A DNA stretch of 64,000 bases from Candidatus Micrarchaeota archaeon (GCA_021811535.1 JAJZOF010000020.1:177077-241076), one strand, 5' to 3'. Positions 1-64,000 are shown, numbered from the stretch's first letter. Made by a program: numbers and translations. Notes: generated by a model not told the origin, from the letters alone.

Positions 1-221
1 AGTGCATCTGCCTCTTTTATCTTCCTTTTTAGCTTGACGACTTTCTCAGGCGGGTTGCTCTCTGTATCTTGATTGTATTCAGGTATTCCAGATAGATCAA
101 AGATTTCAAGTTCCGAATTATCTGGCATCATTTTCTTGGCAGCGTATAGCAGAGCTGTATTATATGAGCCTTTTCTGAGGCTGCCTGAGATCCCAAGTAT
201 CCTTACTTCTGTGCCGTGCAT
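1..221 (-). CDS. NADPH-dependent FMN reductase (ChrR/SsuE-like flavoprotein), runs off the window start
   Basis: Manual translation MHGTEVRILGISGSLRKGSYNTALL...LEIFDLSGIPEYNQD...IKEADAL contains the GSLRxxSxN FMN-binding motif; not in the ORF track because it is truncated. Confidence 0.88.
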   Translation of the reverse strand, partial: MHGTEVRILGISGSLRKGSYNTALLYAAKKMMPDNSELEIFDLSGIPEYNQDTESNPPEKVVKLKRKIKEADA

Positions 222-266
222 ATAGGAATATTTAAATTATATTTGTACCATTTCAGCGTATGCTAT

Positions 267-407
267 TCACTTGCCTCCTATCTTGAACATCTTTGTGCCG
301 CAGACTGGGCATTTGCCGGATGTTGCCTTCTTTCCGTTCTTCATTGTAACTTCCTTAGCCTCTTTCATCTCCTGCTTCTGCTTACATTTTACACAATATG
401 CTTCCAT
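267..407 (-). CDS. 46-aa zinc-ribbon microprotein, DUF5679-like
   Basis: Manual translation MEAYCVKCKQKQEMKEAKEVTMKNGKKATSGKCPVCGTKMFKIGGK; two CxxC; SD-like GGCGA 4 nt before the ATG. Confidence 0.85.
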   Translation of the reverse strand: MEAYCVKCKQKQEMKEAKEVTMKNGKKATSGKCPVCGTKMFKIGGK

Positions 408-460
408 TTTATCGCCAATTTATTGTTGTATTTATAATATAAAAATTCGGCGGTTTGGGC

Positions 461-994
461 TTAGTCCTGATTCTTGCGGCCTCTTTTGGGCATGCCCTTT
501 GACAGAGCCGGATTTTTAGCATAATCATCCTTTGCTTTTCGGCCCTGGCTGTCGATCTCGCCGCGCGCTATTCTAGTTGAAGATATAGGCCTGCCGTCGT
601 ACGCCTTCGCATAACCTACAACAGTTATCTTTATCGTGTGTCGTTTGTTTTTCCTTCTTATTGAGTTTATCTCTCTTGCGGCCTCTGCAGTTTCCGGGCT
701 CACTACTATATAATCAAAATCCTCTGTCAACGTAGGCCCGTATTTATCTCTTAGCGGGCTTATTTTGTACTTTTTGTTGTATTTTGAGACAAATTCCTTA
801 AGTTGCCTGAGCCGCTGTCGGTAACTCTGAGATGTTGATTTGTGGTTTTTTACATAGTTGTCAGTGGTAAGGCCTATGTATACACTATCGCCTATTGAGA
901 AAGCCTTGCGTAAAAGCTTCTTGTGGCCTTTGTGCAGGAACGCAAACGTGCCTCCGACTACTGCTTTTTTCATGAACGCATATCCGCTTCCCAT
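461..994 (-). CDS. coaD: Archaeal phosphopantetheine adenylyltransferase (start may be ATG at 973)
   Basis: VGGTFxxLHKGH (HxGH), IVVSPET and ISSTRI motifs. Confidence 0.88.
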   Translation of the reverse strand: MGSGYAFMKKAVVGGTFAFLHKGHKKLLRKAFSIGDSVYIGLTTDNYVKNHKSTSQSYRQRLRQLKEFVSKYNKKYKISPLRDKYGPTLTEDFDYIVVSPETAEAAREINSIRRKNKRHTIKITVVGYAKAYDGRPISSTRIARGEIDSQGRKAKDDYAKNPALSKGMPKRGRKNQD

Positions 995-1076
995 GTTTAT
1001 TAATTGGAGCGTTGCGATAATGCCTTAATATAGTTATAGGTATATTTTATACAGTAATTATCGTCAGAGTGTTAAC

Positions 1077-2327
1077 TTGAAAAAATTTTCTGATATGCAG
1101 CTTAGGCAGGATCTTGTAGCTGAACTTGAAAGGATGGGCTTTACCACGGCTACTGAGGTTCAGGAGATTGCACTTCCGATCACACTGAGCGGACGCGATG
1201 CGATAGTGAGGGCAAAGACCGGCTCTGGGAAGACCATAGCATTCTTGATGCCGATAATGCAAGGCTCTAGAAGAGAACGCGGGATATATGCAGTTATACT
1301 TGCGCCGTCGAGGGAGCTTGCAGTGCAGATATTCTCGGTTACAGACAGGCTGGCACGTGCAGTGCATGAAAAGGCAGTGCTCGTATATGGAGGGGTATCG
1401 ATAAATGCGCAGATAGACAGGATAAGGCAGGGGGCCAGTATATTGGTAGGCACACCGGGGCGTGTCCTGGATCTCATGGAGAGGGGGGCGCTGAGATTTG
1501 ACAAGGTACGCTTCCTTGTCCTTGATGAAGGAGATACGATGCTTGATATGGGTTTTATAGCCGATATCGAGAGGATAATATCAAGCGTGCCTGAGAACAA
1601 ACAGCTTCTTCTTTTCTCCGCGACAATGCCGAAGGAGATTGTAGGCATAGCCCAGAGGCATATGAAACGTGATTACGCAACGGTGATAGTAGGCAAGGAA
1701 GACGAGCTTTCGGTAAAGACCATAACGCATTTTTATTTTGTGGTTCCGCGAAATCTTAAGTTTGCTGCACTTCTTGCTTATATAGACCAGAACAAGCCCA
1801 GGAAGGCGATAATATTCGTTAGGACGCAGAGAGAAGCAGACCTTGTATACAAAGTTATAATAGAGCAGGGTAACGACGCGATGGTGCTTCATGGAGGCAT
1901 GACGCAGGCGAAGAGGGAGACCTCACTGCACCATTTCAGGAACAGGTCGCAGTTCTTGATAGCAACAAACGTAGCGGCACGTGGGCTTGATATAGAAGGC
2001 ATAACCGATATAATAAATTTTGACGCGCCCGAGGATCCTTTTGTTTATGTGCATAGGGTAGGAAGAAGCGCGAGGATGGGAAAAGAAGGAAGGGCTTTTA
2101 CCCTGATAACTCCGAATGAAAAAAGCATAGTCAATGATATAGTCTACGATGCCAATGTAGATTTGAAGGAAATAAAATTAAGCGTGGAGAAATATAGGAA
2201 CATCAAGATTCCGTGGAGCAGTGGCAGGAGGCGCGAATTCGGAAGAGGAGGAGACAGGGAGCATAGAGGCGGGTTCAACAGGAGTTACGGAAGGCCTCAC
2301 AGGGGAAGAGGAGGCAGGTTCGGTTAG
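1077..2327 (+). CDS. DEAD-box ATP-dependent RNA helicase
   Basis: Q motif, AKTGSGKT, GTPGR, DEGD, SAT, ARGLD, HRVGRSAR and an RGG-rich tail. Confidence 0.95.
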   Translation: MKKFSDMQLRQDLVAELERMGFTTATEVQEIALPITLSGRDAIVRAKTGSGKTIAFLMPIMQGSRRERGIYAVILAPSRELAVQIFSVTDRLARAVHEKAVLVYGGVSINAQIDRIRQGASILVGTPGRVLDLMERGALRFDKVRFLVLDEGDTMLDMGFIADIERIISSVPENKQLLLFSATMPKEIVGIAQRHMKRDYATVIVGKEDELSVKTITHFYFVVPRNLKFAALLAYIDQNKPRKAIIFVRTQREADLVYKVIIEQGNDAMVLHGGMTQAKRETSLHHFRNRSQFLIATNVAARGLDIEGITDIINFDAPEDPFVYVHRVGRSARMGKEGRAFTLITPNEKSIVNDIVYDANVDLKEIKLSVEKYRNIKIPWSSGRRREFGRGGDREHRGGFNRSYGRPHRGRGGRFG

Positions 2328-2393
2328 ATAATGTCCATTTTGTATTAGCTTATAAGCTTTTGCAGTGGAAATATTATAACAAAAAGTGAATGT

Positions 2394-2633
2394 ATGGGAA
2401 TAAGAGTAGAAAGAATAGACTATGTGTCTTTTGCGAAGTTTTATGCCATAATTTCTGGCATAATAGGGCTCCTGTACGGATTGGTAGGTTTTGCAGCAGG
2501 GCCTGCAGCAGGAGTAGTTACCTTGGTCATCGGGCTCGTAGGAGGCCTGATAGGAGGATTTATAGGTGGATTGGTTTTTGCTCTTCTGTACAACGTCCTC
2601 TTCAAGAGAGTAGTTACTTTTGAAGTAAACTAA
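2394..2633 (+). CDS. Small two-TM membrane protein (DUF3566-like architecture)
   Basis: 79 aa, two Gly-rich hydrophobic helices, followed by a T-rich tract. Confidence 0.7.
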   Translation: MGIRVERIDYVSFAKFYAIISGIIGLLYGLVGFAAGPAAGVVTLVIGLVGGLIGGFIGGLVFALLYNVLFKRVVTFEVN

Positions 2634-2680
2634 TTTTATTTTTATTTTTTTTCTTTTTGTTTGCTATTTTTTAATTTTTA
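2634..2680 (+). terminator. T-rich archaeal intrinsic terminator candidate
   Basis: Long oligo-T runs directly after the stop codon at 2633. Confidence 0.55.
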
Positions 2681-2695
2681 TGTTTAGGTTATAGT

Positions 2696-2860
2696 ATGTC
2701 GGAATTTATGTGCAGCCAGTGTGGGAGCGATGAGGGCACAATATACGCATGCGGAAGCTGTGGAGGATATTTTTGTTCTGCGTGCGTTGTGCGAGGGAAC
2801 AATTCCATAATATACTGCCCCCAATGCTCTCCTCAATGCTATGTAGCGCATCAGGGATGA
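2696..2860 (+). CDS. 54-aa Cys-rich zinc-finger microprotein
   Basis: Manual translation MSEFMCSQCGSDEGTIYACGSCGGYFCSACVVRGNNSIIYCPQCSPQCYVAHQG; four CxxC pairs; ends 12 nt before the MFS start. Confidence 0.75.
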   Translation: MSEFMCSQCGSDEGTIYACGSCGGYFCSACVVRGNNSIIYCPQCSPQCYVAHQG

Positions 2861-2872
2861 TGCGGGAGTTTT

Positions 2873-4306
2873 ATGGCAGAGAAGGGGATATCGCTATTGA
2901 CAGAAAGGCACAAGAACATGATATTGTTCGTGCTTGTGCTTGGAGTCATGATGTCGGCCATAGACAGCACCATAGTGCTCCTTGCGCTGCCGGTGATGGT
3001 GCAGCAGCTCCATTCGAGCATAGCCACAATGATATGGGTTATATTGATTTACATACTTGTCGTCTCAGTAGCTTCAACACAACTTGGTAAGATAGGGGAC
3101 ATCTATGGAAGGAGCAGGATGTTCAATCTTGGCTTTGCAGTCTTTACCGTTGCCTCTTTCTTCTGCGGGCTTGCGCCTACCGATATACTTCTCATATTCG
3201 GAAGGGGTGTGCAAGCCATAGGAGGGGCGCTGATGCAATCTAATAGCGGCGCTATAATTGCAGACACTTTTGACAGGAAGAGAATCGGGAGGGCTTATGG
3301 CTTTACTTCGCTTGGCTGGGGATTTGGATCTGTTTTGGGCATCGTCTTAGGAGGCATAATAACCACTTTTGTCGGATATAGATATATATTTTATATCAAT
3401 GTACCGATAGGCATTGTTGCTGTAATTTTCGGGATTAGATATCTTAGGGATGGACTTTTATCGAAGCGCAAGATCGACTTGTTCGGCATGCTTATGCTGG
3501 CAGCTTCCTTGCTGCTAATATCTTATAGTGCAATAACAATATCCACAATAGGGTTGGATTATGCTAATTTCATTATGCTCTTATTTGGCGTGGGATTGCT
3601 CTACTTGTTTATAAAGATCGACAGGAAGGCAGCAAGCCCTACAATCAACTTCAGCGCTTTTGGGAACAGGATACTCAGGAATTCCATGCTTGCCTCTTTT
3701 TTTCAGAGCCTTGGATATATAGGGGTTGTATTTGCACTTATAATGTACCTTCAGGGAGTGCGTGGGATAAGCCCTTTCAATGCGGCGTTGCTGCTCGTGC
3801 CGGGTTATATAATAAGCAGCTCTCTTGGACCTTTCATGGGTCGCTTTTCGGATAGGTATGGGGCAAAAAAGATAGCCACAGCAGGCATATGCCTCATGGC
3901 TGCTGGTGTAGTAGTTTACCTTACAATGACTGCAACTTCTTACATATACATAGTTATATTGGGTTCGGTTCTTGCTGGGACTGGTTCGTCAATGTTTTAT
4001 CCTGCAAACAATAGTGCGGTAATGTCAAATGCGGAAGCACATTCGTATGGGAGTATCTCTGGGCTTCTCAGGCTCATGGGCAACCTTGGTACTCTCGGTA
4101 GTTTTGTTATGGTTATAACTGTCGCCTCTCTTGCCGTGCCGCGCGCGGTCGCATTTGAAGTTTTCATAGGCACATCGAAGATAGTAGGAGGCATATCGAA
4201 GGATTTTATGGTAGGATTTCATGCAGTAATGATAACTTCTATAATTATACTTGCTATAGCCGGAATACTATCCTGGACAAGAGGGAAGGAAAATAGAGGC
4301 GGATAG
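2873..4306 (+). CDS. MFS transporter, DHA2 (EmrB/QacA-like) family
   Basis: About 14 TM helices; IDSTIVxxALP, GxxxDxxGR motif A, WxxxxY and IFYINVPIG. Confidence 0.92.
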   Translation: MAEKGISLLTERHKNMILFVLVLGVMMSAIDSTIVLLALPVMVQQLHSSIATMIWVILIYILVVSVASTQLGKIGDIYGRSRMFNLGFAVFTVASFFCGLAPTDILLIFGRGVQAIGGALMQSNSGAIIADTFDRKRIGRAYGFTSLGWGFGSVLGIVLGGIITTFVGYRYIFYINVPIGIVAVIFGIRYLRDGLLSKRKIDLFGMLMLAASLLLISYSAITISTIGLDYANFIMLLFGVGLLYLFIKIDRKAASPTINFSAFGNRILRNSMLASFFQSLGYIGVVFALIMYLQGVRGISPFNAALLLVPGYIISSSLGPFMGRFSDRYGAKKIATAGICLMAAGVVVYLTMTATSYIYIVILGSVLAGTGSSMFYPANNSAVMSNAEAHSYGSISGLLRLMGNLGTLGSFVMVITVASLAVPRAVAFEVFIGTSKIVGGISKDFMVGFHAVMITSIIILAIAGILSWTRGKENRGG

Positions 4307-4522
4307 TTGTAGACTCTGTTGGTATTGTTTTTATATTGCTCACTCGATTCTTTGTCTGTTGCAAGTCTTTTTGCTTCTCAATATGCAATTAGGTGTATTT
4401 GGAATTGCCATTAAAGTATATCCTGTTTATGAAAGACTTTATCTGAGAGTATTCTAATTTATTTAACAATGAGCAAGAAAGTATCTTATTACACTTTATT
4501 ATTCTTTTAGCATATGTTTTAA

Positions 4523-5038
4523 ATGTTCAAAGGTGAGACAATAATAAAATATGAAAGTTTATTGGATAATGGCAAAATCAATGTAAAAATAATTGATGAA
4601 GCATGCCCGAACACCCCAGGAGTTTATTTTTATATATTAAGAAAGAGAGAAGAAGCCGTAAGATACCCGTTTGGACCAAGCAGGATAGTTTATATAGGTA
4701 AATCTGAGAACTTACGCAAGCGAATTAAACATCATTTTACCACAGATATGAAAAAGAAATTGCCTGGCTCTCACACGTTAGAATGGCCTTATCAAAATTA
4801 TTTTACTGAAAATTCCTCTATGAAAGTCGACATTTTGCTTAAAGAATGTGAATGTAATACTGATTTTGAACTGCTTTTACTCGGAGAGTTCTTTAAAAAA
4901 TATGGTGCACCGCCTCTTTGTAATGGTTCAGTACAAAGGAAAAGGTTATCTGCAGTACTGTCTGATTCAAAATTAAAGGCCTTGAGCGGCACTGCACGTA
5001 AACTCATATCTGAATTAGATGAGCCCGAGGGGATTTGA
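4523..5038 (+). CDS. GIY-YIG nuclease family protein
   Basis: PGVY...VYIGKSENLRKRIKHH, conserved E and N; AT-rich; its 3' end overlaps tRNA-Lys. Confidence 0.82.
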   Translation: MFKGETIIKYESLLDNGKINVKIIDEACPNTPGVYFYILRKREEAVRYPFGPSRIVYIGKSENLRKRIKHHFTTDMKKKLPGSHTLEWPYQNYFTENSSMKVDILLKECECNTDFELLLLGEFFKKYGAPPLCNGSVQRKRLSAVLSDSKLKALSGTARKLISELDEPEGI

Positions 5039-5094
5039 ACCCCTGACTTGGTGGTTAAAAGCCACCCACTCTAGCCAAACTGAGTTACGGGCCC
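5020..5094 (-). tRNA. tRNA-Lys(UUU)
   Basis: Reverse complement GGGCCCGTAACTCAG...GGTGG-CTTTTAA-CCACC...GTTCAAATC...CGGGCTCA forms a cloverleaf with anticodon TTT. Confidence 0.95.
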
Positions 5095-5140
5095 TATGTT
5101 GATTTTGATTGTCTTTTCTAATTAGGTTGCCATTATAAGT

Positions 5141-5184
5141 TAGGAAGTTGACAAATTTTAAGTCTTTCTGTTGAATATGCTTTT
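5141..5184 (+). mobile_element. Orphan copy of the left end of the IS at 7095-8137
   Basis: TAGGAAGTTGACAAATTTTAAGTCTTTCTGTTGAATATGCTTTT nearly matches 7095-7138 (3 mismatches by eye). Confidence 0.85.
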
Positions 5185-5436
5185 AGGAACTTGATATTTG
5201 ATCTCAATTGGCCTTATTTTATTTCATACATTTGAAATTCTAAAAGACTTCCATTTCAAAAGTAATTTTGCATCAGAATACTGAGAAAAAGAGATGGTTA
5301 TTCCTGATAGAACAAGCTTCGAGAATGCATATTTCTCATTTGACTGCATTCATCAATCGTATTTTGGGACAAAACCCTAGTTATGCGATAAAGTAAGTTA
5401 TTTAAATTGCCTAGACAAATAATTTAGTGTTGTTAA

Positions 5437-6039
5437 ATGGCTACTGAAAAGGTCTTATTTCAAGTATTATATACTAGTTGGAATGTTCCAAATTTTGTCG
5501 GTGGAGGCAGTATTATAAGTCCTGAAGGGCCTTATGGAGGAACTGAAGCTATACTTACAGCTACATTTACTAATACTAGAATAATTGCCACAGAGTTGCA
5601 GGGCGATGCAAAGGAGTATGCGGATAAGATATGGCTTAAGCTCGGTGGAGGTGGGTTGCTTTCTAGGTTTGCAATTGCGACGGGAGGATTACCTAACAAA
5701 CTAGAAAAATTATTTAACGAACTTAAGTCATTGCCAGATAATAAGCAGATACTTACTAAAAATGTAAATATTAATATGAATTATGGAAAGACGGATTACG
5801 GATATCGTGCAAGCGATATCTATGTTCCCATGGAAATAGATTATAGGAAGGTTAAGAAGGTTGTGGTTTCTGGGCCTGGTATTATGTCTGCAGGGTCATG
5901 TAGTGTGAAATTTGACTGTGGATTGTTTAGAGGGTTAAACCGCCCTATGAAATTTTGGGCAAAAGACTCATTGCAGGATAGAATAGAGGAACTTATAAAA
6001 TTAACTCCTTTGGCAGATAAACTTGTAGATAATTTGTAG
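5437..6039 (+). CDS. Hypothetical protein (200 aa)
   Basis: Long ORF in an AT-rich island with a TTTAAAT box upstream; no family recognised. Confidence 0.7.
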   Translation: MATEKVLFQVLYTSWNVPNFVGGGSIISPEGPYGGTEAILTATFTNTRIIATELQGDAKEYADKIWLKLGGGGLLSRFAIATGGLPNKLEKLFNELKSLPDNKQILTKNVNINMNYGKTDYGYRASDIYVPMEIDYRKVKKVVVSGPGIMSAGSCSVKFDCGLFRGLNRPMKFWAKDSLQDRIEELIKLTPLADKLVDNL

Positions 6040-6247
6040 TTGCGTTTTTTTCAGATAAAACAGTATAGAGATTATTATATTCTGCGTGCAAAGGATTCGT
6101 TCCTATAATATTTAGGTGTTTCTCACATAAATATTATGAAATGTTTGACTGTAATAGCAGATAGGTACAACTTTGTTGGATATGATTGTACGTATAAATA
6201 TGAATGAGGTATTTGTACAAATGTATGCATCTGAGAATCAATTATGC

Positions 6248-7072
6248 CTAATCTAGGCCAAGCGCTCTGGATACAAGAGCGTTTATGTCGTTCGATGCTG
6301 TTGATCTGTTTATGGAGGAGTTCGATAAAAATATGAGCTGCACTAAAGACGCATTATACTTTATTACACATGCTGACCCGAAACTGTTTTCTGAAGGTGA
6401 AGATAATACAGCGTAGAAACCTGATGCGCCATTTTGCAAAGTAAGGTTAATAGGTCCTGTACTGTTTACTCCGACAGTGTTTCTTGATATATAAGAGATA
6501 AATGACTTTCCTTCAGTGTCAAGTGCTCTTGTTGCAACAGTAGAATTAATATAATTGACCCTTACGAGTAGTAGGAACTGCGAGGAAGGCCCGCTCATTG
6601 ACACGATAGAAATGTTTGTGCTAAGATTTTCCCAGGTTGTATTAGTTATAGGGTCCATGTAATTCAAGCCTCGGAAGTACTCGGATGAACTATTTATCCC
6701 ACTGGTGGAACCGCTATAATAATCTGGCGAAGACCACGTACCACCAAAAATCTTATCTATATAAATAGGGGTTATCGAACTGGATAAATAACTATTATTT
6801 GCCGCCTCAGCTAATATGCTTGTAGAAGTTAAAATTGTAGTAGTGTAATTAATGCTATGCGGAGTTGAGTTCTTGTTCGGAGCAGAAGTACTGTACGTAG
6901 GTTGGCTGCTGCTTGATTTGTAGAAATTTATTAGGGCAGCTAAAATCAGAATAATTACTATAATGGCTATAATAGACTTTATAGGCACGCTTTTTTGTGG
7001 TTTTGTATATTGTGCATCAGGCGAATGATATGGTCCGCTGACACCCTGTGTTGCATCGCTTGGGTTTCCCAT
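6248..7072 (-). CDS. Membrane-anchored Ser/Thr/Asn-rich surface (glyco)protein
   Basis: One N-terminal TM helix (IIAIIVIILILAALI), S/T-rich linker and many N-x-S/T sequons. Confidence 0.75.
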   Translation of the reverse strand: MGNPSDATQGVSGPYHSPDAQYTKPQKSVPIKSIIAIIVIILILAALINFYKSSSSQPTYSTSAPNKNSTPHSINYTTTILTSTSILAEAANNSYLSSSITPIYIDKIFGGTWSSPDYYSGSTSGINSSSEYFRGLNYMDPITNTTWENLSTNISIVSMSGPSSQFLLLVRVNYINSTVATRALDTEGKSFISYISRNTVGVNSTGPINLTLQNGASGFYAVLSSPSENSFGSACVIKYNASLVQLIFLSNSSINRSTASNDINALVSRALGLD

Positions 7073-7094
7073 GTTATAACTCTATGCATATTGT

Positions 7095-8137
7095 TAGGAA
7101 GTTGACAATTCTTAAGTCTTTCTGTTGAATATACTTTTGGGGGTTTTTCTCTCTCTTTTTGTCGTCGTAAGATGATAAGTGTGAGGTCTCCTGCGGCCAT
7201 TAGTCGGCCTTGCCAGGAGACAAATTAACATGAATATAGAAGAGTTGAGTAATAAAATACCAGAGGTTTGTGCTGCTGCGCGTGTAATAGTGCAGCACTA
7301 CGGGCATACTAGGAGGTTTGCCAAACATATCGTCGCATTAGTGATAAAGCAGATAGAAGGATTGACTGATGTAGAACCCGTGGATCTCGTCAGTATGAGG
7401 ATTGGAAGAATAATTGGTTACAGGAAAAGGCCAGATTATTCTACCTTCTCTAAGGTCGGAGAACGTGCAGAACCAGAAATATTCGAAGAACTGAACAACT
7501 GGATCCTACAGGACAGACTTAACGGAAGGCAGATACGGCTAATAGCGCAGGACAGTACTGACGTTCCCGCATTTTCGCGTAGGGACAAGTATGCGAGAAC
7601 TGGGCATAGGACTCCATCAAAGAGGGAACAGGAAGACGCAAACGGGAATGCGAATGATATGTTCTTCGGATATAAACTTCATGCAGTTGCAGATGCAGAA
7701 AATGTGGTTCCGATAGGGTTCTATATTGCACCTGGGAACAGGAATGACAAGGTTTTCTTCGGTGAATTGATAGGGCAAGTGAAGAGGAAGTTTAGACTTG
7801 CTTTCGGTGCAAAATATCTCGGAGACTCTGCGTATGACTCTACTGACATACGCGAACATCTGCATTATCACGGAATAAAGGATGTTATTGCAATAAATGG
7901 AAGAGGACATAGAAAATCCGAAACCCCGAAGGATCCTGAATATGGGAAAAGATGGGCAATAGAGAGGATATTCTCAAGACTGAAAGAAGTATTTGGTCTT
8001 GCAAAGAATAGGTTCATTGGTATGAAAAAGGTGTCAATTCACATCTATTCGTGCCTGATTGCATACTTGATGGTTTATCTGATGTGAGTGGTCATGTGTG
8101 TTGACGATGGTGGTTGTATGTAGATGTCAACTCCCTA
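7095..8137 (+). mobile_element. Complete insertion sequence (1043 bp), DDE_Tnp_1 type (IS4/IS5-like)
   Basis: 13-bp terminal inverted repeats TAGGAAGTTGACA (7095-7107) and TGTCAACTCCCTA (8125-8137) with 1 mismatch; 7-bp direct repeat ATATTGT at 7088-7094 and 8138-8144. Confidence 0.92.
7230..8087 (+). CDS. DDE transposase
   Basis: DSTD, FGYKLH, GDSAYDS and RWAIERIFSRLK motifs. Confidence 0.93.
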   Translation: MNIEELSNKIPEVCAAARVIVQHYGHTRRFAKHIVALVIKQIEGLTDVEPVDLVSMRIGRIIGYRKRPDYSTFSKVGERAEPEIFEELNNWILQDRLNGRQIRLIAQDSTDVPAFSRRDKYARTGHRTPSKREQEDANGNANDMFFGYKLHAVADAENVVPIGFYIAPGNRNDKVFFGELIGQVKRKFRLAFGAKYLGDSAYDSTDIREHLHYHGIKDVIAINGRGHRKSETPKDPEYGKRWAIERIFSRLKEVFGLAKNRFIGMKKVSIHIYSCLIAYLMVYLM

Positions 8138-8282
8138 ATATTGTGTGTGCTTATAATTATATAAACTACACGCTATTACTCTAACAGGGCTATCTGAAGA
8201 GTAGTTATAGTGTGCCGGCGGTTTATAGGTATGATGCAGTCGGCTTAAATAGTACATTTTATATCATAATATCAGTGGCGCA

Positions 8283-8729
8283 ATGAGAGAATTTAGCAAA
8301 ATTCCTGCTGCGAAAGATGTAGTTAAGGAGGCAAGATCAGTATTGCTTAAGGATACTGGATTAAAGAGGGTTTATTTTGCGCATGCACAGCCAGATTATG
8401 GAACTAAAGAAGAGGCACATCAGCTGGATCTTATAGAAAAGGCCTTTTGGGCTGTGGATATAGTAAACCCTGCTGATGTGAGGGAGCATAAAATAAGGGA
8501 TATGCAGTTTTATCTGGATATTGTAAGGGAATGTGATACTCTTGTCTTTACCAGATTTCATGGTTTTGTTCTGGGAGGAGTAGGACTTGAGGTTGAATTT
8601 GCAATTGAATCAGGTAAAGAAGTGTACGAGATTTCGGGGAACCGTCTTATAAGAGTTATTAATGTGCCTGAATATCTTGGGCATGACGAGACAGTGGCAC
8701 TTTTTGTTAAACTCGGATTGAGGAAATAG
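8283..8729 (+). CDS. Nucleoside 2-deoxyribosyltransferase-like (NDT-fold) hypothetical protein
   Basis: VYFAH...IVNP...CDTLVF...GVGLEVEFAIESGKEVY pattern. Confidence 0.6.
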   Translation: MREFSKIPAAKDVVKEARSVLLKDTGLKRVYFAHAQPDYGTKEEAHQLDLIEKAFWAVDIVNPADVREHKIRDMQFYLDIVRECDTLVFTRFHGFVLGGVGLEVEFAIESGKEVYEISGNRLIRVINVPEYLGHDETVALFVKLGLRK

Positions 8730-8857
8730 GAAATTATTTTGGTAATTGGCAGCTTAAATTACTGCTTATCTGTATAGCAGGACAGATCGGCAGTAGTCAT
8801 AGGAAGGGTTAAAATAAGGTCTTGGTATTTATTTTTGACGTTTTTGGATTGGTATGT

Positions 8858-10402
8858 ATGACTGCCAGGAAGGAAGATGTGAAAGATAAGCACTGGTCCG
8901 ACTTAATCGCAGAAGAAGTCATAAACAGGAAAAAAGCACCTTTTGTGATAAGCGGTGGCATGACCACCAGCGGACCTGCCCATTTTGGAACAGTCTGTGA
9001 GTTCCTCTACCCTTATGTGATAAAAGAGGCAATGAAGGCGAGTGGTGCTGAGGCAGAGTACGTGTTTGTTGGGGATATTTTAGACGCATTTGACAGCGTG
9101 CCGTTTGAGTTAAAAGAATATGGAGATAGGCTTAAGAGTGAGCTTGGAAAACCTCTTGTGCATGTAATTGACCCTCTGGGGTGCCATAAATCTTACGGTG
9201 AACATTATCTGGGTCAGGCAGAGGAGATAATGAAGGCCCTTAAGATAGAAGTAAGGCTGCTTAAGGCAAACGAGATGTATGAAAAAGGGGAGTTTGACAG
9301 GTTTGCAAGGATGTACCTTAGCAGGGAAGATAAGGTTAAGGAGGTTGTCGCTTCAAGCTCAAGGAAGCCAATAGAATCGATGAAGGGCTGGAGCCCTATT
9401 ATGCCGATATGTGAGAAGTGTGGCAAGATAGCGACAACCAGGGTAACATCGCATAGCGCGGATGAATATGAGTATGCATGTGATAGAAAGACGGCCTACA
9501 CGGAAGGGTGCGGCTATGTGGGAAGAAACAGAATAGAGGATCATAAGTATAAGCTGCAGTGGCGCCTGCATTGGCCTTCATGGCAGGTCATTTTTGGTAC
9601 AAGCATAGAGGGAGGCGGGGTTGACCATATGACAAAAGGCGGGAGCTGGGATACTGCATATGCGATACACACTAAAATACTTCAGAATGATCCCCCTGTG
9701 CCTTTTAAGTTTGGTTTTGTACTGATACACGGGCACAAATACTCTAAATCCAAAGGCATAGGAATGAGTGTCGCAGAGGTTCTTAGGCTTATTCCACCAG
9801 AGATGCTCAAGTATGTGCTGATAGAGCCAAATATCCAGCAGAATAAGGATATAGAAGCGGACGGAGAGTCGCTCCTCCTTCTATATAGTGAATTTGAGAG
9901 GCTGTCCATGATGAAGGTTCCGGAGAGCAGGGCTGACGAGAAGAAACTTAAGGCTTACTCTCTTTCAACATCTAAACGGCTGTGGGAAGCCAGATTTGTG
10001 GATGTGCTTCTCAACTTTCAGATATATAGAGACTGGGAAAAAGTTGGTACTATCCTGAAGGATCCGGACGGGGTCAGATATCTCTCCGGTTATATAAATG
10101 AATGGATAAAGCGCGGACATATGCCTGAGAAATATGACTTTTCTGTATCGAAATCCAAGGTAAGCAATAATAAGGAAGCCCTTACTGCATTATCCGAGAG
10201 GCTTGCGGAGAATATGAGTGAGGTTGACGTTCATAATCTAATATATTCGGTGGCTAGGGAGAAAGGAGTTGAGCCTAAGGATTTTTTCGCTACATTGTAC
10301 ATGGCACTGATAGGCAAAGAGAGCGGACCGCGGCTTGGAAAGCTAATATGTGCAATTGGTACAGAGAGAACCAGGGAGCTGATTGATTACGCAGTTTCCT
10401 AG
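8858..10402 (+). CDS. lysS: Lysine--tRNA ligase, class I
   Basis: HWSD...SGPAHFG (HIGH-like), CEKCGKI zinc knuckle, KLQWRLHWP, KYSKSKG (KMSKS-like), GPRLG. Confidence 0.95.
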   Translation: MTARKEDVKDKHWSDLIAEEVINRKKAPFVISGGMTTSGPAHFGTVCEFLYPYVIKEAMKASGAEAEYVFVGDILDAFDSVPFELKEYGDRLKSELGKPLVHVIDPLGCHKSYGEHYLGQAEEIMKALKIEVRLLKANEMYEKGEFDRFARMYLSREDKVKEVVASSSRKPIESMKGWSPIMPICEKCGKIATTRVTSHSADEYEYACDRKTAYTEGCGYVGRNRIEDHKYKLQWRLHWPSWQVIFGTSIEGGGVDHMTKGGSWDTAYAIHTKILQNDPPVPFKFGFVLIHGHKYSKSKGIGMSVAEVLRLIPPEMLKYVLIEPNIQQNKDIEADGESLLLLYSEFERLSMMKVPESRADEKKLKAYSLSTSKRLWEARFVDVLLNFQIYRDWEKVGTILKDPDGVRYLSGYINEWIKRGHMPEKYDFSVSKSKVSNNKEALTALSERLAENMSEVDVHNLIYSVAREKGVEPKDFFATLYMALIGKESGPRLGKLICAIGTERTRELIDYAVS

Positions 10403-10404
10403 AT

Positions 10405-10653
10405 TCACAGCTCTTTGATCTTTGCACAGGCCTTTGCCAGCTCTGAACTTGATTTCTTCAGATGCGCATTTATATCCTCGAGCTCATCTATTATGCCTTC
10501 GGATATGTCAGTCTTGGTGTGTCCTGCTACTTTCTTACTTATTCCGTAGAACCTGCCTTGCAATGCTGCGAGGGAGGCGTTTGCCTTGAATATCTCTTCT
10601 GCAACTTTTGAGATATCCTTGTTGCTCAAGCGTTTCTTTTTTGATTTTGCCAT
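10405..10653 (-). CDS. Small basic coiled-coil hypothetical protein
   Basis: 82-aa ORF with GAGG-flanked start, convergent on lysS. Confidence 0.6.
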   Translation of the reverse strand: MAKSKKKRLSNKDISKVAEEIFKANASLAALQGRFYGISKKVAGHTKTDISEGIIDELEDINAHLKKSSSELAKACAKIKEL

Positions 10654-10819
10654 AGAGGTTTGTCTATATTAGTATTTTTATGCCTTGTGTATCGGAATCT
10701 GCGCATGCGATGCCGCCTGATTTTTGGCTTATGGAATATGAGGAACGACAGCAAAAGTTATATAAACCTCTGCTACATATAAGATTTGCTCAAATAATTA
10801 GCTATACTTATGTGATTTA

Positions 10820-11377
10820 TTGGCTCAGGAAGAGAATACTGGACAACATGCTGGGAAGGAACAGCACAAGGAGGAGGCAGGGATAATAAGGCTTCTGGGA
10901 AAGGACATAAAGGGGAATTACGATATAGAGCACTCGCTTATGCAGATTAAGGGCATCGGCCATAATCTTGCAAGGGCGCTCTCGGTTGCTATCGAAGAGA
11001 AGGAGGGCATAAAGGCCAGCGAGAGAATAGGCACGCTTGAGGAAAGCAAGCTCTCAATTATAGAAAAAATAGTCAAGAACCCTAAAGAGTACGGAGTGCC
11101 GGTATTTCTGCTCAACAGAAGAGCCGACATCGGCACTGGGGAGGACATGCAGCTTGTAGGCACTGATCTTATAGTAAGGTCAAAGCAAGATATAGATGCT
11201 GACGTAAAGATACAAAACTGGCGCGGCTTCAGGCATAAGTATGGACAGAAGGTTCGCGGACAGAAGACGAGCAATACTGGAAGGACAGGCTCTGCAGTAG
11301 GAGTTACGAAGAAAGCAGCTAAGGAGGCTGCAAAGCCGCAGAAAGCCGGAGCGTCTGGCGGCGCGGCAGCCAAGTAA
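10820..11377 (+). CDS. rps13: 30S ribosomal protein S13
   Basis: IKGIG, WRGFRHKYGQKVRGQKT..TGRTG. Confidence 0.96.
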   Translation: MAQEENTGQHAGKEQHKEEAGIIRLLGKDIKGNYDIEHSLMQIKGIGHNLARALSVAIEEKEGIKASERIGTLEESKLSIIEKIVKNPKEYGVPVFLLNRRADIGTGEDMQLVGTDLIVRSKQDIDADVKIQNWRGFRHKYGQKVRGQKTSNTGRTGSAVGVTKKAAKEAAKPQKAGASGGAAAK

Positions 11378-11388
11378 ATGGTGTTTAA

Positions 11389-11922
11389 ATGGGAGCTCCT
11401 AAAAGAACAAGGAAGAAGTACCAGAAATCAAAACTAATGTGGAATAAGAACAGGATTGAGGAAGAGCATGAGCTCAAAGAGCGATACGGGCTCAAGAACC
11501 TCAGGGAGCTATGGAGAGTAAATACAGAGGTAAGCAGGATAAGGATGAATATAAGGGAGGTGCTTGCTGGAAGGGCAAAGAGGGAGACAGGAGACGACAT
11601 AGTCAGGAGGCTTGTAAAATATGGAGTCGTACCTTCTGATGCTGGGATTGATGATTTATTGCTTATAAAGTCAAATGCTTTTTTGGACAGGAGGCTCCAG
11701 TCTGTTGTTTTCAGGGCCGGGCTCGCCAGGAGCATTAAGCAGGCAAGGCAGATAATAGTTCATGGATTTATAGCAGTAGACGGACAGAAGGTGAGCTCAC
11801 CTGGCTATCTGGTGCCTGTAGATGCAGAGAAGAAGGTAGGTTATTACAGGCCGATAGACCTTGAGCCGAAGGTTAAGGAAGGAGTGCGGCAGGAGGCTGC
11901 AAAGCCTGCAGAGAACAATTGA
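11389..11922 (+). CDS. rps4: 30S ribosomal protein S4
   Basis: YGLKNLRELWR, LDRRLQSVVFRAGLARSIKQARQIIVHG. Confidence 0.96.
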   Translation: MGAPKRTRKKYQKSKLMWNKNRIEEEHELKERYGLKNLRELWRVNTEVSRIRMNIREVLAGRAKRETGDDIVRRLVKYGVVPSDAGIDDLLLIKSNAFLDRRLQSVVFRAGLARSIKQARQIIVHGFIAVDGQKVSSPGYLVPVDAEKKVGYYRPIDLEPKVKEGVRQEAAKPAENN

Positions 11923-11933
11923 TGTGATGATTC

Positions 11934-12449
11934 ATGGCTGACCAGAAAAAAAAGAAGAAAGCCGCGGAGAAGCAGCAGAATGTACAGCAGAAGGAGGCCA
12001 GCAAGAAAAGGGACATATCATACGAAGCTGCAGTTACAGAGGCGCAGGAAAAATATAAGCAGAAGGGTATAAGGTGGGGAGTGGCACACATATACTCATC
12101 AAAAAACAACACAATAATCACGCTTACCGATCTTTCGGGATCAGAGACGCTTGCTACTGGCAGCGGCGGTATGGTCGTGGATGCCGATCATGAGGAAGGC
12201 TCGCCGCATGCGGCTATGCAGGCGGCGTATAAGGTCGCGGCGGTAGCTATAGAGAAGAATATTACAAATATCAACATAAAGATAAGGGCGCCTGGAGGAC
12301 ACGGGTCAAAAGTGCCCGGCTCTGGAGCGCAGTCAGTCGTAAGGGCCCTCTCAAGGAGCGGCCTTAAGATAGGAAGCATAGAGGACGTCACACCTATACC
12401 TACAGACACCACTAAGAGGCCCGGAGGGAGAAGGGGGCGCAGAGTCTAG
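11934..12449 (+). CDS. rps11: 30S ribosomal protein S11 (Lys-rich N-terminal extension)
   Basis: [31 protein letters not shown]. Confidence 0.96.
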
Positions 12450-12504
12450 CGTTGTCCTTATCTATAAATTTTTATTGCTTTAGAGCGTATTCTTAGTGTA
12501 TCCT

Positions 12505-13461
12505 ATGTCGAATCTTGATATACACTGGGCTGAAAAGTACCGCCCTTCGCGGCTTGATGAGGTTATAGGCCAGAAGGTTATCATAAGCAGACTTCAGGCA
12601 TTCGTGAAGTCGGGGGGTTTTCCAAGCATGATATTTGCCGGACCTGCAGGCGTAGGAAAGACCACCTCTGCGATAGCGATGGCTAACGAACTTTACAGGG
12701 ACCAGTTCTCGGAAGCGTTCCTGGAGCTTAATGCTAGCGATTCGAGGGGTATAGATGTGATAAGAGGGCGTGTGAAGGAGTTCGCCAGGACGCTGCCCCT
12801 ATCCAAAGGTAACATAAAGATAATATTTCTTGATGAAGCTGATGCCCTTACTTCTGAAGCTCAGCATGCTCTGCGCAGGACAATGGAGAAGTATTCGGCT
12901 TCTACACGGTTCATACTCAGTGCGAACTACGCAAGCAAGATAATAGAGCCCATACAGAGTCGTTGCGTGGTCCTTAGGTTTAAGCCGCTTAATGAAGAGG
13001 AGATAAACAGCTATGTTGACAGAATAGCTGCGGGGGAGAATCTTAGGATAGATGCAAAGGCGAGGGAGGCGCTCGTTTATGTAAGCGACGGTGACCTGAG
13101 GCGTCTCTCGAATGTGATGCAGAGTGCCGCTGTGATAAGCAAGGAGATAACTGAAAAGGAGGTATATGAGATATCAGCAAGGGCAAGGCCGAAGGAAGTT
13201 GTTGCTATGTTAAACTGTGCGTCTAAAGGGGATTTCAACGGCGCGAGGAAGGAACTCCTGGTGCTGTTGCTTAGTTATGGGATGAGTGGAGAAGATGTCC
13301 TTATACAGGCACACAGGGAAGCGTTGAGGATGGATCTTCCAGATGCTAAAAAACTTGACGTGATAAAAGAGATAGGAGAGTGCAATTTCAGGATAGTGCA
13401 GGGTGCAAACGAAAGGATACAGCTTGAGGCTATGCTGGCAAACATGGCAAGCAGGGCGTAA
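12505..13461 (+). CDS. rfcS: Replication factor C small subunit
   Basis: WAEKYRP, GPAGVGKT, LELNASD, DEAD, IQSRC. Confidence 0.96.
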   Translation: MSNLDIHWAEKYRPSRLDEVIGQKVIISRLQAFVKSGGFPSMIFAGPAGVGKTTSAIAMANELYRDQFSEAFLELNASDSRGIDVIRGRVKEFARTLPLSKGNIKIIFLDEADALTSEAQHALRRTMEKYSASTRFILSANYASKIIEPIQSRCVVLRFKPLNEEEINSYVDRIAAGENLRIDAKAREALVYVSDGDLRRLSNVMQSAAVISKEITEKEVYEISARARPKEVVAMLNCASKGDFNGARKELLVLLLSYGMSGEDVLIQAHREALRMDLPDAKKLDVIKEIGECNFRIVQGANERIQLEAMLANMASRA

Positions 13462-13533
13462 CCGCTTCTTATTCTATTGTATACGTAATGTATGCACAAA
13501 TTATAATAAAGGCAAGGATTAATCATAATACGA

Positions 13534-13608
13534 AGCGAGGTAGGGTAGCCTGGAGTGCCCGCCGGGCTCATAACCCGGAGATCGGTGGTTCAAATCCACC
13601 CCTCGCTA
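13534..13608 (+). tRNA. Initiator tRNA-Met(CAU)
   Basis: A1-U72 pair, three G-C pairs in the anticodon stem (CCGGG-CTCATAA-CCCGG), GTTCAAATC T-loop. Confidence 0.95.
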
Positions 13609-13732
13609 GATAGGGAGTATGTTTCCACTATTCGTGCGGCTATATGTATATATGTAAGTAAGTAACATTACAAAAAAATAATAAATCAACAAAAATAAGA
13701 AAAATAATAGCGGAAAACAACCGGTGTTAAGT

Positions 13733-14212
13733 ATGGAAAGGGACATCCAGCCTGATGAGATATTCAATATAATAAAAACAGAGGCAAGGCATGGCGAGAT
13801 GACAGAGCTTGCTCCTGATTTTTACACAAAACTCAGGAAAAAGATTGAAGACCTAAAAAATACTGAAGACGAAACCAACACAAGCACGGCTGAAAATCTT
13901 GAGAAAGCCGAGAAGACGCTGAAGACCAAGCGCATGCAAAAGATATTAATATATCTTGCGTACAATAAACAACTGCCTGCTCGTGTTCCAGAAGAAGAAA
14001 GGAGCACATATGAGCATATAAAACAGATAATAAATGAAACATCTTCGTTATCAAAGACAACAAAGGTAAAGATAACAACAAGGACACCTGAGATAATAAA
14101 TCAGGAAGGCAAAAAAATAGGGCCATTCGAGCAGAATCAGGTGGTGGAGCTCGATAAAGACTCTGACATAAATTTTATAATCAGCAATAAAATAGGAGTA
14201 ATAATAAACTGA
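13733..14212 (+). CDS. DNA replication complex GINS subunit (Gins51/Gins15-like)
   Basis: LxxDFY, KRMQKI, EER helical A domain plus C-terminal IGPF B domain; canonical position before rpl44e. Confidence 0.8.
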   Translation: MERDIQPDEIFNIIKTEARHGEMTELAPDFYTKLRKKIEDLKNTEDETNTSTAENLEKAEKTLKTKRMQKILIYLAYNKQLPARVPEEERSTYEHIKQIINETSSLSKTTKVKITTRTPEIINQEGKKIGPFEQNQVVELDKDSDINFIISNKIGVIIN

Positions 14213-14223
14213 GGATTGAAACG

Positions 14224-14505
14224 ATGAAAATAAAAAAGGAGATAATGTCGTACTGTAGGTTCTGCAAAAAACATACAAAGCATACAGTAAGAATGTATTC
14301 AAAGAAAGCGCAGTCTCAGCTTAGCGTAGGAACAAGGAGACACGATAGGGCAATCCGAGGTTATGTAGGCAGCGTAGAACCAAAAATACATCCGAAAAAA
14401 CTTGGAAAAAGGCAGAAAGTCATGGTCGAATGTTCAGCCTGCAAGAAATCTTCGGAGAGAGTATTCGGCAAGAGGACTAAAAAGAAGATAGAAATAAGCA
14501 GATGA
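14224..14505 (+). CDS. rpl44e: 50S ribosomal protein L44e
   Basis: YCRFCKKHTKH and CSACKK zinc ribbon. Confidence 0.93.
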   Translation: MKIKKEIMSYCRFCKKHTKHTVRMYSKKAQSQLSVGTRRHDRAIRGYVGSVEPKIHPKKLGKRQKVMVECSACKKSSERVFGKRTKKKIEISR

Positions 14506-14517
14506 GCGCTGAGATTG

Positions 14518-15291
14518 ATGATAGTAAAAAAAGAGATGCCAAATCCTGGGGAATTCGTCCTTATCAAGATAAGCAAGATAGCCCCGCACGGCGCATACTG
14601 CAAGCTCATCGAATATGATCTCGAAGCCTATCTGCCAATAGCAGAGGTCTCGTCCGGCTGGATAAAGAACATACACGAGTTTATAAAAGAAGGTCAGCAG
14701 GACGTCGCCAAAGTAATATACCTGGACAAGGACAAGCGCACCATAGACATATCCTTAAAGAAGGTTAGCACAAAGGAAAAGAAAGACAAAATAACCGAGT
14801 ACAGCCTAGAGAAGCGTGCAGAAGGAATATTCGCACAGGCAGCGTCCTCGCAAGAGGAGCGCGCCGAAGCCGCAGCACGCGCTGCCACCCAATTCTCAAC
14901 ATACTATGACCTTATCGAAACGGTTTTCAGCAAAAAGAACAGCTTAGAGATATTTCCAAATAAAGAGTTTGCAAGGAGGCTCCAGGAGATAGTCGACAAG
15001 ACAATAAAACCAAAGAAGTACACCGTATCATACGATACAACAATAAGCACTACAGATACAAAAGAAGGGATAAAGATAATAAAGAAGGCACTCGGAGAAG
15101 TCGAAGAAAGCGGGGTCGAGGTATTGTATGTCGGCGCACCAAAGTACCGCCTTACAGCCACAGGCCCAAGCTATATAGATGCGGAAAGCAAGATAAAAGG
15201 GGCCGAGAAGATAATTTCCAGGTACAGGCAGGTAAATTTTGTCGTAAAAACGCAGGTAGAGGTAAATGGAAAAGACAAAAATATACTATAA
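14518..15291 (+). CDS. eif2a: Translation initiation factor aIF2 subunit alpha
   Basis: S1 domain (PxxGEFV, EVSSGWIKNI, IDISLK) and YVGAPKYR. Confidence 0.95.
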   Translation: MIVKKEMPNPGEFVLIKISKIAPHGAYCKLIEYDLEAYLPIAEVSSGWIKNIHEFIKEGQQDVAKVIYLDKDKRTIDISLKKVSTKEKKDKITEYSLEKRAEGIFAQAASSQEERAEAAARAATQFSTYYDLIETVFSKKNSLEIFPNKEFARRLQEIVDKTIKPKKYTVSYDTTISTTDTKEGIKIIKKALGEVEESGVEVLYVGAPKYRLTATGPSYIDAESKIKGAEKIISRYRQVNFVVKTQVEVNGKDKNIL

Positions 15292-16030
15292 AAAAAATAT
15301 TAAGCTGAACAAGCCGATATTGCTCGTAGGCCTGCCAGGTATAGGCAACGTAGGAAGCCTGGTCGGAGAGCATCTCAAAAATGAACTCAAGGCAAAGAGG
15401 TTCGCAACCCTGTACTCCCCGCATTTCATGCACCAGACAGTCATGCTCAAGAAAGGCGGCTTCAGGCTGATAAGCAACAGATTCTACGTCACAACAAATG
15501 ACGAAGGAAGGAGCATAATAATACTGATCGGGGACACACAGGCAGGAAGCCCTGAAGGGCAATATGAGGTCAACGATAAGATAGTAAGGTTCTTCAAGAA
15601 GATAGGGGGCAGGGAGATATACACTATAGGTGGATACAGCGCAGGCACAGGATATATAGACCATCCAAAAGTATTCGGGGTTGCATCTGAGAAGAAGGCC
15701 CGGGAAACGCTCGCCAAGAATGGCGTGGTCATAGGCAAGGCCGCAGGAACCATATGGGGCTCCGCAGGGCTGCTGCTTGTATTTGGCAAGAAGAACAAGA
15801 TACCATCAGCATGCCTTATGGGCGAGACTGGGATGCTCGAGATAGATGCCAATGCAGCCAAATCAGTCCTCGAAGTGCTGATGAAGATAATAAAGGTAAA
15901 CGTAAACCTGGAAAACATAAACAAGATAAGGAAGGAGACAGAGAAGATAATAAAGGAAATAAACGATGCAGCTTCAGGAAACACGGATCAGTATCAGCAG
16001 GACAGGGCAAAGCTTACCTACATAAGATAG
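15266..16030 (+). CDS. Proteasome assembly chaperone PAC2 family
   Basis: GLPGIGNVG, GDTQ, IYTIGGY, CLMGET, C-terminal YIR. Confidence 0.9.
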   Translation: MEKTKIYYKKNIKLNKPILLVGLPGIGNVGSLVGEHLKNELKAKRFATLYSPHFMHQTVMLKKGGFRLISNRFYVTTNDEGRSIIILIGDTQAGSPEGQYEVNDKIVRFFKKIGGREIYTIGGYSAGTGYIDHPKVFGVASEKKARETLAKNGVVIGKAAGTIWGSAGLLLVFGKKNKIPSACLMGETGMLEIDANAAKSVLEVLMKIIKVNVNLENINKIRKETEKIIKEINDAASGNTDQYQQDRAKLTYIR

Positions 16031-16047
16031 CCGGACAGAAACGCGCC

Positions 16048-16135
16048 GCGCCAGTAATCCAGCCTGGTAGGATATCAGCTTCCCATTCAATAGAAGAAAA
16101 AGCTGAAAACCCGGGTTCAAATCCCGGCTGGCGCA
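16048..16135 (+). tRNA. tRNA-Gly(CCC) with 15-nt intron at 37/38 (16086-16100)
   Basis: GCGCCAG/CTGGCGC acceptor stem, TCAGC-TTCCCA[intron]A-GCTGA, GTTCAAATC. Confidence 0.9.
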
Positions 16136-16215
16136 CATATACAACGCCTGCTACACATTACCAAGCAGCATACCCCATCGCCTATAAACAGCGAGGGATT
16201 CACTGCACTGTGAAA

Positions 16216-16716
16216 TCAAGCCTCCGAGTCAATATCAATCGGCTCAGGATTATCTGGCGAGGCAAAAGTGTGGTTCACCACAATACCGGCCTCTCCTGCA
16301 GCGGCAAACTCGTCTTTTGCTCCTGCAGAATGCTCCCAGCGCGGGGTCATAAATATCTCTGCGACATAGCCACTCTTCAGTATATTCTTCCAGAAGGCAT
16401 ACCATTCATGCTCTTCAATCCCGTCGAACTTGTCATACGATTCATTATGGAAGATATCCGCTGCAGAGAACACAGGGAAGTCGACAGCCTCCCGTATTCT
16501 TGACGTGTTCCTCTTCAGCAATGCTATATTCCTGTCAATATGCTCCTTCCCGTCAGATGTTATGATGCCTGATACATACCCAACCTTTACCCTACCTCCG
16601 GAAGAGATATCATTAAGTAGTGCAATAAGCTCCCTGCCCACTCCCGAAAGATCATTATTTTTTCTGGAAACCTCGCTAAGTCTCCCAAGGAAATACGCTT
16701 TGTCATAGCTTTCCAT
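16216..16716 (-). CDS. DUF4406/DUF1937-like NDT-fold hypothetical protein
   Basis: YVSGIIT...IFMTPRWEHSAGAKDE pattern (WxxSxGAxxE). Confidence 0.6.
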   Translation of the reverse strand: MESYDKAYFLGRLSEVSRKNNDLSGVGRELIALLNDISSGGRVKVGYVSGIITSDGKEHIDRNIALLKRNTSRIREAVDFPVFSAADIFHNESYDKFDGIEEHEWYAFWKNILKSGYVAEIFMTPRWEHSAGAKDEFAAAGEAGIVVNHTFASPDNPEPIDIDSEA

Positions 16717-16728
16717 AAAAAAAGTTCT

Positions 16729-17379
16729 CTATAGCAAAATTAAAAAGAGTAGTGCTACGCAGAATGCTGCGCATGCACAGCCAAAGTTTGAGGTATACTT
16801 ATTCCCGTATCCTTTTTCCTCAAAGTATCCCAAGGCGGAATCCGCCACACCGCCTATCCATCCGGATATCACAACTACAGCTACGGCAAAGGCACCGCCG
16901 GCATTGAAGGCCGTTAAAGCGATAACCATGGCCCCAATAAAGCTTGCCGTAAGCCCGTACAGAGTCACGCCTCCTGAAGTCCCAACCTTTACCCTTTTCA
17001 GGGTAAGCATCATAACTGGGCGCGGCCCAAGCGTACCAATCTCGCTTGCAAACTTGTCTGCCGTTATGCCAGCGACCACTGCCGCATACACCACAAGTGC
17101 CGCAGGGCCCCTTATAATGCCTACAGCAGATAAAACAACAACTATCAATGGCATAAGCCCATTAGCAGCCACATTCTTCCATGTCCTCCTGCTCTCGTAG
17201 ACGCCCCTGCGCTTCTTTACTTTCTTTCCGAAATTGGTAACAAGGGATGAGAGAAGCAGGAAGATCACAAGCACAGCGAGATAATAACCTCCATTTCCCG
17301 TCCCAAGAATGAATATCAGCACTCCAAGAGCCGCAGCAAGGGCCAGACCATAGTAATCCAGAGTAAGAAGAGTCCTCAT
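16729..17379 (-). CDS. DUF92/TMEM19 family membrane protein
   Basis: RTWKNVAANG, ADKFASEIG, GTSGGVT, DSALG motifs. Confidence 0.9.
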   Translation of the reverse strand: MRTLLTLDYYGLALAAALGVLIFILGTGNGGYYLAVLVIFLLLSSLVTNFGKKVKKRRGVYESRRTWKNVAANGLMPLIVVVLSAVGIIRGPAALVVYAAVVAGITADKFASEIGTLGPRPVMMLTLKRVKVGTSGGVTLYGLTASFIGAMVIALTAFNAGGAFAVAVVVISGWIGGVADSALGYFEEKGYGNKYTSNFGCACAAFCVALLFLILL

Positions 17380-17568
17380 ATGAATTCCACTATTAAGAAA
17401 CATTTTTAAATATAGGTGTATTATATAGTAACAACTAGTTTTTAGCGTGGGAAGACTAAAACTGGTCGCCTTGCCAGCAAACCTTAGGGTTTGCTGGCCT
17501 ATTTCTATAAAATTATATCCTCTCACATGATTAAATATATTTGTACTGAAAATCCAACATGTGATCCG

Positions 17569-18447
17569 ATGGAACTTAACAACCCCATGCCAAAATACAA
17601 CCTATTCGGGGTGGAAAACCCTGAATATTCAGAAGCCCAGGTAGTCGTCCTTCCGGTTCCTTATGACTCTACGACAACGTACAAATCCGGTGCCAGGGAC
17701 GGCCCGCATGAGATAATAAGCGCAAGCAGGAACATGGAAACGTATAGTGAAGAGTTCGGATGCGACATAACCGAGAAGATAAGGATCTTCACTACTGACG
17801 AGCTAGCCCCTAACCTCAATTCCCCAGAAGAGACTGTAAGGTCGATAGAGGAGGAAGTGTCAAAGATACTGAAAGACGGAAAGATGCCCGTGCTCCTTGG
17901 GGGTGAACATACAGTAGCGGTAGGTGCTATATATGCGGTATCAAAACACATGAAGGATTTTAGCGTAATACACTTCGATGCACACTCGGATTACAGGGAC
18001 GAATACATGGGCAGCAAATACTGTCACGCATGCATAATGGCAAGGGCGAGGGAGAGATGTGATAGCTGCTTCAGCGTAGGCGTGAGGAGCATAGACGAGA
18101 CAAGCGCAACAAAATACGGCAAGGACATACTTTACAGAAAAGACATGCACAACATGACCATAAAAGAAGTGTCCGAAGAGATAATCAGAAGAACAAGGAA
18201 GAATGTCTATATAACCATAGATACGGATGTGATAGACCCATCGCAACTGCCCAGTACAGGCACCCCGGAACCAGACGGATTAAGCTTCTTTGAGCTCACC
18301 CAGATACTAAAGAGCGTTATAATCGAAAAGCACCTTGTAGGGATAGACTTCAACGAGTTGGCTCCAATAGGGGGACTGACAGCCCCGAATTATCTGGTAG
18401 CAAAACTGGTGTACATGGCCCTGGGTTACGCATTCATAAAGAACTAG
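17569..18447 (+). CDS. speB: Agmatinase (ureohydrolase)
   Basis: GGEH, DAHSD, DTDVIDP, TGTPEPDG. Confidence 0.93.
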   Translation: MELNNPMPKYNLFGVENPEYSEAQVVVLPVPYDSTTTYKSGARDGPHEIISASRNMETYSEEFGCDITEKIRIFTTDELAPNLNSPEETVRSIEEEVSKILKDGKMPVLLGGEHTVAVGAIYAVSKHMKDFSVIHFDAHSDYRDEYMGSKYCHACIMARARERCDSCFSVGVRSIDETSATKYGKDILYRKDMHNMTIKEVSEEIIRRTRKNVYITIDTDVIDPSQLPSTGTPEPDGLSFFELTQILKSVIIEKHLVGIDFNELAPIGGLTAPNYLVAKLVYMALGYAFIKN

Positions 18448-18454
18448 GGATCCA

Positions 18455-19303
18455 TTACGGATGAAGACCCGGGGTCTTATTGTACATCGAGAAAAGTGCC
18501 AGATGCTCATCAGGGTTGTAATACTTTAGCCTGCCGTCCAGACCTGCTATCCTCTTTGATATCTCGGTTGGGCTTATGGCCTTCGGGTCCCTGTCCTTGG
18601 AAGCAAGGATAAGGGTGAAGACCATGCTGAATCCAGGCATGTAGAAATTCATGGCTCTTACCACTGGAAAAACCTTTTTCAGGTAAACAGGCATCTGTGA
18701 GTAATCCCAGCCATTTTTCTTCAGGTCCCATCCAAGCGTCACATACACGCCGTCTTTAGTCAGGCTCCTGCTTATCTGCCTTGCAAACTCTTCGCTGTAA
18801 ACTTCTGTTGCTATTGACACCTGGTAAGGGTCTATAAGATCCCCAAATATCACATCATACTTGGTCTTTGTCTTATGTACAAAATCTATCGCATCACCTA
18901 TGACAAGGTTGACACGCTTATCCTTGCGCTTCAATGCATACGGAAGATATTTTCTGCATAAATCAACCACCTCGCCGTCTATCTCGACCCAATCAATTGA
19001 TACATCCTTATATCTAAGGAGTTCGCTTGCTGTAGTCCCCTCTCCGCCTCCGAGGATCAGCGCCTTCTTCGGGTTCCGTACAGTAATCATGGAAGAATGG
19101 ACAAGCACCTCATGATACACATGGCAGTCTATCTCCGAAGACTGTATTACGTTGTCAAGGGCAAGGAATGTCCCTATCGTTGGGCTTCGCGCTATCAGAA
19201 CATTCTGAAATTTAGTCCTGCCAAAATGAAATACCTTGTCTACCTCCCTTACAGTAGAAGATCCATAAGGTGTGGTCTCGCTGAAAAGCAATCCTCCTCT
19301 CAT
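18455..19303 (-). CDS. speE: Polyamine aminopropyltransferase
   Basis: YHEVLVH, LILGGGEG, VEIDGEV, DLIDP. Confidence 0.92.
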   Translation of the reverse strand: MRGGLLFSETTPYGSSTVREVDKVFHFGRTKFQNVLIARSPTIGTFLALDNVIQSSEIDCHVYHEVLVHSSMITVRNPKKALILGGGEGTTASELLRYKDVSIDWVEIDGEVVDLCRKYLPYALKRKDKRVNLVIGDAIDFVHKTKTKYDVIFGDLIDPYQVSIATEVYSEEFARQISRSLTKDGVYVTLGWDLKKNGWDYSQMPVYLKKVFPVVRAMNFYMPGFSMVFTLILASKDRDPKAISPTEISKRIAGLDGRLKYYNPDEHLALFSMYNKTPGLHP

Positions 19304-19430
19304 CTAAAAACCCATATACAATACACGCGAAGCAATTAAAAGCCGAAGCCTGCCAGAAGTATTCGGATAACGCAGCAAATATTTATATTCTTATTTAAAC
19401 CTATCATATCTGCAAATTCTTGGTAATCCA

Positions 19431-19853
19431 ATGCCTGAGACAAGAGCGTCACAGAGGACAAAGACTATAAACAAAAGAGAGCTCGTTACTGGCAAGCACG
19501 TATACGGCAATCTTTATGATATCAGCCCTGAGCTCCTTTACGATACGGAACTTCTATCCAGGATAATATCCGAATCAGCAAAGATAGGCAACATGCACAT
19601 CGTGGAAACAATAGTCAAGAAGTTCCAGAACCTCAAGGGCGGAATCGACGGCGGCGTCTCTGTAATAGCCCTGATAAAGGAAAGCCACATAACCATACAC
19701 ACATGGCCTGAAGGTAATTATGCCGCTGTGGACGTCTTCTCTTGCGGCCAGCAGAGCAGCCCGGAGAAAGCATTCGAGTACATAATACTCAAACTGAAGC
19801 CGAAGACTTACAAGATGTTCAAGGCAGACAGGGGCAATACGGTTCCTACCTGA
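19431..19853 (+). CDS. Pyruvoyl-dependent decarboxylase proenzyme, SpeD/SpeH family (AdoMet or arginine decarboxylase)
   Basis: ESH cleavage motif, HTWPE and DVFSCG; clustered with speB/speE. Confidence 0.88.
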   Translation: MPETRASQRTKTINKRELVTGKHVYGNLYDISPELLYDTELLSRIISESAKIGNMHIVETIVKKFQNLKGGIDGGVSVIALIKESHITIHTWPEGNYAAVDVFSCGQQSSPEKAFEYIILKLKPKTYKMFKADRGNTVPT

Positions 19854-20604
19854 CCATCCTGCGCCTTATTATCCTGTCGAGTTTGTCAGATAGTTCCTCC
19901 TTCATCGAAGGGAACCTGACTATGCGCAGGTTCTTTTTTGAGATATCTACCATAAAAGAGTCGCCTTTGCGGAGCATTGCCACCTCAATCCCGTCACACC
20001 TAAGTATCCCTTCATATTTTACTATATCGACCCTGAGTCTTTTGTCGCAGCCAAGCACGATAGGGCTATTGTACGGCCCGTCAGCATTTATGAACGTGGT
20101 GCAGAAGACATGGGTATCAAGTATGACAGGACCTCCTGCAGACTTGTTATATGCAGTAGAGCCGACACTGCATGTCACTATAAGCCCGTCTCCGCTCATC
20201 GCATAAGGATATATCGGGTGCTTTGTAGATGCGCCCTCATACACCCTGAAACTCACTTCCTGCGCTATGTTGTGGAGTGAGACTTCGTTAACGGCATAAT
20301 ATCGCCTTGATTTATACCTTAAGGATATCCTCCCCCCTATACTCTCCACTTTATATCTTCCATTCTTCAGAAGCCGTATAACCCTGTCCAGATCCTTCAT
20401 CGATACGTCTGCATAGAAGCCCATGCTTCCCTGCTCATCATATCTTATTGGAAGTATCGGTCCGTCATGCTCCCTGGCCGCCCTTACAAATGTACCGTCC
20501 CCTCCTATCGCAATGCATATGCTTGCCTTGTCACTGACTTCAAACGCATCGTATATCTTCCTGAGCTGCGGATAATCCTTATTTGTTACGAGCTTTATCC
20601 TGAT
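19846..20604 (-). CDS. nadK: NAD(+) kinase; frame extends 60 codons upstream of the first ATG, probable ATC start
   Basis: The upstream frame reads IRIKLVTNK...IAIGGDGTF; NE, GDG and GSTAYNKSAGGP motifs lie downstream. Confidence 0.85.
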   Translation of the reverse strand: MRIKLVTNKDYPQLRKIYDAFEVSDKASICIAIGGDGTFVRAAREHDGPILPIRYDEQGSMGFYADVSMKDLDRVIRLLKNGRYKVESIGGRISLRYKSRRYYAVNEVSLHNIAQEVSFRVYEGASTKHPIYPYAMSGDGLIVTCSVGSTAYNKSAGGPVILDTHVFCTTFINADGPYNSPIVLGCDKRLRVDIVKYEGILRCDGIEVAMLRKGDSFMVDISKKNLRIVRFPSMKEELSDKLDRIIRRRMVR

Positions 20605-21963
20605 CTACTCACCGGTAAAAAAATGTATAGGCCTGCCAAGCGCTTCCTCTGCCGCCTCCATGTACGCCTCCGAGAGTGTCGGGTGCGGGTGTATGGTGTC
20701 CGCAATATCCTCCAGTGTCCCTCCCATCTCTATAACCTCCGCAGCCTCAGAAATCATGTTTCCTGCATCCTGCGATACGATCTCTATTCCCTTCACGAGC
20801 TTATATTTGTTGTAAAAGACCTTCACAAATCCTTTGGTCTCATCTATCGCTATCGCCTTTCCGAGCGCGCTGAGCGGGAACTTCGCGCTCTCAAGCCCTG
20901 CACCGCCAATCTCTCCTGCCGATGCTATCTCAGGATCAGAGAATACCACAGATGGTATTACTGCATTATCGAATTCTGAATCTAGTCCTGCAGCGACTTC
21001 TCCTGCAATCACGCCCTGCCTCATTGCCTTGTGCGCGAGCATCGGTTCGCCAACAACGTCCCCAATGGCCATTATCTTATCGTCCTCAGTCTCGAGCCTC
21101 CTGTTCACCTTTATGAATCCCCTGCCGTCTCTGGACACCTTCGTATTCTCCAGCCCAAGCCCCATAGTATATGGCTCAAGCCCTATTGCAACAAGCACAA
21201 CCTCGGAATCAATCTTGGTGCCATCATCAAGCCGAACCTGATTCCCCGAAAACGAGACAGGCATAGATGCATAAACTTCAATGCCAAGCTCCCTCATCCT
21301 TGCAGAGACAATATCCGAAGCGTCCCTGTCGAAATGCGAGAGTATTCCTGATCGCGCTATTATCCTGACTTTCTTTCCCATCTTCGCATATATGGTGCCT
21401 ATTTCCACCGCAACGTAACCACCCCCCACTATCGTCATTGTTTCTGGAGGATGCTCAAGCATCAGCGCGGCCTTGTAGTCTATGATGCTCTTGCCATCGA
21501 AAGGCAGGCTATCAAGTGCCTTAGGCACGGATCCAGTAGCGATTATGGCCTTCTTGAAATCAAGCGAAGTGCCGTTTGTCAACTGTATCGTCGAGGAAGA
21601 TAGGAAGGTGGCCTCGCCCTTTATAACCTCCACCTTGTTCTTCCTGCACAGGAACTCTACTCCCTTTTCCAGCTTTTCAGATACCGCCATCCTCCATCTG
21701 TACAGAGCGCCAGCATCAAACTGCCCTGATAAAACCACTCCCTTATCCTTCGCATTAAGTGCCCTATGATAAAGATCAGAATAGTAAATCATTGTCTTTG
21801 AAGGTATGCATGCATAGTTCAGGCAGTGCCCACCCATCTTATGCTTCTCCACCACTGCAACCGAGAGCCCGAGCTGCGCGGCGCGTATTGCCGCAATATA
21901 CCCCCCTACTCCACCTCCTATTACTGCGAGGTCTACTTCTTCAGGCAAGGATCCCATCACCAT
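20605..21963 (-). CDS. lpdA: Dihydrolipoyl dehydrogenase (E3)
   Basis: GGGVGG, GGHCLNYACIPSK, HPHPTLSE. Confidence 0.96.
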   Translation of the reverse strand: MVMGSLPEEVDLAVIGGGVGGYIAAIRAAQLGLSVAVVEKHKMGGHCLNYACIPSKTMIYYSDLYHRALNAKDKGVVLSGQFDAGALYRWRMAVSEKLEKGVEFLCRKNKVEVIKGEATFLSSSTIQLTNGTSLDFKKAIIATGSVPKALDSLPFDGKSIIDYKAALMLEHPPETMTIVGGGYVAVEIGTIYAKMGKKVRIIARSGILSHFDRDASDIVSARMRELGIEVYASMPVSFSGNQVRLDDGTKIDSEVVLVAIGLEPYTMGLGLENTKVSRDGRGFIKVNRRLETEDDKIMAIGDVVGEPMLAHKAMRQGVIAGEVAAGLDSEFDNAVIPSVVFSDPEIASAGEIGGAGLESAKFPLSALGKAIAIDETKGFVKVFYNKYKLVKGIEIVSQDAGNMISEAAEVIEMGGTLEDIADTIHPHPTLSEAYMEAAEEALGRPIHFFTGE

Positions 21964-21971
21964 AAAAAAAC

Positions 21972-23186
21972 CTAAATCATATCGAGAAATTCAGGATCCT
22001 CGAGATACTTCTTCAGTGCGTTGCCAAATAACACTGCCTCGGCCCCGTCTACCACCCTGTGATCGAAAACAAGCGAGAACGGCAGAACCTTGCCTGCCAC
22101 AACATTCCCCTCCTTCACTACTGGCATATCGCGTATTAAGTGGACACCCAATATTGCAACCTCAGGGTAATTTATCATTGGAACAGAGAGATATCCGCCT
22201 CCAAGGCTGCCTATGTTGCTTATAGTGAAAGTGCTGTCCCGCATCTCCTCGATGCTTACCTCCCTCTTTCTTACCTTCGAGGAGAGTTCCTGTAGCTCCT
22301 GCGCTATCTTTAGTATGCTCTTCGAATCAGCGTTCCTTATCACAACCACCTTAAGCCCATCAGGCCCCTCCGCGCCTATGCCTATGTTGTAGTATTTCTT
22401 TATCACTACCTCCTCTTTATGCTGGTCATAGCTCGCATTGAACCTGGGGTTCTCCTTAAGCGCCTGCACGGCAGCCTTTATTATGAAAGGCAGGAAGGTC
22501 AGCTTTACTCCAAGCTTTTCTGCGTTGGCCTTCTCCCTGCTTACAATCCCATAAAGGCTTCCTGCATCTATTAAGTCCATATGTGCGGCCCTTGGTATCG
22601 TCCACGAAAGCTCCATATTCTTTGCAATAGTCTTTCTGGTCTGCGATAACGGCACGCGCTCAATCTCTTCAGAATGTTTCTCTTCAAGAAGCTCAGAGAA
22701 GACCGGTACAGAAGCCTTAGCAGGAGAAGCAGGCACCTTTGCAGCCCTTATATCATTTTCAAGTATTCTTCCTCCAGGGCCTGTCCCAATCACCTTACTT
22801 ATATCCACTCCAAGTTCCCTAGCAAGTTTCCTTATGTGGGGAGCAGCAATAACTTCCCCCTCCTTGCCTTCTTTTATGCTGCCTTTCTGCCCCTGTTTAT
22901 CAGCGACGACACCCTTGTCCTGCGCATGCTGAACTGCATCCGCAGTGGAAGTGGCACCTTCTTCACCTACCGTCGCAAGCAGGTCACCTACCTTGACCTC
23001 CTGCCCTTCCTTGACTGCAAAATGCACCCTGCCCGATATCGGGCTTGGGATATTTACCACTGCCTTGTCGGTCTCTATCTGCATTATTGGCTGATCTTCT
23101 TTGACATTATCGCCCTCTTTAAAGAGCAGCTTCTCAAGCTTGCCTTCTGTAATGCCTTCTCCCACATCAACAAATCTTATCTCCAC
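21972..23186 (-). CDS. pdhC: 2-oxoacid dehydrogenase E2 (dihydrolipoamide acyltransferase)
   Basis: Lipoyl ETDKA, E3-binding domain GTGPGGRI, catalytic DHRVVDG. Confidence 0.94.
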   Translation of the reverse strand: MEIRFVDVGEGITEGKLEKLLFKEGDNVKEDQPIMQIETDKAVVNIPSPISGRVHFAVKEGQEVKVGDLLATVGEEGATSTADAVQHAQDKGVVADKQGQKGSIKEGKEGEVIAAPHIRKLARELGVDISKVIGTGPGGRILENDIRAAKVPASPAKASVPVFSELLEEKHSEEIERVPLSQTRKTIAKNMELSWTIPRAAHMDLIDAGSLYGIVSREKANAEKLGVKLTFLPFIIKAAVQALKENPRFNASYDQHKEEVVIKKYYNIGIGAEGPDGLKVVVIRNADSKSILKIAQELQELSSKVRKREVSIEEMRDSTFTISNIGSLGGGYLSVPMINYPEVAILGVHLIRDMPVVKEGNVVAGKVLPFSLVFDHRVVDGAEAVLFGNALKKYLEDPEFLDMI

Positions 23187-23190
23187 ACAC

Positions 23191-24156
23191 TCAACTACTA
23201 AGTGATTTATCTATGGCCTCTGCTATCTTTTTCTCGTTGGGCAAGTAATATTTCTCATATCCTGGGAAAGGATAAGGGAGGCTAGGGGACGCAACACGTA
23301 ATATCGGTGCATCAAGCTCATATATGGCCTCTTCAGCTATCCTTGCCGCAACCTCTGCCCCAGCCCCAAAGCTTTCCGATGCCTCATGGACTATGACCAC
23401 ATGCCCTGTCTTCTTTGCCGACTCCACAAAGGTCCTGGTATCAAGAGGGTTTATTGTCCTTAAATCTATTATCTCCGCATCCACTTTCTTAGCATCAACA
23501 GTCTTCTGAACCACATTGACCATCGTTCCGTAAGTGATAATGGTTATATCATTCCCTTCCCTTAACACATTTGCCTTTCCTATGGGTACCTCATAACTCC
23601 CATCTGGTATATCCTGCTTAAAGAGCCTGTAGAGCTTAGTAGGCTCGAGAAACACCACAGGATCGTCTAATTTTACAGCGCTCAGCATGAGTCCCTTTGC
23701 ATCATACGGTGATGAAGGCTCCACTACAACAAGCCCCCCCATATGCGAATAATATACTTCAGGGCTTTCGGAATGATGTTCAAGGGTCCTCACACCTCCG
23801 CTTACAGGAGTCCTCACAACCATGGGAACAGTAAGCGTAGAACGGGACCTGCTCCTGAACCTGGCAGCATGGTTAACAAGCTGGCTGAATCCAAGAAACA
23901 TAAACCCGGCAAACTGTATCTCCGGTATGGGTCTTAGCCCGGCAAGAGCCATACCAACAGAAGTTCCTATTATCCCTGATTCTGCAAGCGGTGTGTCTAT
24001 GACTCTCTTCTCGCCAAACTTGGCAAGCAGACCCTCGGTTACCCTAAAAACTCCCCCGTCCTTGCCTATATCTTCTCCAAGCAGAACAACCTTGCTGTCA
24101 TTCTCCATTGCTATCCTTAAAGCGTCATTAATCGCCATTACCATATTTGCCTGCAT
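23191..24156 (-). CDS. pdhB: Pyruvate/2-oxoacid dehydrogenase E1 beta
   Basis: GEDIG..GGVFR, DTPLAE, EIQF, HHS; SD GGTGA before the ATG at 24156. Confidence 0.94.
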   Translation of the reverse strand: MQANMVMAINDALRIAMENDSKVVLLGEDIGKDGGVFRVTEGLLAKFGEKRVIDTPLAESGIIGTSVGMALAGLRPIPEIQFAGFMFLGFSQLVNHAARFRSRSRSTLTVPMVVRTPVSGGVRTLEHHSESPEVYYSHMGGLVVVEPSSPYDAKGLMLSAVKLDDPVVFLEPTKLYRLFKQDIPDGSYEVPIGKANVLREGNDITIITYGTMVNVVQKTVDAKKVDAEIIDLRTINPLDTRTFVESAKKTGHVVIVHEASESFGAGAEVAARIAEEAIYELDAPILRVASPSLPYPFPGYEKYYLPNEKKIAEAIDKSLSS

Positions 24157-24157
24157 C

Positions 24158-25240
24158 TTAATCACCCAGCCAGTATCCTGCTGCTTCACCTGCAGAGAGT
24201 TCCGAAGAGAGGACATCAGGCATAAAGCTGTATACATTCTTGAAGACAGAAGAAGGATCTGGAACAAATTTTTCTGCTTTTTCAAGCGCAGCATCAAGCG
24301 TCTTCACATTTTCTTCGTGCAATTCCCTTTCTTTGTCATCGTCCCAAAGATTCTTTGCAGATAGATACTTGCGTATACGCAGCAGCGGATCCCTATTCTT
24401 CCATATTGCTTCATCAGAACTATCCCTGTATTTCGTAGGGTCATCAGCTGTCGTATGCATGCCCATCCTGTATGTTATTGCTTCTATGACAAATGGGCCT
24501 CCCTCGCTCAAAGATCTCCTTATAGCATCCTTTACGGCCTTATATACTGCCACGACATCGTTTCCGTCCACCTGCATGCCCTCAATCCCAGCGGCAAATG
24601 CCTTCTGCGCAAGTGTCAGTGCAGCGCTCTGCTTTGCCCTTGGTATGGATATAGCCCACTGATTATTCTCTATAATCACTACAAGCGGCACTTTCCATAC
24701 GCCTGCAAAATTAAGTGCCTCGTAGAAGTCTCCTTCAGATGTGCCACCGTCCCCAACATAAACCACCACCGCAGCCCCGGTATTGTTGTATTTTTGCGCA
24801 AAGGCAATCCCTGACGCGTGTGGAAGCTGCGTGGAGACAGGGACGGCATTGGTCAGATACCTAAGTGGTTTACTTACTACGCATCCCTCTTCAAAACCCA
24901 TCCAGTATATGAAAAGCAGCTCAAGCGGAATGCCCCTCTCTATCTGCACCGCATGCTGCCTAAAAGACGGTACAAATATATCCTTCTCCCCCATCGCAAA
25001 AGCGCTTCCTATCTGCGTCGCCTCTTCTCCGAGAAGCGGAGCATAAGTTACCGCCCTTCCCTGCCTCTGCAGGCTCAGGAGCTTTGCATCAAAGTCCCTC
25101 GCGAAGCCCATCCTCTTATACATCCTCAATACTAATGCATCATCCACATCCTTGGGAAAAAGCGCTGCATCTGCGTTCCCATTCTCGTCTATTATCGAGA
25201 TATACTCTATCTTATCATCAAAAACCTGCTTGACAACCAA
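24158..25240 (-). CDS. pdhA: Pyruvate/2-oxoacid dehydrogenase E1 alpha
   Basis: TPP motif GDGGTSEGD...NN, LQRQGR, HTTADDP. Confidence 0.94.
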   Translation of the reverse strand: MVVKQVFDDKIEYISIIDENGNADAALFPKDVDDALVLRMYKRMGFARDFDAKLLSLQRQGRAVTYAPLLGEEATQIGSAFAMGEKDIFVPSFRQHAVQIERGIPLELLFIYWMGFEEGCVVSKPLRYLTNAVPVSTQLPHASGIAFAQKYNNTGAAVVVYVGDGGTSEGDFYEALNFAGVWKVPLVVIIENNQWAISIPRAKQSAALTLAQKAFAAGIEGMQVDGNDVVAVYKAVKDAIRRSLSEGGPFVIEAITYRMGMHTTADDPTKYRDSSDEAIWKNRDPLLRIRKYLSAKNLWDDDKERELHEENVKTLDAALEKAEKFVPDPSSVFKNVYSFMPDVLSSELSAGEAAGYWLGD

Positions 25241-25307
25241 ACAACCGCCTATTTAATCTGCAATGCAAATTATAAATTAATATCTGAAAAAATAGGCACC
25301 ATTCATA

Positions 25308-25994
25308 TCAAAGGAGAATAATGGAAAGTGTCCGTGCCTTATCGAGTAAAGATGCGCTTGTAAGGTTATCCCCGTTTTCTATCGTTCCGACTGCCTCAAG
25401 GAATGCTCTCAAATCCTTCCTGTACAGCTTAACCCTACTCACGCTAGCCCCGCGCATCTCCGCTCCAAGCATGCGCGCCCCGCGCAGATCTGCTCCCTTA
25501 ATATCCGCGCCGAAGAGATAACTTCCTTCCATAATCGCATTTCTAAGAATAGCGCCTTTCATATAAGCCCCCCAAAAATAAGCATCGGAGAAATCCGCAT
25601 GCGATAAGTCTGAATATGCCATGTAAGCGCCGCTCATGTTTGCGCCTCTGAAAGACGAATGCGCCAATCTTGCATAGCCAAGATTTGCCCCGCCAAAGTT
25701 TGCACATTCGCAGTCGGATCCTGTAATATTCGCATACCCTAAGTTTGCACCTCCAAAATTCATACCGCGCAGATACGCATTTTTGATGGATGCGCGGTAC
25801 AGGTTAGCGCCTCCGGCATTCATCGCACCGATCTTCTTACTGTCAAGCATCAGTGCACCCAAATTTCTTTCGCCGAAAATGATGCCAAGAGCGCGCCTCT
25901 CTCCCATCCTGCCCCTGCCACCAGCCTTTTTCCCAAGCAAAAAATCCGCATAAAGCGATGCTGCATCTTGTACATCAACACGCATATCAATCAC
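25308..25994 (-). CDS. Pentapeptide repeat protein
   Basis: Tandem A(N/D/Y)(L/F/M)xx repeats across about 120 aa. Confidence 0.88.
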   Translation of the reverse strand: MIDMRVDVQDAASLYADFLLGKKAGGRGRMGERRALGIIFGERNLGALMLDSKKIGAMNAGGANLYRASIKNAYLRGMNFGGANLGYANITGSDCECANFGGANLGYARLAHSSFRGANMSGAYMAYSDLSHADFSDAYFWGAYMKGAILRNAIMEGSYLFGADIKGADLRGARMLGAEMRGASVSRVKLYRKDLRAFLEAVGTIENGDNLTSASLLDKARTLSIILL

Positions 25995-26089
25995 GCAAAT
26001 TCCAAAAACCCCTACCGATTCTGTATCAATTTATAAGCATTTATAATAAAAACTACTATTACTATTAACTGTTGTTTGTACGGTTGTGA

Positions 26090-26839
26090 TTGATGGAAGC
26101 AATAATATTGTGCGGAGGATTTGCGACGAGGCTTGAACCAATAACCTTGTTTGTGCCAAAACCGCTTCTGCCTATCCAGGGCAAACCCATAATAGATAAC
26201 ACCATGGATAAGATGCGCGCTGCAAAGCCAAAGCGCATCATAATATCTACAAACAAGAAGTTCTCAGACCAGTTTGAGCACTGGGCCGTCTCGAGGGAGC
26301 GCACGTCAGGCACAGGCAAAATAGAGATACTTGTAGAGCCCACACTCCACAACAAAGAGAAATTCGGCGCAGTAAAGGGGATAGAGTTTGCTATAAAGAA
26401 GAAGAGGATAAACGACGACCTACTCATAGTCGCGGGGGACAATTTCTACAAATTTGATTTGCAGCGCATGATCAAGCGATTCAGGGAACTACGCAAGCCT
26501 GTAATAGCATTGCACGATATAAAAAAGAAGGAGGAGGCAAGGAGGTTTGGTGTCATATCGATGAAAAACGGCATAATAGCCCACTTCGAGGAGAAGCCAG
26601 AGAAGCCAAAGTCAACCCTGATAAGCACCGGAATATACCTATTCCCTAAAGAAACCCTGAGAATGTTTGAAGAGTATCTATCAGACAGCAACAATCCCGA
26701 CGCCCCGGGATATTTCCTGCACTGGCTGATAAACAAGGAAAAAGTATACGGGGTAACATATAATGAAGAGTGGTACGACATAGGCACAATAGATACATAC
26801 AGGAAGGTATTCGAGTCCTGCATGAAAAGGAGTGGATAA
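26090..26839 (+). CDS. Sugar-phosphate nucleotidyltransferase
   Basis: LCGGFATRL..PKPLL, AGDN, EEKP, WYDIGT. Confidence 0.9.
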   Translation: MMEAIILCGGFATRLEPITLFVPKPLLPIQGKPIIDNTMDKMRAAKPKRIIISTNKKFSDQFEHWAVSRERTSGTGKIEILVEPTLHNKEKFGAVKGIEFAIKKKRINDDLLIVAGDNFYKFDLQRMIKRFRELRKPVIALHDIKKKEEARRFGVISMKNGIIAHFEEKPEKPKSTLISTGIYLFPKETLRMFEEYLSDSNNPDAPGYFLHWLINKEKVYGVTYNEEWYDIGTIDTYRKVFESCMKRSG

Positions 26840-26885
26840 TCTACATCGTGAGATGGATATGCAGACAGTTTACTGGTGAAGCATC

Positions 26886-28022
26886 TCACAGTCTCTCTAT
26901 TAATTCAGCATAAAGCGAAGCCACTTCGCCGAGACCCTTTCTCGAAACCCATTCATTCTCTGCATGTGGGTTATCTCCGTTAGGTGCTATTGTTATAACT
27001 GGCACATGCAGTATATTGGATATTATATTATCGTCAGCAACAGAGCTGCCGTAGTTAATATGATGGGTTCCACACCTCTCATCCACAATGCGTATCACCC
27101 GCCTGACGCTCTTATCAGACAGCTTCGTCTCGTAAGGGTCTATGTAAGGCGTCTCCCTTTTAGCTATGGAGACATCTACCACAGTGCGCCTGTCCAGGGT
27201 CCCGCTCGACTTCAGCCTCCTTACAAGCTCCTCTACCCTCTTCTTTGCCTTAGTTCCTGTATCCGGAGGCACCAGATGGAGATCTACACCTATCCTTGCA
27301 CTCTCAGGTATCGCAAGCCCGGTAGACCTTCCTTCAAAGAGATTTGCGAAAGCAGTCTCGCCTCCAAGTGCCTTGTGCTTAAGCAGCTTTAAGTCACCAA
27401 GCCCCAAAACTATCTTTGAAGCCTCATCTATTGCGTTTATCCCTTTCTTTGGCTGTGCGCCATGAAAAGCAAAACCTCTTACATCTATGTTAATCACAAC
27501 CCGCCCTCGCCTCCCTGCAGTTATCACGTCCGCGCCTCCCTTATACTTCTCCGAATGCCCGGAGTCGCCGGACAATGCTATTGACACCCCGCTGAACCAT
27601 TTCCTGTTTGAAGAGAGCGCCTTCCATCCACCAACAGATATGTTCTCCTCGTCAACACAGAATACGGCCTTGAGGGATCTTCCTTTACTGGCAGCCAGCC
27701 CAGAAAGTATCGCAGCCAAGCCCCCCTTCATGTCACACGCGCCCAGACCTATTAACCTATCCCCATCCCTCTCAAGCTTTAGTGGATTTGTATGCCATCT
27801 TCCGTGCGGTATTACTGTATCCATGTGGCCGTAGAGGAGTATTGGCCTTCCGCTGCCCTTCCTCTCGGCAAATATGTTAAAGCGCCCTTCGCTGACATAC
27901 TGCCTCCTTACAACCATCCCTTCTTCTTTGAGATAGCCTTCTATAAATTCGCCTATCCTGGACTCATTGGGAAAAGATGAGTCGATAGAGACCAGCTTCG
28001 AGAGTAAAGGTTCCACATCCAT
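26886..28022 (-). CDS. M20 family metallo-deacylase/peptidase (ArgE/DapE/LysK-like)
   Basis: GHMDTV, GACDMKGG, DEE, HGA..GINAI, PHAENE. Confidence 0.9.
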   Translation of the reverse strand: MDVEPLLSKLVSIDSSFPNESRIGEFIEGYLKEEGMVVRRQYVSEGRFNIFAERKGSGRPILLYGHMDTVIPHGRWHTNPLKLERDGDRLIGLGACDMKGGLAAILSGLAASKGRSLKAVFCVDEENISVGGWKALSSNRKWFSGVSIALSGDSGHSEKYKGGADVITAGRRGRVVINIDVRGFAFHGAQPKKGINAIDEASKIVLGLGDLKLLKHKALGGETAFANLFEGRSTGLAIPESARIGVDLHLVPPDTGTKAKKRVEELVRRLKSSGTLDRRTVVDVSIAKRETPYIDPYETKLSDKSVRRVIRIVDERCGTHHINYGSSVADDNIISNILHVPVITIAPNGDNPHAENEWVSRKGLGEVASLYAELIERL

Positions 28023-28029
28023 GATATCA

Positions 28030-28851
28030 TCAGAATAAATTGTCGAATGCATGGCAGTTGGAAAATGCCTCCAGAGCAGCTTCTCTTACAGACGTCTCAT
28101 GGTACATTACCTGAAGGCTTTTCATGTGCCCTTCTATCTCTACATGGTTCCTAAGGAGACCGCCAAAATCCCTGTTTATTTTTGCCGCGTTTATAACAGC
28201 CCCATTCTCATTGTTTGATTCTGAAAAGAGGGAATAATCCGGATACCTGCTAAGCATGAAGTAAAGCATCCCTACCTGCATCCCGAAATGTATATTGTTG
28301 TGCCTGTGCCCCTCTTTTACATATGTGTCCGTGAATTCCGCCAGCCTTACCACATTCCTCCCATTATCCAAGGGAACTTCATTCATCTCGCATATCGATA
28401 TGCCTATCAGTTCACGTCCGGCTTCTGTCTCTCTGTAGGCTACAGAGACTATATTGCTGTTATTAAGTATAGCGCCCCTTACTTCTTCACTGTTGTATTG
28501 GAAAGCGCCAAGGAAAGAATTAAGCTCCGGCTCATGATCGGAGAGAAGCGACCTTCTGGAGTTCTCATCTACAACAAGCCTAACCATATATCCTCCTTCA
28601 AGCGCATATGTGCCGGCCTCTCTCTCTGCCCTGTCTATTACAACCCTCTCGAGCCGTTCGGCTATGCTTACTTTCCTCTCTGCTCTCGCCTGTCCGAGCC
28701 TCTCGTCGCAAGTAGCCCTTTTCTGTTCTGTAAGTTCCCTGCTCGGCGAGTTATACCCTATATAGACGAGCGAGTAGCCATTTCCAAGACCGAAACTGGC
28801 CTCAACATGCTCAATTTTATGAACCAGACCATCAGATACTACTGCCCTCAC
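28030..28851 (-). CDS. GNAT acetyltransferase-like protein resembling AblB/YodP (5' end uncertain; frame open to 29061)
   Basis: C-terminal LAEFTDTYVKEGHRHNN and FGGLLRNHVEIEG..LQVMY resemble beta-lysine N-acetyltransferase motifs (recalled, not searched). Confidence 0.55.
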   Translation of the reverse strand: MRAVVSDGLVHKIEHVEASFGLGNGYSLVYIGYNSPSRELTEQKRATCDERLGQARAERKVSIAERLERVVIDRAEREAGTYALEGGYMVRLVVDENSRRSLLSDHEPELNSFLGAFQYNSEEVRGAILNNSNIVSVAYRETEAGRELIGISICEMNEVPLDNGRNVVRLAEFTDTYVKEGHRHNNIHFGMQVGMLYFMLSRYPDYSLFSESNNENGAVINAAKINRDFGGLLRNHVEIEGHMKSLQVMYHETSVREAALEAFSNCHAFDNLF

Positions 28852-29150
28852 AGAGAGCCTTGAGAATGAGTCATCATCAAGCCTGGCTATACCTTCTCTA
28901 ACAGTCCTGTTTAGAAAATCTGCCCTGAAATCATTCCTTATCGTATACGGTATGAAACCTTTAAGCCTTTTAGAAGTTGCCGGCTCTATACCATCCCGTG
29001 GACCAAAGCTTGTATTAGCCCTTGACTCCTGCCTGTAAAGCGAATTTATAAGGGTGCTTTTCTAAACACCTTGTTCTCTCCATAGGGTCACCATGAATAA
29101 ATGATAATACCATTCTTCCATAACTCCTATTTAAATATTCGTATTTATTC

Positions 29151-29165
29151 TTACGAATATCGTAA
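29151..29165. promoter_or_regulatory. Palindromic Lrp-type operator candidate TTACGA-ATA-TCGTAA
   Basis: Perfect 6-3-6 inverted repeat about 15 bp upstream of a minus-strand TTTAAATA box (29128-29135), right after the Lrp gene. Confidence 0.6.
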
Positions 29166-29169
29166 TATA

Positions 29170-29586
29170 CTATTTAAGTATGGCATAGCTTACCGTATCC
29201 ATTACGCCATCAATCTGCCTTATAGACTCAAGCTTTGAGTTGAGTGCGTCAGCAGTAGCTGCCTTAAGTACGCATACCACGTCGTAGCTCCCCGAAACCT
29301 CGTATATCTTCTCAGCGCCTATCCTCCCTATCTCTTCACCAACCGAAGAGGTATCCTTCTTCGCCGAGACGCTTATCATAACAACTGCGCCAATACCCAG
29401 GTTTGCATCTATAGTGAACCTTCTTATTACACCAGATCTGTACATCTTATTGACGCGTGCTCTGACCGCTCCTTCAGTAAGCCCCAGCTCACGCCCAATC
29501 TTAACGTAACTTACCCTGGAATTATCTATCAGCATGGATAATATCCGCTCATCAGTGGCATCCATGGTATATATTTGGTTGCTCAT
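29170..29586 (-). CDS. Lrp/AsnC family transcriptional regulator (LysM-like)
   Basis: wHTH DERILSML..NSR.SY..IG.ELGLTEGAVRARV plus RAM domain VSGSYD. Confidence 0.93.
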   Translation of the reverse strand: MSNQIYTMDATDERILSMLIDNSRVSYVKIGRELGLTEGAVRARVNKMYRSGVIRRFTIDANLGIGAVVMISVSAKKDTSSVGEEIGRIGAEKIYEVSGSYDVVCVLKAATADALNSKLESIRQIDGVMDTVSYAILK

Positions 29587-29661
29587 AATAAAAATCTAAT
29601 AGTATACTATTTCCGCAGCAATACGATTAACTATAAATATTTGATTCTGGAATATAGAAGC

Positions 29662-30378
29662 ATGTCCGAAATAACCATAGGAAAAAAGATGATGGCAGAA
29701 GCCATAGGCACATTCATACTTGTCTTCATAGGCGCAGGATCGGTGGTAGCATCAAACTACTTCGTAATGGCGAACAGCGCATTCCCGCAACTGCTTCTCA
29801 TAGCATTTGCCAACGGCCTCGCACTTGCCGTGGCAATAACAATAGCGATGGGCATATCCGGTGGCCATATAAACCCTGCAGTAACAATCGGTTTCCTGAC
29901 AGCAAAGCTGATAAATACCAGAGACGCACTCCTATACATAATATCACAGGTTATCGGCGCAACATTAGCAGGACTCTTCCTGCTATTCCTGCTGCCCGTT
30001 ACATTCTCACTTCCCGTACATCTGGGCACACCGTCACTGGCCTCAGGGGTGAGTGTACTACAGGGCATAAGCATAGAAGCTGTAATAACATTCTTCCTTG
30101 TTCTTGCGGTATTCGGCACGATTGTTGACAGGCGCGCCCCGCGGATAGGCGGCTTTGGCGTAGGTCTTGTGCTTGCCGCATCGGCAATGGTGGCCGGTCC
30201 GTTCACAGGCGCCGCGGCAAACCCTGCAAGGGCGATCGGTCCTGCATTGGCTTCAGGGTTCCTGCAGAACTGGTATGTATATTGGATAGGACCGATAGTA
30301 GGCGGGATAGTCGCTGCTCTCGTATATAATTATCTATTCAGGGAAGGAGTCGAGAAGCCATCCAAAAAGCGCAGATAA
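29662..30378 (+). CDS. Aquaporin (MIP family)
   Basis: SGGHINPAVT and NPARAIGP; WVYWIGP-type tail. Confidence 0.95.
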   Translation: MSEITIGKKMMAEAIGTFILVFIGAGSVVASNYFVMANSAFPQLLLIAFANGLALAVAITIAMGISGGHINPAVTIGFLTAKLINTRDALLYIISQVIGATLAGLFLLFLLPVTFSLPVHLGTPSLASGVSVLQGISIEAVITFFLVLAVFGTIVDRRAPRIGGFGVGLVLAASAMVAGPFTGAAANPARAIGPALASGFLQNWYVYWIGPIVGGIVAALVYNYLFREGVEKPSKKRR

Positions 30379-32535
30379 CTATCTCAGGAAGAGTTTCCGC
30401 AGGGAGTTCCTGAGGGATTTGTAGCTTGGGCATCTGTATCTTGCTTCGCTATCCCCGTCTCCAACCTTAACTGAAATGGCACTCTCAGGTAGCACGTAGA
30501 AGAGGCTCTCGTCCGTTATATCATCCCCCGCACTGAATACAAACCCATGTTTTTTCCTTGCCAAGACAAGCTCGTAGTATATGCCTTTGCTCATCATATT
30601 GCTTACCTCTACGACTTTCTTGCCGAAAAGAACATTGACCTGGCTGTTTGCCGTTATGTTAGTGAGCGTATTATATACCTCGTTTGCGGTATCTTCAACT
30701 CCGGCTATCCTTACCTTTCCGTAATGCCATGCTAATGAATTTTCCTTCTGCTCTATAAAAGACCCATCGATCCTGGCCCTGTATTCCTCCATTATTTCTC
30801 TGACAAGGCCCATCCACTTTGTATCGAAGCTGGCAGTCCTCTCCCATCTATCCGTACCCTGGTCCTTGTGATACGCTCCGTGTTCAGCCACCAACGATAT
30901 ATCCATCCCGCCAAACCATCTCTCCATATCCGCCTTTTTTCTCCCACTTATAATCACTACGGTGTGCCCACGCCTTGAGATGCCCTGCAAGAGCTCTAAA
31001 AGTTCAGCATCGGGTTTGGCTTCTCCAGGATTCTCACATAAAGGCACCAGCGTGCCATCATAGTCCAGGATAACGAGGCCGCTGCCAGAGGAAGAGATCC
31101 GACTGGAAACTAATCTTAAGGTCTCTTCATCAAAGACCATTGGTTTTATGGAATTTGCTTTAACAGAGGAGTCAAGGCTGCCCATGAAATTCTCCGCCCA
31201 CCTCCTTACGCCACCTCCCAGAAGCCTCTTTCTTATATTCTTGTTCAATGTGTAATCATATGCACCAGATATCCCCAAGGCCTTTTCCATAGCGTTGCTT
31301 ATATCATCTAGATCGTATGGATTTACTATAAGCGCCTCTTTCATGTCTTTAGACGCGCCTGCGTTGCCACTGAGTATCAATACGCCCTTAAGGTTGTCCT
31401 TTGAGGCTATATACTCCTTAGCTACAAGGTTCATCCCATCCCGAAGCGGAAGGTTTAGCATTACATCGGCAGACTTGTAGAAAGCAATGAGCTCGCCAAA
31501 GCTCAGAGTGTCGTAGATATACAGTACCGGGGTATTCCCGTCCTTGGCATATCTGCTGTTTATCTCGCTGACAAGCATCTCTATTTCCCTCTTCACATGC
31601 CCGTATTTCTCGACATGCTCTCTGGAAGGAACAACCACAAGGACATAAAGAACCCTGCCCACCTGCTCTTGGTTCTTCGCAAGGAAGTATCTGAATGCAT
31701 CAAGCTGCTCTATTATACCCTTTGTATAATCAAGCCTCGAGATGGAGAAGATAAGCTTCTTCCCCCTTACTATTCTGGCAATCTTCCTCCTGTAGTGTGC
31801 TACATTCTCGCTCTTATAGGATGAAAACCTGTCAAAATCTATGCCTATGGGAAAAGCTCTCACCGTGCTGGTATGCCCATGCAGTTTTATCAATCCAAAG
31901 CGATTCTCATACCCGTTCAGGACACGTGCGCTCTCCAGAAAGGCATTTACGTAGTCATATGTATGGAACCCTACAAGATCAGAACCAAGCATTCCGTGTA
32001 TTATCTCTTTATGCCATGGTAGAAGCCGGAATACATCGTAGCTTGGAAAAGGAACATGAAGAAAAAACCCCACCTTCGCATCATTGTATTTCTTTCTTAT
32101 CATATCTGGGAGGAGTCCGAGGTGATAATCATGCACCCATATCGCATCGCCCTTCTTTGCAATCTTGGACAGCGCCCCCATGAAAAGCCTATTTACCCGT
32201 TTATATGCATTCCAATAATCCTGCGAGTATGTGGTATACATAGGGAAAGAGTGTAGCAATGGCCACATAGTCTTGTTTGAAAACCCATTATAATACAAAT
32301 CGAATGTTGGTTTTGGGATGTTTACAGGATAGCACCTGAATTCCTCTATAAGCTTCTTCTCCACATCAGAGTCGATCTTCGTGCCTGGGTATCCTATCCA
32401 CAACGCCTTATAATCATTGTAAAATGAGCTCAATCCTGTCGCAAGGCCCCCAACGCTTCCCTTAAATCTGACCTCTCCATCAACATTTTTTATTGATACA
32501 GGCAGCCTGTTCGATACTATTATCAGCCTTCCCAT
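30379..32535 (-). CDS. Bifunctional trehalose-6-phosphate synthase/phosphatase (OtsA-OtsB fusion)
   Basis: VSNRLP, WVHDYHL, RLDYTKG, DGMNLVAKEY, then HAD motifs LDYDGTL and GDDITDE. Confidence 0.95.
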   Translation of the reverse strand: MGRLIIVSNRLPVSIKNVDGEVRFKGSVGGLATGLSSFYNDYKALWIGYPGTKIDSDVEKKLIEEFRCYPVNIPKPTFDLYYNGFSNKTMWPLLHSFPMYTTYSQDYWNAYKRVNRLFMGALSKIAKKGDAIWVHDYHLGLLPDMIRKKYNDAKVGFFLHVPFPSYDVFRLLPWHKEIIHGMLGSDLVGFHTYDYVNAFLESARVLNGYENRFGLIKLHGHTSTVRAFPIGIDFDRFSSYKSENVAHYRRKIARIVRGKKLIFSISRLDYTKGIIEQLDAFRYFLAKNQEQVGRVLYVLVVVPSREHVEKYGHVKREIEMLVSEINSRYAKDGNTPVLYIYDTLSFGELIAFYKSADVMLNLPLRDGMNLVAKEYIASKDNLKGVLILSGNAGASKDMKEALIVNPYDLDDISNAMEKALGISGAYDYTLNKNIRKRLLGGGVRRWAENFMGSLDSSVKANSIKPMVFDEETLRLVSSRISSSGSGLVILDYDGTLVPLCENPGEAKPDAELLELLQGISRRGHTVVIISGRKKADMERWFGGMDISLVAEHGAYHKDQGTDRWERTASFDTKWMGLVREIMEEYRARIDGSFIEQKENSLAWHYGKVRIAGVEDTANEVYNTLTNITANSQVNVLFGKKVVEVSNMMSKGIYYELVLARKKHGFVFSAGDDITDESLFYVLPESAISVKVGDGDSEARYRCPSYKSLRNSLRKLFLR

Positions 32536-32815
32536 TTCCAGATACCTTGGAGATAAATAGTAAGCAAGCTTATTATTTATTAAGGAGATTTTTAGCCGCT
32601 GCAGCTTCCAACCCTTTAGATAAGTCTATTATATTTCTCCAAGTATTATCCGCTCCAAACCCTCTTCTCCTACCTGACATATCTGCTTTCCCAATCTGAC
32701 AATGGAATAAACGCTGCACAACTGCGCCCAGAAGCCAAATATAACAAAAAGGAATCAATCCCGGTTTAAATAAGCTAATTCGGGATAGTACGTATCCGAT
32801 GCGGCAAGAAGTGCC

Positions 32816-32937
32816 TGGCGGGGGCGAGATTTGAACACGCGACCTCTAGATATCTTAGCAATCACAGCAAGTTGCTCATCACTCAAAAATGCTTTGCATA
32901 TGAGTCTAGCGCTCTAACCAGGCTGAGCTACCCCGCC
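32816..32937 (-). tRNA. Elongator tRNA-Met(CAU) with 47-nt intron at 37/38 (32852-32898)
   Basis: Reverse complement GGCGGGGTAGCTCAG...CTAGA-CTCATA[intron]A-TCTAG...GTTCAAATC...CCCCGCCA; relaxed BHB. Confidence 0.9.
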
Positions 32938-32984
32938 TAATCTTATAATTCTAACAAACAAAAATTAATAAATGGGGCATAAAA

Positions 32985-33494
32985 TTAACCGAGTATCCGT
33001 ATTATCAGTTCCTCTGCTGCCTTAGCTGCCAGGAGCAGGAAAACCCCAAATATGGCGATGAAGATTCCCACCGCGCCTACGTTAAAGAGCACAAAAGCGA
33101 ACGCAAGAGCCACAGCAGGAGGATGCTCGCTTTCTGTGACATGAAGAAGCAAGGCGACAAAGAGCAGGACGATGGCTGCCGAAGCATAAAAACCCAGGAT
33201 GCCTATAAGTACATATCCAATGTATCCGATGACGCCTCCTATAAAGTAAGACCTCACGAAAACATCCTTTCGTGCGGCATACGTGCCAGGCATCATGAAC
33301 AATATGAAGCCGCTTGCTCCAAAAGAAGCAAAAATAATGGAAGAGTAGCCAAATCCCTTTTCTAAGCCGATGTTTACGTAGTCAAGGACATAAATTATTG
33401 CGACTAGTGCGAAAGTGAAGATAAGTGCTGCAAGATAAGGTGTATGCTTATGCTTCCATGCTGCGACATCTCCCTTCCTAGCCTTCCTGCGCAT
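32985..33494 (-). CDS. HPP family membrane protein
   Basis: ASFGAS and HPPA motifs. Confidence 0.88.
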   Translation of the reverse strand: MRRKARKGDVAAWKHKHTPYLAALIFTFALVAIIYVLDYVNIGLEKGFGYSSIIFASFGASGFILFMMPGTYAARKDVFVRSYFIGGVIGYIGYVLIGILGFYASAAIVLLFVALLLHVTESEHPPAVALAFAFVLFNVGAVGIFIAIFGVFLLLAAKAAEELIIRILG

Positions 33495-33545
33495 AAATGT
33501 AATCTGCAGATAAGTGTTAAAAACGATGCTTTATATAAAGAAAAC

Positions 33546-34298
33546 ATGGAAGCGCTAGTCAGGAGGCATGACCCGAAGGAGCTTTCCAAGGCAAACGAGA
33601 TTCTATCTTCTGCAGCAAGCTATTTTTATAAGAACGTCTGCCCTGTAAGGACCGCCAAGCCGGAAATAATACTTCTCGAAGGTCTGCGAAGCGAGGAAGG
33701 AATGTTCGGATACTATTTTTCAGGCAAGCTGGTTATAGATCCGGATTACGGAATAAACGAGAAGACAATACCGCATGAATTTTTCCATCATCTCCAGGAA
33801 GCCACAGGAAGGAATCCAAACATTCCGTACCACATGCTTACCGCAGACCACAAAGCAGTGAAGGAAGCAGGGCCGAACCTCTTCGCAGCATTGTACATGT
33901 CGCGCGACATGAAGGGAACAGAGCGCATATTCTTCATTGCTGATTTTCTTAATACCAAATACTCTGACGAATGGAATCCACTGGATTTGGCGTTTGCAAG
34001 ATATGGCGAATATAACAGGGCACAGGCGTTCCTCCCCCGGAAGCGCAAAGACGTCTACATACCAACATACGCTGAAGGAAAAGCCATTGCACTTCTTTCC
34101 ATAGCGTCCTGCGGGCTTGATGTATACACATCAGCAAGACAGTTGCTGGAGGATCCGGAGAGCGTGCTCAGGAACCTCGAAGCTGCAGCAAGGAAAGACA
34201 AAGACTTAATTATATTATCAAGGCTAAATGAGCTTAAGAGCATGCACAACCGCCCTAGCTTCCTGCTGAAAGATATAGCTGCTGTTGCTAGGACCTGA
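33546..34298 (+). CDS. Hypothetical protein with zincin HExxH motif
   Basis: GYY...TIPHEFFHHLQ...KEAG resembles a gluzincin signature. Confidence 0.6.
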   Translation: MEALVRRHDPKELSKANEILSSAASYFYKNVCPVRTAKPEIILLEGLRSEEGMFGYYFSGKLVIDPDYGINEKTIPHEFFHHLQEATGRNPNIPYHMLTADHKAVKEAGPNLFAALYMSRDMKGTERIFFIADFLNTKYSDEWNPLDLAFARYGEYNRAQAFLPRKRKDVYIPTYAEGKAIALLSIASCGLDVYTSARQLLEDPESVLRNLEAAARKDKDLIILSRLNELKSMHNRPSFLLKDIAAVART

Positions 34299-34301
34299 AA
34301 T

Positions 34302-34374
34302 GGCCTTGGTGGTGTAGCGGCTAGCATAGGGGACTGTGGATCCTCCGGTCCGGGTTCGACTCCCGGCTAAGGCC
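34302..34374 (+). tRNA. tRNA-His(GUG), genomically encoded G-1
   Basis: GGCCTTGG...GGGGA-CTGTGGA-TCCTC...GTTCGACTC...CTAAGGCC; G-1:C73 pair. Confidence 0.93.
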
Positions 34375-35864
34375 TAGAAAAGATACAGCGCGGAAAGCCT
34401 CACTACCTTCTTTATAAACTTGTAAACACTGTTGGAATTTCTCTTTACATCTTTTATAAGGGCTTTGTAACGCGTCTTCTCCTCAGGAGAGAGAGTGCCC
34501 TCCTTTACTATCTCCTGCTTTTTGCCATCTACGATCTGCACCTCTCTCTTGCTTATTATATCTTTCCTTACCATCCCATACCACTCGTCAAGGGTATTCC
34601 CCTTGGAGCGTATCATCTTCAGGAAGTCCTTCATCTTTATTTTCCTCCTCTTCCCTGTCCTGTCCTCCTCTGCAGCAGGTATAAGTGCAGCCTTATCGCA
34701 AATTTCCTCGATATCTGCCTGTGAGAAACCCATTGTCGCCCTGGCAAGCCTGCCAAAATTTATTCTGGCAAGAGGCATCTTTCTGGTATTAAACTTGAAT
34801 GCCTGTTTTCTGGTCTTGTAATCCGGAGGCGGTATATATATCGCGTCCCCGAACCTCTTGCTCCTCTTGAGGGCAGGATCTATGTCCCATGGCTGGTTTG
34901 TAGCACCTATAACGAATATACCTTCAGGATTTGCCTCAACCCCATCCATTTCCTGAAGGAATTGGTTCACTGCCATTCTCATGTAATTCTGGCCTCCGTC
35001 TCCGCCTCCACCACCTCCGCCGCCTCCCCTCTTAACCCCAAGCGCGTCCAGCTCGTCAAAAAATATCACGCACGGGGTATTCTTTCTGGCCTGCTCGAAT
35101 ATGGCATGCATGTTCTTCTCAGTATTTCCCGCATACATATCGACTATCTCATTTATCCTTGCTATTATGACATTCGATCCTGTCTCTCCGCCTATTGCAT
35201 TGACAAAATAAGTCTTCCCGCATCCAGGAGGCCCGTAAAATATCACTCCTAGCCCTAGCTTCTTCCCGTATGCCTTGAGCATCTCGGGCTTCTTTATAGC
35301 GAGTATTATATTGTCGTGTATAGATTCTTTCTCCTTCTTCATCCCTACAACATCATTAAATGTTATGGTGGATTTGTGCCACTTTGCAGTCTTGAGCTGG
35401 CCATCCTCTATCTTTGTTCCAGTGCCTTCCTCGAAGGTCTTCTCTGTCTTTGAGACATCAATCTTTGCCTTTAACCCATCAAGCCGCGTCTTGGCCTGCT
35501 CGTAATTAGGATTCTTTGCAAGTGCCGCTTCATACCACTCCTTCGCACCTTTAAAGTCGTTCTGATACTCGGATATTATACCCATCACATAAGGTGCATC
35601 GCAGCTGTCAGGCTCTATATTCATAACCGTCTCAGCGTCCCTTGAAGCCTCTTCATACCTATTTATCAGCGCATAAGAAAGCGATCTGTTGAAGTAAGCG
35701 CTTGCATACTTTGGGTCTTCCTTCAATGCCTTGCTATAAAGGTCTATTGCCTCTTCAAACTTGCTCTCCTCGAATGCCTTCCCCGCTTTCTTGTAGAAAT
35801 CTTCGGCAAGTGGATTATTTGTACCGCTTTTTTCGTTTTTTTGGTTCTCCTTTGTCTCTGCCAC
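34374..35864 (-). CDS. TPR-domain AAA+ ATPase (classical clade, Cdc48/Vps4-like single ring)
   Basis: Three N-terminal TPRs; GPPGCGKT, FFDELD, ATNQPWDIDPALKR..RF. Confidence 0.88.
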   Translation of the reverse strand: MAETKENQKNEKSGTNNPLAEDFYKKAGKAFEESKFEEAIDLYSKALKEDPKYASAYFNRSLSYALINRYEEASRDAETVMNIEPDSCDAPYVMGIISEYQNDFKGAKEWYEAALAKNPNYEQAKTRLDGLKAKIDVSKTEKTFEEGTGTKIEDGQLKTAKWHKSTITFNDVVGMKKEKESIHDNIILAIKKPEMLKAYGKKLGLGVIFYGPPGCGKTYFVNAIGGETGSNVIIARINEIVDMYAGNTEKNMHAIFEQARKNTPCVIFFDELDALGVKRGGGGGGGGGDGGQNYMRMAVNQFLQEMDGVEANPEGIFVIGATNQPWDIDPALKRSKRFGDAIYIPPPDYKTRKQAFKFNTRKMPLARINFGRLARATMGFSQADIEEICDKAALIPAAEEDRTGKRRKIKMKDFLKMIRSKGNTLDEWYGMVRKDIISKREVQIVDGKKQEIVKEGTLSPEEKTRYKALIKDVKRNSNSVYKFIKKVVRLSALYLF

Positions 35865-36287
35865 TCACACACCCGCGATAATACCATCAAGGAGATGGTT
35901 AAGCTGCCTGTCAACATAACTTATGTTTTTATCTTCTCTAGGCACATTAAAAAGCTTATACGATTTGAAGGAACCGAGAAGCGTAAGGGCCTTCCCATGA
36001 AGCTCTCTAAGTCCCGTATCCCTTACCTTATACTCGCCTTTCAGCTGCCTCACTACTATCTGACTGTCGGAGTAAAGTTCCATCTCCCTCTCCGCCTCTG
36101 GGATGCTAAGCACGAACTCGAGCGCGCCTATGACTGCTTTATATTCTGCAGCATTATTTGTGGCCTTGCCATTATAAAAATAACGTTCCCCTATTTTCTT
36201 CATATATCCGTCGAATACAACATATCCAGACGCACTGATTCCCGGGTTGCCCCTTGACGCTCCATCCGTATAAATCTTAAATACCAT
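35865..36287 (-). CDS. rnhA: Ribonuclease HI
   Basis: YTDGASRGNPG, TNNAAEY, DSQ, VPREDK. Confidence 0.92.
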   Translation of the reverse strand: MVFKIYTDGASRGNPGISASGYVVFDGYMKKIGERYFYNGKATNNAAEYKAVIGALEFVLSIPEAEREMELYSDSQIVVRQLKGEYKVRDTGLRELHGKALTLLGSFKSYKLFNVPREDKNISYVDRQLNHLLDGIIAGV

Positions 36288-36321
36288 AGCACCAAACTAC
36301 AATCATATATACAGTGATTTA

Positions 36322-36867
36322 TTGCCCATGCAGATAAAAAAATGTATTGTAGGGAGTACAGTAATACTTGATAAGAAGGGACTCTCCACGCTTCTTATAA
36401 AACATAAAAAGCTCAACGTGTGGATTAACCCTGGAGGCCACCTGGAAGACCAGGAATTCCCATACGATGCCGCAAAAAGGGAAGCCATGGAAGAGACAGG
36501 GACTAAAGTAAGCATTATAGATGTCAGGCAGAGTGCAACAAAAATAAACGATGCGCACAGCCGCACGTCAATCTTCCCTCTGCATATACTAGAGGAGAAA
36601 GTGGTTTACAGTGATTCCACACATACACATCTCGACTTCGTATACATCAGCGTAGCGGATAAGACCAAGGTACACAAAGTAGGAAAAGGGGAGTCAAAAG
36701 AGATAAAATGGTATAATCAGGCGGAGCTGCCAAGGAATCTTATGTTCAAAAATAGCATCATGGTTATAGAATCCGCGTTCAAATCCTACTCCTCCATGCT
36801 CGCGTCAAGAAGGTCACGAAGGGATCCGAAGTCCAGAGTCTCTCCTTCCCCTATGCACAAGGCATGA
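36322..36867 (+). CDS. NUDIX hydrolase
   Basis: PGGHLE..E....AAKREAMEETG. Confidence 0.9.
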   Translation: MPMQIKKCIVGSTVILDKKGLSTLLIKHKKLNVWINPGGHLEDQEFPYDAAKREAMEETGTKVSIIDVRQSATKINDAHSRTSIFPLHILEEKVVYSDSTHTHLDFVYISVADKTKVHKVGKGESKEIKWYNQAELPRNLMFKNSIMVIESAFKSYSSMLASRRSRRDPKSRVSPSPMHKA

Positions 36868-37538
36868 ATGCTACCAAGATCAACATCGCCACCTAGCATC
36901 CGGGCAAGTTCACTTTCAGAACCAGGGCTTATCTCAAATCCTTCTGAGAAATAGCTTGCCGCAGGAAGCACAAGCATCTTGCCTCCCCTTATCTTGCCAT
37001 ATAGAAAGCAGCGCAGCCTCTCCTTCGCTCCTAATCTGGTGTACAAGGCAATAGAGGGGTGTATATGGCCAATTATAAGTAATTTGCCTCCATTGAGATT
37101 CACAGGTTTATCTCCATGCGCAAATACATACTCGCCGCGGCGCAACTCGCCATTGTAAATAACTATCCCGGTCCCTTCCCCCACGCGGCCTATGAAATTG
37201 TCATGGTTGCCCTTCACCAGCAAAAATCTCCTTATTCCCAATCCTTCTGAGAAGGAGACAAGCTCTTTAAGCTCGTTGAACTCTTCTAAATGAACCTTTG
37301 AGAAGTCATTTTTTATGTCGCCATTGACTATAAGTTCCTTGACAACTCTTCCAGCAGCTGCACTTCCTATATACCCCTTTATGCTGCTTAAGTTGGCCTT
37401 AGGGAGGAAATACCGCCTCCGCTCCGCCATAACCCCCTCATATCCAAGATGCAGATCGGAGCACACCAAGGCCTTCAGGTCCCTCAGATAAGCAATAGGT
37501 GTGCCATCGACTATCTCTACATTCTCAGAGAGGCGCAT
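36786..37538 (-). CDS. Metallophosphoesterase (Lhr-associated, calcineurin-like)
   Basis: SDLHLG, NGD, GNHD, HG, GHIHP. Confidence 0.9.
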   Translation of the reverse strand: MRLSENVEIVDGTPIAYLRDLKALVCSDLHLGYEGVMAERRRYFLPKANLSSIKGYIGSAAAGRVVKELIVNGDIKNDFSKVHLEEFNELKELVSFSEGLGIRRFLLVKGNHDNFIGRVGEGTGIVIYNGELRRGEYVFAHGDKPVNLNGGKLLIIGHIHPSIALYTRLGAKERLRCFLYGKIRGGKMLVLPAASYFSEGFEISPGSESELARMLGGDVDLGSIHALCIGEGETLDFGSLRDLLDASMEE

Positions 37539-40197
37539 GCTTAAGCCTCTTTATCTTTGAGAGAACGTCTTTATGAAGCTCACGGAGATGCCTCCTCCTA
37601 TCCTTCATCATTATCACATCCGCTTCCCCGAAAGTGATAAGATTATGCGAAAATGGCGAAGGCGAAGGCGTCTTTATAACAATATATCTTGCCCTTCCAT
37701 CAAGAATATCCTTTACTACCTCTGCGGCCCTATCTACATCCATTACGTCTTCGAGTATCTCCCTGTAAGTCTCCTTAAGCACGGGGAAATTCGGGCTTAT
37801 GCTCTCAGCTGCCTTTAGTAGCGTCTGCGAGTTTACCTGCTGCCTTCCGACACTGATCTTATATCCCTTATAGTTCCTGAGAACCATAAAACTCCTCACG
37901 GCGCAGTGCCTGAACCTGCGCTTCATAAGCTCCGTTCTTCTTATATTGCTTTTGAGAAGCTGCCTTATGTCGCAACCGTTCAGCCTCATAATAAGCTCCC
38001 TTACCGTCTCCTCGCCTATCCTTACATTGCCATCTAGGAAAATTGCAAACCCGTTATCGTTTATGAATATACCCAGCTCTGTGTCGAGGATATCCTCAAG
38101 GAGGAACCCGAATATCCTTGATAGCGCATCGTTTATCCTTCTGCCAAAAAGAAAGTGGAAAACAATCATGGACTTGGTGCCCTTCCTGTCTTTTGTTATC
38201 TCAACAAGGAGCCTCTTGTTTGTAGGTATCACCCCGGCAAACATGTGCTGCTCTATAAAGTATCTTGTTATGGCCAGGCGGGCATAGGTATTCACAGGCA
38301 TATCCGAAAGGGCCTTAAATGACTCCAGCGACGAGATAAACCTATCCGAAGACGTCTTTGCGAAAGTGAACCCCTTGCGCATAACATCCTTCGCTACGAG
38401 CATGCCTACCCTGTCTCTGAACCTGCCTATCTCCATTGCAAGTTCGTAAGTCAATGGCATCTGCTCGGAGAACCACGGCGGTACAGTGGGCACCATCCCA
38501 TAAGCAGTTTCCACATAACATCTCATACCCTGAGCATGCTTGAACAGGTAAGTCCTGCCGCTCAGGACAAAAACGTCACCAGGCTTGAGCCTGGATAAAA
38601 AGTTCTCCTCAATATTGCCTATATTCTTGTTGTTCGAATCATACACGCTTACTGCCACCTCGTCAGGTATGGTCCCAATGTTGAGATAGTATATTATCTT
38701 GGTATATTTGCCTCTTCTCCCGAAAACTCCTGTCTTCTCATCATACCATATCTTTCCATACACCCTTCTGCTCTCAAGGCCAACATGCATGCCCGAAAGA
38801 TACTCGAGAAGCGATATAAAATCCGCCTTTTCCAGTGTCTTATATGGATACGCCCTTCTTATCACTGCAAGCGCTTCTTCCATCTCCCACTTTTTGCTAA
38901 GAGCCATGCCAACGACATGCTGCGCCAAGACATCAAGGCAATTTTTTGGAGTGTTGAATGAGTCCAGGTGATGCTGCAAGGCGGCATTGAGCATTACTGA
39001 GCACTCTACTAGATCATCCCTGTTGACCACTATTATCTCTCCGCGTGCAACATCCTTGAAACCATGGCCACTTCTGCCTATCCTCTGCAGCGCCTTAGAA
39101 ACGCTTTTAGGGGAACCCAACTGTATCACATTCCCTATATATCCTATATCTACCCCAAGCTCCAGGCTGGTAGAGGAGACAACGCATTTCAATGAACCCT
39201 TCTTAAGCAGGTCTTCCACCTCCAGCCTCACGTCCCTGGATAAAGACCCATGATGTGCGGCTACATCATCATTGTCGTACTTAAATCTCCTGGTAAGGTT
39301 ATATACTGTCCTCTCTGTACCGCTTCTCGTATTTGTAAATACCAAGGTGGTCTCGTTCTTCTTTATTATTGAATTTATAATCCTGTATATCTCGCTTTCC
39401 ATTCTTTCCTCCTTTACATTTATTATGTCTTTCACAGGGCTTATTACCTCAAAATCAAGCTTTTTGTCCCATGTGCCATCGACTATTGTGCAGTCGCGCT
39501 CTCTTCCGCTGCTCTCAGAGCCAACAAGGAATCTTGCGGCTTCTTCAAGAGGATGCAGGGTCGCGCCCAGACCTATCCTTATGAAACCATGCCCTATAAG
39601 GTCTTCGAGCCGCTCAAGGGATAGGGAGAGATGCGTGCCTCTTTTGTTGTTTGCAAGTTCATGAAGCTCGTCTATAACCACATACTCCAATTCCGAGAAG
39701 GCCTCTATAAACTTGGAGGAGTTGAGTATGATTGCAAGGCTCTCCGGCGTGGTCACAAGGATATTCGGCGGTTTCCTGAGTTGCTTCTGCCTCTCAGAGG
39801 TAGGGGTATCGCTTGTCCTGGTGCCAACTGTTATCCTGCCGATATCCGGGGAAACCGATTCGTATATCTCCTGAAGAGGCGAATTGAGGTTTTTGTATAC
39901 ATCATTATTCAATGCCCGCAGCGGCGATATATACAGGCAATACACCTTGTTACCAAGCGTCCCCCCCTCCGCCTTATCCATAAGCCTGCTCAATATGGCC
40001 ATAAATGCAGAGAACGTCTTGCCGCTGCCTGTCGGTGCGGTAATCAGCAGGTTCTCCATTTCCTTTATCAGCTTGAACGAATACATCTGTGGCGGAGTAA
40101 GCTCCTTATACCTCGATGCAAACCACTTGCGTATTACCGGATTCAATGCAGCCATGCTTTCATTATAGCTGACGCTGGCTCCAGCTTGTTTTATCAT
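37525..40197 (-). CDS. lhr: Lhr-family ATP-dependent helicase
   Basis: APTGSGKT, TTPES, DELH, HHGSL, QRIGRSGH, GTIP. Confidence 0.93.
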   Translation of the reverse strand: MIKQAGASVSYNESMAALNPVIRKWFASRYKELTPPQMYSFKLIKEMENLLITAPTGSGKTFSAFMAILSRLMDKAEGGTLGNKVYCLYISPLRALNNDVYKNLNSPLQEIYESVSPDIGRITVGTRTSDTPTSERQKQLRKPPNILVTTPESLAIILNSSKFIEAFSELEYVVIDELHELANNKRGTHLSLSLERLEDLIGHGFIRIGLGATLHPLEEAARFLVGSESSGRERDCTIVDGTWDKKLDFEVISPVKDIINVKEERMESEIYRIINSIIKKNETTLVFTNTRSGTERTVYNLTRRFKYDNDDVAAHHGSLSRDVRLEVEDLLKKGSLKCVVSSTSLELGVDIGYIGNVIQLGSPKSVSKALQRIGRSGHGFKDVARGEIIVVNRDDLVECSVMLNAALQHHLDSFNTPKNCLDVLAQHVVGMALSKKWEMEEALAVIRRAYPYKTLEKADFISLLEYLSGMHVGLESRRVYGKIWYDEKTGVFGRRGKYTKIIYYLNIGTIPDEVAVSVYDSNNKNIGNIEENFLSRLKPGDVFVLSGRTYLFKHAQGMRCYVETAYGMVPTVPPWFSEQMPLTYELAMEIGRFRDRVGMLVAKDVMRKGFTFAKTSSDRFISSLESFKALSDMPVNTYARLAITRYFIEQHMFAGVIPTNKRLLVEITKDRKGTKSMIVFHFLFGRRINDALSRIFGFLLEDILDTELGIFINDNGFAIFLDGNVRIGEETVRELIMRLNGCDIRQLLKSNIRRTELMKRRFRHCAVRSFMVLRNYKGYKISVGRQQVNSQTLLKAAESISPNFPVLKETYREILEDVMDVDRAAEVVKDILDGRARYIVIKTPSPSPFSHNLITFGEADVIMMKDRRRHLRELHKDVLSKIKRLKHAPL

Positions 40198-40338
40198 AAA
40201 TACCATATAAGGATTCAAAATAAATAACCTTTACCATGCCAAGCCCTCCCATCCTTCTGCAGCATATCTGGCAAACCAAAGGTTAAACATAGTTATTTTA
40301 AAGATTTGCAATAAATTAATTCTAATTCGTTGGTATAA

Positions 40339-40611
40339 ATGGCAAAACCGCAGAAAAACAAGGACAAAAAATCAAAACTGCTTGAAGCATTTACCAGGTC
40401 AGAGCAGATCGCAGAGCTTTATGCTAAGGGCGTAACAGAGAGCGAGGCGCTTCTCAACAGCCCGCAGGATAGACCTATGGACGATGCGCATATAAACGAC
40501 CTTCTCGACCAGGAAAGGAGCAAAGCGTTTGAGGGCAGGCAGAAAATCACTTCATCGAGCCCAGCTCGCGCAAAGCCGACAAGAAAAACTGCAAAAGGAA
40601 AGAAGCGCTAA
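40339..40611 (+). CDS. Small basic hypothetical protein
   Basis: 90-aa ORF with TTTTAAAA box and GGT upstream. Confidence 0.6.
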   Translation: MAKPQKNKDKKSKLLEAFTRSEQIAELYAKGVTESEALLNSPQDRPMDDAHINDLLDQERSKAFEGRQKITSSSPARAKPTRKTAKGKKR

Positions 40612-41786
40612 GCTCCTCCCTTGCCTATAGAAAGCCTGACCCCGTTCTGGTTTCTCGTTATGGTTATATCCAGATTGTCTCCGCCAAGTATATGCCTGAG
40701 TTCTTCATATGTGTAAGAGCCGATGTCTATCTTATTCTTAAGGACCTCTGCCCTGCGCTCTATAAGAGACGCTTTCTTTATCTCACTGTATTTTAACCTA
40801 AGTGTAGGCTTCTCAGCTCCGTATATATCTTCGATGCCGAGTTCTATCGGCTTATAACCCTCGCTCTGGTATATGAACGGTTCAACCGCATCAAACTCTG
40901 CGGAAACCTCCTTTGCTATATTGCTAGGCGCATTGCCTGCCCCGGCGATCACGAAGTCATCGGCGTTTAGGAACCCCACAAAAACCCTGCTATCCTTTTC
41001 CACCGTAACCTTGTCTTGCAGTAATTGCGATACCAGCCTGAGTATCGTTATGCCTGATTCATTTCCGAATCTGCTTGCGAATGCAGCCAACCCGTCCACC
41101 CTAAGCCTGCCTATCTCGTAATCACTCTTCTGTTCAAGGACCTTCTCAATCGCATCAGAGATCTTATCCTCATTGGGCAGATCTATCAAAGGGTCGAATT
41201 TTTTGCCCTTTTTCTTCAGGAAGATCCTAACAAGGCTTCTCAGCTCCGCAGGCTCAAAGGGCTTCTTAATGTAATAATCTGCCCCGTTCTTTATCCCCTT
41301 AAACCTGTTTGAAGTGGCATCCATTGCACTTACTATTATAACAGTAATATCCTTCAGGTTTGGATTTGTCTTTATACTATTGCATATCTCAAGCCCGTCT
41401 GCGCCAGGAAGCATAAGATCCAAAACAACCAAGTCTGGCTTCTCACTCCTTATCCTCTGCAATGCCTCTTTTCCATCATAAATCTGGGATATATCGAATT
41501 CCTTTCCTATAGTGATTGCCATGAGCCTGCTTATGTTTCTGTCATCCTCCACTATCATTATTCTCCTGAGAAGAGAGTCGCTCTGCAGCAGATAATATGT
41601 AGGTATCCCGCCGCTGTTCCTTGACGCTATAGCGCTGGATGCCTCCAGCTCGCGAAGCCCTTTCTCGAGGTCGGCATGCTCAATCTTCCTTGCGACAGCA
41701 AAATCCCTAAGCTCTGCAAGGGTAACCTGCTGCCTGTCGTTTATCATCGAGATTATTTCAGACTTTATTTCCTCTAAATCATTCAT
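40608..41786 (-). CDS. Response regulator: N-terminal wHTH-like domain, REC, degenerate GGDEF-like domain
   Basis: IVEDD, LDLMLP, KPF; then DPLIDLPN...RFG...G...VGFLNADDF. Confidence 0.85.
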   Translation of the reverse strand: MNDLEEIKSEIISMINDRQQVTLAELRDFAVARKIEHADLEKGLRELEASSAIASRNSGGIPTYYLLQSDSLLRRIMIVEDDRNISRLMAITIGKEFDISQIYDGKEALQRIRSEKPDLVVLDLMLPGADGLEICNSIKTNPNLKDITVIIVSAMDATSNRFKGIKNGADYYIKKPFEPAELRSLVRIFLKKKGKKFDPLIDLPNEDKISDAIEKVLEQKSDYEIGRLRVDGLAAFASRFGNESGITILRLVSQLLQDKVTVEKDSRVFVGFLNADDFVIAGAGNAPSNIAKEVSAEFDAVEPFIYQSEGYKPIELGIEDIYGAEKPTLRLKYSEIKKASLIERRAEVLKNKIDIGSYTYEELRHILGGDNLDITITRNQNGVRLSIGKGGA

Positions 41787-41828
41787 ACCGATCGCCTAAT
41801 TCTATAAAGTCTAAAAGGATTATTATAC

Positions 41829-44024
41829 TTAACCATTCTTGCCCTTCTTCTTTTCTTTTTCGCTTATCGGTATGGTGAACCAGAAGTCGCTTCCCACTCC
41901 TACTTCTGACCTGACGTGCATCTTCCCTCCATGCAGGTTTACTATCTCCTTCACTATTGTCAGTCCAAGCCCCGTGCCGGATCCTTCCTGCTTCGTAAGG
42001 CCGCGCCTCTGAAGCTGATAAAACTTCTTGAATATCTTTCCTATGTCATCCTTGTTTATACCTATGCCTGTATCCTTAACATCCACCCTGACGCTCCTGC
42101 CAACCTTTGTTATATACACCTCTACAGAGCCTTTCTCAGTAAACTTTATTGCATTGGTTATCAGATTTACGAAAACCTGTATCAATCTATTTGGATCAGC
42201 ACTCACACGCGGCACATTATAATCTACATGCCATCCGAAGCCCACTCCCTTCCTTGAACAGAGCTCGCTCAGGGAGCGTATGCTCGGATGCTGTCCAAGC
42301 TCCTCAAGGTTTACCTGCTGGTAATCCAACCTTATCTTGTTAGCTGAGAACTTGGCCACGTCAAGCACCTGCATTATAAGGTCCATCAGCCTGTTCAGGT
42401 CGCCCATCATGGTGTTCAATATGTCATTCTGCTCGTCTGTCAGCTTGCCAAACTCGCCATCTACCATAAGCTTCATGAAGCCGTATACTGCAGTTATCGG
42501 GGTCTTCAGGTCATGGGATATATTATATATAAACTGGGTCTGTAGCTCAAGCTCTGACTTATAATTCTTCAGTTCCTTGTTGCTCTTGTCAAATGCATCT
42601 TCGAGCTGCTGCATCTGTCTCTTCGTCCTAAGCTCCTTGTTTATTATGTAGTATCCGCAAACCTCCCCATCCGCATCCCTCTCAGGCGTTATTGACTGGT
42701 AACATGGTATAAGCTCGTCTGTCCCCTTTGCCACCATATTGACCAGTACGTCAGTAATCGGGCTCCTGTTGGCTTTGGCTATAGACAAAGAATTGCTTAT
42801 CTTGTTCTGACTCTCTATATCTGCACATATTACCGAGAAAGGCTTCCCAATTATCTCCTGATTCCTATATCCAAAGAGTGCTTCGGATCCCTTATTGAAA
42901 AAATTTATGTAGCCGTTGGTGTCTATCCTGAAGATGGCATCGCTTGAGAGGTGCGTCAGGGTGTCAAGCCCAGCTTTGATAGAGTTCAGATAACCTGAGG
43001 AGTCCCGCCTGAGCACTATATGATACCTGTCCTCAAACCTGTAGAAAATACACTGAAATCTCTTTGTTACCTGGTTCCCAAAATCCAATTCCAGCGCGAC
43101 TTCCCCCTTCCCGGCTGTAAGTTTCTCTAAGAAATCTTCCCTTCCGCTTACTATATTCTCGGTGAACGCTTTTCCCAAAAACAAACCCGCCTCATCGCCA
43201 TAACCGCCACACCAGGTCACCTTAAGTGACTTATCAAGTATCAAATAATGCTGCTCTGGGAGGCTCTCGAGGAAATCAAGCCTTTCTTTGAGCTCTGCTG
43301 TCTCGGTAAAGTCATCAACTACGCAAAGGTTTGCGTTATTATTTATCTGGGTAAGAAGGAGCCTTAACCTGTGGCTCCTGTACTGAACATCTATCATACT
43401 CCCAAAGGGCATCTCCCCATGTATCCCGAACTCAGCGCGAAGATTGATCTTTGATGCTTCAGCAGGTGACATCCCAAAGATATTCAGAAACGACTTATTT
43501 GCCTTGAGTACCTTTCCGTCAGAATTGAAAACTGCCTGAGGCACGAAGCTATCGAACGCAGCGTCGAAATATCGCGCCGCGGCAAAACTCTTATCCTTCT
43601 CCGCCCTAAATGCAACCATATACTCCATAAGCTCCTTAAGATAGCCTATCCATACCATCTGCCTGTCTTCGAATACGTATTCCTTTTTAGAAAGTAGGGT
43701 GACAGTGCCAATTGGTTTTGAATCGAGTATAACAGGCAATATCAGGCAGCTCTTAAATCCGCTTCTGAAGTAGTTTATCAGCTCTGGAAAAGAAGAGTAG
43801 TCGCTAAGCCTGTTATCCACATAATACCTCATAGTATTGTAAACCATATCCTCAGATGCTGTTCTGGTCCTTTCATTGTAAGGCTTAGGAATGACTTCCT
43901 CGAAATGGAGTTCGGTTTTTATCAGCTCGGCAAACCCATCGAGCAATTTTACCGGAGAGCCCTGTTTCTCGCTTAATTCCTTAACTTTTAGGATAAGATT
44001 GCCGTAATCCGGAACGTAGTCCAT
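41829..44024 (-). CDS. Cytoplasmic sensor histidine kinase (GAF-PAS-HisKA-HATPase)
   Basis: SHDLKTP, NLITNAIKF, DTGIG, GTGLGL; PAS and GAF-like segments; no TM helix. Confidence 0.93.
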   Translation of the reverse strand: MDYVPDYGNLILKVKELSEKQGSPVKLLDGFAELIKTELHFEEVIPKPYNERTRTASEDMVYNTMRYYVDNRLSDYSSFPELINYFRSGFKSCLILPVILDSKPIGTVTLLSKKEYVFEDRQMVWIGYLKELMEYMVAFRAEKDKSFAAARYFDAAFDSFVPQAVFNSDGKVLKANKSFLNIFGMSPAEASKINLRAEFGIHGEMPFGSMIDVQYRSHRLRLLLTQINNNANLCVVDDFTETAELKERLDFLESLPEQHYLILDKSLKVTWCGGYGDEAGLFLGKAFTENIVSGREDFLEKLTAGKGEVALELDFGNQVTKRFQCIFYRFEDRYHIVLRRDSSGYLNSIKAGLDTLTHLSSDAIFRIDTNGYINFFNKGSEALFGYRNQEIIGKPFSVICADIESQNKISNSLSIAKANRSPITDVLVNMVAKGTDELIPCYQSITPERDADGEVCGYYIINKELRTKRQMQQLEDAFDKSNKELKNYKSELELQTQFIYNISHDLKTPITAVYGFMKLMVDGEFGKLTDEQNDILNTMMGDLNRLMDLIMQVLDVAKFSANKIRLDYQQVNLEELGQHPSIRSLSELCSRKGVGFGWHVDYNVPRVSADPNRLIQVFVNLITNAIKFTEKGSVEVYITKVGRSVRVDVKDTGIGINKDDIGKIFKKFYQLQRRGLTKQEGSGTGLGLTIVKEIVNLHGGKMHVRSEVGVGSDFWFTIPISEKEKKKGKNG

Positions 44025-44074
44025 GAATAAGAATTGCTTAGAAACTTTATAAAAGTTAACAAAAAAGCAAATAT

Positions 44075-44752
44075 ATGGAAAACGAGAAAAGGACAGCGCC
44101 CGCAATAAAATACATAGGCGGCTATCTCGCCACAAAAAAGCTAAAGGGGTCGTCAGGGGATCGGAAGGAGGAAGTCATCGAGAATGGCGTCGTGTACCGC
44201 CTATGGAACCCATATAACAGCAAGCTTTCTGCGGCAATAATATCCGGACTTAAAAATATGCACATAAGGGAAGGAAGCAAAGTCCTCTATCTCGGTGCAG
44301 CTAATGGAACAACCTGCAGCCATATAAGCGATATAATAGGGCCTGAGGGTGTAATATACTGCGTTGAGATATCCGAAAGGAGCATGAGGGACTTGTTGCA
44401 GGTGTGTGAGACCAGGCCTAATATGATACCAATACTATCAGATGCCAGAAACACAGATTCATACGCCGCAGAGCTAAGCGGGATAGACATAATATATCAA
44501 GATGTCTCGGCAAGGGACCAGGCAGAGATACTCCTTGCCAATAAAGAGTTCCTTAAACCAGGCGGATATGCTTATGTGGCAATAAAATCACAGAGCATAG
44601 ACGTCTCAAAAGACCCAAGAGACATATACAAGGAATTCATTAGCAAGGTCTCAAAGGAGATGGAGCTGATCGAGACAATAGACATTAACAGATACGACAA
44701 GATGCACCTATTTGTTATTTTTAGAAAACCTATAAAAAGCCCAAATAAGTAA
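44075..44752 (+). CDS. flpA: Fibrillarin-like rRNA/tRNA 2'-O-methyltransferase
   Basis: YRLWNPYNSKL, VLYLGAANGTT.SH.SD, IKSQSID. Confidence 0.95.
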   Translation: MENEKRTAPAIKYIGGYLATKKLKGSSGDRKEEVIENGVVYRLWNPYNSKLSAAIISGLKNMHIREGSKVLYLGAANGTTCSHISDIIGPEGVIYCVEISERSMRDLLQVCETRPNMIPILSDARNTDSYAAELSGIDIIYQDVSARDQAEILLANKEFLKPGGYAYVAIKSQSIDVSKDPRDIYKEFISKVSKEMELIETIDINRYDKMHLFVIFRKPIKSPNK

Positions 44753-44760
44753 TTTATTTC

Positions 44761-45600
44761 ATGAAGCCCAAGCGGATCAGCACCATAATAGTTAATGAAG
44801 CAATAGCCACTGACATTAACTCATTCAGCCAGATAGAATGCCCGTGCTGCGGCATGGAAATACTGTCTGCAGATGGGCACTCTGGATTCTGCCAGTTCTG
44901 CGAATACTACACAAACACCAACTATATACAGAACGTGCCAGACACCGTACAGAAAGGTGACTTCACCGCAGCCTTAAAGAAAGCCGACTTGCCAGCAGCA
45001 TCCAGGATTCTGGAAAAAATGGTCGTGGCAAACAAACCAGAAATATTCTACCTCGCAGGCAACTTTTACGCTTACTTCTCAGACTCAATATACATGGATG
45101 TGAATTACGCATCAGAAGGATTCATGGAGAAAAATTCCGAGCACAGGACCAACAGCGAGTTTGAATTCAACTCCATGCACCTTACCTCCAAATCACGCGA
45201 GTACTTCTACAAACTGCTCAAGATTACAAACGCAGAGAAAGAGGACCAATCCATAGTATTCCTGAGGTTCATGTCCTACATGAAGCTCAAAAAACATGCC
45301 GAGGCAGAATGGGAGCTAAACAGTCTAAGAACTTTGTCAAAGGATGCGATGCTGGTGCAATATGCCTCTGCCGTATTTTACGCGCGAACAGAGAAGGAGC
45401 CAGACGCCTCGCATATAATCCCTCTCCTGCAAAACAAAACAACAAACGCATACTACTATCTTGCCAAGATGCTTATTAACCAAAAGCAATTCTCATACGC
45501 AGAGGAGCTACTAAAAAAGATAAACAAATCAACAATAATGCCAAGCGCAATATACGAATCGTTTGTATTGAAAGGCCTGCGCGCGGCGTCAGGGCTCTGA
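44761..45600 (+). CDS. Hypothetical protein: zinc ribbon plus helical (TPR-like) repeats
   Basis: CPCCG...CQFCE, then Tyr/Ala-rich helical repeats. Confidence 0.65.
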   Translation: MKPKRISTIIVNEAIATDINSFSQIECPCCGMEILSADGHSGFCQFCEYYTNTNYIQNVPDTVQKGDFTAALKKADLPAASRILEKMVVANKPEIFYLAGNFYAYFSDSIYMDVNYASEGFMEKNSEHRTNSEFEFNSMHLTSKSREYFYKLLKITNAEKEDQSIVFLRFMSYMKLKKHAEAEWELNSLRTLSKDAMLVQYASAVFYARTEKEPDASHIIPLLQNKTTNAYYYLAKMLINQKQFSYAEELLKKINKSTIMPSAIYESFVLKGLRAASGL

Positions 45601-45697
45601 TTATCCGTGCCGCACGGGCATTACAAGCACATATTTAAAAAGAAGAAGCACTAATGGATTAATACTAGGCTCAGTTCCAATCCTAATAAATGGTTGA

Positions 45698-47485
45698 ATG
45701 GTTAATTCCTACGAAAGGGATTATGCATTTCTGTCTAATGGCTTTACCTCAATCATAGAGCTGAATGGCTCTGTGGAATGGTTCCCATGCCCGAGGTTCG
45801 ATTCGCCCTCCATATTCTCAAGCCTGCTTGATGATTCAAAGGGCGGGCATTTCTCCATAAGGCCCGAGAACGCCGAATATTCAATAAAATCCAATTATCT
45901 GGATAACAGCCTTGTTCTCCAAAACGAATTTTCCACCGAGAAAGGAAAAATAAACATTACAGATTTTATGCCTCTGGGGGTAATAGGAATATCCCGCATA
46001 TACGAATCTTCGATTCCATTCATAGCGGAGATAAAGCCAGCATTCGAATACGGCCTCATAGCCCCATCAATAGAGGAGGTTGAAGGCGGTATGGTCTTCA
46101 AGAATACCAAGTCAAAGGAGGGCTTCGAGATAAGCATAAAGGGAGATTACGAGATACTTGACGAAGGAGTCGTACGCATAAAGCCAGGAAAGGGCTATCT
46201 CTTTGGCCTTTACTCAAGAGACATGAAGTATGGCCTTTTCGGCACCGGAAGCTCTGTGTACAACGATCCTTATGAATCCCTTGCATTCTCACTAAGGTAT
46301 TGGAGCGAGCAGATACCGAAAAGCAAGAGGATAGAAGAACTGCAGGAAACAAAGTTGAAGGCTGTGTATTACAGGTCCTTGTCGGTAATCCTGGGTCTCA
46401 TATACCTGCCATCAGGCGCTGCGGTGGCAGCAGCTACTGCATCATTCCCTGAAATATTCGGAAAGTCACGGAACTGGGATTACAGGTACACCTGGGTCAG
46501 AGACGCATCATTTGCTGCGGAGGCCCTTACAAAAGCAGGCAACCTCTCCAAGGCAAAGCGCATAATAAGCTTCCTGATAAGCGTCATAGATCCCGGGTCG
46601 TCCAAGAGTTTTGACCATCCACTGTATTCCATAGACGGAACGTATCCACAGGCAGAGGAAGTTCTTAATTGGCTTAAGGGGCACAAGAAATCGAAACCAG
46701 TAAGGATAGGCAACGAAGCGTATACACAGGTGCAGAAGGACATAGAGGGCGAATTTGCCAGCGCCTTTTACACATACATACAGAACTCCGGAGATATAAC
46801 TTATCTCAACGAGAACTGGTGGGCAATAGAGTCAATAGCTAAATATACAAAAAATTCCTGGAAATCAAAGTCGGTAAGCCTTTGGGAAGAGAGGGCGCAC
46901 GGAGAGAGCTATGTACACACCAAGGTAATGGAATGGACGGCGCTCGACAGGGCTTACAAGCTTGCCCTTATAGCAGGGGAAACGGATTCCGCAGAAGATT
47001 GGAAAGCAGCAAGCAAAGAGATAAGGGATGAAGTACTTACACAAGGAATATCAGAAAAACAAAAATGTTTCGTAAACTATTACGGATCAGAAGAGGTTGA
47101 CGCGGCGCTCCTGACACTGCCAATCTACGATTTTGTAAAAGCTGACGACCCGATATTCCTGGCGACCTTGAAGAAGATAGAAAAGGATCTCTCAATAGGC
47201 GATGGAATGTATATACGTTACCGGAACGACTTCATAGGGGAAGTGGCACATCCGTTCACGCTCATAAACACATGGATGTCAAGAGTATACACTAGGCTTG
47301 GGGAAAACCACAAGGCTATAGAAGTCCTATCACGCCTTGCAGAGCACTCAATGAGCCTTAACCTATTTTCCGAGCACGTTGAGCAATCGACTAGAGAGCC
47401 AAGGGGAAACTTCCCGCAACTTTTCCCCCACGCCGGATTCGTAGATGCACTTACCGAATATAAGGAGAAGTTCCACAGCCCATAG
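45698..47485 (+). CDS. Glycoside hydrolase family 15 (trehalase/glucoamylase-like)
   Basis: PRFDSPS, NWDYRYTWVRD, LWEER, GNFPQ. Confidence 0.93.
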   Translation: MVNSYERDYAFLSNGFTSIIELNGSVEWFPCPRFDSPSIFSSLLDDSKGGHFSIRPENAEYSIKSNYLDNSLVLQNEFSTEKGKINITDFMPLGVIGISRIYESSIPFIAEIKPAFEYGLIAPSIEEVEGGMVFKNTKSKEGFEISIKGDYEILDEGVVRIKPGKGYLFGLYSRDMKYGLFGTGSSVYNDPYESLAFSLRYWSEQIPKSKRIEELQETKLKAVYYRSLSVILGLIYLPSGAAVAAATASFPEIFGKSRNWDYRYTWVRDASFAAEALTKAGNLSKAKRIISFLISVIDPGSSKSFDHPLYSIDGTYPQAEEVLNWLKGHKKSKPVRIGNEAYTQVQKDIEGEFASAFYTYIQNSGDITYLNENWWAIESIAKYTKNSWKSKSVSLWEERAHGESYVHTKVMEWTALDRAYKLALIAGETDSAEDWKAASKEIRDEVLTQGISEKQKCFVNYYGSEEVDAALLTLPIYDFVKADDPIFLATLKKIEKDLSIGDGMYIRYRNDFIGEVAHPFTLINTWMSRVYTRLGENHKAIEVLSRLAEHSMSLNLFSEHVEQSTREPRGNFPQLFPHAGFVDALTEYKEKFHSP

Positions 47486-47499
47486 GCAAGTAGATCAGC

Positions 47500-48918
47500 C
47501 TACCCCTTAACTACCCCTATGGGAACGTTTCTCGAGACCAGCGAGGCAAGTCCTGCTCCAGAAACTACCCCTACAACATCATCTATATCCTTGTAGACCC
47601 ACTCTGCCTCTTCACTTACCAACTTCCTGCTCTTGATCCTCAGTTCTATACCTTTCTGCTCCATCGATTCGAAAGTCCTGCTCTGCGGTATCTCGCGCAA
47701 GGCCCTGTGCCTTGACATTACCCTTCCTGCTCCATGGCACGCAGATCCGAAAGTTTCATCCAGTGCACCTTCCGCACCGCATAGTATGTAACTGGCGGTA
47801 CCCATGCTGCCTGGTATAAGAACAGGCTGCCCGAAAGAGATATAGGATTTAGGGACGTCTTTTGAACCCTTAGGAAGCGAGCGTGTCGCGCCCTTCCTGT
47901 GTACATACAATTTCTTCCTGGAACCTCCTACCTTGTGCTCTTCAAGTTTCACTATGTTGTGTGCAACATCGTATAACACCTGCATGCCCATCTCATCTGC
48001 GCCCTTCCCAAAAACCTTCTCAAATGATCTCCTAACCGAGTCTGTAATCAGCTGCCTGTTAGAGAATGCAAAATTGACTGCGCACTTCATTGCCTTGATG
48101 TAACTCTCTGCTTCCTTGCTTCCTACATAGGCATAGCTTAACTCGGGGTCTTCAAGGGCAATCCCCTTCCTACTGCGGTATTCTGCGAGTTCCATAAGGT
48201 AATCTGTACATATCTGATGCCCAAACCCACGTGAGCCTGTATGTACCATAACAACCACCTGATCCCTGAAAAGGCCGAAGGCCTCTGCTGTGCGTTCATC
48301 AAATAGCTGCTCAACTTTCTGCAGCTCAAGGAAATGGTTGCCTGCCCCTAGCGTACCAATCTGGTTAAGCCCCCTCTTTTTTGCAAAGCTGCTAACCGCG
48401 CCAAAATCTGCACCCTCCATAAATCCCCCTTCTTCTATGAATTTCGGATCGGAATCAAACCCGTATCCCTTCTCTATGAGGTAACCTATCCCTTCCTCGC
48501 TGACTCTCTTTAGATCGGCTTCCCCAAATCCTATATTATTCTTGCTGCCAACACCGCTTGGAACATTGGTGAACAACGAATCAAGAAGGCGGCCAATAGA
48601 CCCTTTTATTTCAGAGTGCCTGAATGATGTAAGTATCACCCGTACTCCGCAGTTTATATCATACCCAACCGCACCAGGCGATATTATCCCATCATCAGCA
48701 TCGAATGCCGCGACGCCTCCGACAGGGAACCCGTAACCTTCATGGCCATCCGGCATGACAATTACATCCTCAACAAGGCCGGGCAGGTGTGACGCATTCA
48801 ATGCCTGCTTGAGCGTCTCGTCCCCTTTCATTATATCCATCATGCGACTATTCGAATACACCTTAACCCGCGAAGAATCTATCCTAAACCTGAATTCATC
48901 AAGCTTCTTTACAATCAT
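47500..48918 (-). CDS. rtcB: tRNA-splicing ligase RtcB
   Basis: PDGHEGYGFPVG, DINCG, GNHFLE, HRKGAT, HGAGR. Confidence 0.96.
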   Translation of the reverse strand: MIVKKLDEFRFRIDSSRVKVYSNSRMMDIMKGDETLKQALNASHLPGLVEDVIVMPDGHEGYGFPVGGVAAFDADDGIISPGAVGYDINCGVRVILTSFRHSEIKGSIGRLLDSLFTNVPSGVGSKNNIGFGEADLKRVSEEGIGYLIEKGYGFDSDPKFIEEGGFMEGADFGAVSSFAKKRGLNQIGTLGAGNHFLELQKVEQLFDERTAEAFGLFRDQVVVMVHTGSRGFGHQICTDYLMELAEYRSRKGIALEDPELSYAYVGSKEAESYIKAMKCAVNFAFSNRQLITDSVRRSFEKVFGKGADEMGMQVLYDVAHNIVKLEEHKVGGSRKKLYVHRKGATRSLPKGSKDVPKSYISFGQPVLIPGSMGTASYILCGAEGALDETFGSACHGAGRVMSRHRALREIPQSRTFESMEQKGIELRIKSRKLVSEEAEWVYKDIDDVVGVVSGAGLASLVSRNVPIGVVKG

Positions 48919-49151
48919 AATCCCGCCAAATTACACATAAGAATAACAATAATTCAAACAGCCAAATAATCACTATACATCCTTCAATATCTATATAACA
49001 TTGCATTTACAATCTGCCTGCATCTAATGCAGTGAATTTTATTTTCGGACCACTTCTACCATAGACAATACCGATTAGGGTAAGTATTAAATATGAGAAA
49101 TGCCTACATAAATTAAGCTTTTAAACATTGTATATTAAGTACTATGTTTAT

Positions 49152-49248
49152 GCAGGGATGGCGGAGCCAGGTCAAACGCGGCAGACTCAAGATCTGTTGA
49201 CTTAGGTCTGCGGGAGTTCAATAACAAGAACAAATCTCCCTCCCTGCA
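49152..49248 (+). tRNA. tRNA-Leu(CAA) with 12-nt non-canonical T-loop intron (58/59; 49222-49233)
   Basis: GCAGGGA/TCCCTGC acceptor stem, GCAGA-CTCAAGA-TCTGT, long variable arm, GGGAGTTCAA[TAACAAGAACAA]ATCTCCC. Confidence 0.9.
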
Positions 49249-49271
49249 TTGCGTAGTTATGTGGTGATTAG

Positions 49272-50015
49272 TTGGTAACGAAAAAGAATCCAGAAACGAG
49301 AAAAAAGCCCCAGAAATTTGCGAAGAAGGTTGCAAAGAAAAGCATCTCCAAACACACAAAACCAAAGCCCAAACAGAAGTTGAAGGATTCGGTAATGCTT
49401 GACATACCTCTTTATCCGCAGACCGAGGAATTTACCAGCTCTGCGGCTTCGGCAATGATGGTAATAAAGTATCTGAATCCTGCATATAAGCTCAGAAAAG
49501 AAGAAGAATTTGTGATATGGCAGGAAGCAGTCAACGGCAGCGTATGGCACGGATCCAAATACGGTCTTGCATATGCGCTAGGCAAGAGGATAGGCGGCGT
49601 TGGGATAGTCAGTAACACGAAAGACGAAGGCTATGAAAGGAAGCTTGCAGTATACGAGAACATAAATCTTGATACACTCACAGCATCATTCAATGAGATA
49701 AGGCAGAAATCCCAGACGCTAAATATCTCGGAAGAGCAGTCAGAGGTAACCACGTCAACAATAAAGAAAGCCCTCTCCAGCAACCAGATACCGATAGTCC
49801 TTATTGATGTCAAAGCAATAAATTCCATACCCGAACCATCCCCACACTGGGTGGTGGTGAAGGGCTACGATAAGGACGCATTCTACATAAACGACCCTTA
49901 CTCAAACAGCACAATAAGCATAGACACCGAGGTATTCAAGGCAGCCCTCGGGTTCGACAACGATAAGCATATGGTATATGTAGATTCAAGGGCAGCCAAA
50001 AGAAAGAAAGGCTGA
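49272..50015 (+). CDS. Peptidase C39-like (DUF3335) protein, catalytic Cys replaced by Ser
   Basis: YPQTEEFTSSAAS, PHWVVVKGYD, YINDP; Lys-rich N-terminus. Confidence 0.75.
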   Translation: MVTKKNPETRKKPQKFAKKVAKKSISKHTKPKPKQKLKDSVMLDIPLYPQTEEFTSSAASAMMVIKYLNPAYKLRKEEEFVIWQEAVNGSVWHGSKYGLAYALGKRIGGVGIVSNTKDEGYERKLAVYENINLDTLTASFNEIRQKSQTLNISEEQSEVTTSTIKKALSSNQIPIVLIDVKAINSIPEPSPHWVVVKGYDKDAFYINDPYSNSTISIDTEVFKAALGFDNDKHMVYVDSRAAKRKKG

Positions 50016-50033
50016 CACCAATCAGATAAATAG

Positions 50034-50777
50034 CTATTCTTCTATGTACGGTGCAAGGAAATAGGTTATCTGCGCATCTCCTATGGGATAGCTGACTTTT
50101 AATGGCTCATTAGTCTTAAGCGATATATTAATGGGCACTCCTGCAGGGCATGATTTTACCATATTCTCAAGGAACTCCAAGTTAAATACCGAATCTGCGT
50201 TCTTTGTAGCTGACACCTTCTTCGTCACTGCACCATCCGCCTGATGCTGTTCCTCAAGCTCTCCTGAATCTCCTCTTGCACTTATTCCAAAATGATCTTT
50301 TGAAGCCCTCAATGAGATGTAAGAAGATATCAGACTTGCATCCTTTATTATCTCCCTAAGCGCATCCCCTCCAATCTCTATATTCGCATCGAATTCTATC
50401 GATGGCTCCTTCTCTGCGCCCTTTCTGGCTTCCACCATCTGCATAACATATCTCCTGCTCCCGTTCTGGCTTATAAACTCAAAGACGACCTTATTCCCGC
50501 TGTCCTTCATGACAAGGGATTCGTTGTCCCTGGCCCTTGAGAGTATCTTGCTCAGGTTCTCCAGATTAAGGCCTATATTCGCATCCTTGTCTATCTTAAA
50601 CTTGGTGAATGCCTTATTAGGTATGAAAAAAGATACCATGCTTATGCTTGAAGGATCCATGGCCTTAAGCCCGATGCCCTCCTTGCTTATGTTAAAAATA
50701 CCCTCATCAACAAGGCTTACTATGGACGAAACACAGTCTCTCCAATATCTTGCGTTGCTGAGTTCTAGTTCAAACAT
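50034..50777 (-). CDS. pcn: DNA polymerase sliding clamp PCNA
   Basis: AMDPSSISMV and C-terminal YFLAP. Confidence 0.95.
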   Translation of the reverse strand: MFELELSNARYWRDCVSSIVSLVDEGIFNISKEGIGLKAMDPSSISMVSFFIPNKAFTKFKIDKDANIGLNLENLSKILSRARDNESLVMKDSGNKVVFEFISQNGSRRYVMQMVEARKGAEKEPSIEFDANIEIGGDALREIIKDASLISSYISLRASKDHFGISARGDSGELEEQHQADGAVTKKVSATKNADSVFNLEFLENMVKSCPAGVPINISLKTNEPLKVSYPIGDAQITYFLAPYIEE

Positions 50778-50888
50778 AAAACCACATTATTATTGAACAC
50801 GATAATAATAAATAACCTACTTATCGATAATAAATCAGTAGAACCGGCTCCTCCAGGACCAAATCTGAAACCGAGTAATGGCCATAGT

Positions 50889-51695
50889 ATGATATGCATC
50901 ATAGGATCTACTTACGATAAAGTCTCATCAGGAATAATGCAGCACATATTCGAATCAATATCTATCAAGAATCCCGAAGTCGGGAAGCAATATACCTCCG
51001 GCAGCCTCATGATATACATGCATGACGGCCCTCTTACCGAATTCAGCCTTGAGATCCCGGAAGCTGATGTATTGTGCTTTGTAAGCAAGCATTCTAGCGC
51101 TGCACAGAAGGGTGCAATAACAACACATGCTACAGGAAACTGGGGCAGCGATGCCTTACTAGGCGGGAAGCCAAGGTCCCTGTCAATGTCTGCGCCGCTT
51201 GAGATGCTCGCCTTCCTCTTGACTTCGTCCAGGGCGCAGCGAGGCTCTAGCGAAATAGATGTAACGTATGAGGCTACCCACCACGGCCCTCTTCTGTCAA
51301 AAAGTGCACTCTTTGTAGAGCTTGGCGGGAACAATGATGTTGCCTCTTCAGACCATCTGCACATACAGATGGCAGAGGCAATACTGGAGTCGATGGACGA
51401 GGCGCGAAGCCAGGAATACAAAAAAGTGGTAATAGGGATAAGCGGCACGCATTACCCTTCCAAATTCTCAAAGCTGGCTGTAGAAAAGAACTACGCCTTC
51501 TCACATATCCTTCCAAAACACCATGCATTTGACGAGATTGGAGGGGAAAATCTCTCACTTCTCCGTCAGGCAGCCGAAAAGACCCCCATAAAGGTTGATT
51601 CTGCAGTTATCGAGTGGAAGAGCTTCAACTCGGTTTCCAGGGAAAAAATAATAAAAGCACTTGGAGAAATTGGATTAGATTACGAAAGAGTCTAG
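50889..51695 (+). CDS. dtdA: D-aminoacyl-tRNA deacylase (archaeal DTD2)
   Basis: SKHSS, THATGN, EATHHGP, FVELG, GTHY, SHILPK. Confidence 0.9.
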   Translation: MICIIGSTYDKVSSGIMQHIFESISIKNPEVGKQYTSGSLMIYMHDGPLTEFSLEIPEADVLCFVSKHSSAAQKGAITTHATGNWGSDALLGGKPRSLSMSAPLEMLAFLLTSSRAQRGSSEIDVTYEATHHGPLLSKSALFVELGGNNDVASSDHLHIQMAEAILESMDEARSQEYKKVVIGISGTHYPSKFSKLAVEKNYAFSHILPKHHAFDEIGGENLSLLRQAAEKTPIKVDSAVIEWKSFNSVSREKIIKALGEIGLDYERV

Positions 51696-51704
51696 GCGCA
51701 CGAA

Positions 51705-52223
51705 ATGAAGGCATTGGTATTTGTAACCCAAAAGGATTTCAAGGACGAGTCTCTCTCTGCTATAAGAAGATCATTACAGAAATGGGATGTGGAAGTTGTG
51801 GTCTCATGTACTAAAAAAGGCGAGGTTTACGGATACCACGGCGCCTCATACCATGTTGATACCACTCTTCTCGAGGTTAGTGCATCCGATTATGCATGCA
51901 TAATACTAATAGATGGTCCTGGAATAAGTGCGCTCTCAGGGGAGATGCGCCAGGTAAGTGAGACAGTGAGGAATTTCTACGGCGCAGGAAAAGTCGTATG
52001 CGCGATAAACAATGCAATAAAGATACTCGCAAAATCCAATATAATAAAAGGGAAGGAGATATCCGAGCCAAAAGACAGCGAGACAGCCTCAATTGTAGGC
52101 CTATATGGCGGGGTGCTTACAAAAAACAAGGTAGAAAGCGACGGTGGAATAATCACTGCAGGAAATCCTGATGAAGCATCAGAGCTTGCCGATGTCATGC
52201 TAAAAGCGGTAAAGGCAAAGTAG
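51705..52223 (+). CDS. DJ-1/PfpI family protein lacking the catalytic Cys
   Basis: Family fold motifs (DGPG, GKVVCAINNA, DGGIITA); AIN at the usual AIC nucleophile elbow. Confidence 0.78.
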   Translation: MKALVFVTQKDFKDESLSAIRRSLQKWDVEVVVSCTKKGEVYGYHGASYHVDTTLLEVSASDYACIILIDGPGISALSGEMRQVSETVRNFYGAGKVVCAINNAIKILAKSNIIKGKEISEPKDSETASIVGLYGGVLTKNKVESDGGIITAGNPDEASELADVMLKAVKAK

Positions 52224-52529
52224 TCAGCGAAATATATGCCTTTCAGCTCCGCAAGCGCATTTGTATACTATATAACCTTTGCTGCTGGACAGCCTCACCG
52301 TGCATGTCTCTCCAGGGATGAGTACGTCGCCACATCCTTTGCATATGGAATCCTTAAGCCTCTTCGGCATCTTTACCTTATAGTGCCTGCTTATGGACCT
52401 GGCTATCTCAACATATCTCTTCCTGAAAGCCTGTGAGCCGCAGGTTATCTCCCTTGATTTAGCCAATTCAATAAGCCCTTCAATCCTTTCTGCCGCAATC
52501 TCCTTGACAAACTGGGATCCCTTCTTCAT
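52224..52529 (-). CDS. rnp4: Ribonuclease P protein component 4 (Rpp21)
   Basis: IAAERI..L, RYV, CKGC...LIPG...CACG. Confidence 0.9.
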   Translation of the reverse strand: MKKGSQFVKEIAAERIEGLIELAKSREITCGSQAFRKRYVEIARSISRHYKVKMPKRLKDSICKGCGDVLIPGETCTVRLSSSKGYIVYKCACGAERHIFR

Positions 52530-52532
52530 GTG

Positions 52533-52850
52533 TTAAACCTCAACAATTATCTCTCCGCTTGAGGCGTCCGCATAAGCCGCGTAGGATCCTATATCTGTAG
52601 CCCAGTGGGTATTATCATTCGCCTTGCCGGTCTTTATGTCAAAAGCTGCAGCGTGAAGAGGGCATATGACCTCGCAGCCATCAACATATCCTTCACTAAG
52701 CGATCCGCCCTCATGCGTACATTTGTCGTCAAGTGCGTATGGGGTGCCTTCCTTTAAAGTTATAAGAATCCTCTTGCCTCCAGCTTCAAAAGCCCTGAGC
52801 TCCCCATCTTTTAATTCAGATATCCTGATCCCGGTATTATACTTGGCCAT
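52533..52850 (-). CDS. Rieske-type [2Fe-2S] ferredoxin
   Basis: CTH...CPLH...FDIKTG. Confidence 0.92.
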   Translation of the reverse strand: MAKYNTGIRISELKDGELRAFEAGGKRILITLKEGTPYALDDKCTHEGGSLSEGYVDGCEVICPLHAAAFDIKTGKANDNTHWATDIGSYAAYADASSGEIIVEV

Positions 52851-52862
52851 GGCAACATCTCA

Positions 52863-52950
52863 TGGGCCCGGAGAGATTTGAACTCTCGACCTACGGCTTT
52901 CTTAATTCCTATATAAGACCGTCGCTCTGACCAGGCTGAGCTACGAGCCC
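52863..52950 (-). tRNA. tRNA-Ile(UAU) with 13-nt intron at 37/38 (52899-52911)
   Basis: Reverse complement GGGCTCGTAGCTCAG...ACGGT-CTTATA[TAGGAATTAAGAA]A-GCCGT...GTTCAAATC...CGGGCCCA; CTTA/TAAG central splice helix. Confidence 0.9.
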
Positions 52951-53016
52951 AAGTATTAAATATCACTTACGCAAGCAAAATATAAATACTGGCATAAACT
53001 TTTAAAAGGCTTGCAT

Positions 53017-54312
53017 ATGGATCTCGGCGAAGGGTTAAGGAAAGCTTTGGCAAAACTGTCTGGCGCAACGATAATAGACGCGAAGACCATAAGGGAATTC
53101 ACAAAGGAGATGCAGAAGGCCCTAATTTCCTCTGATGTGGACCTGAATCTAGTCCTTAAGATAACCAATAAGATAGAAGAGGCGGCGCTGAAGCAGAAGA
53201 TACCACAGGGCCTATCGCCAAAGAACTACATAACAAATATGGTGTATGAGGAGCTGGTAAGCCTAATGGGCGAGACATACGAACCCCAGATCAAGCCGAA
53301 AAGAATACTCCTTGCAGGAATCTACGGCTCTGGGAAGACAACGTCAGCAGCAAAGCTTGCCAAGTTCTATCAGGACAGGGGCCTTGGGACAGGGCTTATC
53401 TGCTGCGATACATCCAGGCCTGCTGCTTACGAACAACTCAAAACGCTTGCCGAGCAGGCAAACGTAAGCTTCTATGGCGAAAAGGACGGAAAGGACATAG
53501 CATCTATAGTAAAGAATGGGCTGGAAGCGCTCAAGCAAAAGAAAGTCATAATATGCGATTCCGGAGGGCGCAGCGCAATAGACCACAACCTTATAGAAGA
53601 ACTGAATCTCATAAACAAGACCTTCAGGCCTGAAGAGAAAATACTGGTACTCAATGCGGACATAGGGCAGGTAGCAGGCAAGCAGGCCGAAGAATTCAAC
53701 AGGGCAATAGGGATAACAGGAGTGATAGTGACAAAGATGGACGGCTCGGGCCGCGGCGGTGGCGCACTAAGTGCAGTCAGCGCATCTCAATGCAAGATAA
53801 ATTTCATAACAACAGGAGAGAAGCTCAAGGACATAGAGCCATACGATTCAGGCAAATACATAGGCAGGCTCCTCGGGATACCAGACATAGAACTATTGAT
53901 AAAGACCGTCAATGAATCCCTTGCAGAATCAGGGATAGAGAAGGACAGCGTAGATATGGAAAAGCTTACATTCGATACATTCTACAAGCAGCTAAAGGCC
54001 ATGTCAAAAATGGGTCCGATGAAAAGCGTAATGGGGATGATGGGCCTCGTAGATCTACCTAAGGATGCTGTAGAGACAGGAGAGAAGAAGCTGAAGATCT
54101 ACGAATCAATAATAAGCTCGATGACCAGAGAAGAGAAAAACGAGGAGGTTCAGCTGAGCCAGAGCAGGATAAAGAGGCTTGCCGCAGGCAGCGGAAGGAC
54201 GGAGAAGGACGTACGAAGCATGATAAGCGACTTCAACAGGATGAGGAAACTCATAAACACATTCAAGAACGACAGGAACCTGAAGCGGAACTTCAAGTAT
54301 GCGGCACAATAA
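53017..54312 (+). CDS. srp54: Signal recognition particle protein SRP54
   Basis: GSGKTT, RPAA.EQL, DSGGR, TKMDG, M domain SMT..E, SRIKRLAAGSG. Confidence 0.95.
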   Translation: MDLGEGLRKALAKLSGATIIDAKTIREFTKEMQKALISSDVDLNLVLKITNKIEEAALKQKIPQGLSPKNYITNMVYEELVSLMGETYEPQIKPKRILLAGIYGSGKTTSAAKLAKFYQDRGLGTGLICCDTSRPAAYEQLKTLAEQANVSFYGEKDGKDIASIVKNGLEALKQKKVIICDSGGRSAIDHNLIEELNLINKTFRPEEKILVLNADIGQVAGKQAEEFNRAIGITGVIVTKMDGSGRGGGALSAVSASQCKINFITTGEKLKDIEPYDSGKYIGRLLGIPDIELLIKTVNESLAESGIEKDSVDMEKLTFDTFYKQLKAMSKMGPMKSVMGMMGLVDLPKDAVETGEKKLKIYESIISSMTREEKNEEVQLSQSRIKRLAAGSGRTEKDVRSMISDFNRMRKLINTFKNDRNLKRNFKYAAQ

Positions 54313-54340
54313 TAAAAAAAATAAAAAATAAAAAAATAAA
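54311..54340 (-). terminator. Oligo-T terminator on the minus strand
   Basis: A-tracts on + (T-tracts on -) directly after the micro-ORF stop at 54341. Confidence 0.55.
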
Positions 54341-54397
54341 TTATCTCTTTACTTTCTTGCTACTTTTCTTTTTCTTTGCTGCTTTCTTGCTTGCCAT
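54341..54397 (-). CDS. 18-aa Lys-rich micropeptide MASKKAAKKKKSSKKVKR
   Basis: TTTAAATA box (54431-54438), GTGA SD, ATG...TAA and a T-tract, all on the minus strand. Confidence 0.6.
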   Translation of the reverse strand: MASKKAAKKKKSSKKVKR

Positions 54398-54517
54398 CTT
54401 ATTCACTGTTTAAATCCTTAACTTTAAAAATATTTAAACAAATATAAATTATCCATAAATAGCCATATAACTACTTATATCAAAATAAAAAAGTTATATT
54501 GCAGTAAAAGTGATACT

Positions 54518-55633
54518 TTGGGCAACGAAAATGCAGTAAGCGGCAAGATTGAAGAACTTGAGGAAGAGTACTCAAAAACAAAGCACAACAAGGCCACAAA
54601 CAAGCATCTCGGTATACTCCGCGCAAAGATTGCAAGGCTTAAAAAGGAGGCAGCGCATAAAAAAACGCATCATGGCACAGGGTTCTCAGTTAAGAAATCG
54701 GGCAATGCCACCGTCGCCTTGGTGGGCTTCCCCAATGCAGGCAAATCCTCTCTACTAAAGCACCTAACAAATGTAGAATCGAAAGTTGCAGACTACGCAT
54801 TTACAACCATAGCAGTCATACCAGGCATAATGGAGATTAACGGCGCAAGGATACAAGTGCTAGATCTCCCCGGCATAATAGAAGATGCGTACAAGGGCCG
54901 CGGCGGAGGCACTATGATAGGAAGCGTGATAAGGATAGCTGACCTCATAGCCATAGTCGTAGATGCAAATGCATACAAGGACGCATATAGGATAATAGAT
55001 GAGCTCCATAAACTCAACATATTCCTTAACGAGCCTGCGCCTGATATACGGGTGGAGAAGAAGACAAGCGGAGGCATACGCTTCTTCGGAAAGATTGTCG
55101 GGCATGAGGAACGCTATATGATAGAGGCGTTGAACGAGACCGGGATATACAATGCAGATATAACATTTGGAACTCCTGTAGACGCGGAAAAATTCATAAA
55201 CTATATAACAGAAAGCACAGTATACACCCGCTCCATAATAATCCTCAACAAAGTAGACCTTATAAGCCAGGCGGAGGTCGATACACTCTCTGAAAGGCTC
55301 CACAAGGATACCGGCATGGATGTCCTGCCGGTAAGTGCATCGAAGCGCATAAATATAGATAGTGTAAAAAGGGAGCTGTTCCAGCATCTCAATCTTATAA
55401 AGGTATACTTAAAGCCCAAAGACGGAGTTCCTGACCTGGAGAAGCCGCTTGTATTGAGGAAAGGGGCCACAGTGGGCGAGGCGGCAAGGGCCATACACTC
55501 CAAGACGGCAGAGAACCTAAAATATGCGACAGTCACAGGGACAAGCACGAAATTTGACAACCAAAGGGTGGGCCAGGACCATGTTCTGCACGACGAAGAT
55601 ATAATAACGCTGTTTTACTATAAGATAATCTAA
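54518..55633 (+). CDS. DRG/Rbg-family OBG GTPase with TGS domain
   Basis: KHNKAT..H, GFPNAGKS, YAFTT, DLPG, NKVD, QRVG.DH.L.DED. Confidence 0.93.
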   Translation: MGNENAVSGKIEELEEEYSKTKHNKATNKHLGILRAKIARLKKEAAHKKTHHGTGFSVKKSGNATVALVGFPNAGKSSLLKHLTNVESKVADYAFTTIAVIPGIMEINGARIQVLDLPGIIEDAYKGRGGGTMIGSVIRIADLIAIVVDANAYKDAYRIIDELHKLNIFLNEPAPDIRVEKKTSGGIRFFGKIVGHEERYMIEALNETGIYNADITFGTPVDAEKFINYITESTVYTRSIIILNKVDLISQAEVDTLSERLHKDTGMDVLPVSASKRINIDSVKRELFQHLNLIKVYLKPKDGVPDLEKPLVLRKGATVGEAARAIHSKTAENLKYATVTGTSTKFDNQRVGQDHVLHDEDIITLFYYKII

Positions 55634-55645
55634 ACGGCGAGATAT

Positions 55646-56086
55646 ATGACAATAAAATACTGGGAATACGAGGACGTGCCACTGAAGGAAAAGCTGAAGA
55701 ACCCGAACGTGAAGGAGATTGCCAAGATATATTTCGAGAATGAGACCAAGGCGTATAGGTTTGCAAGAGCACTTTCAGAGGTAAAGCTGCATGGCAAGCT
55801 GAGGTTGAAGGACTGCCCGGAAGACCTCCCACAAGCAACATGGAAGAGGTATATGGACTTTGGCGTAATAGTGGGTCTCTTAAAACATGAGGATGGAGAA
55901 TACTCATTTACCGATAGGTACTCAAGACCCCTCAAGAACATAGCAATATACATAAAGGCATGGATGGAGACGCAGGAAAAGGAAGACCTGGCGTTATTGT
56001 TTGCCACGGCAAAAACAGCAAAGCAGGTCAAGAGAGGCGGCAAGTCAAGGAAAGATCAAGAAGGCCAAAAGGACGAGGTTGCATGA
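55646..56086 (+). CDS. Hypothetical protein (possible winged-helix)
   Basis: 146-aa ORF between DRG and the NFACT gene with an ATGA overlap; L...GLLK...YS pattern. Confidence 0.65.
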   Translation: MTIKYWEYEDVPLKEKLKNPNVKEIAKIYFENETKAYRFARALSEVKLHGKLRLKDCPEDLPQATWKRYMDFGVIVGLLKHEDGEYSFTDRYSRPLKNIAIYIKAWMETQEKEDLALLFATAKTAKQVKRGGKSRKDQEGQKDEVA

Positions 56087-56859
56087 AAATATCCCTGGAT
56101 TTTACCAAATCAGCGCAGAAGAATGCAGAAGACTACTATAACCTGGCCAAGAAATCAGAAAGAAAAGCATCAGGTGCGGCAGCCAGCATAAAGAGGATGG
56201 AGAAGGAGCTGACTGACCAGCCAGGCAACGCGCCACGGGAGAAACACGCCCAGAAACGAAAGGATACAGAATGGTATGAGGAGTACAACTGGTTCTTTAC
56301 GCCAAAAGGCGAACTTGCGATAGGCGGCCGCAGCGCCAAGCAGAACGAGGCAATTAATTCCAAATACTTCGAAGATAAAGACCTGTTCTTCCACGCGGAT
56401 ATATTCGGGGCATCCGTAGTGGTACTCAAGGGCGGTGCTTCCGCTTCAAAAGAGTCAAGGGAGCTAGCGGCGCAGTTCGCGGCGTGCTTTTCTAGTGGAT
56501 GGGCGGAAGGGGCATTCTCCCTTAACGTATACGCGCTCGGGCGCAGCCAGGTATCAAAATCCAAGCAGAAAGGCTCCTTAGGGACAGGCAGCTTCCTTCT
56601 CGAGGGAGAGAGGGAGTGGTATAAAAACATGCCGCTAAGCCTATGTGCTTACATCTCAAAGGATAAGAAAGGCGAAGACAGGTTTACCATAGCACCGCAA
56701 AAGATACTCGCCTACGGAAGCACACCAGAACCACGCGTCATAGTCTCTCCTGGCACTGTAAAGAAATCAGACGCGGCAAAAATAATAAGCAAAAAACTTG
56801 GCTTTACTGATATAGACTATATAATGCAGCACCTTCCCGCAGGCGAGTTTAGTGTGTAG
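56083..56859 (+). CDS. Short NFACT/Rqc2-family protein (coiled-coil end plus NFACT-R domain)
   Basis: ISLD...NAEDYY..AKK, WYEEYNWF, IGGRSAKQNE, FHADIFGA, QVSK, GSFLLEG. Confidence 0.85.
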   Translation: MKISLDFTKSAQKNAEDYYNLAKKSERKASGAAASIKRMEKELTDQPGNAPREKHAQKRKDTEWYEEYNWFFTPKGELAIGGRSAKQNEAINSKYFEDKDLFFHADIFGASVVVLKGGASASKESRELAAQFAACFSSGWAEGAFSLNVYALGRSQVSKSKQKGSLGTGSFLLEGEREWYKNMPLSLCAYISKDKKGEDRFTIAPQKILAYGSTPEPRVIVSPGTVKKSDAAKIISKKLGFTDIDYIMQHLPAGEFSV

Positions 56860-56863
56860 GCTC

Positions 56864-57397
56864 TCATTCGTGCCCGCCTTTCGAATGGACTCTCTTGACA
56901 GCCGAGTCTATCACTTCACGCGCCCTTGACGCGTTTTCCCACCCACTTACCTCTGACCACTTTCCTGGCTCTATGCTTTTATAGTACTTGAAGAAATGCG
57001 CAATTCTGTCCTTTACATTCTCCGGAAGCTCCTTAACATCGTTTACAAGTTTAAACTCTGGGTCTATCTTATCCGTGCCTACCCCGAGTATTTTGGTATC
57101 TATTCCCTCTTCATCCTTCATGAGAAGCAAGCCTATGGGCCTTACCACTACAGTAGTTCCAGGGAAAAACGAGGCACCGCTTATGACCATTATGTCAAGA
57201 GGGTCTCCATCTTCACCAAGCGTTCCGCAGACAAACCCATAATTGTAAGGATAAACCATCGATGTATGAAGTATTCTGTCGACTTTTATGCTACCGCTAT
57301 GTTCGTCGTATTCGTATTTCACATTGCTGCCCTTCGGTATCTCTATGAGGCAGTTGACTTTTGATGGCGCATCCTTACCTATCGTTAAATTTGGCAT
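56864..57397 (-). CDS. ppa: Inorganic pyrophosphatase (family I)
   Basis: EIPKGS.VKYE, YPYNYG, DGDPLD, DEEGID.K. Confidence 0.96.
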   Translation of the reverse strand: MPNLTIGKDAPSKVNCLIEIPKGSNVKYEYDEHSGSIKVDRILHTSMVYPYNYGFVCGTLGEDGDPLDIMVISGASFFPGTTVVVRPIGLLLMKDEEGIDTKILGVGTDKIDPEFKLVNDVKELPENVKDRIAHFFKYYKSIEPGKWSEVSGWENASRAREVIDSAVKRVHSKGGHE

Positions 57398-57455
57398 GTA
57401 ATCAGATGTAAACTATCCAATAAAAGATTTAAACTCTTTGTAGCAAAGATAGTTT

Positions 57456-59066
57456 ATGCATACTAAATATGTAGTAATACTAGGTTCACTGATGAGTGGT
57501 CTGGGCAAAGGCGGCATAACAGCTTCGATAATGAAGATGCTCGATTTCTATGGGTACAGAGTCCTGCCGATAAAATTCGATGGATATCTAAATTACGACT
57601 GCGGCACCATGAACCCGTACAGGCATGGCGAGGTATTTGTCCTTAATGATAAAAGCGAAGTAGATATGGACTTCGGCATATACGAAAGATTCATAAACAA
57701 GGATCTCACCGGCAACCTATCCATAACAGGCGGCAAGCTATACAGTACTCTAATCAAAAAAGAGCGAAGCGGGGAGTATCTCGGAGAGGACGTCCAGGTA
57801 ATACCGCATGTAACCAACGAGATAATAAATCACGTAAGGGGAATATCAGAATCGGAGAAGCCTGATGTCATAGTAATAGAAGTAGGCGGCACGGTAGGCG
57901 ACATAGAAAACAGTTACTTTATAGAGGCAATGAGGCAGCTTGCCATTAAAGACAAGACTATTTTTATAAACCTTACTTATGTTCCTACCCTTGATGTCGT
58001 TGGCGAACAGAAGACAAAACCGGCACAGATAGGATTCAGGACAATACTGCAATCAGGAATAATGCCCTCATTCGTAATATGCAGGAGCAAGGACAAACTT
58101 CTTGCGAAGACAAAAAAGAAGCTCGCACTGTTCACGAACCTTGACGAGAGCAGGATAATAGACGATGAAGATCAGATGACCCTGTACAAGCTCCCCCTAT
58201 CATTCATGGAGCAGAAGATGGACAAGATGCTCATTAAAGATTTGGGGCTCCCAGAAAGAAAATTAAACAAGCAGAAACTCTCGACATGGAGGAACACTGT
58301 GGATAAGATACTCAATCCGGAAAGGTCCGTTAATATAGCAATACTTGGAAAATATACGAACCTGCAGGATTCATATGCCAGCGTAAAGGAGGCCCTCATA
58401 CACTGCGGAGCCAAATCAAATGCGAGGATAAATATCTCCTGGATAGAATCCGAGAAGCTAGAATCTGGAACAGACCCATCTGCAGTCTTTGCAGGCATAG
58501 ACGGGGTAATAGTTCCGGGAGGATTCGGAAACCGTGGAATAGAAGGGATAATAAGAGGAATAAGGTACTGCCGGGAGCAGAAGATACCTTATCTTGGAAT
58601 ATGCCTCGGCATGCAACTCATGGTCGTCGAGTACGCAAGGAACGTATGCGGGCTCAAAGACGCAAACTCCTCAGAGTTCAATAAAAACTCGAAGAATAAA
58701 GTGATAGACATAATGAAGTCCCAGCTCGGAAGAAGAGCCAAGGGCGGAACAATGAGGCTTGGGCTTGAGGAGTCAAAAGTTGCTGACAAAAAGAGCATAG
58801 CATACAAGTCTTACAGTGCCATAACAATCCAGGAGCGTCACAGGCATAGATATGAATTCAACAACAGGTATATGGATCTTATGAAAAAGAAAGGCCTGCT
58901 CTTTACCTCTTTCTCATCGGACAACATAGTGGAGACTGTGGAATGGCCCGGCTATGCGGGTATAGGCACACAGGCACACCCTGAGCTAAGGTCAAGGATC
59001 GAGAAGCCCGCCCCTCTGTTCGAGTATCTGGTGTCTAAAGCATTACTCAGGAGAGAAAAGACTTAA
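57456..59066 (+). CDS. pyrG: CTP synthase
   Basis: SGLGKG, GGTVGDIE, KTKP, GICLGMQ, RHRHRYE, HPE. Confidence 0.96.
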   Translation: MHTKYVVILGSLMSGLGKGGITASIMKMLDFYGYRVLPIKFDGYLNYDCGTMNPYRHGEVFVLNDKSEVDMDFGIYERFINKDLTGNLSITGGKLYSTLIKKERSGEYLGEDVQVIPHVTNEIINHVRGISESEKPDVIVIEVGGTVGDIENSYFIEAMRQLAIKDKTIFINLTYVPTLDVVGEQKTKPAQIGFRTILQSGIMPSFVICRSKDKLLAKTKKKLALFTNLDESRIIDDEDQMTLYKLPLSFMEQKMDKMLIKDLGLPERKLNKQKLSTWRNTVDKILNPERSVNIAILGKYTNLQDSYASVKEALIHCGAKSNARINISWIESEKLESGTDPSAVFAGIDGVIVPGGFGNRGIEGIIRGIRYCREQKIPYLGICLGMQLMVVEYARNVCGLKDANSSEFNKNSKNKVIDIMKSQLGRRAKGGTMRLGLEESKVADKKSIAYKSYSAITIQERHRHRYEFNNRYMDLMKKKGLLFTSFSSDNIVETVEWPGYAGIGTQAHPELRSRIEKPAPLFEYLVSKALLRREKT

Positions 59067-59757
59067 GAAGAAGCAGCCCCTGCTTCATGCCTGCTTTGCT
59101 CGCACCATACTTTCTGGAATCAAACGTATATCCTACTTCATGCACGCTTATGCTCCCTTTCCTGGTGCATTTTAAGAAATCAAAAAGTATCTTGTAGCCT
59201 CCCTTGACAAATCTATGGCTGTTCTTCCTGTAAACATCCATGAACCTTAGCCTGCGCATGCCAAAGAAACCTGATAATATATCGGCAGAGCCCTGACATT
59301 TCCTAATGTACAGCACAATGTTCCCGGCAATAATGAGCATCCTTGATATTATGCGCCTGTAAAGTACCCACCCTTCGACATTCTCCCTAACAGCTATCGC
59401 AACATCCGCCCCGCTATTAAGTGCCGCTGCAATCTCGCCTATATATCTGGGATTATGCTGCAGATCCGCGTCCATTATTATTACGAACTCTGTCCGTGAG
59501 CGCTCTATGCCCTTTATGACGCTTCCCGTGAGCCCCAATCGTCCTTTGCTTAGAGGAACAAGGAGAGAAACATTCATCTTTCTCCTAATCGCCCTGTTCA
59601 CTACCTCCTCTGTCCCATCATCAGAGTTGTCGTCAACTACCAGTATCTTTATTCCCTCATAACTCCTGGCAATAATCTCCATGAGCTTTCCGATAGACCT
59701 TTCCTCGTTCAGTGTCGGGAGTATTACGGTAAAATTGCTATAATTATTTTTCCCCAT
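59047..59757 (-). CDS. GT2 polyprenol-phosphate glycosyltransferase (Dpm1-like)
   Basis: LPTLNE, VDDNSDDGT, MDADLQH, SGFF, R.YG.SK. Confidence 0.9.
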   Translation of the reverse strand: MGKNNYSNFTVILPTLNEERSIGKLMEIIARSYEGIKILVVDDNSDDGTEEVVNRAIRRKMNVSLLVPLSKGRLGLTGSVIKGIERSRTEFVIIMDADLQHNPRYIGEIAAALNSGADVAIAVRENVEGWVLYRRIISRMLIIAGNIVLYIRKCQGSADILSGFFGMRRLRFMDVYRKNSHRFVKGGYKILFDFLKCTRKGSISVHEVGYTFDSRKYGASKAGMKQGLLLLKSFLS

Positions 59758-61339
59758 TTATCATCCCGCCAAGAAATAAGTAATACCTTACAGCAAGCTC
59801 AAGAAGCCATCCGGCAAACGCGATTCTTGTAGCAAGTCCATTAAGAACTGAGAGGTCTTCATCCTCCAAGACGTCGAGCAGAGCCAAAATGGCTGGATAC
59901 GCAAGGATTATCTCCACAATCCCAAAAACGAGCATAAGTTCGTTTGCATGTATAAACATCCCGCTTGCGTAAAGAAGCAGAAAGACCGCAAGATTAGCAA
60001 ACAGAAGCCTGGCTATCTTGCCGTAAGACTGGCTCAATCCCAAAACCCTGCTGTTATACCTTAGAATAAAGTAAAGATACGCAATGGTGCCGAGATAATA
60101 AACTGCGAATATGGCTCCAAGCGAGCCAAAATAAGTGGCAAATATAAACAGCCCTGCCATGGTAATTGCGGCTGATATAAGGCTGTATTTAAGTACAGGG
60201 TATACCTTGCCCCTGCTTATGGTTGCATACGAAGCGATTGTACCTACAAAACCAAGAAGCATCCCCACGCTTATCATAGATATATTTTCAGCCTCGAAAG
60301 GGTATGCTGAAGTGAAGAGAGTCACCGTGAATGCGCCTGACAACGCGAGCAGATAACCTATTATCGGTGTTGTAAAGAGCAGCATAAAGAAAACAGTATA
60401 CCTATACATCTTATCCATCCTATGCCTCGCAAACCTTCCCGCACCAGCATACGAAAGCATAGGCACCATAACCATTCCTATTGAATTGGCAAGCAATCCT
60501 ATGATGTGGCTCATCTTAGTAGCCACACCATATACCCCGACTACAGCAGGCGCAAAAAGAAGCGCCAGGAAGACAACGGCAAAGTTGCTCATTGATGTAT
60601 TTACTACATTTGCCCCTGCGAGCGGGAGGGAGAACCTAAGCATATCTCTCTGCCTCTTGAAGATTCCCCTTGGTTCAAATTCCATGCCTGCATGCCTCTT
60701 AACCATCAGCATGGTGTAAATACCGCCAATTAAGAACCCCACGACATATCCGGTAACCGCACCAAAAGGTCCGAAGCCCATATATACCAGTGCTACAGCA
60801 AGAAAAGCCTGCATAATAATTGATGTGCTGTTCCCCACTGCCGCATGCACGCCTTTACCAACGCTTATAAGTATGGATGAAAAAATGCTCAGCATTATGG
60901 AGAATACAGCTCCAAGCAGCGCAAAGGCAAGGATAAACCATCCATTCCCATAGGTTCCATGGAGCAGCAGCGGAGCAAGAGCAAAAGCGATAGCGCCTCC
61001 AAATACCAATACCAGAAAACCGAATACAAAAGCCAGCGCGATGCCGTCACCCACCGCAACCTTTATCCTTTCCGCTCTCTTTCTGACTTTCCATAATGGT
61101 ATATACCTGCCGAAGTAACTCTCGATGCTTGTGCTTCCGAATGCGCCTGCAAGTCCAGCGAAGCCCAGCGCAATTATATATACACCGTACCCCTGTGCCC
61201 CAAGGAATCGTGCAACAAGAATAAACGAGGCACCAGAGAAGACAATGCCTATGACTTTGCTGTACATTATAAGCACTGCCACCCTCGCGTTATCGAGACC
61301 GAGTTCCAGAGCTTCCGATCCGCTGTTTATGCCAGGCAT
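59744..61339 (-). CDS. Oligosaccharide flippase (MOP/Wzx-like)
   Basis: About 14 TM helices; ARFLG...YGVY, FSLPL, VGVYGVA. Confidence 0.85.
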   Translation of the reverse strand: MPGINSGSEALELGLDNARVAVLIMYSKVIGIVFSGASFILVARFLGAQGYGVYIIALGFAGLAGAFGSTSIESYFGRYIPLWKVRKRAERIKVAVGDGIALAFVFGFLVLVFGGAIAFALAPLLLHGTYGNGWFILAFALLGAVFSIMLSIFSSILISVGKGVHAAVGNSTSIIMQAFLAVALVYMGFGPFGAVTGYVVGFLIGGIYTMLMVKRHAGMEFEPRGIFKRQRDMLRFSLPLAGANVVNTSMSNFAVVFLALLFAPAVVGVYGVATKMSHIIGLLANSIGMVMVPMLSYAGAGRFARHRMDKMYRYTVFFMLLFTTPIIGYLLALSGAFTVTLFTSAYPFEAENISMISVGMLLGFVGTIASYATISRGKVYPVLKYSLISAAITMAGLFIFATYFGSLGAIFAVYYLGTIAYLYFILRYNSRVLGLSQSYGKIARLLFANLAVFLLLYASGMFIHANELMLVFGIVEIILAYPAILALLDVLEDEDLSVLNGLATRIAFAGWLLELAVRYYLFLGGMINGEK

Positions 61340-61351
61340 ACGCTCACTCGC

Positions 61352-62935
61352 TTATATCTTAAAGAACAGCTTTAGATACCTCATCATCGCTCCGGTACCC
61401 CATTCAAGTATCCATATCCCCGCAGACGAGCCTCTTATTATCTCCATGTCCTCCGCGTCAAGAGTTCCTGTGGCAAAGAGCAGAATTGGATAAGCAGCTA
61501 ATGATACAATCAGCCCGACAGCTATCTCTAAAACAAAATTTCCAATGAGAAGGCAGAGCCAGAGAAGGAATCCAAGGCATAATGCACTTATTACAAGCCT
61601 TGCGAATTTGCCAGCACGCAACCTGAAACCTACCAGCAGCCTTGCCCCGTGCAGCAACAGCAGATCATCCACCACGCTCCCAACGAAAAACAGCGCAAAT
61701 ATGCCCCCTATAATCCCAAAATAAGGCACAAGCGCCACTACAAGCAGCAGCTGTATAACTGTGGATATAACATTGTACTTCAGTATTGCCCTGGAAAATC
61801 CATTTGCAACAAGCAGATTAGTCACGTATATTCCGACTATGTTTATTGCAGTGCCAAAAACCATCAGGGAAAACAGCTCCGGCGCTTCCGCATATTTGCT
61901 TGAGACGAGCAGGTAGATCTCAGCATGGGCAAAGATGCCAACGAAAACAAGCATAGGCAGGGTTATGCTAAAAGAATAGAGCAATATCTTATTGTATGTA
62001 TAGTTTGCCCTCTCGCTCTTTGTTACCCTGTGGGCATATGAGAACGCCTGCAGGAGCACCGTAAGCACCGTGCCGTAAATCAAGGTTATGAAGCTTATGC
62101 CCCTGTTGGCTATCCCGTAATTTCCAAGCTGCGCAGAGGCTACGAAGAGACCAAGAAAGAGTATTGCAAATCCTCCAAGCCCAAAACTCAGGAAATTATT
62201 GAAGGCCAGCGGCATTGAGAAACTGGTAACTTTCCTGAGCTCTTCCCAGGAAGGGATACGAATCGTTACTTTGCCGTAACTCTTTAAGGTCGTAAATACG
62301 TAATAAACGCCAATCAAAAGTCCCGCAGCGCTGCCTATTACAAGCCCTGCGAGAGCTCCATCAACACCAAATCCATAATAAACAAGCGCTATGCTTGCGA
62401 TTAGCTGTACAAGGCTTGAAGTAAAATAAGTCAGCGCAGCAAGCTTTGATTTCCTAAACCCTATCAGTATGTTATACAAACCACCAGTCGCTATTGCCTG
62501 GAAAGGGAGATACGCGCAAGCTATCATGAGCGTGAGCGGAGCAACGGTACTTCCATTAAAGAAAGCCGCAGCCACAAAAGGGCTTATTGCGATCCCGACA
62601 AGTGCGGAAATTGATGCCAGCGGAACCAGCAGGAACAGGCCATTTGAGAGTATCCTGCCTACCGTGCCAGGATCCTTATCCTCAGCCATCTCGGAAAGAT
62701 TCCTGAGAAAGTACGAGCCTACCCCGAACGCATTGAAAGCGCCTATAAGCGCCGCAAAGCCTACGGCAAGGATGTAAACCCCGTAATCCGAAGGCTGAAG
62801 AAGCCTGGCGACTACCACGAGCATCAGCAGATTAAGCAGCGATCCCGACATTCTTCCAAGGAACAGATTATAAAGAGAGCTCAACGCTACCTTGCCAAGT
62901 AGTGTATTCTGCGATGCAGGGACTGTCTCTTCCAT
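61352..62935 (-). CDS. Oligosaccharide flippase (MOP/Wzx-like), tandem paralog
   Basis: ARLLQPSDYGVY, FSMPL, LGNYGIA. Confidence 0.85.
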   Translation of the reverse strand: MEETVPASQNTLLGKVALSSLYNLFLGRMSGSLLNLLMLVVVARLLQPSDYGVYILAVGFAALIGAFNAFGVGSYFLRNLSEMAEDKDPGTVGRILSNGLFLLVPLASISALVGIAISPFVAAAFFNGSTVAPLTLMIACAYLPFQAIATGGLYNILIGFRKSKLAALTYFTSSLVQLIASIALVYYGFGVDGALAGLVIGSAAGLLIGVYYVFTTLKSYGKVTIRIPSWEELRKVTSFSMPLAFNNFLSFGLGGFAILFLGLFVASAQLGNYGIANRGISFITLIYGTVLTVLLQAFSYAHRVTKSERANYTYNKILLYSFSITLPMLVFVGIFAHAEIYLLVSSKYAEAPELFSLMVFGTAINIVGIYVTNLLVANGFSRAILKYNVISTVIQLLLVVALVPYFGIIGGIFALFFVGSVVDDLLLLHGARLLVGFRLRAGKFARLVISALCLGFLLWLCLLIGNFVLEIAVGLIVSLAAYPILLFATGTLDAEDMEIIRGSSAGIWILEWGTGAMMRYLKLFFKI

Positions 62936-63010
62936 AAAACCAATAAAACTAGTAAGGATATAAAGATAAAGGCACAGAAAACTTAAAAACTAATGCAATC
63001 AAATAAATTC

Positions 63011-64000
63011 ATGCGTTTTGATGCTGATCTTTATATCCGCAGGCACAAGAGCGAAATATCCGCAATCCTCGGATACCTTGCAATAACTGCAATATTCTTC
63101 TGGCCTTTAGTTGCCGGAATCAGCAGCTTCATCCCTGGTACCGGAGGGGATACCTACCAAAGCGCATGGGAACTATGGTGGGTGAGCTACTCAATTCTAT
63201 CTCTGCACACGTCCCCGTATTTTACATACTTCATCTACTTTCCCATAGGCGCAAACCTGCTTACGCAGACAATGGCGCCGCTTGCAGGTATATTAAGCGC
63301 GCCATTTGAGGCATTCGGTTCTGCCGTAGCACTGAACATTGTATTCATAGCGGGTTTTGTGCTGTCCGGATTCTTCATGTACATTTTTGCATACTACCTT
63401 ACCAGGAACCGCTACGCTTCTTTCCTTGCAGGGGCAATATACGCTTTCAGCCCCATGCATGTATTCCAGTCTTTTGGGCACCTGCAGTGGATAAACATAG
63501 AATGGATACCTCTATTCTTCATGTTTCTGATAATAGCCTTGAAGGAGAAGAAACACAAATACGCTCTCTACGCGGCCCTTTCATTCATATTCCTTACTTT
63601 CATGGGCGACCTGGAGCAGTCAATAGCCGTTTCTATAGGGGCGGTAGTGCTTCTTGCATCTTACTACCTAACCAACGACAGAAGATCAATATACAATAGG
63701 CGGAGCCTAATATACCTCGCAGAGATAGCCGTTGCAATATTCATACTTGGGTCTCCGGTATTCATAAGCATAATAATCGCACTGCAGCACGGGATATTAT
63801 CTACGGTAAATGCAGTATCCTCCACCCAGGCAAATATCCTATACAGCCCAGACGTGCTAAGCTTCTTTGTACCGAGCTTGATGAACCCTCTACTGGGATT
63901 CATACCAAATGCGCTGAACTATCTATACGCATCTGATCCAACAGAGCGTACCGTATACATCGGCTATTCTGTGATATTTCTTGCGCTTGTCTCCATATAT
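63011..64000 (+). CDS. Multi-pass membrane protein, GT-C/YfhO-like, runs off the window end
   Basis: Manual translation MRFDADLYIRRHKSEISAILGYLAITAIFFWPL...GGDTYQSAWELWW...IYFPIG; open to the end of the window. Confidence 0.72.
   Translation, partial: MRFDADLYIRRHKSEISAILGYLAITAIFFWPLVAGISSFIPGTGGDTYQSAWELWWVSYSILSLHTSPYFTYFIYFPIGANLLTQTMAPLAGILSAPFEAFGSAVALNIVFIAGFVLSGFFMYIFAYYLTRNRYASFLAGAIYAFSPMHVFQSFGHLQWINIEWIPLFFMFLIIALKEKKHKYALYAALSFIFLTFMGDLEQSIAVSIGAVVLLASYYLTNDRRSIYNRRSLIYLAEIAVAIFILGSPVFISIIIALQHGILSTVNAVSSTQANILYSPDVLSFFVPSLMNPLLGFIPNALNYLYASDPTERTVYIGYSVIFLALVSIY

Follow-up and report, generated by a model that had tools for sequence, protein, structure and literature searches.

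Why does the elongator tRNA-Met gene of this Candidatus Micrarchaeota archaeon carry an intron of 47 nt, when the three other intron-bearing tRNA genes in the window (the whole 64,000-nucleotide stretch of DNA that we analysed) have introns of only about 12–15 nt? The initial annotation, made from the sequence alone, had noted the same difference in length and proposed a minimal self-guide: an intron with a single kink-turn (k-turn) that would direct methylation of C34 in its own tRNA, the target facing the fifth base upstream of a D-type box. Comparative evidence supports this proposal well but falls short of proof. We put the probability that the intron module, with its one k-turn, is a C/D-type guide for Cm34 of tRNA-Met that probably works on the precursor at roughly 0.7. 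The case is built on the anatomy of the module, its conservation and covariation, its homology to an intron RNA of Nanoarchaeum equitans, and the reciprocal distribution of intron modules and free-standing guide RNAs.

The gene was located by the Rfam tRNA model, whose match contains a 49-nt insertion 3' of the anticodon. ARAGORN called tRNA-Met(CAU) with a 47-nt intron when introns were allowed, and made no call for this gene in its default run. On the strand itself, exon 1 ends in CUAGA-CUCAUA, with A37 at 32899, and exon 2 begins with A-UCUAG; the intron between them, from 32898 to 32852, has exactly the sequence that the initial annotation gave. We assign the tRNA as an elongator because it has a G1-C72 pair and an A/U-containing anticodon stem (CUAGA/UCUAG), because a separate initiator gene lies in the same window, and because AUA is read by a tRNA-Ile(UAU). 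The Ile-type acceptor stem of this last tRNA rules out a tRNA-Ile2 identity for the CAU tRNA, since a CAU-anticodon tRNA-Ile2 is not expected where tRNA-Ile(UAU) serves AUA. One of the three short introns in the window is located in the T loop. The window also holds the fibrillarin and RtcB genes, both of which had been reported there (Table 1).

Table 1. Features of the tRNA-Met locus and related genes, in coordinates of the window; intron positions are numbered i1–i47.
Feature	Coordinates	Strand	Remarks
Elongator tRNA-Met(CAU) gene	32816..32937	(-)	122 nt with intron; Rfam tRNA model, 55.5 bits; ARAGORN, introns allowed
Intron at position 37/38	32852..32898	(-)	47 nt; strand reading, Rfam, ARAGORN
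Target stretch A31–A37, exon 1	32899..32905	(-)	C34 = 32902
5' intron hairpin UGC-AAA-GCA, lengthened by A37:U10	32889..32898 (i1–i10)	(-)	Covaries in the 53-sequence alignment
Guide-like segment UUUUGAGUG	32880..32888	(-)	UGAGU (i14–i18) pairs with A35–A31; G 32884 opposite C34
D'-type box AUGA, non-bulged k-turn strand	32876..32879 (i20–i23)	(-)	GA invariant; the two preceding bases vary
k-turn C-stem hairpin GCA-ACU-UGC	32867..32875 (i24–i32)	(-)	Stem pairs covary
C'-type box, bulged strand: 3-nt bulge UGU + GA-UUG	32859..32866	(-)	N-R-U-G-A in 57/57
Splice-structure partners UUGC, UAAG, AU	32852..32861	(-)	Strand reading
Initiator tRNA-Met, separate gene	13534-13608		A1-U72; three G-C pairs in anticodon stem
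tRNA-Ile(UAU)	52862-52951		Reads AUA; Ile-type acceptor stem, same as relatives' tRNA-Ile(GAU) genes
Fibrillarin gene (methyltransferase of C/D RNPs)	44126..44722	(+)	PF01269, 231.8 bits
RtcB gene	47503-48807		

Archaeal C/D sRNAs have two box pairs, C/D and C'/D', with a guide of about 10–12 nt directly upstream of D or D'. Their RUGAUGA and CUGA boxes form a k-turn composed of tandem G.A/A.G pairs, a 3-nt bulge and a flanking canonical stem, and the nucleotide to be methylated is paired to the guide base five positions upstream of the box (N+5). In the tRNA-Met intron, AUGA-GCA and UGC-UGU-GA together have this layout: tandem G.A/A.G, a 3-nt bulge (UGU, 32864–32866, i33–i35) and a canonical stem, with the GA of the bulged strand at 32862–32863 (i36–i37) followed by UU. 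Each of these elements (the GCA/UGC stem, the bulge, GA and UU) was found at the intron site that the initial annotation had assigned to it, and its reading of seven paired positions out of eight for the bases 5' of AUGA was likewise reproduced: A31–A35 form five contiguous base pairs, U36 lies in a U.U mismatch, and A37 and A38 are paired. Counting upstream from the 4-nt box, the fifth base is the G at i15, which faces C34, and this is the register that had been claimed. The minimum free energy fold (−11.1 kcal/mol) also pairs A31–A35 with UGAGU.

Both boxes are degenerate in this genome (AUGA and GUGAUUG). We looked in the intron for the second box pair of a C/D plus C'/D' arrangement and found none; there is one pair and a single k-turn. 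The choice of a D'-type box for AUGA was correct. Relatives keep only NNGA at this site (UAAUGA, UGACGA, UUUUGA and others), and the apparent UGAUGA of this intron, whose first GA is not conserved in relatives, is therefore not a conserved box C. Two candidates in the longer introns of relatives were also rejected. A 3' CUGAG considered as a second box D has a GA that is not conserved (CUGG, CGAG, UAAG), and this segment is the splicing partner of C32–A35. GGCRCUC, considered as a second N+5 guide, lies at a distance from CUGA that varies from 0 to 4 nt as judged by eye. It is complementary to exon G22–N28 and, again by eye only, tracks exon base 25; it may provide extra pairing.

The exon bases that pair with the guide also take part in the splice structure. 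UUGC (i38–i41) can pair with GCAA (i2–i5) as the outer helix of the bulge-helix-bulge (BHB) splice motif, UAAG (i42–i45) pairs with C32–A35 at three of four positions as the central helix, and AU (i46–i47) together with A38 makes up the 3' bulge. The putative guide sits in the 37/38 intron of the very tRNA that it would target, and its pairing excludes the BHB helix. The initial annotation had placed the competition between the k-turn and the splice helix at UUGC and had concluded that the k-turn forms only after excision. This does not follow, because most relatives lack UUGC after the k-turn; the competitor of the BHB is the pairing of the guide with C32–A35, the four exon bases of the central helix.

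We then examined the module in relatives, using the 122-nt gene as a BLAST query. The 60 genomes searched were the present one, a second of its genus, and others from three families of the order. Full-length matches that include the intron were obtained in 56 of the 60, at 74–100% identity, and the four genomes without an intron-covering match are assemblies that are 84–93% complete. The motif, whose absence from relatives the initial annotation had named as evidence against its proposal, is thus widely kept in the order. Two of the 60 genomes are unpublished and were left out of the alignment, which comprises 53 distinct sequences from published genomes. Three stretches of the aligned intron do not vary: UGAGU (53/53), the GA that precedes the hairpin plus the hairpin's first G, and the AG at the end. 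Conservation reaches 90% or more in the UGA that follows the hairpin (T74, G75, A76), the intron-terminal NNAG-AA is conserved (A83, G84, A85), and loops and flanks are variable. All 57 retrieved sequences parse as UGAGU-NNN-GA, a covarying hairpin of 2–4 bp, N-R-U and GA, three of them having been assigned a longer alternative stem instead of the homologous hairpin. In each of the 57, UGAGU and GA are 3 nt apart and the G that faces C34 occupies the N+5 position. The trinucleotide preceding GA differs among sequences (GAU, AAU, GAC, GGC, GCA, UAU, GAA, UGC, UAC, UAG, GUU, UUU, AAC).

The pairing itself is conserved as structure. RNAalifold, applied to the alignment, prefers the guide pairing, joining exon bases 31–36 to the intron. 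Pairs 31–35 are standard in 53/53 sequences and U36 is paired in 52/53, this genome being the exception, such that the contiguous duplex is 6–7 bp in most of the order compared with 5 bp here. Double-sided changes were seen in 15 pairs, against 4.5 ± 1.2 in shuffles (0/500 reached 15), and the observed register gave 98.5% paired cells compared with 36–52% in slid registers. In the 5' hairpin, pair 40:48 is UA in 41 sequences, AU in 3 and GC in 2, and pair 39:51 is AU in 42 and GC in 4; the third pair of the k-turn stem is AU in 26, CG in 9, UA in 5 and UG in 3. The alignment thus has both features for which the initial annotation had proposed it as a check, covariation of the k-turn hairpin and a constant distance between UGAGU and the box. 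With the anticodon loop fixed, covariation on the target side is not possible inside the order; base 31 and its guide base are A:U in 53/53 sequences.

Beyond the order, we searched 400 genomes of the phylum, all reported as the same class. A pattern describing the module matched 243 of them, compared with 2/400 for the reversed control, and a second, exon-anchored pattern, in which the module was not specified, matched 237/400; most of the approximately 150 introns listed from this second search bear the module. Some of the listed introns have consensus boxes, with UAUGAGU-N-CUGA, a short loop or hairpin, and AUGAUGU or GUGAUGC. A few introns depart from the pattern in spacing or pairing. In two genomes of a single genus UGAGU and GA are separated by 4 bases instead of 3, and this extra base also breaks the N+5 register; four genomes have A opposite C32. 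Among the listed introns, those of families f16 and f32, of one genus of f13 and of one genome with a 14-nt intron are without the module. The introns of two f11 genomes lack it too, and in three f10 genomes it comes with long hairpins or with a mismatch.

A wider scan covered one genome per prokaryotic species with a pattern that excludes A31 and leaves the base after UGAG free. It returned at least 120 stretches; among the 80 listed, 78 are from DPANN-type archaeal records and 2 are bacterial. The archaeal titles listed are Woesearchaeota, Nanoarchaeota, Aenigmatarchaeota, Nanohaloarchaea, Parvarchaeota, one Micrarchaeota and 'uncultured' archaea. In the 78 listed DPANN sequences, exon base 31 and the guide base form G:C in 69, U:A in 5 and a mismatch in 4. 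Together with the A:U of this order, three Watson-Crick pair types therefore occur at base 31. U36 faces a U in 37 of the 78. A k-turn stem of at least 3 bp was found in 40/53, 26/28 and 57/73 parsed sequences of three sets, which contain 8, 13 and 46 different stems, respectively, versus about 5% of shuffled hairpins, a contrast that is somewhat generous because the parse takes the best split for each sequence and parsed 73 of the 78 DPANN sequences. These matches indicate that the putative guide module is widespread in DPANN archaea.

Among the matches listed in the wider scan is the genome of N. equitans (AE017199), with the same module and the same order of parts. Its tRNA-Met intron of 66 nt reads GCAUGGGC-UAUGAGC-U-CUGA-CCC GAAA GGG-GAUGA..., after which come a six-GC hairpin and UGAGAA. 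RNA-seq has shown this intron RNA to be both stable and abundant; it was described as having a box D (CUGA), a near-consensus box C carrying a U-to-G change at position 30, and a hairpin of six GC pairs, and was proposed as a potential C/D sRNA (Randau, 2012, Genome Biol 13:R63, PMC3491384); the parts of that report considered here give no target for it and no pairing with C34. The two introns share the tRNA, the intron position and the order of UAUGAG(C/U), one base, a D-type box, a hairpin and a C-type box, and the published boxes D and C, as far as the report describes them, coincide with both k-turn strands described here. They differ in that the N. equitans intron has a consensus CUGA and an extra six-GC hairpin past the C box, whereas the 47-nt intron of this genome has degenerate boxes and a k-turn almost directly before the splice helix. 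We conclude from this correspondence of parts that the predicted module is homologous to the published N. equitans intron RNA. The lack of precedent that the initial annotation implied therefore does not stand, as a tRNA-Met intron was already in print in 2012 as a C/D-box-like RNA in the portion of PMC3491384 cited above. Our full-text literature search found no other paper on a tRNA-Met intron guide and, within the library searched, returned the phrase 'tRNAMet intron' only in PMC3491384.

We searched for UAUGAGU-NN-UGA in five genomes with a module-free tRNA-Met intron (two from f11, two from f16 and one from f32), and all five contain a free-standing canonical C/D sRNA. Its parts follow the order RUGAUGA, a 12–13-nt guide ending in UAUGAGU-N, D' (NUGA), a hairpin, a C'-type box, a guide ending in CUUGAGU-N, and CUGA. 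The distance from the Met guide to D' equals that from guide to box in the intron module, and the second guide sets C34 of tRNA-Leu(CAA) at N+5. Four loci with free-standing sRNAs were searched against Rfam, with no match at E up to 1; at the tRNA-Met region of this genome, Rfam at E up to 10 gave nothing beyond the tRNA model.

Across the 400 genomes, a pattern joining the C box to the Met guide matched 41, compared with 19/400 for reversed-pattern controls. The matches cluster in families without a match to the intron module pattern. They are enriched in f11 (12/21), f16 (6/7), f18 (3/4), f15 (2/8), f17 (2/4) and several single-genome families, and are near background in f1 (1/81), f3 (2/94), f9 (3/76), f4 (1/30), f7 (0/9) and f13 (0/17). 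We inspected the 30 loci returned for the 41 genomes. Sixteen have the Leu guide and CUGA downstream, and 3 more resemble variants of the same sRNA; 2, both in f17, immediately precede the 3' half of a tRNA-Met gene; and the remaining 9 are background-like, including all 6 from genomes with the intron module. The predicted Met guide thus sits either in the intron or in a trans-acting C/D sRNA, and rarely if ever in both. Such reciprocity is what would be expected if the intron module does the job of the D' half of the sRNA, namely 2'-O-methylation of C34, and it constitutes the strongest support for reading the module as a guide. In two genomes (G163 and G135), the free-standing guide matches pre-tRNA-Met across the exon-intron junction over 10 and 11 nt, compared with 7 and 8 nt in the spliced tRNA. 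This better match to the precursor suggests that the precursor is the substrate in this phylum.

A homologue of this free-standing sRNA is also present in the genome studied here, beyond the window on contig C8. The D guide, GGAUCUUGAGUG, has a 10-nt match to tRNA-Leu(CAA), and the D' guide, GUAAAAGAU, is not aimed at tRNA-Met. The initial annotation had recognised that a separate sRNA accounting for Cm34 would count against a self-guide; we looked for one in this genome and found none. A relaxed scan allowing G.U pairs and any NNGA box gave 87 noisy matches, none with C/D architecture, and of 28 strict RUGAUGA...CUGA candidates the most complementary one matched the anticodon arm over 6 nt. 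The sole match to the C box plus Met-guide pattern in this genome (C18:149556), one of the 9 background-like loci, was rejected, having no hairpin, C' or D downstream.

Free-standing guides for this nucleotide are known from other archaea: Haloferax sR-tMet is a free-standing C/D sRNA that guides Cm34 of elongator tRNA-Met. A C/D sRNA for the wobble base of tRNA-Met is also mentioned for Pyrococcus in the part of PMC7994747 considered here. The intron module and the free-standing Met guides have the same target base and N+5 geometry, and within the phylum they have the same UAUGAGU-N-D'-hairpin-C' module. The free-standing RNAs differ in being full-length, with a 5' box C, a 12–13-nt guide, a second guide (for tRNA-Leu(CAA)) and a box D, and in acting in trans. 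The contiguous guide duplex of the intron is 5 bp here and 6–7 bp in most of the order, versus 10–11 bp on the precursor for free-standing counterparts; in this same genome, the bona fide tRNA-Leu guide forms a duplex of about 10 bp, versus 5 bp for the intronic Met guide.

The short duplex and the single k-turn would also fit a role that involves no methylation, in which the k-turn is purely a structural or protein-binding handle, for L7Ae or another binder, that folds or stabilises the precursor or the intron, and UGAGU masks the anticodon or times splicing. Covariation at base 31, the fixed spacing and the covarying hairpin suit any conserved three-way structure, and the competition between guide pairing and the central BHB helix could in itself be a splicing switch. 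The stability and abundance of the N. equitans intron, for which the text considered gives no target (PMC3491384), are compatible with such a role as well. A structural role nevertheless leaves the replacement unexplained: in lineages without the module, the guide recurs with unchanged spacing to D' in a canonical C/D sRNA that also targets C34 of tRNA-Leu(CAA), and a mere folding handle does not need to be swapped for a trans-acting methylation guide. In addition, the consensus CUGA and RUGAUGA-like boxes found in several families exceed what a generic k-turn needs. We therefore regard a purely structural role as unlikely, though it is the alternative that we take most seriously.

The module might instead be a C/D-type guide whose real target is an rRNA or another tRNA, reached in trans after excision, with the match to its own anticodon loop merely reflecting the pairing used in splicing. 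Introns at 37/38 do normally bear a complement of C32–A35 for the BHB helix, and the excised N. equitans intron accumulates according to the sections of PMC3491384 considered. However, the BHB partner is a separate segment at the 3' end of the intron (UAAG/CGAG/UGAG plus 2 bases), so the internal UGAGU is not needed for splicing. The guide base also tracks the tRNA's own base 31 across phyla, and the free-standing counterparts match pre-tRNA-Met over 10–11 nt. Taken with these observations, a different target appears quite improbable.

Chance resemblance in a single AT-rich intron, to which the unexceptional fold energy (no better than shuffles, z = 0.49) and the occurrence of a k-turn-like layout alone in 14,689 of 200,000 mononucleotide shuffles of the intron (7%) might lend some credit, is in our judgement already refuted, because the composite of that layout with an in-register guide of at least 5 bp and C34 at N+5 arose in just 79 of 200,000 shuffles and because hundreds of genomes keep the module, with covariation. 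The single sequence on its own is suggestive yet weak; it is conservation that settles that the predicted module in this intron is not a product of chance.

Returning to the guide reading, how might such a module work? Protein binding, methylation and the order of events are steps that we infer from comparative sequence analysis. L7Ae would bind the k-turn and recruit Nop5 and fibrillarin, and fibrillarin would then 2'-O-methylate C34 to give Cm34. Fibrillarin and Nop5 genes are present in this genome. The sole PF01248 match in this 78%-complete assembly is L30e, not L7Ae; a match of L7Ae strength is found in the same-genus genome and in 9 more of 11 relatives. Since guide pairing and the central BHB helix share C32–A35, the precursor would have to switch between a guide-paired and a splice-competent form. 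Methylation most likely would come first and splicing second, an order suggested by the case of pre-tRNA-Trp as cited in PMC7994747. Alternatively, the excised intron could possibly act in trans. We have seen no report in the literature of Cm34 in any DPANN tRNA-Met.

The pre-tRNA-Trp system is a close, established parallel. As cited in PMC7994747 (Clouet d'Orval, 2001), the euryarchaeal pre-tRNA-Trp intron is a complete two-guide C/D RNA for Cm34 and Um39. As far as that source describes it, this too is a 37/38 intron that guides Nm34 of its own tRNA, and methylation takes place on the precursor; in both systems the guide duplexes compete with the splice structure. The difference lies in the extent of the machinery encoded, the tRNA-Trp intron described there being a full two-guide C/D RNA and the Met module having one k-turn and one short guide. 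In the tRNA-Trp introns of the genome studied here, the C34 guide follows the C box and does not precede a D-type box. A more specific scenario brings these elements together: a one-k-turn ('half-mer') C/D RNP would act in cis on pre-tRNA-Met and methylate C34 before splicing, the guide-paired and splice-competent conformers would exclude each other so that the modification would gate splicing, and the module would be ancestral to, or widespread in, DPANN archaea and have been swapped to and fro with the D' half of the Met/Leu sRNA. We advance this scenario tentatively, as one that may well not hold in all its parts.

The kind of element described here is already known, having been proposed in N. 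equitans and proven for tRNA-Trp, and the idea of an intron-encoded guide is not new. What the present analysis adds is a proposed target, evidence of covariation, a wide range across DPANN archaea, the reciprocal distribution and the minimal 47-nt form. The reciprocal distribution clearly illustrates how a guide can move, in evolution, between a tRNA intron and a gene of its own. If the guide reading is correct, the N. equitans intron RNA, left without a target in the published text considered here, would gain a concrete one, and the presence of a long, conserved intron in tRNA-Met beside the short introns of neighbouring genes would be explained. The module would be a natural minimal C/D guide, with one k-turn and 5–7 bp, that tests what the C/D RNP needs in box pairs and pairing. 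Finally, many DPANN archaea with tiny genomes would keep wobble methylation of tRNA-Met by means of a guide placed in the tRNA's own intron.

The longer tRNA-Met introns found in other families of the phylum (loci L067-L096 and an exon-anchored listing) carry an additional segment, GGCRCUC, located 3' of the C'-type box. Judged by eye, this segment is complementary to exon positions G22-N28 and varies together with exon base 25: GAGCGC is accompanied by GGCGCUC, and GAGUGC by GCACUC. The spacing between the segment and the 3' CUGAG is variable across these introns. GGCRCUC may provide extra pairing in support of a short guide.

Two kinds of variant tRNA-Met genes were also detected in relatives. 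Position 37 is G rather than A at four loci (L049, L051, L052, and L053, from genomes G040, G053, G056, and G055, respectively), and their intron hairpins contain a compensating C. Either the mature tRNA-Met carries G37 in these organisms, or the splice sites lie one base off, which would restore A37. Two loci from family f17 (L251 and L252, from G370 and G373) have UGAUGA, a Met guide, UUGA, and GCC in order directly 5' of the tRNA-Met 3' half, and exon 1 is absent within 75 nt upstream. The intron at these loci may be very long, or the tRNA gene may be split, with a C box-guide-D box unit in its leader.

Guide-like elements in the organism's own genome include the introns of two tRNA-Trp(CCA) genes outside the window, which are 66-67 nt in length. 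Each contains, in order, xUGA, a hairpin, RUGAUGA, a 12-nt guide, xxGA, a loop, and AUGAAGU; the guide ends in AUCUGGAA, a segment complementary to U33-A38. The arrangement resembles a C/D RNA in permuted order (D-hairpin-C-guide-D'-C'). In this comparison (loci L266, L267, and L269-L296), conservation extended over the full length in 24 of the 29 relatives searched. The genome also encodes a free-standing canonical C/D sRNA (L268). Its D guide, GGAUCUUGAGUG, places C34 of tRNA-Leu(CAA) opposite the fifth base upstream of the box (N+5), and its D' guide is GUAAAAGAU. The target tRNA-Leu(CAA) gene has an intron of ~12 nt located in the T loop.

Features of the genome outside the tRNA-Met intron (C5, C8, C15, and C18 are contigs of the same assembly).
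Feature	Location	Strand
tRNA-Ile(UAU), 13-nt intron	window 52862-52951	-
tRNA-Leu(CAA), target of L268 D guide	window 49152-49248	+
tRNA-Trp(CCA), copy 1	C5:29851-29990	-
tRNA-Trp(CCA), copy 2	C8:20417-20555	+
C/D sRNA (L268)	C8, about 9438-9492	-
L30e (L066)	C15:13186-13458	
Nop5	C18:121566-122234	
fibrillarin	C18:221202-221798	

Among genes for C/D RNP proteins, those for Nop5 and fibrillarin are not adjacent, being separated by ~100 kb. The sole L7Ae-family gene encodes L30e and adjoins S12; no true L7Ae was found in this 78%-complete assembly.

The tRNA-Trp and tRNA-Glu(CUC) genes are each present as slightly different duplicates on separate small contigs (C4, C5, and C8), which may result from strain mixture in the assembly. 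Finally, ARAGORN misnames the tRNA with a UAU anticodon, an isoleucine tRNA, and AUA is apparently decoded without a CAU-anticodon tRNA-Ile2.
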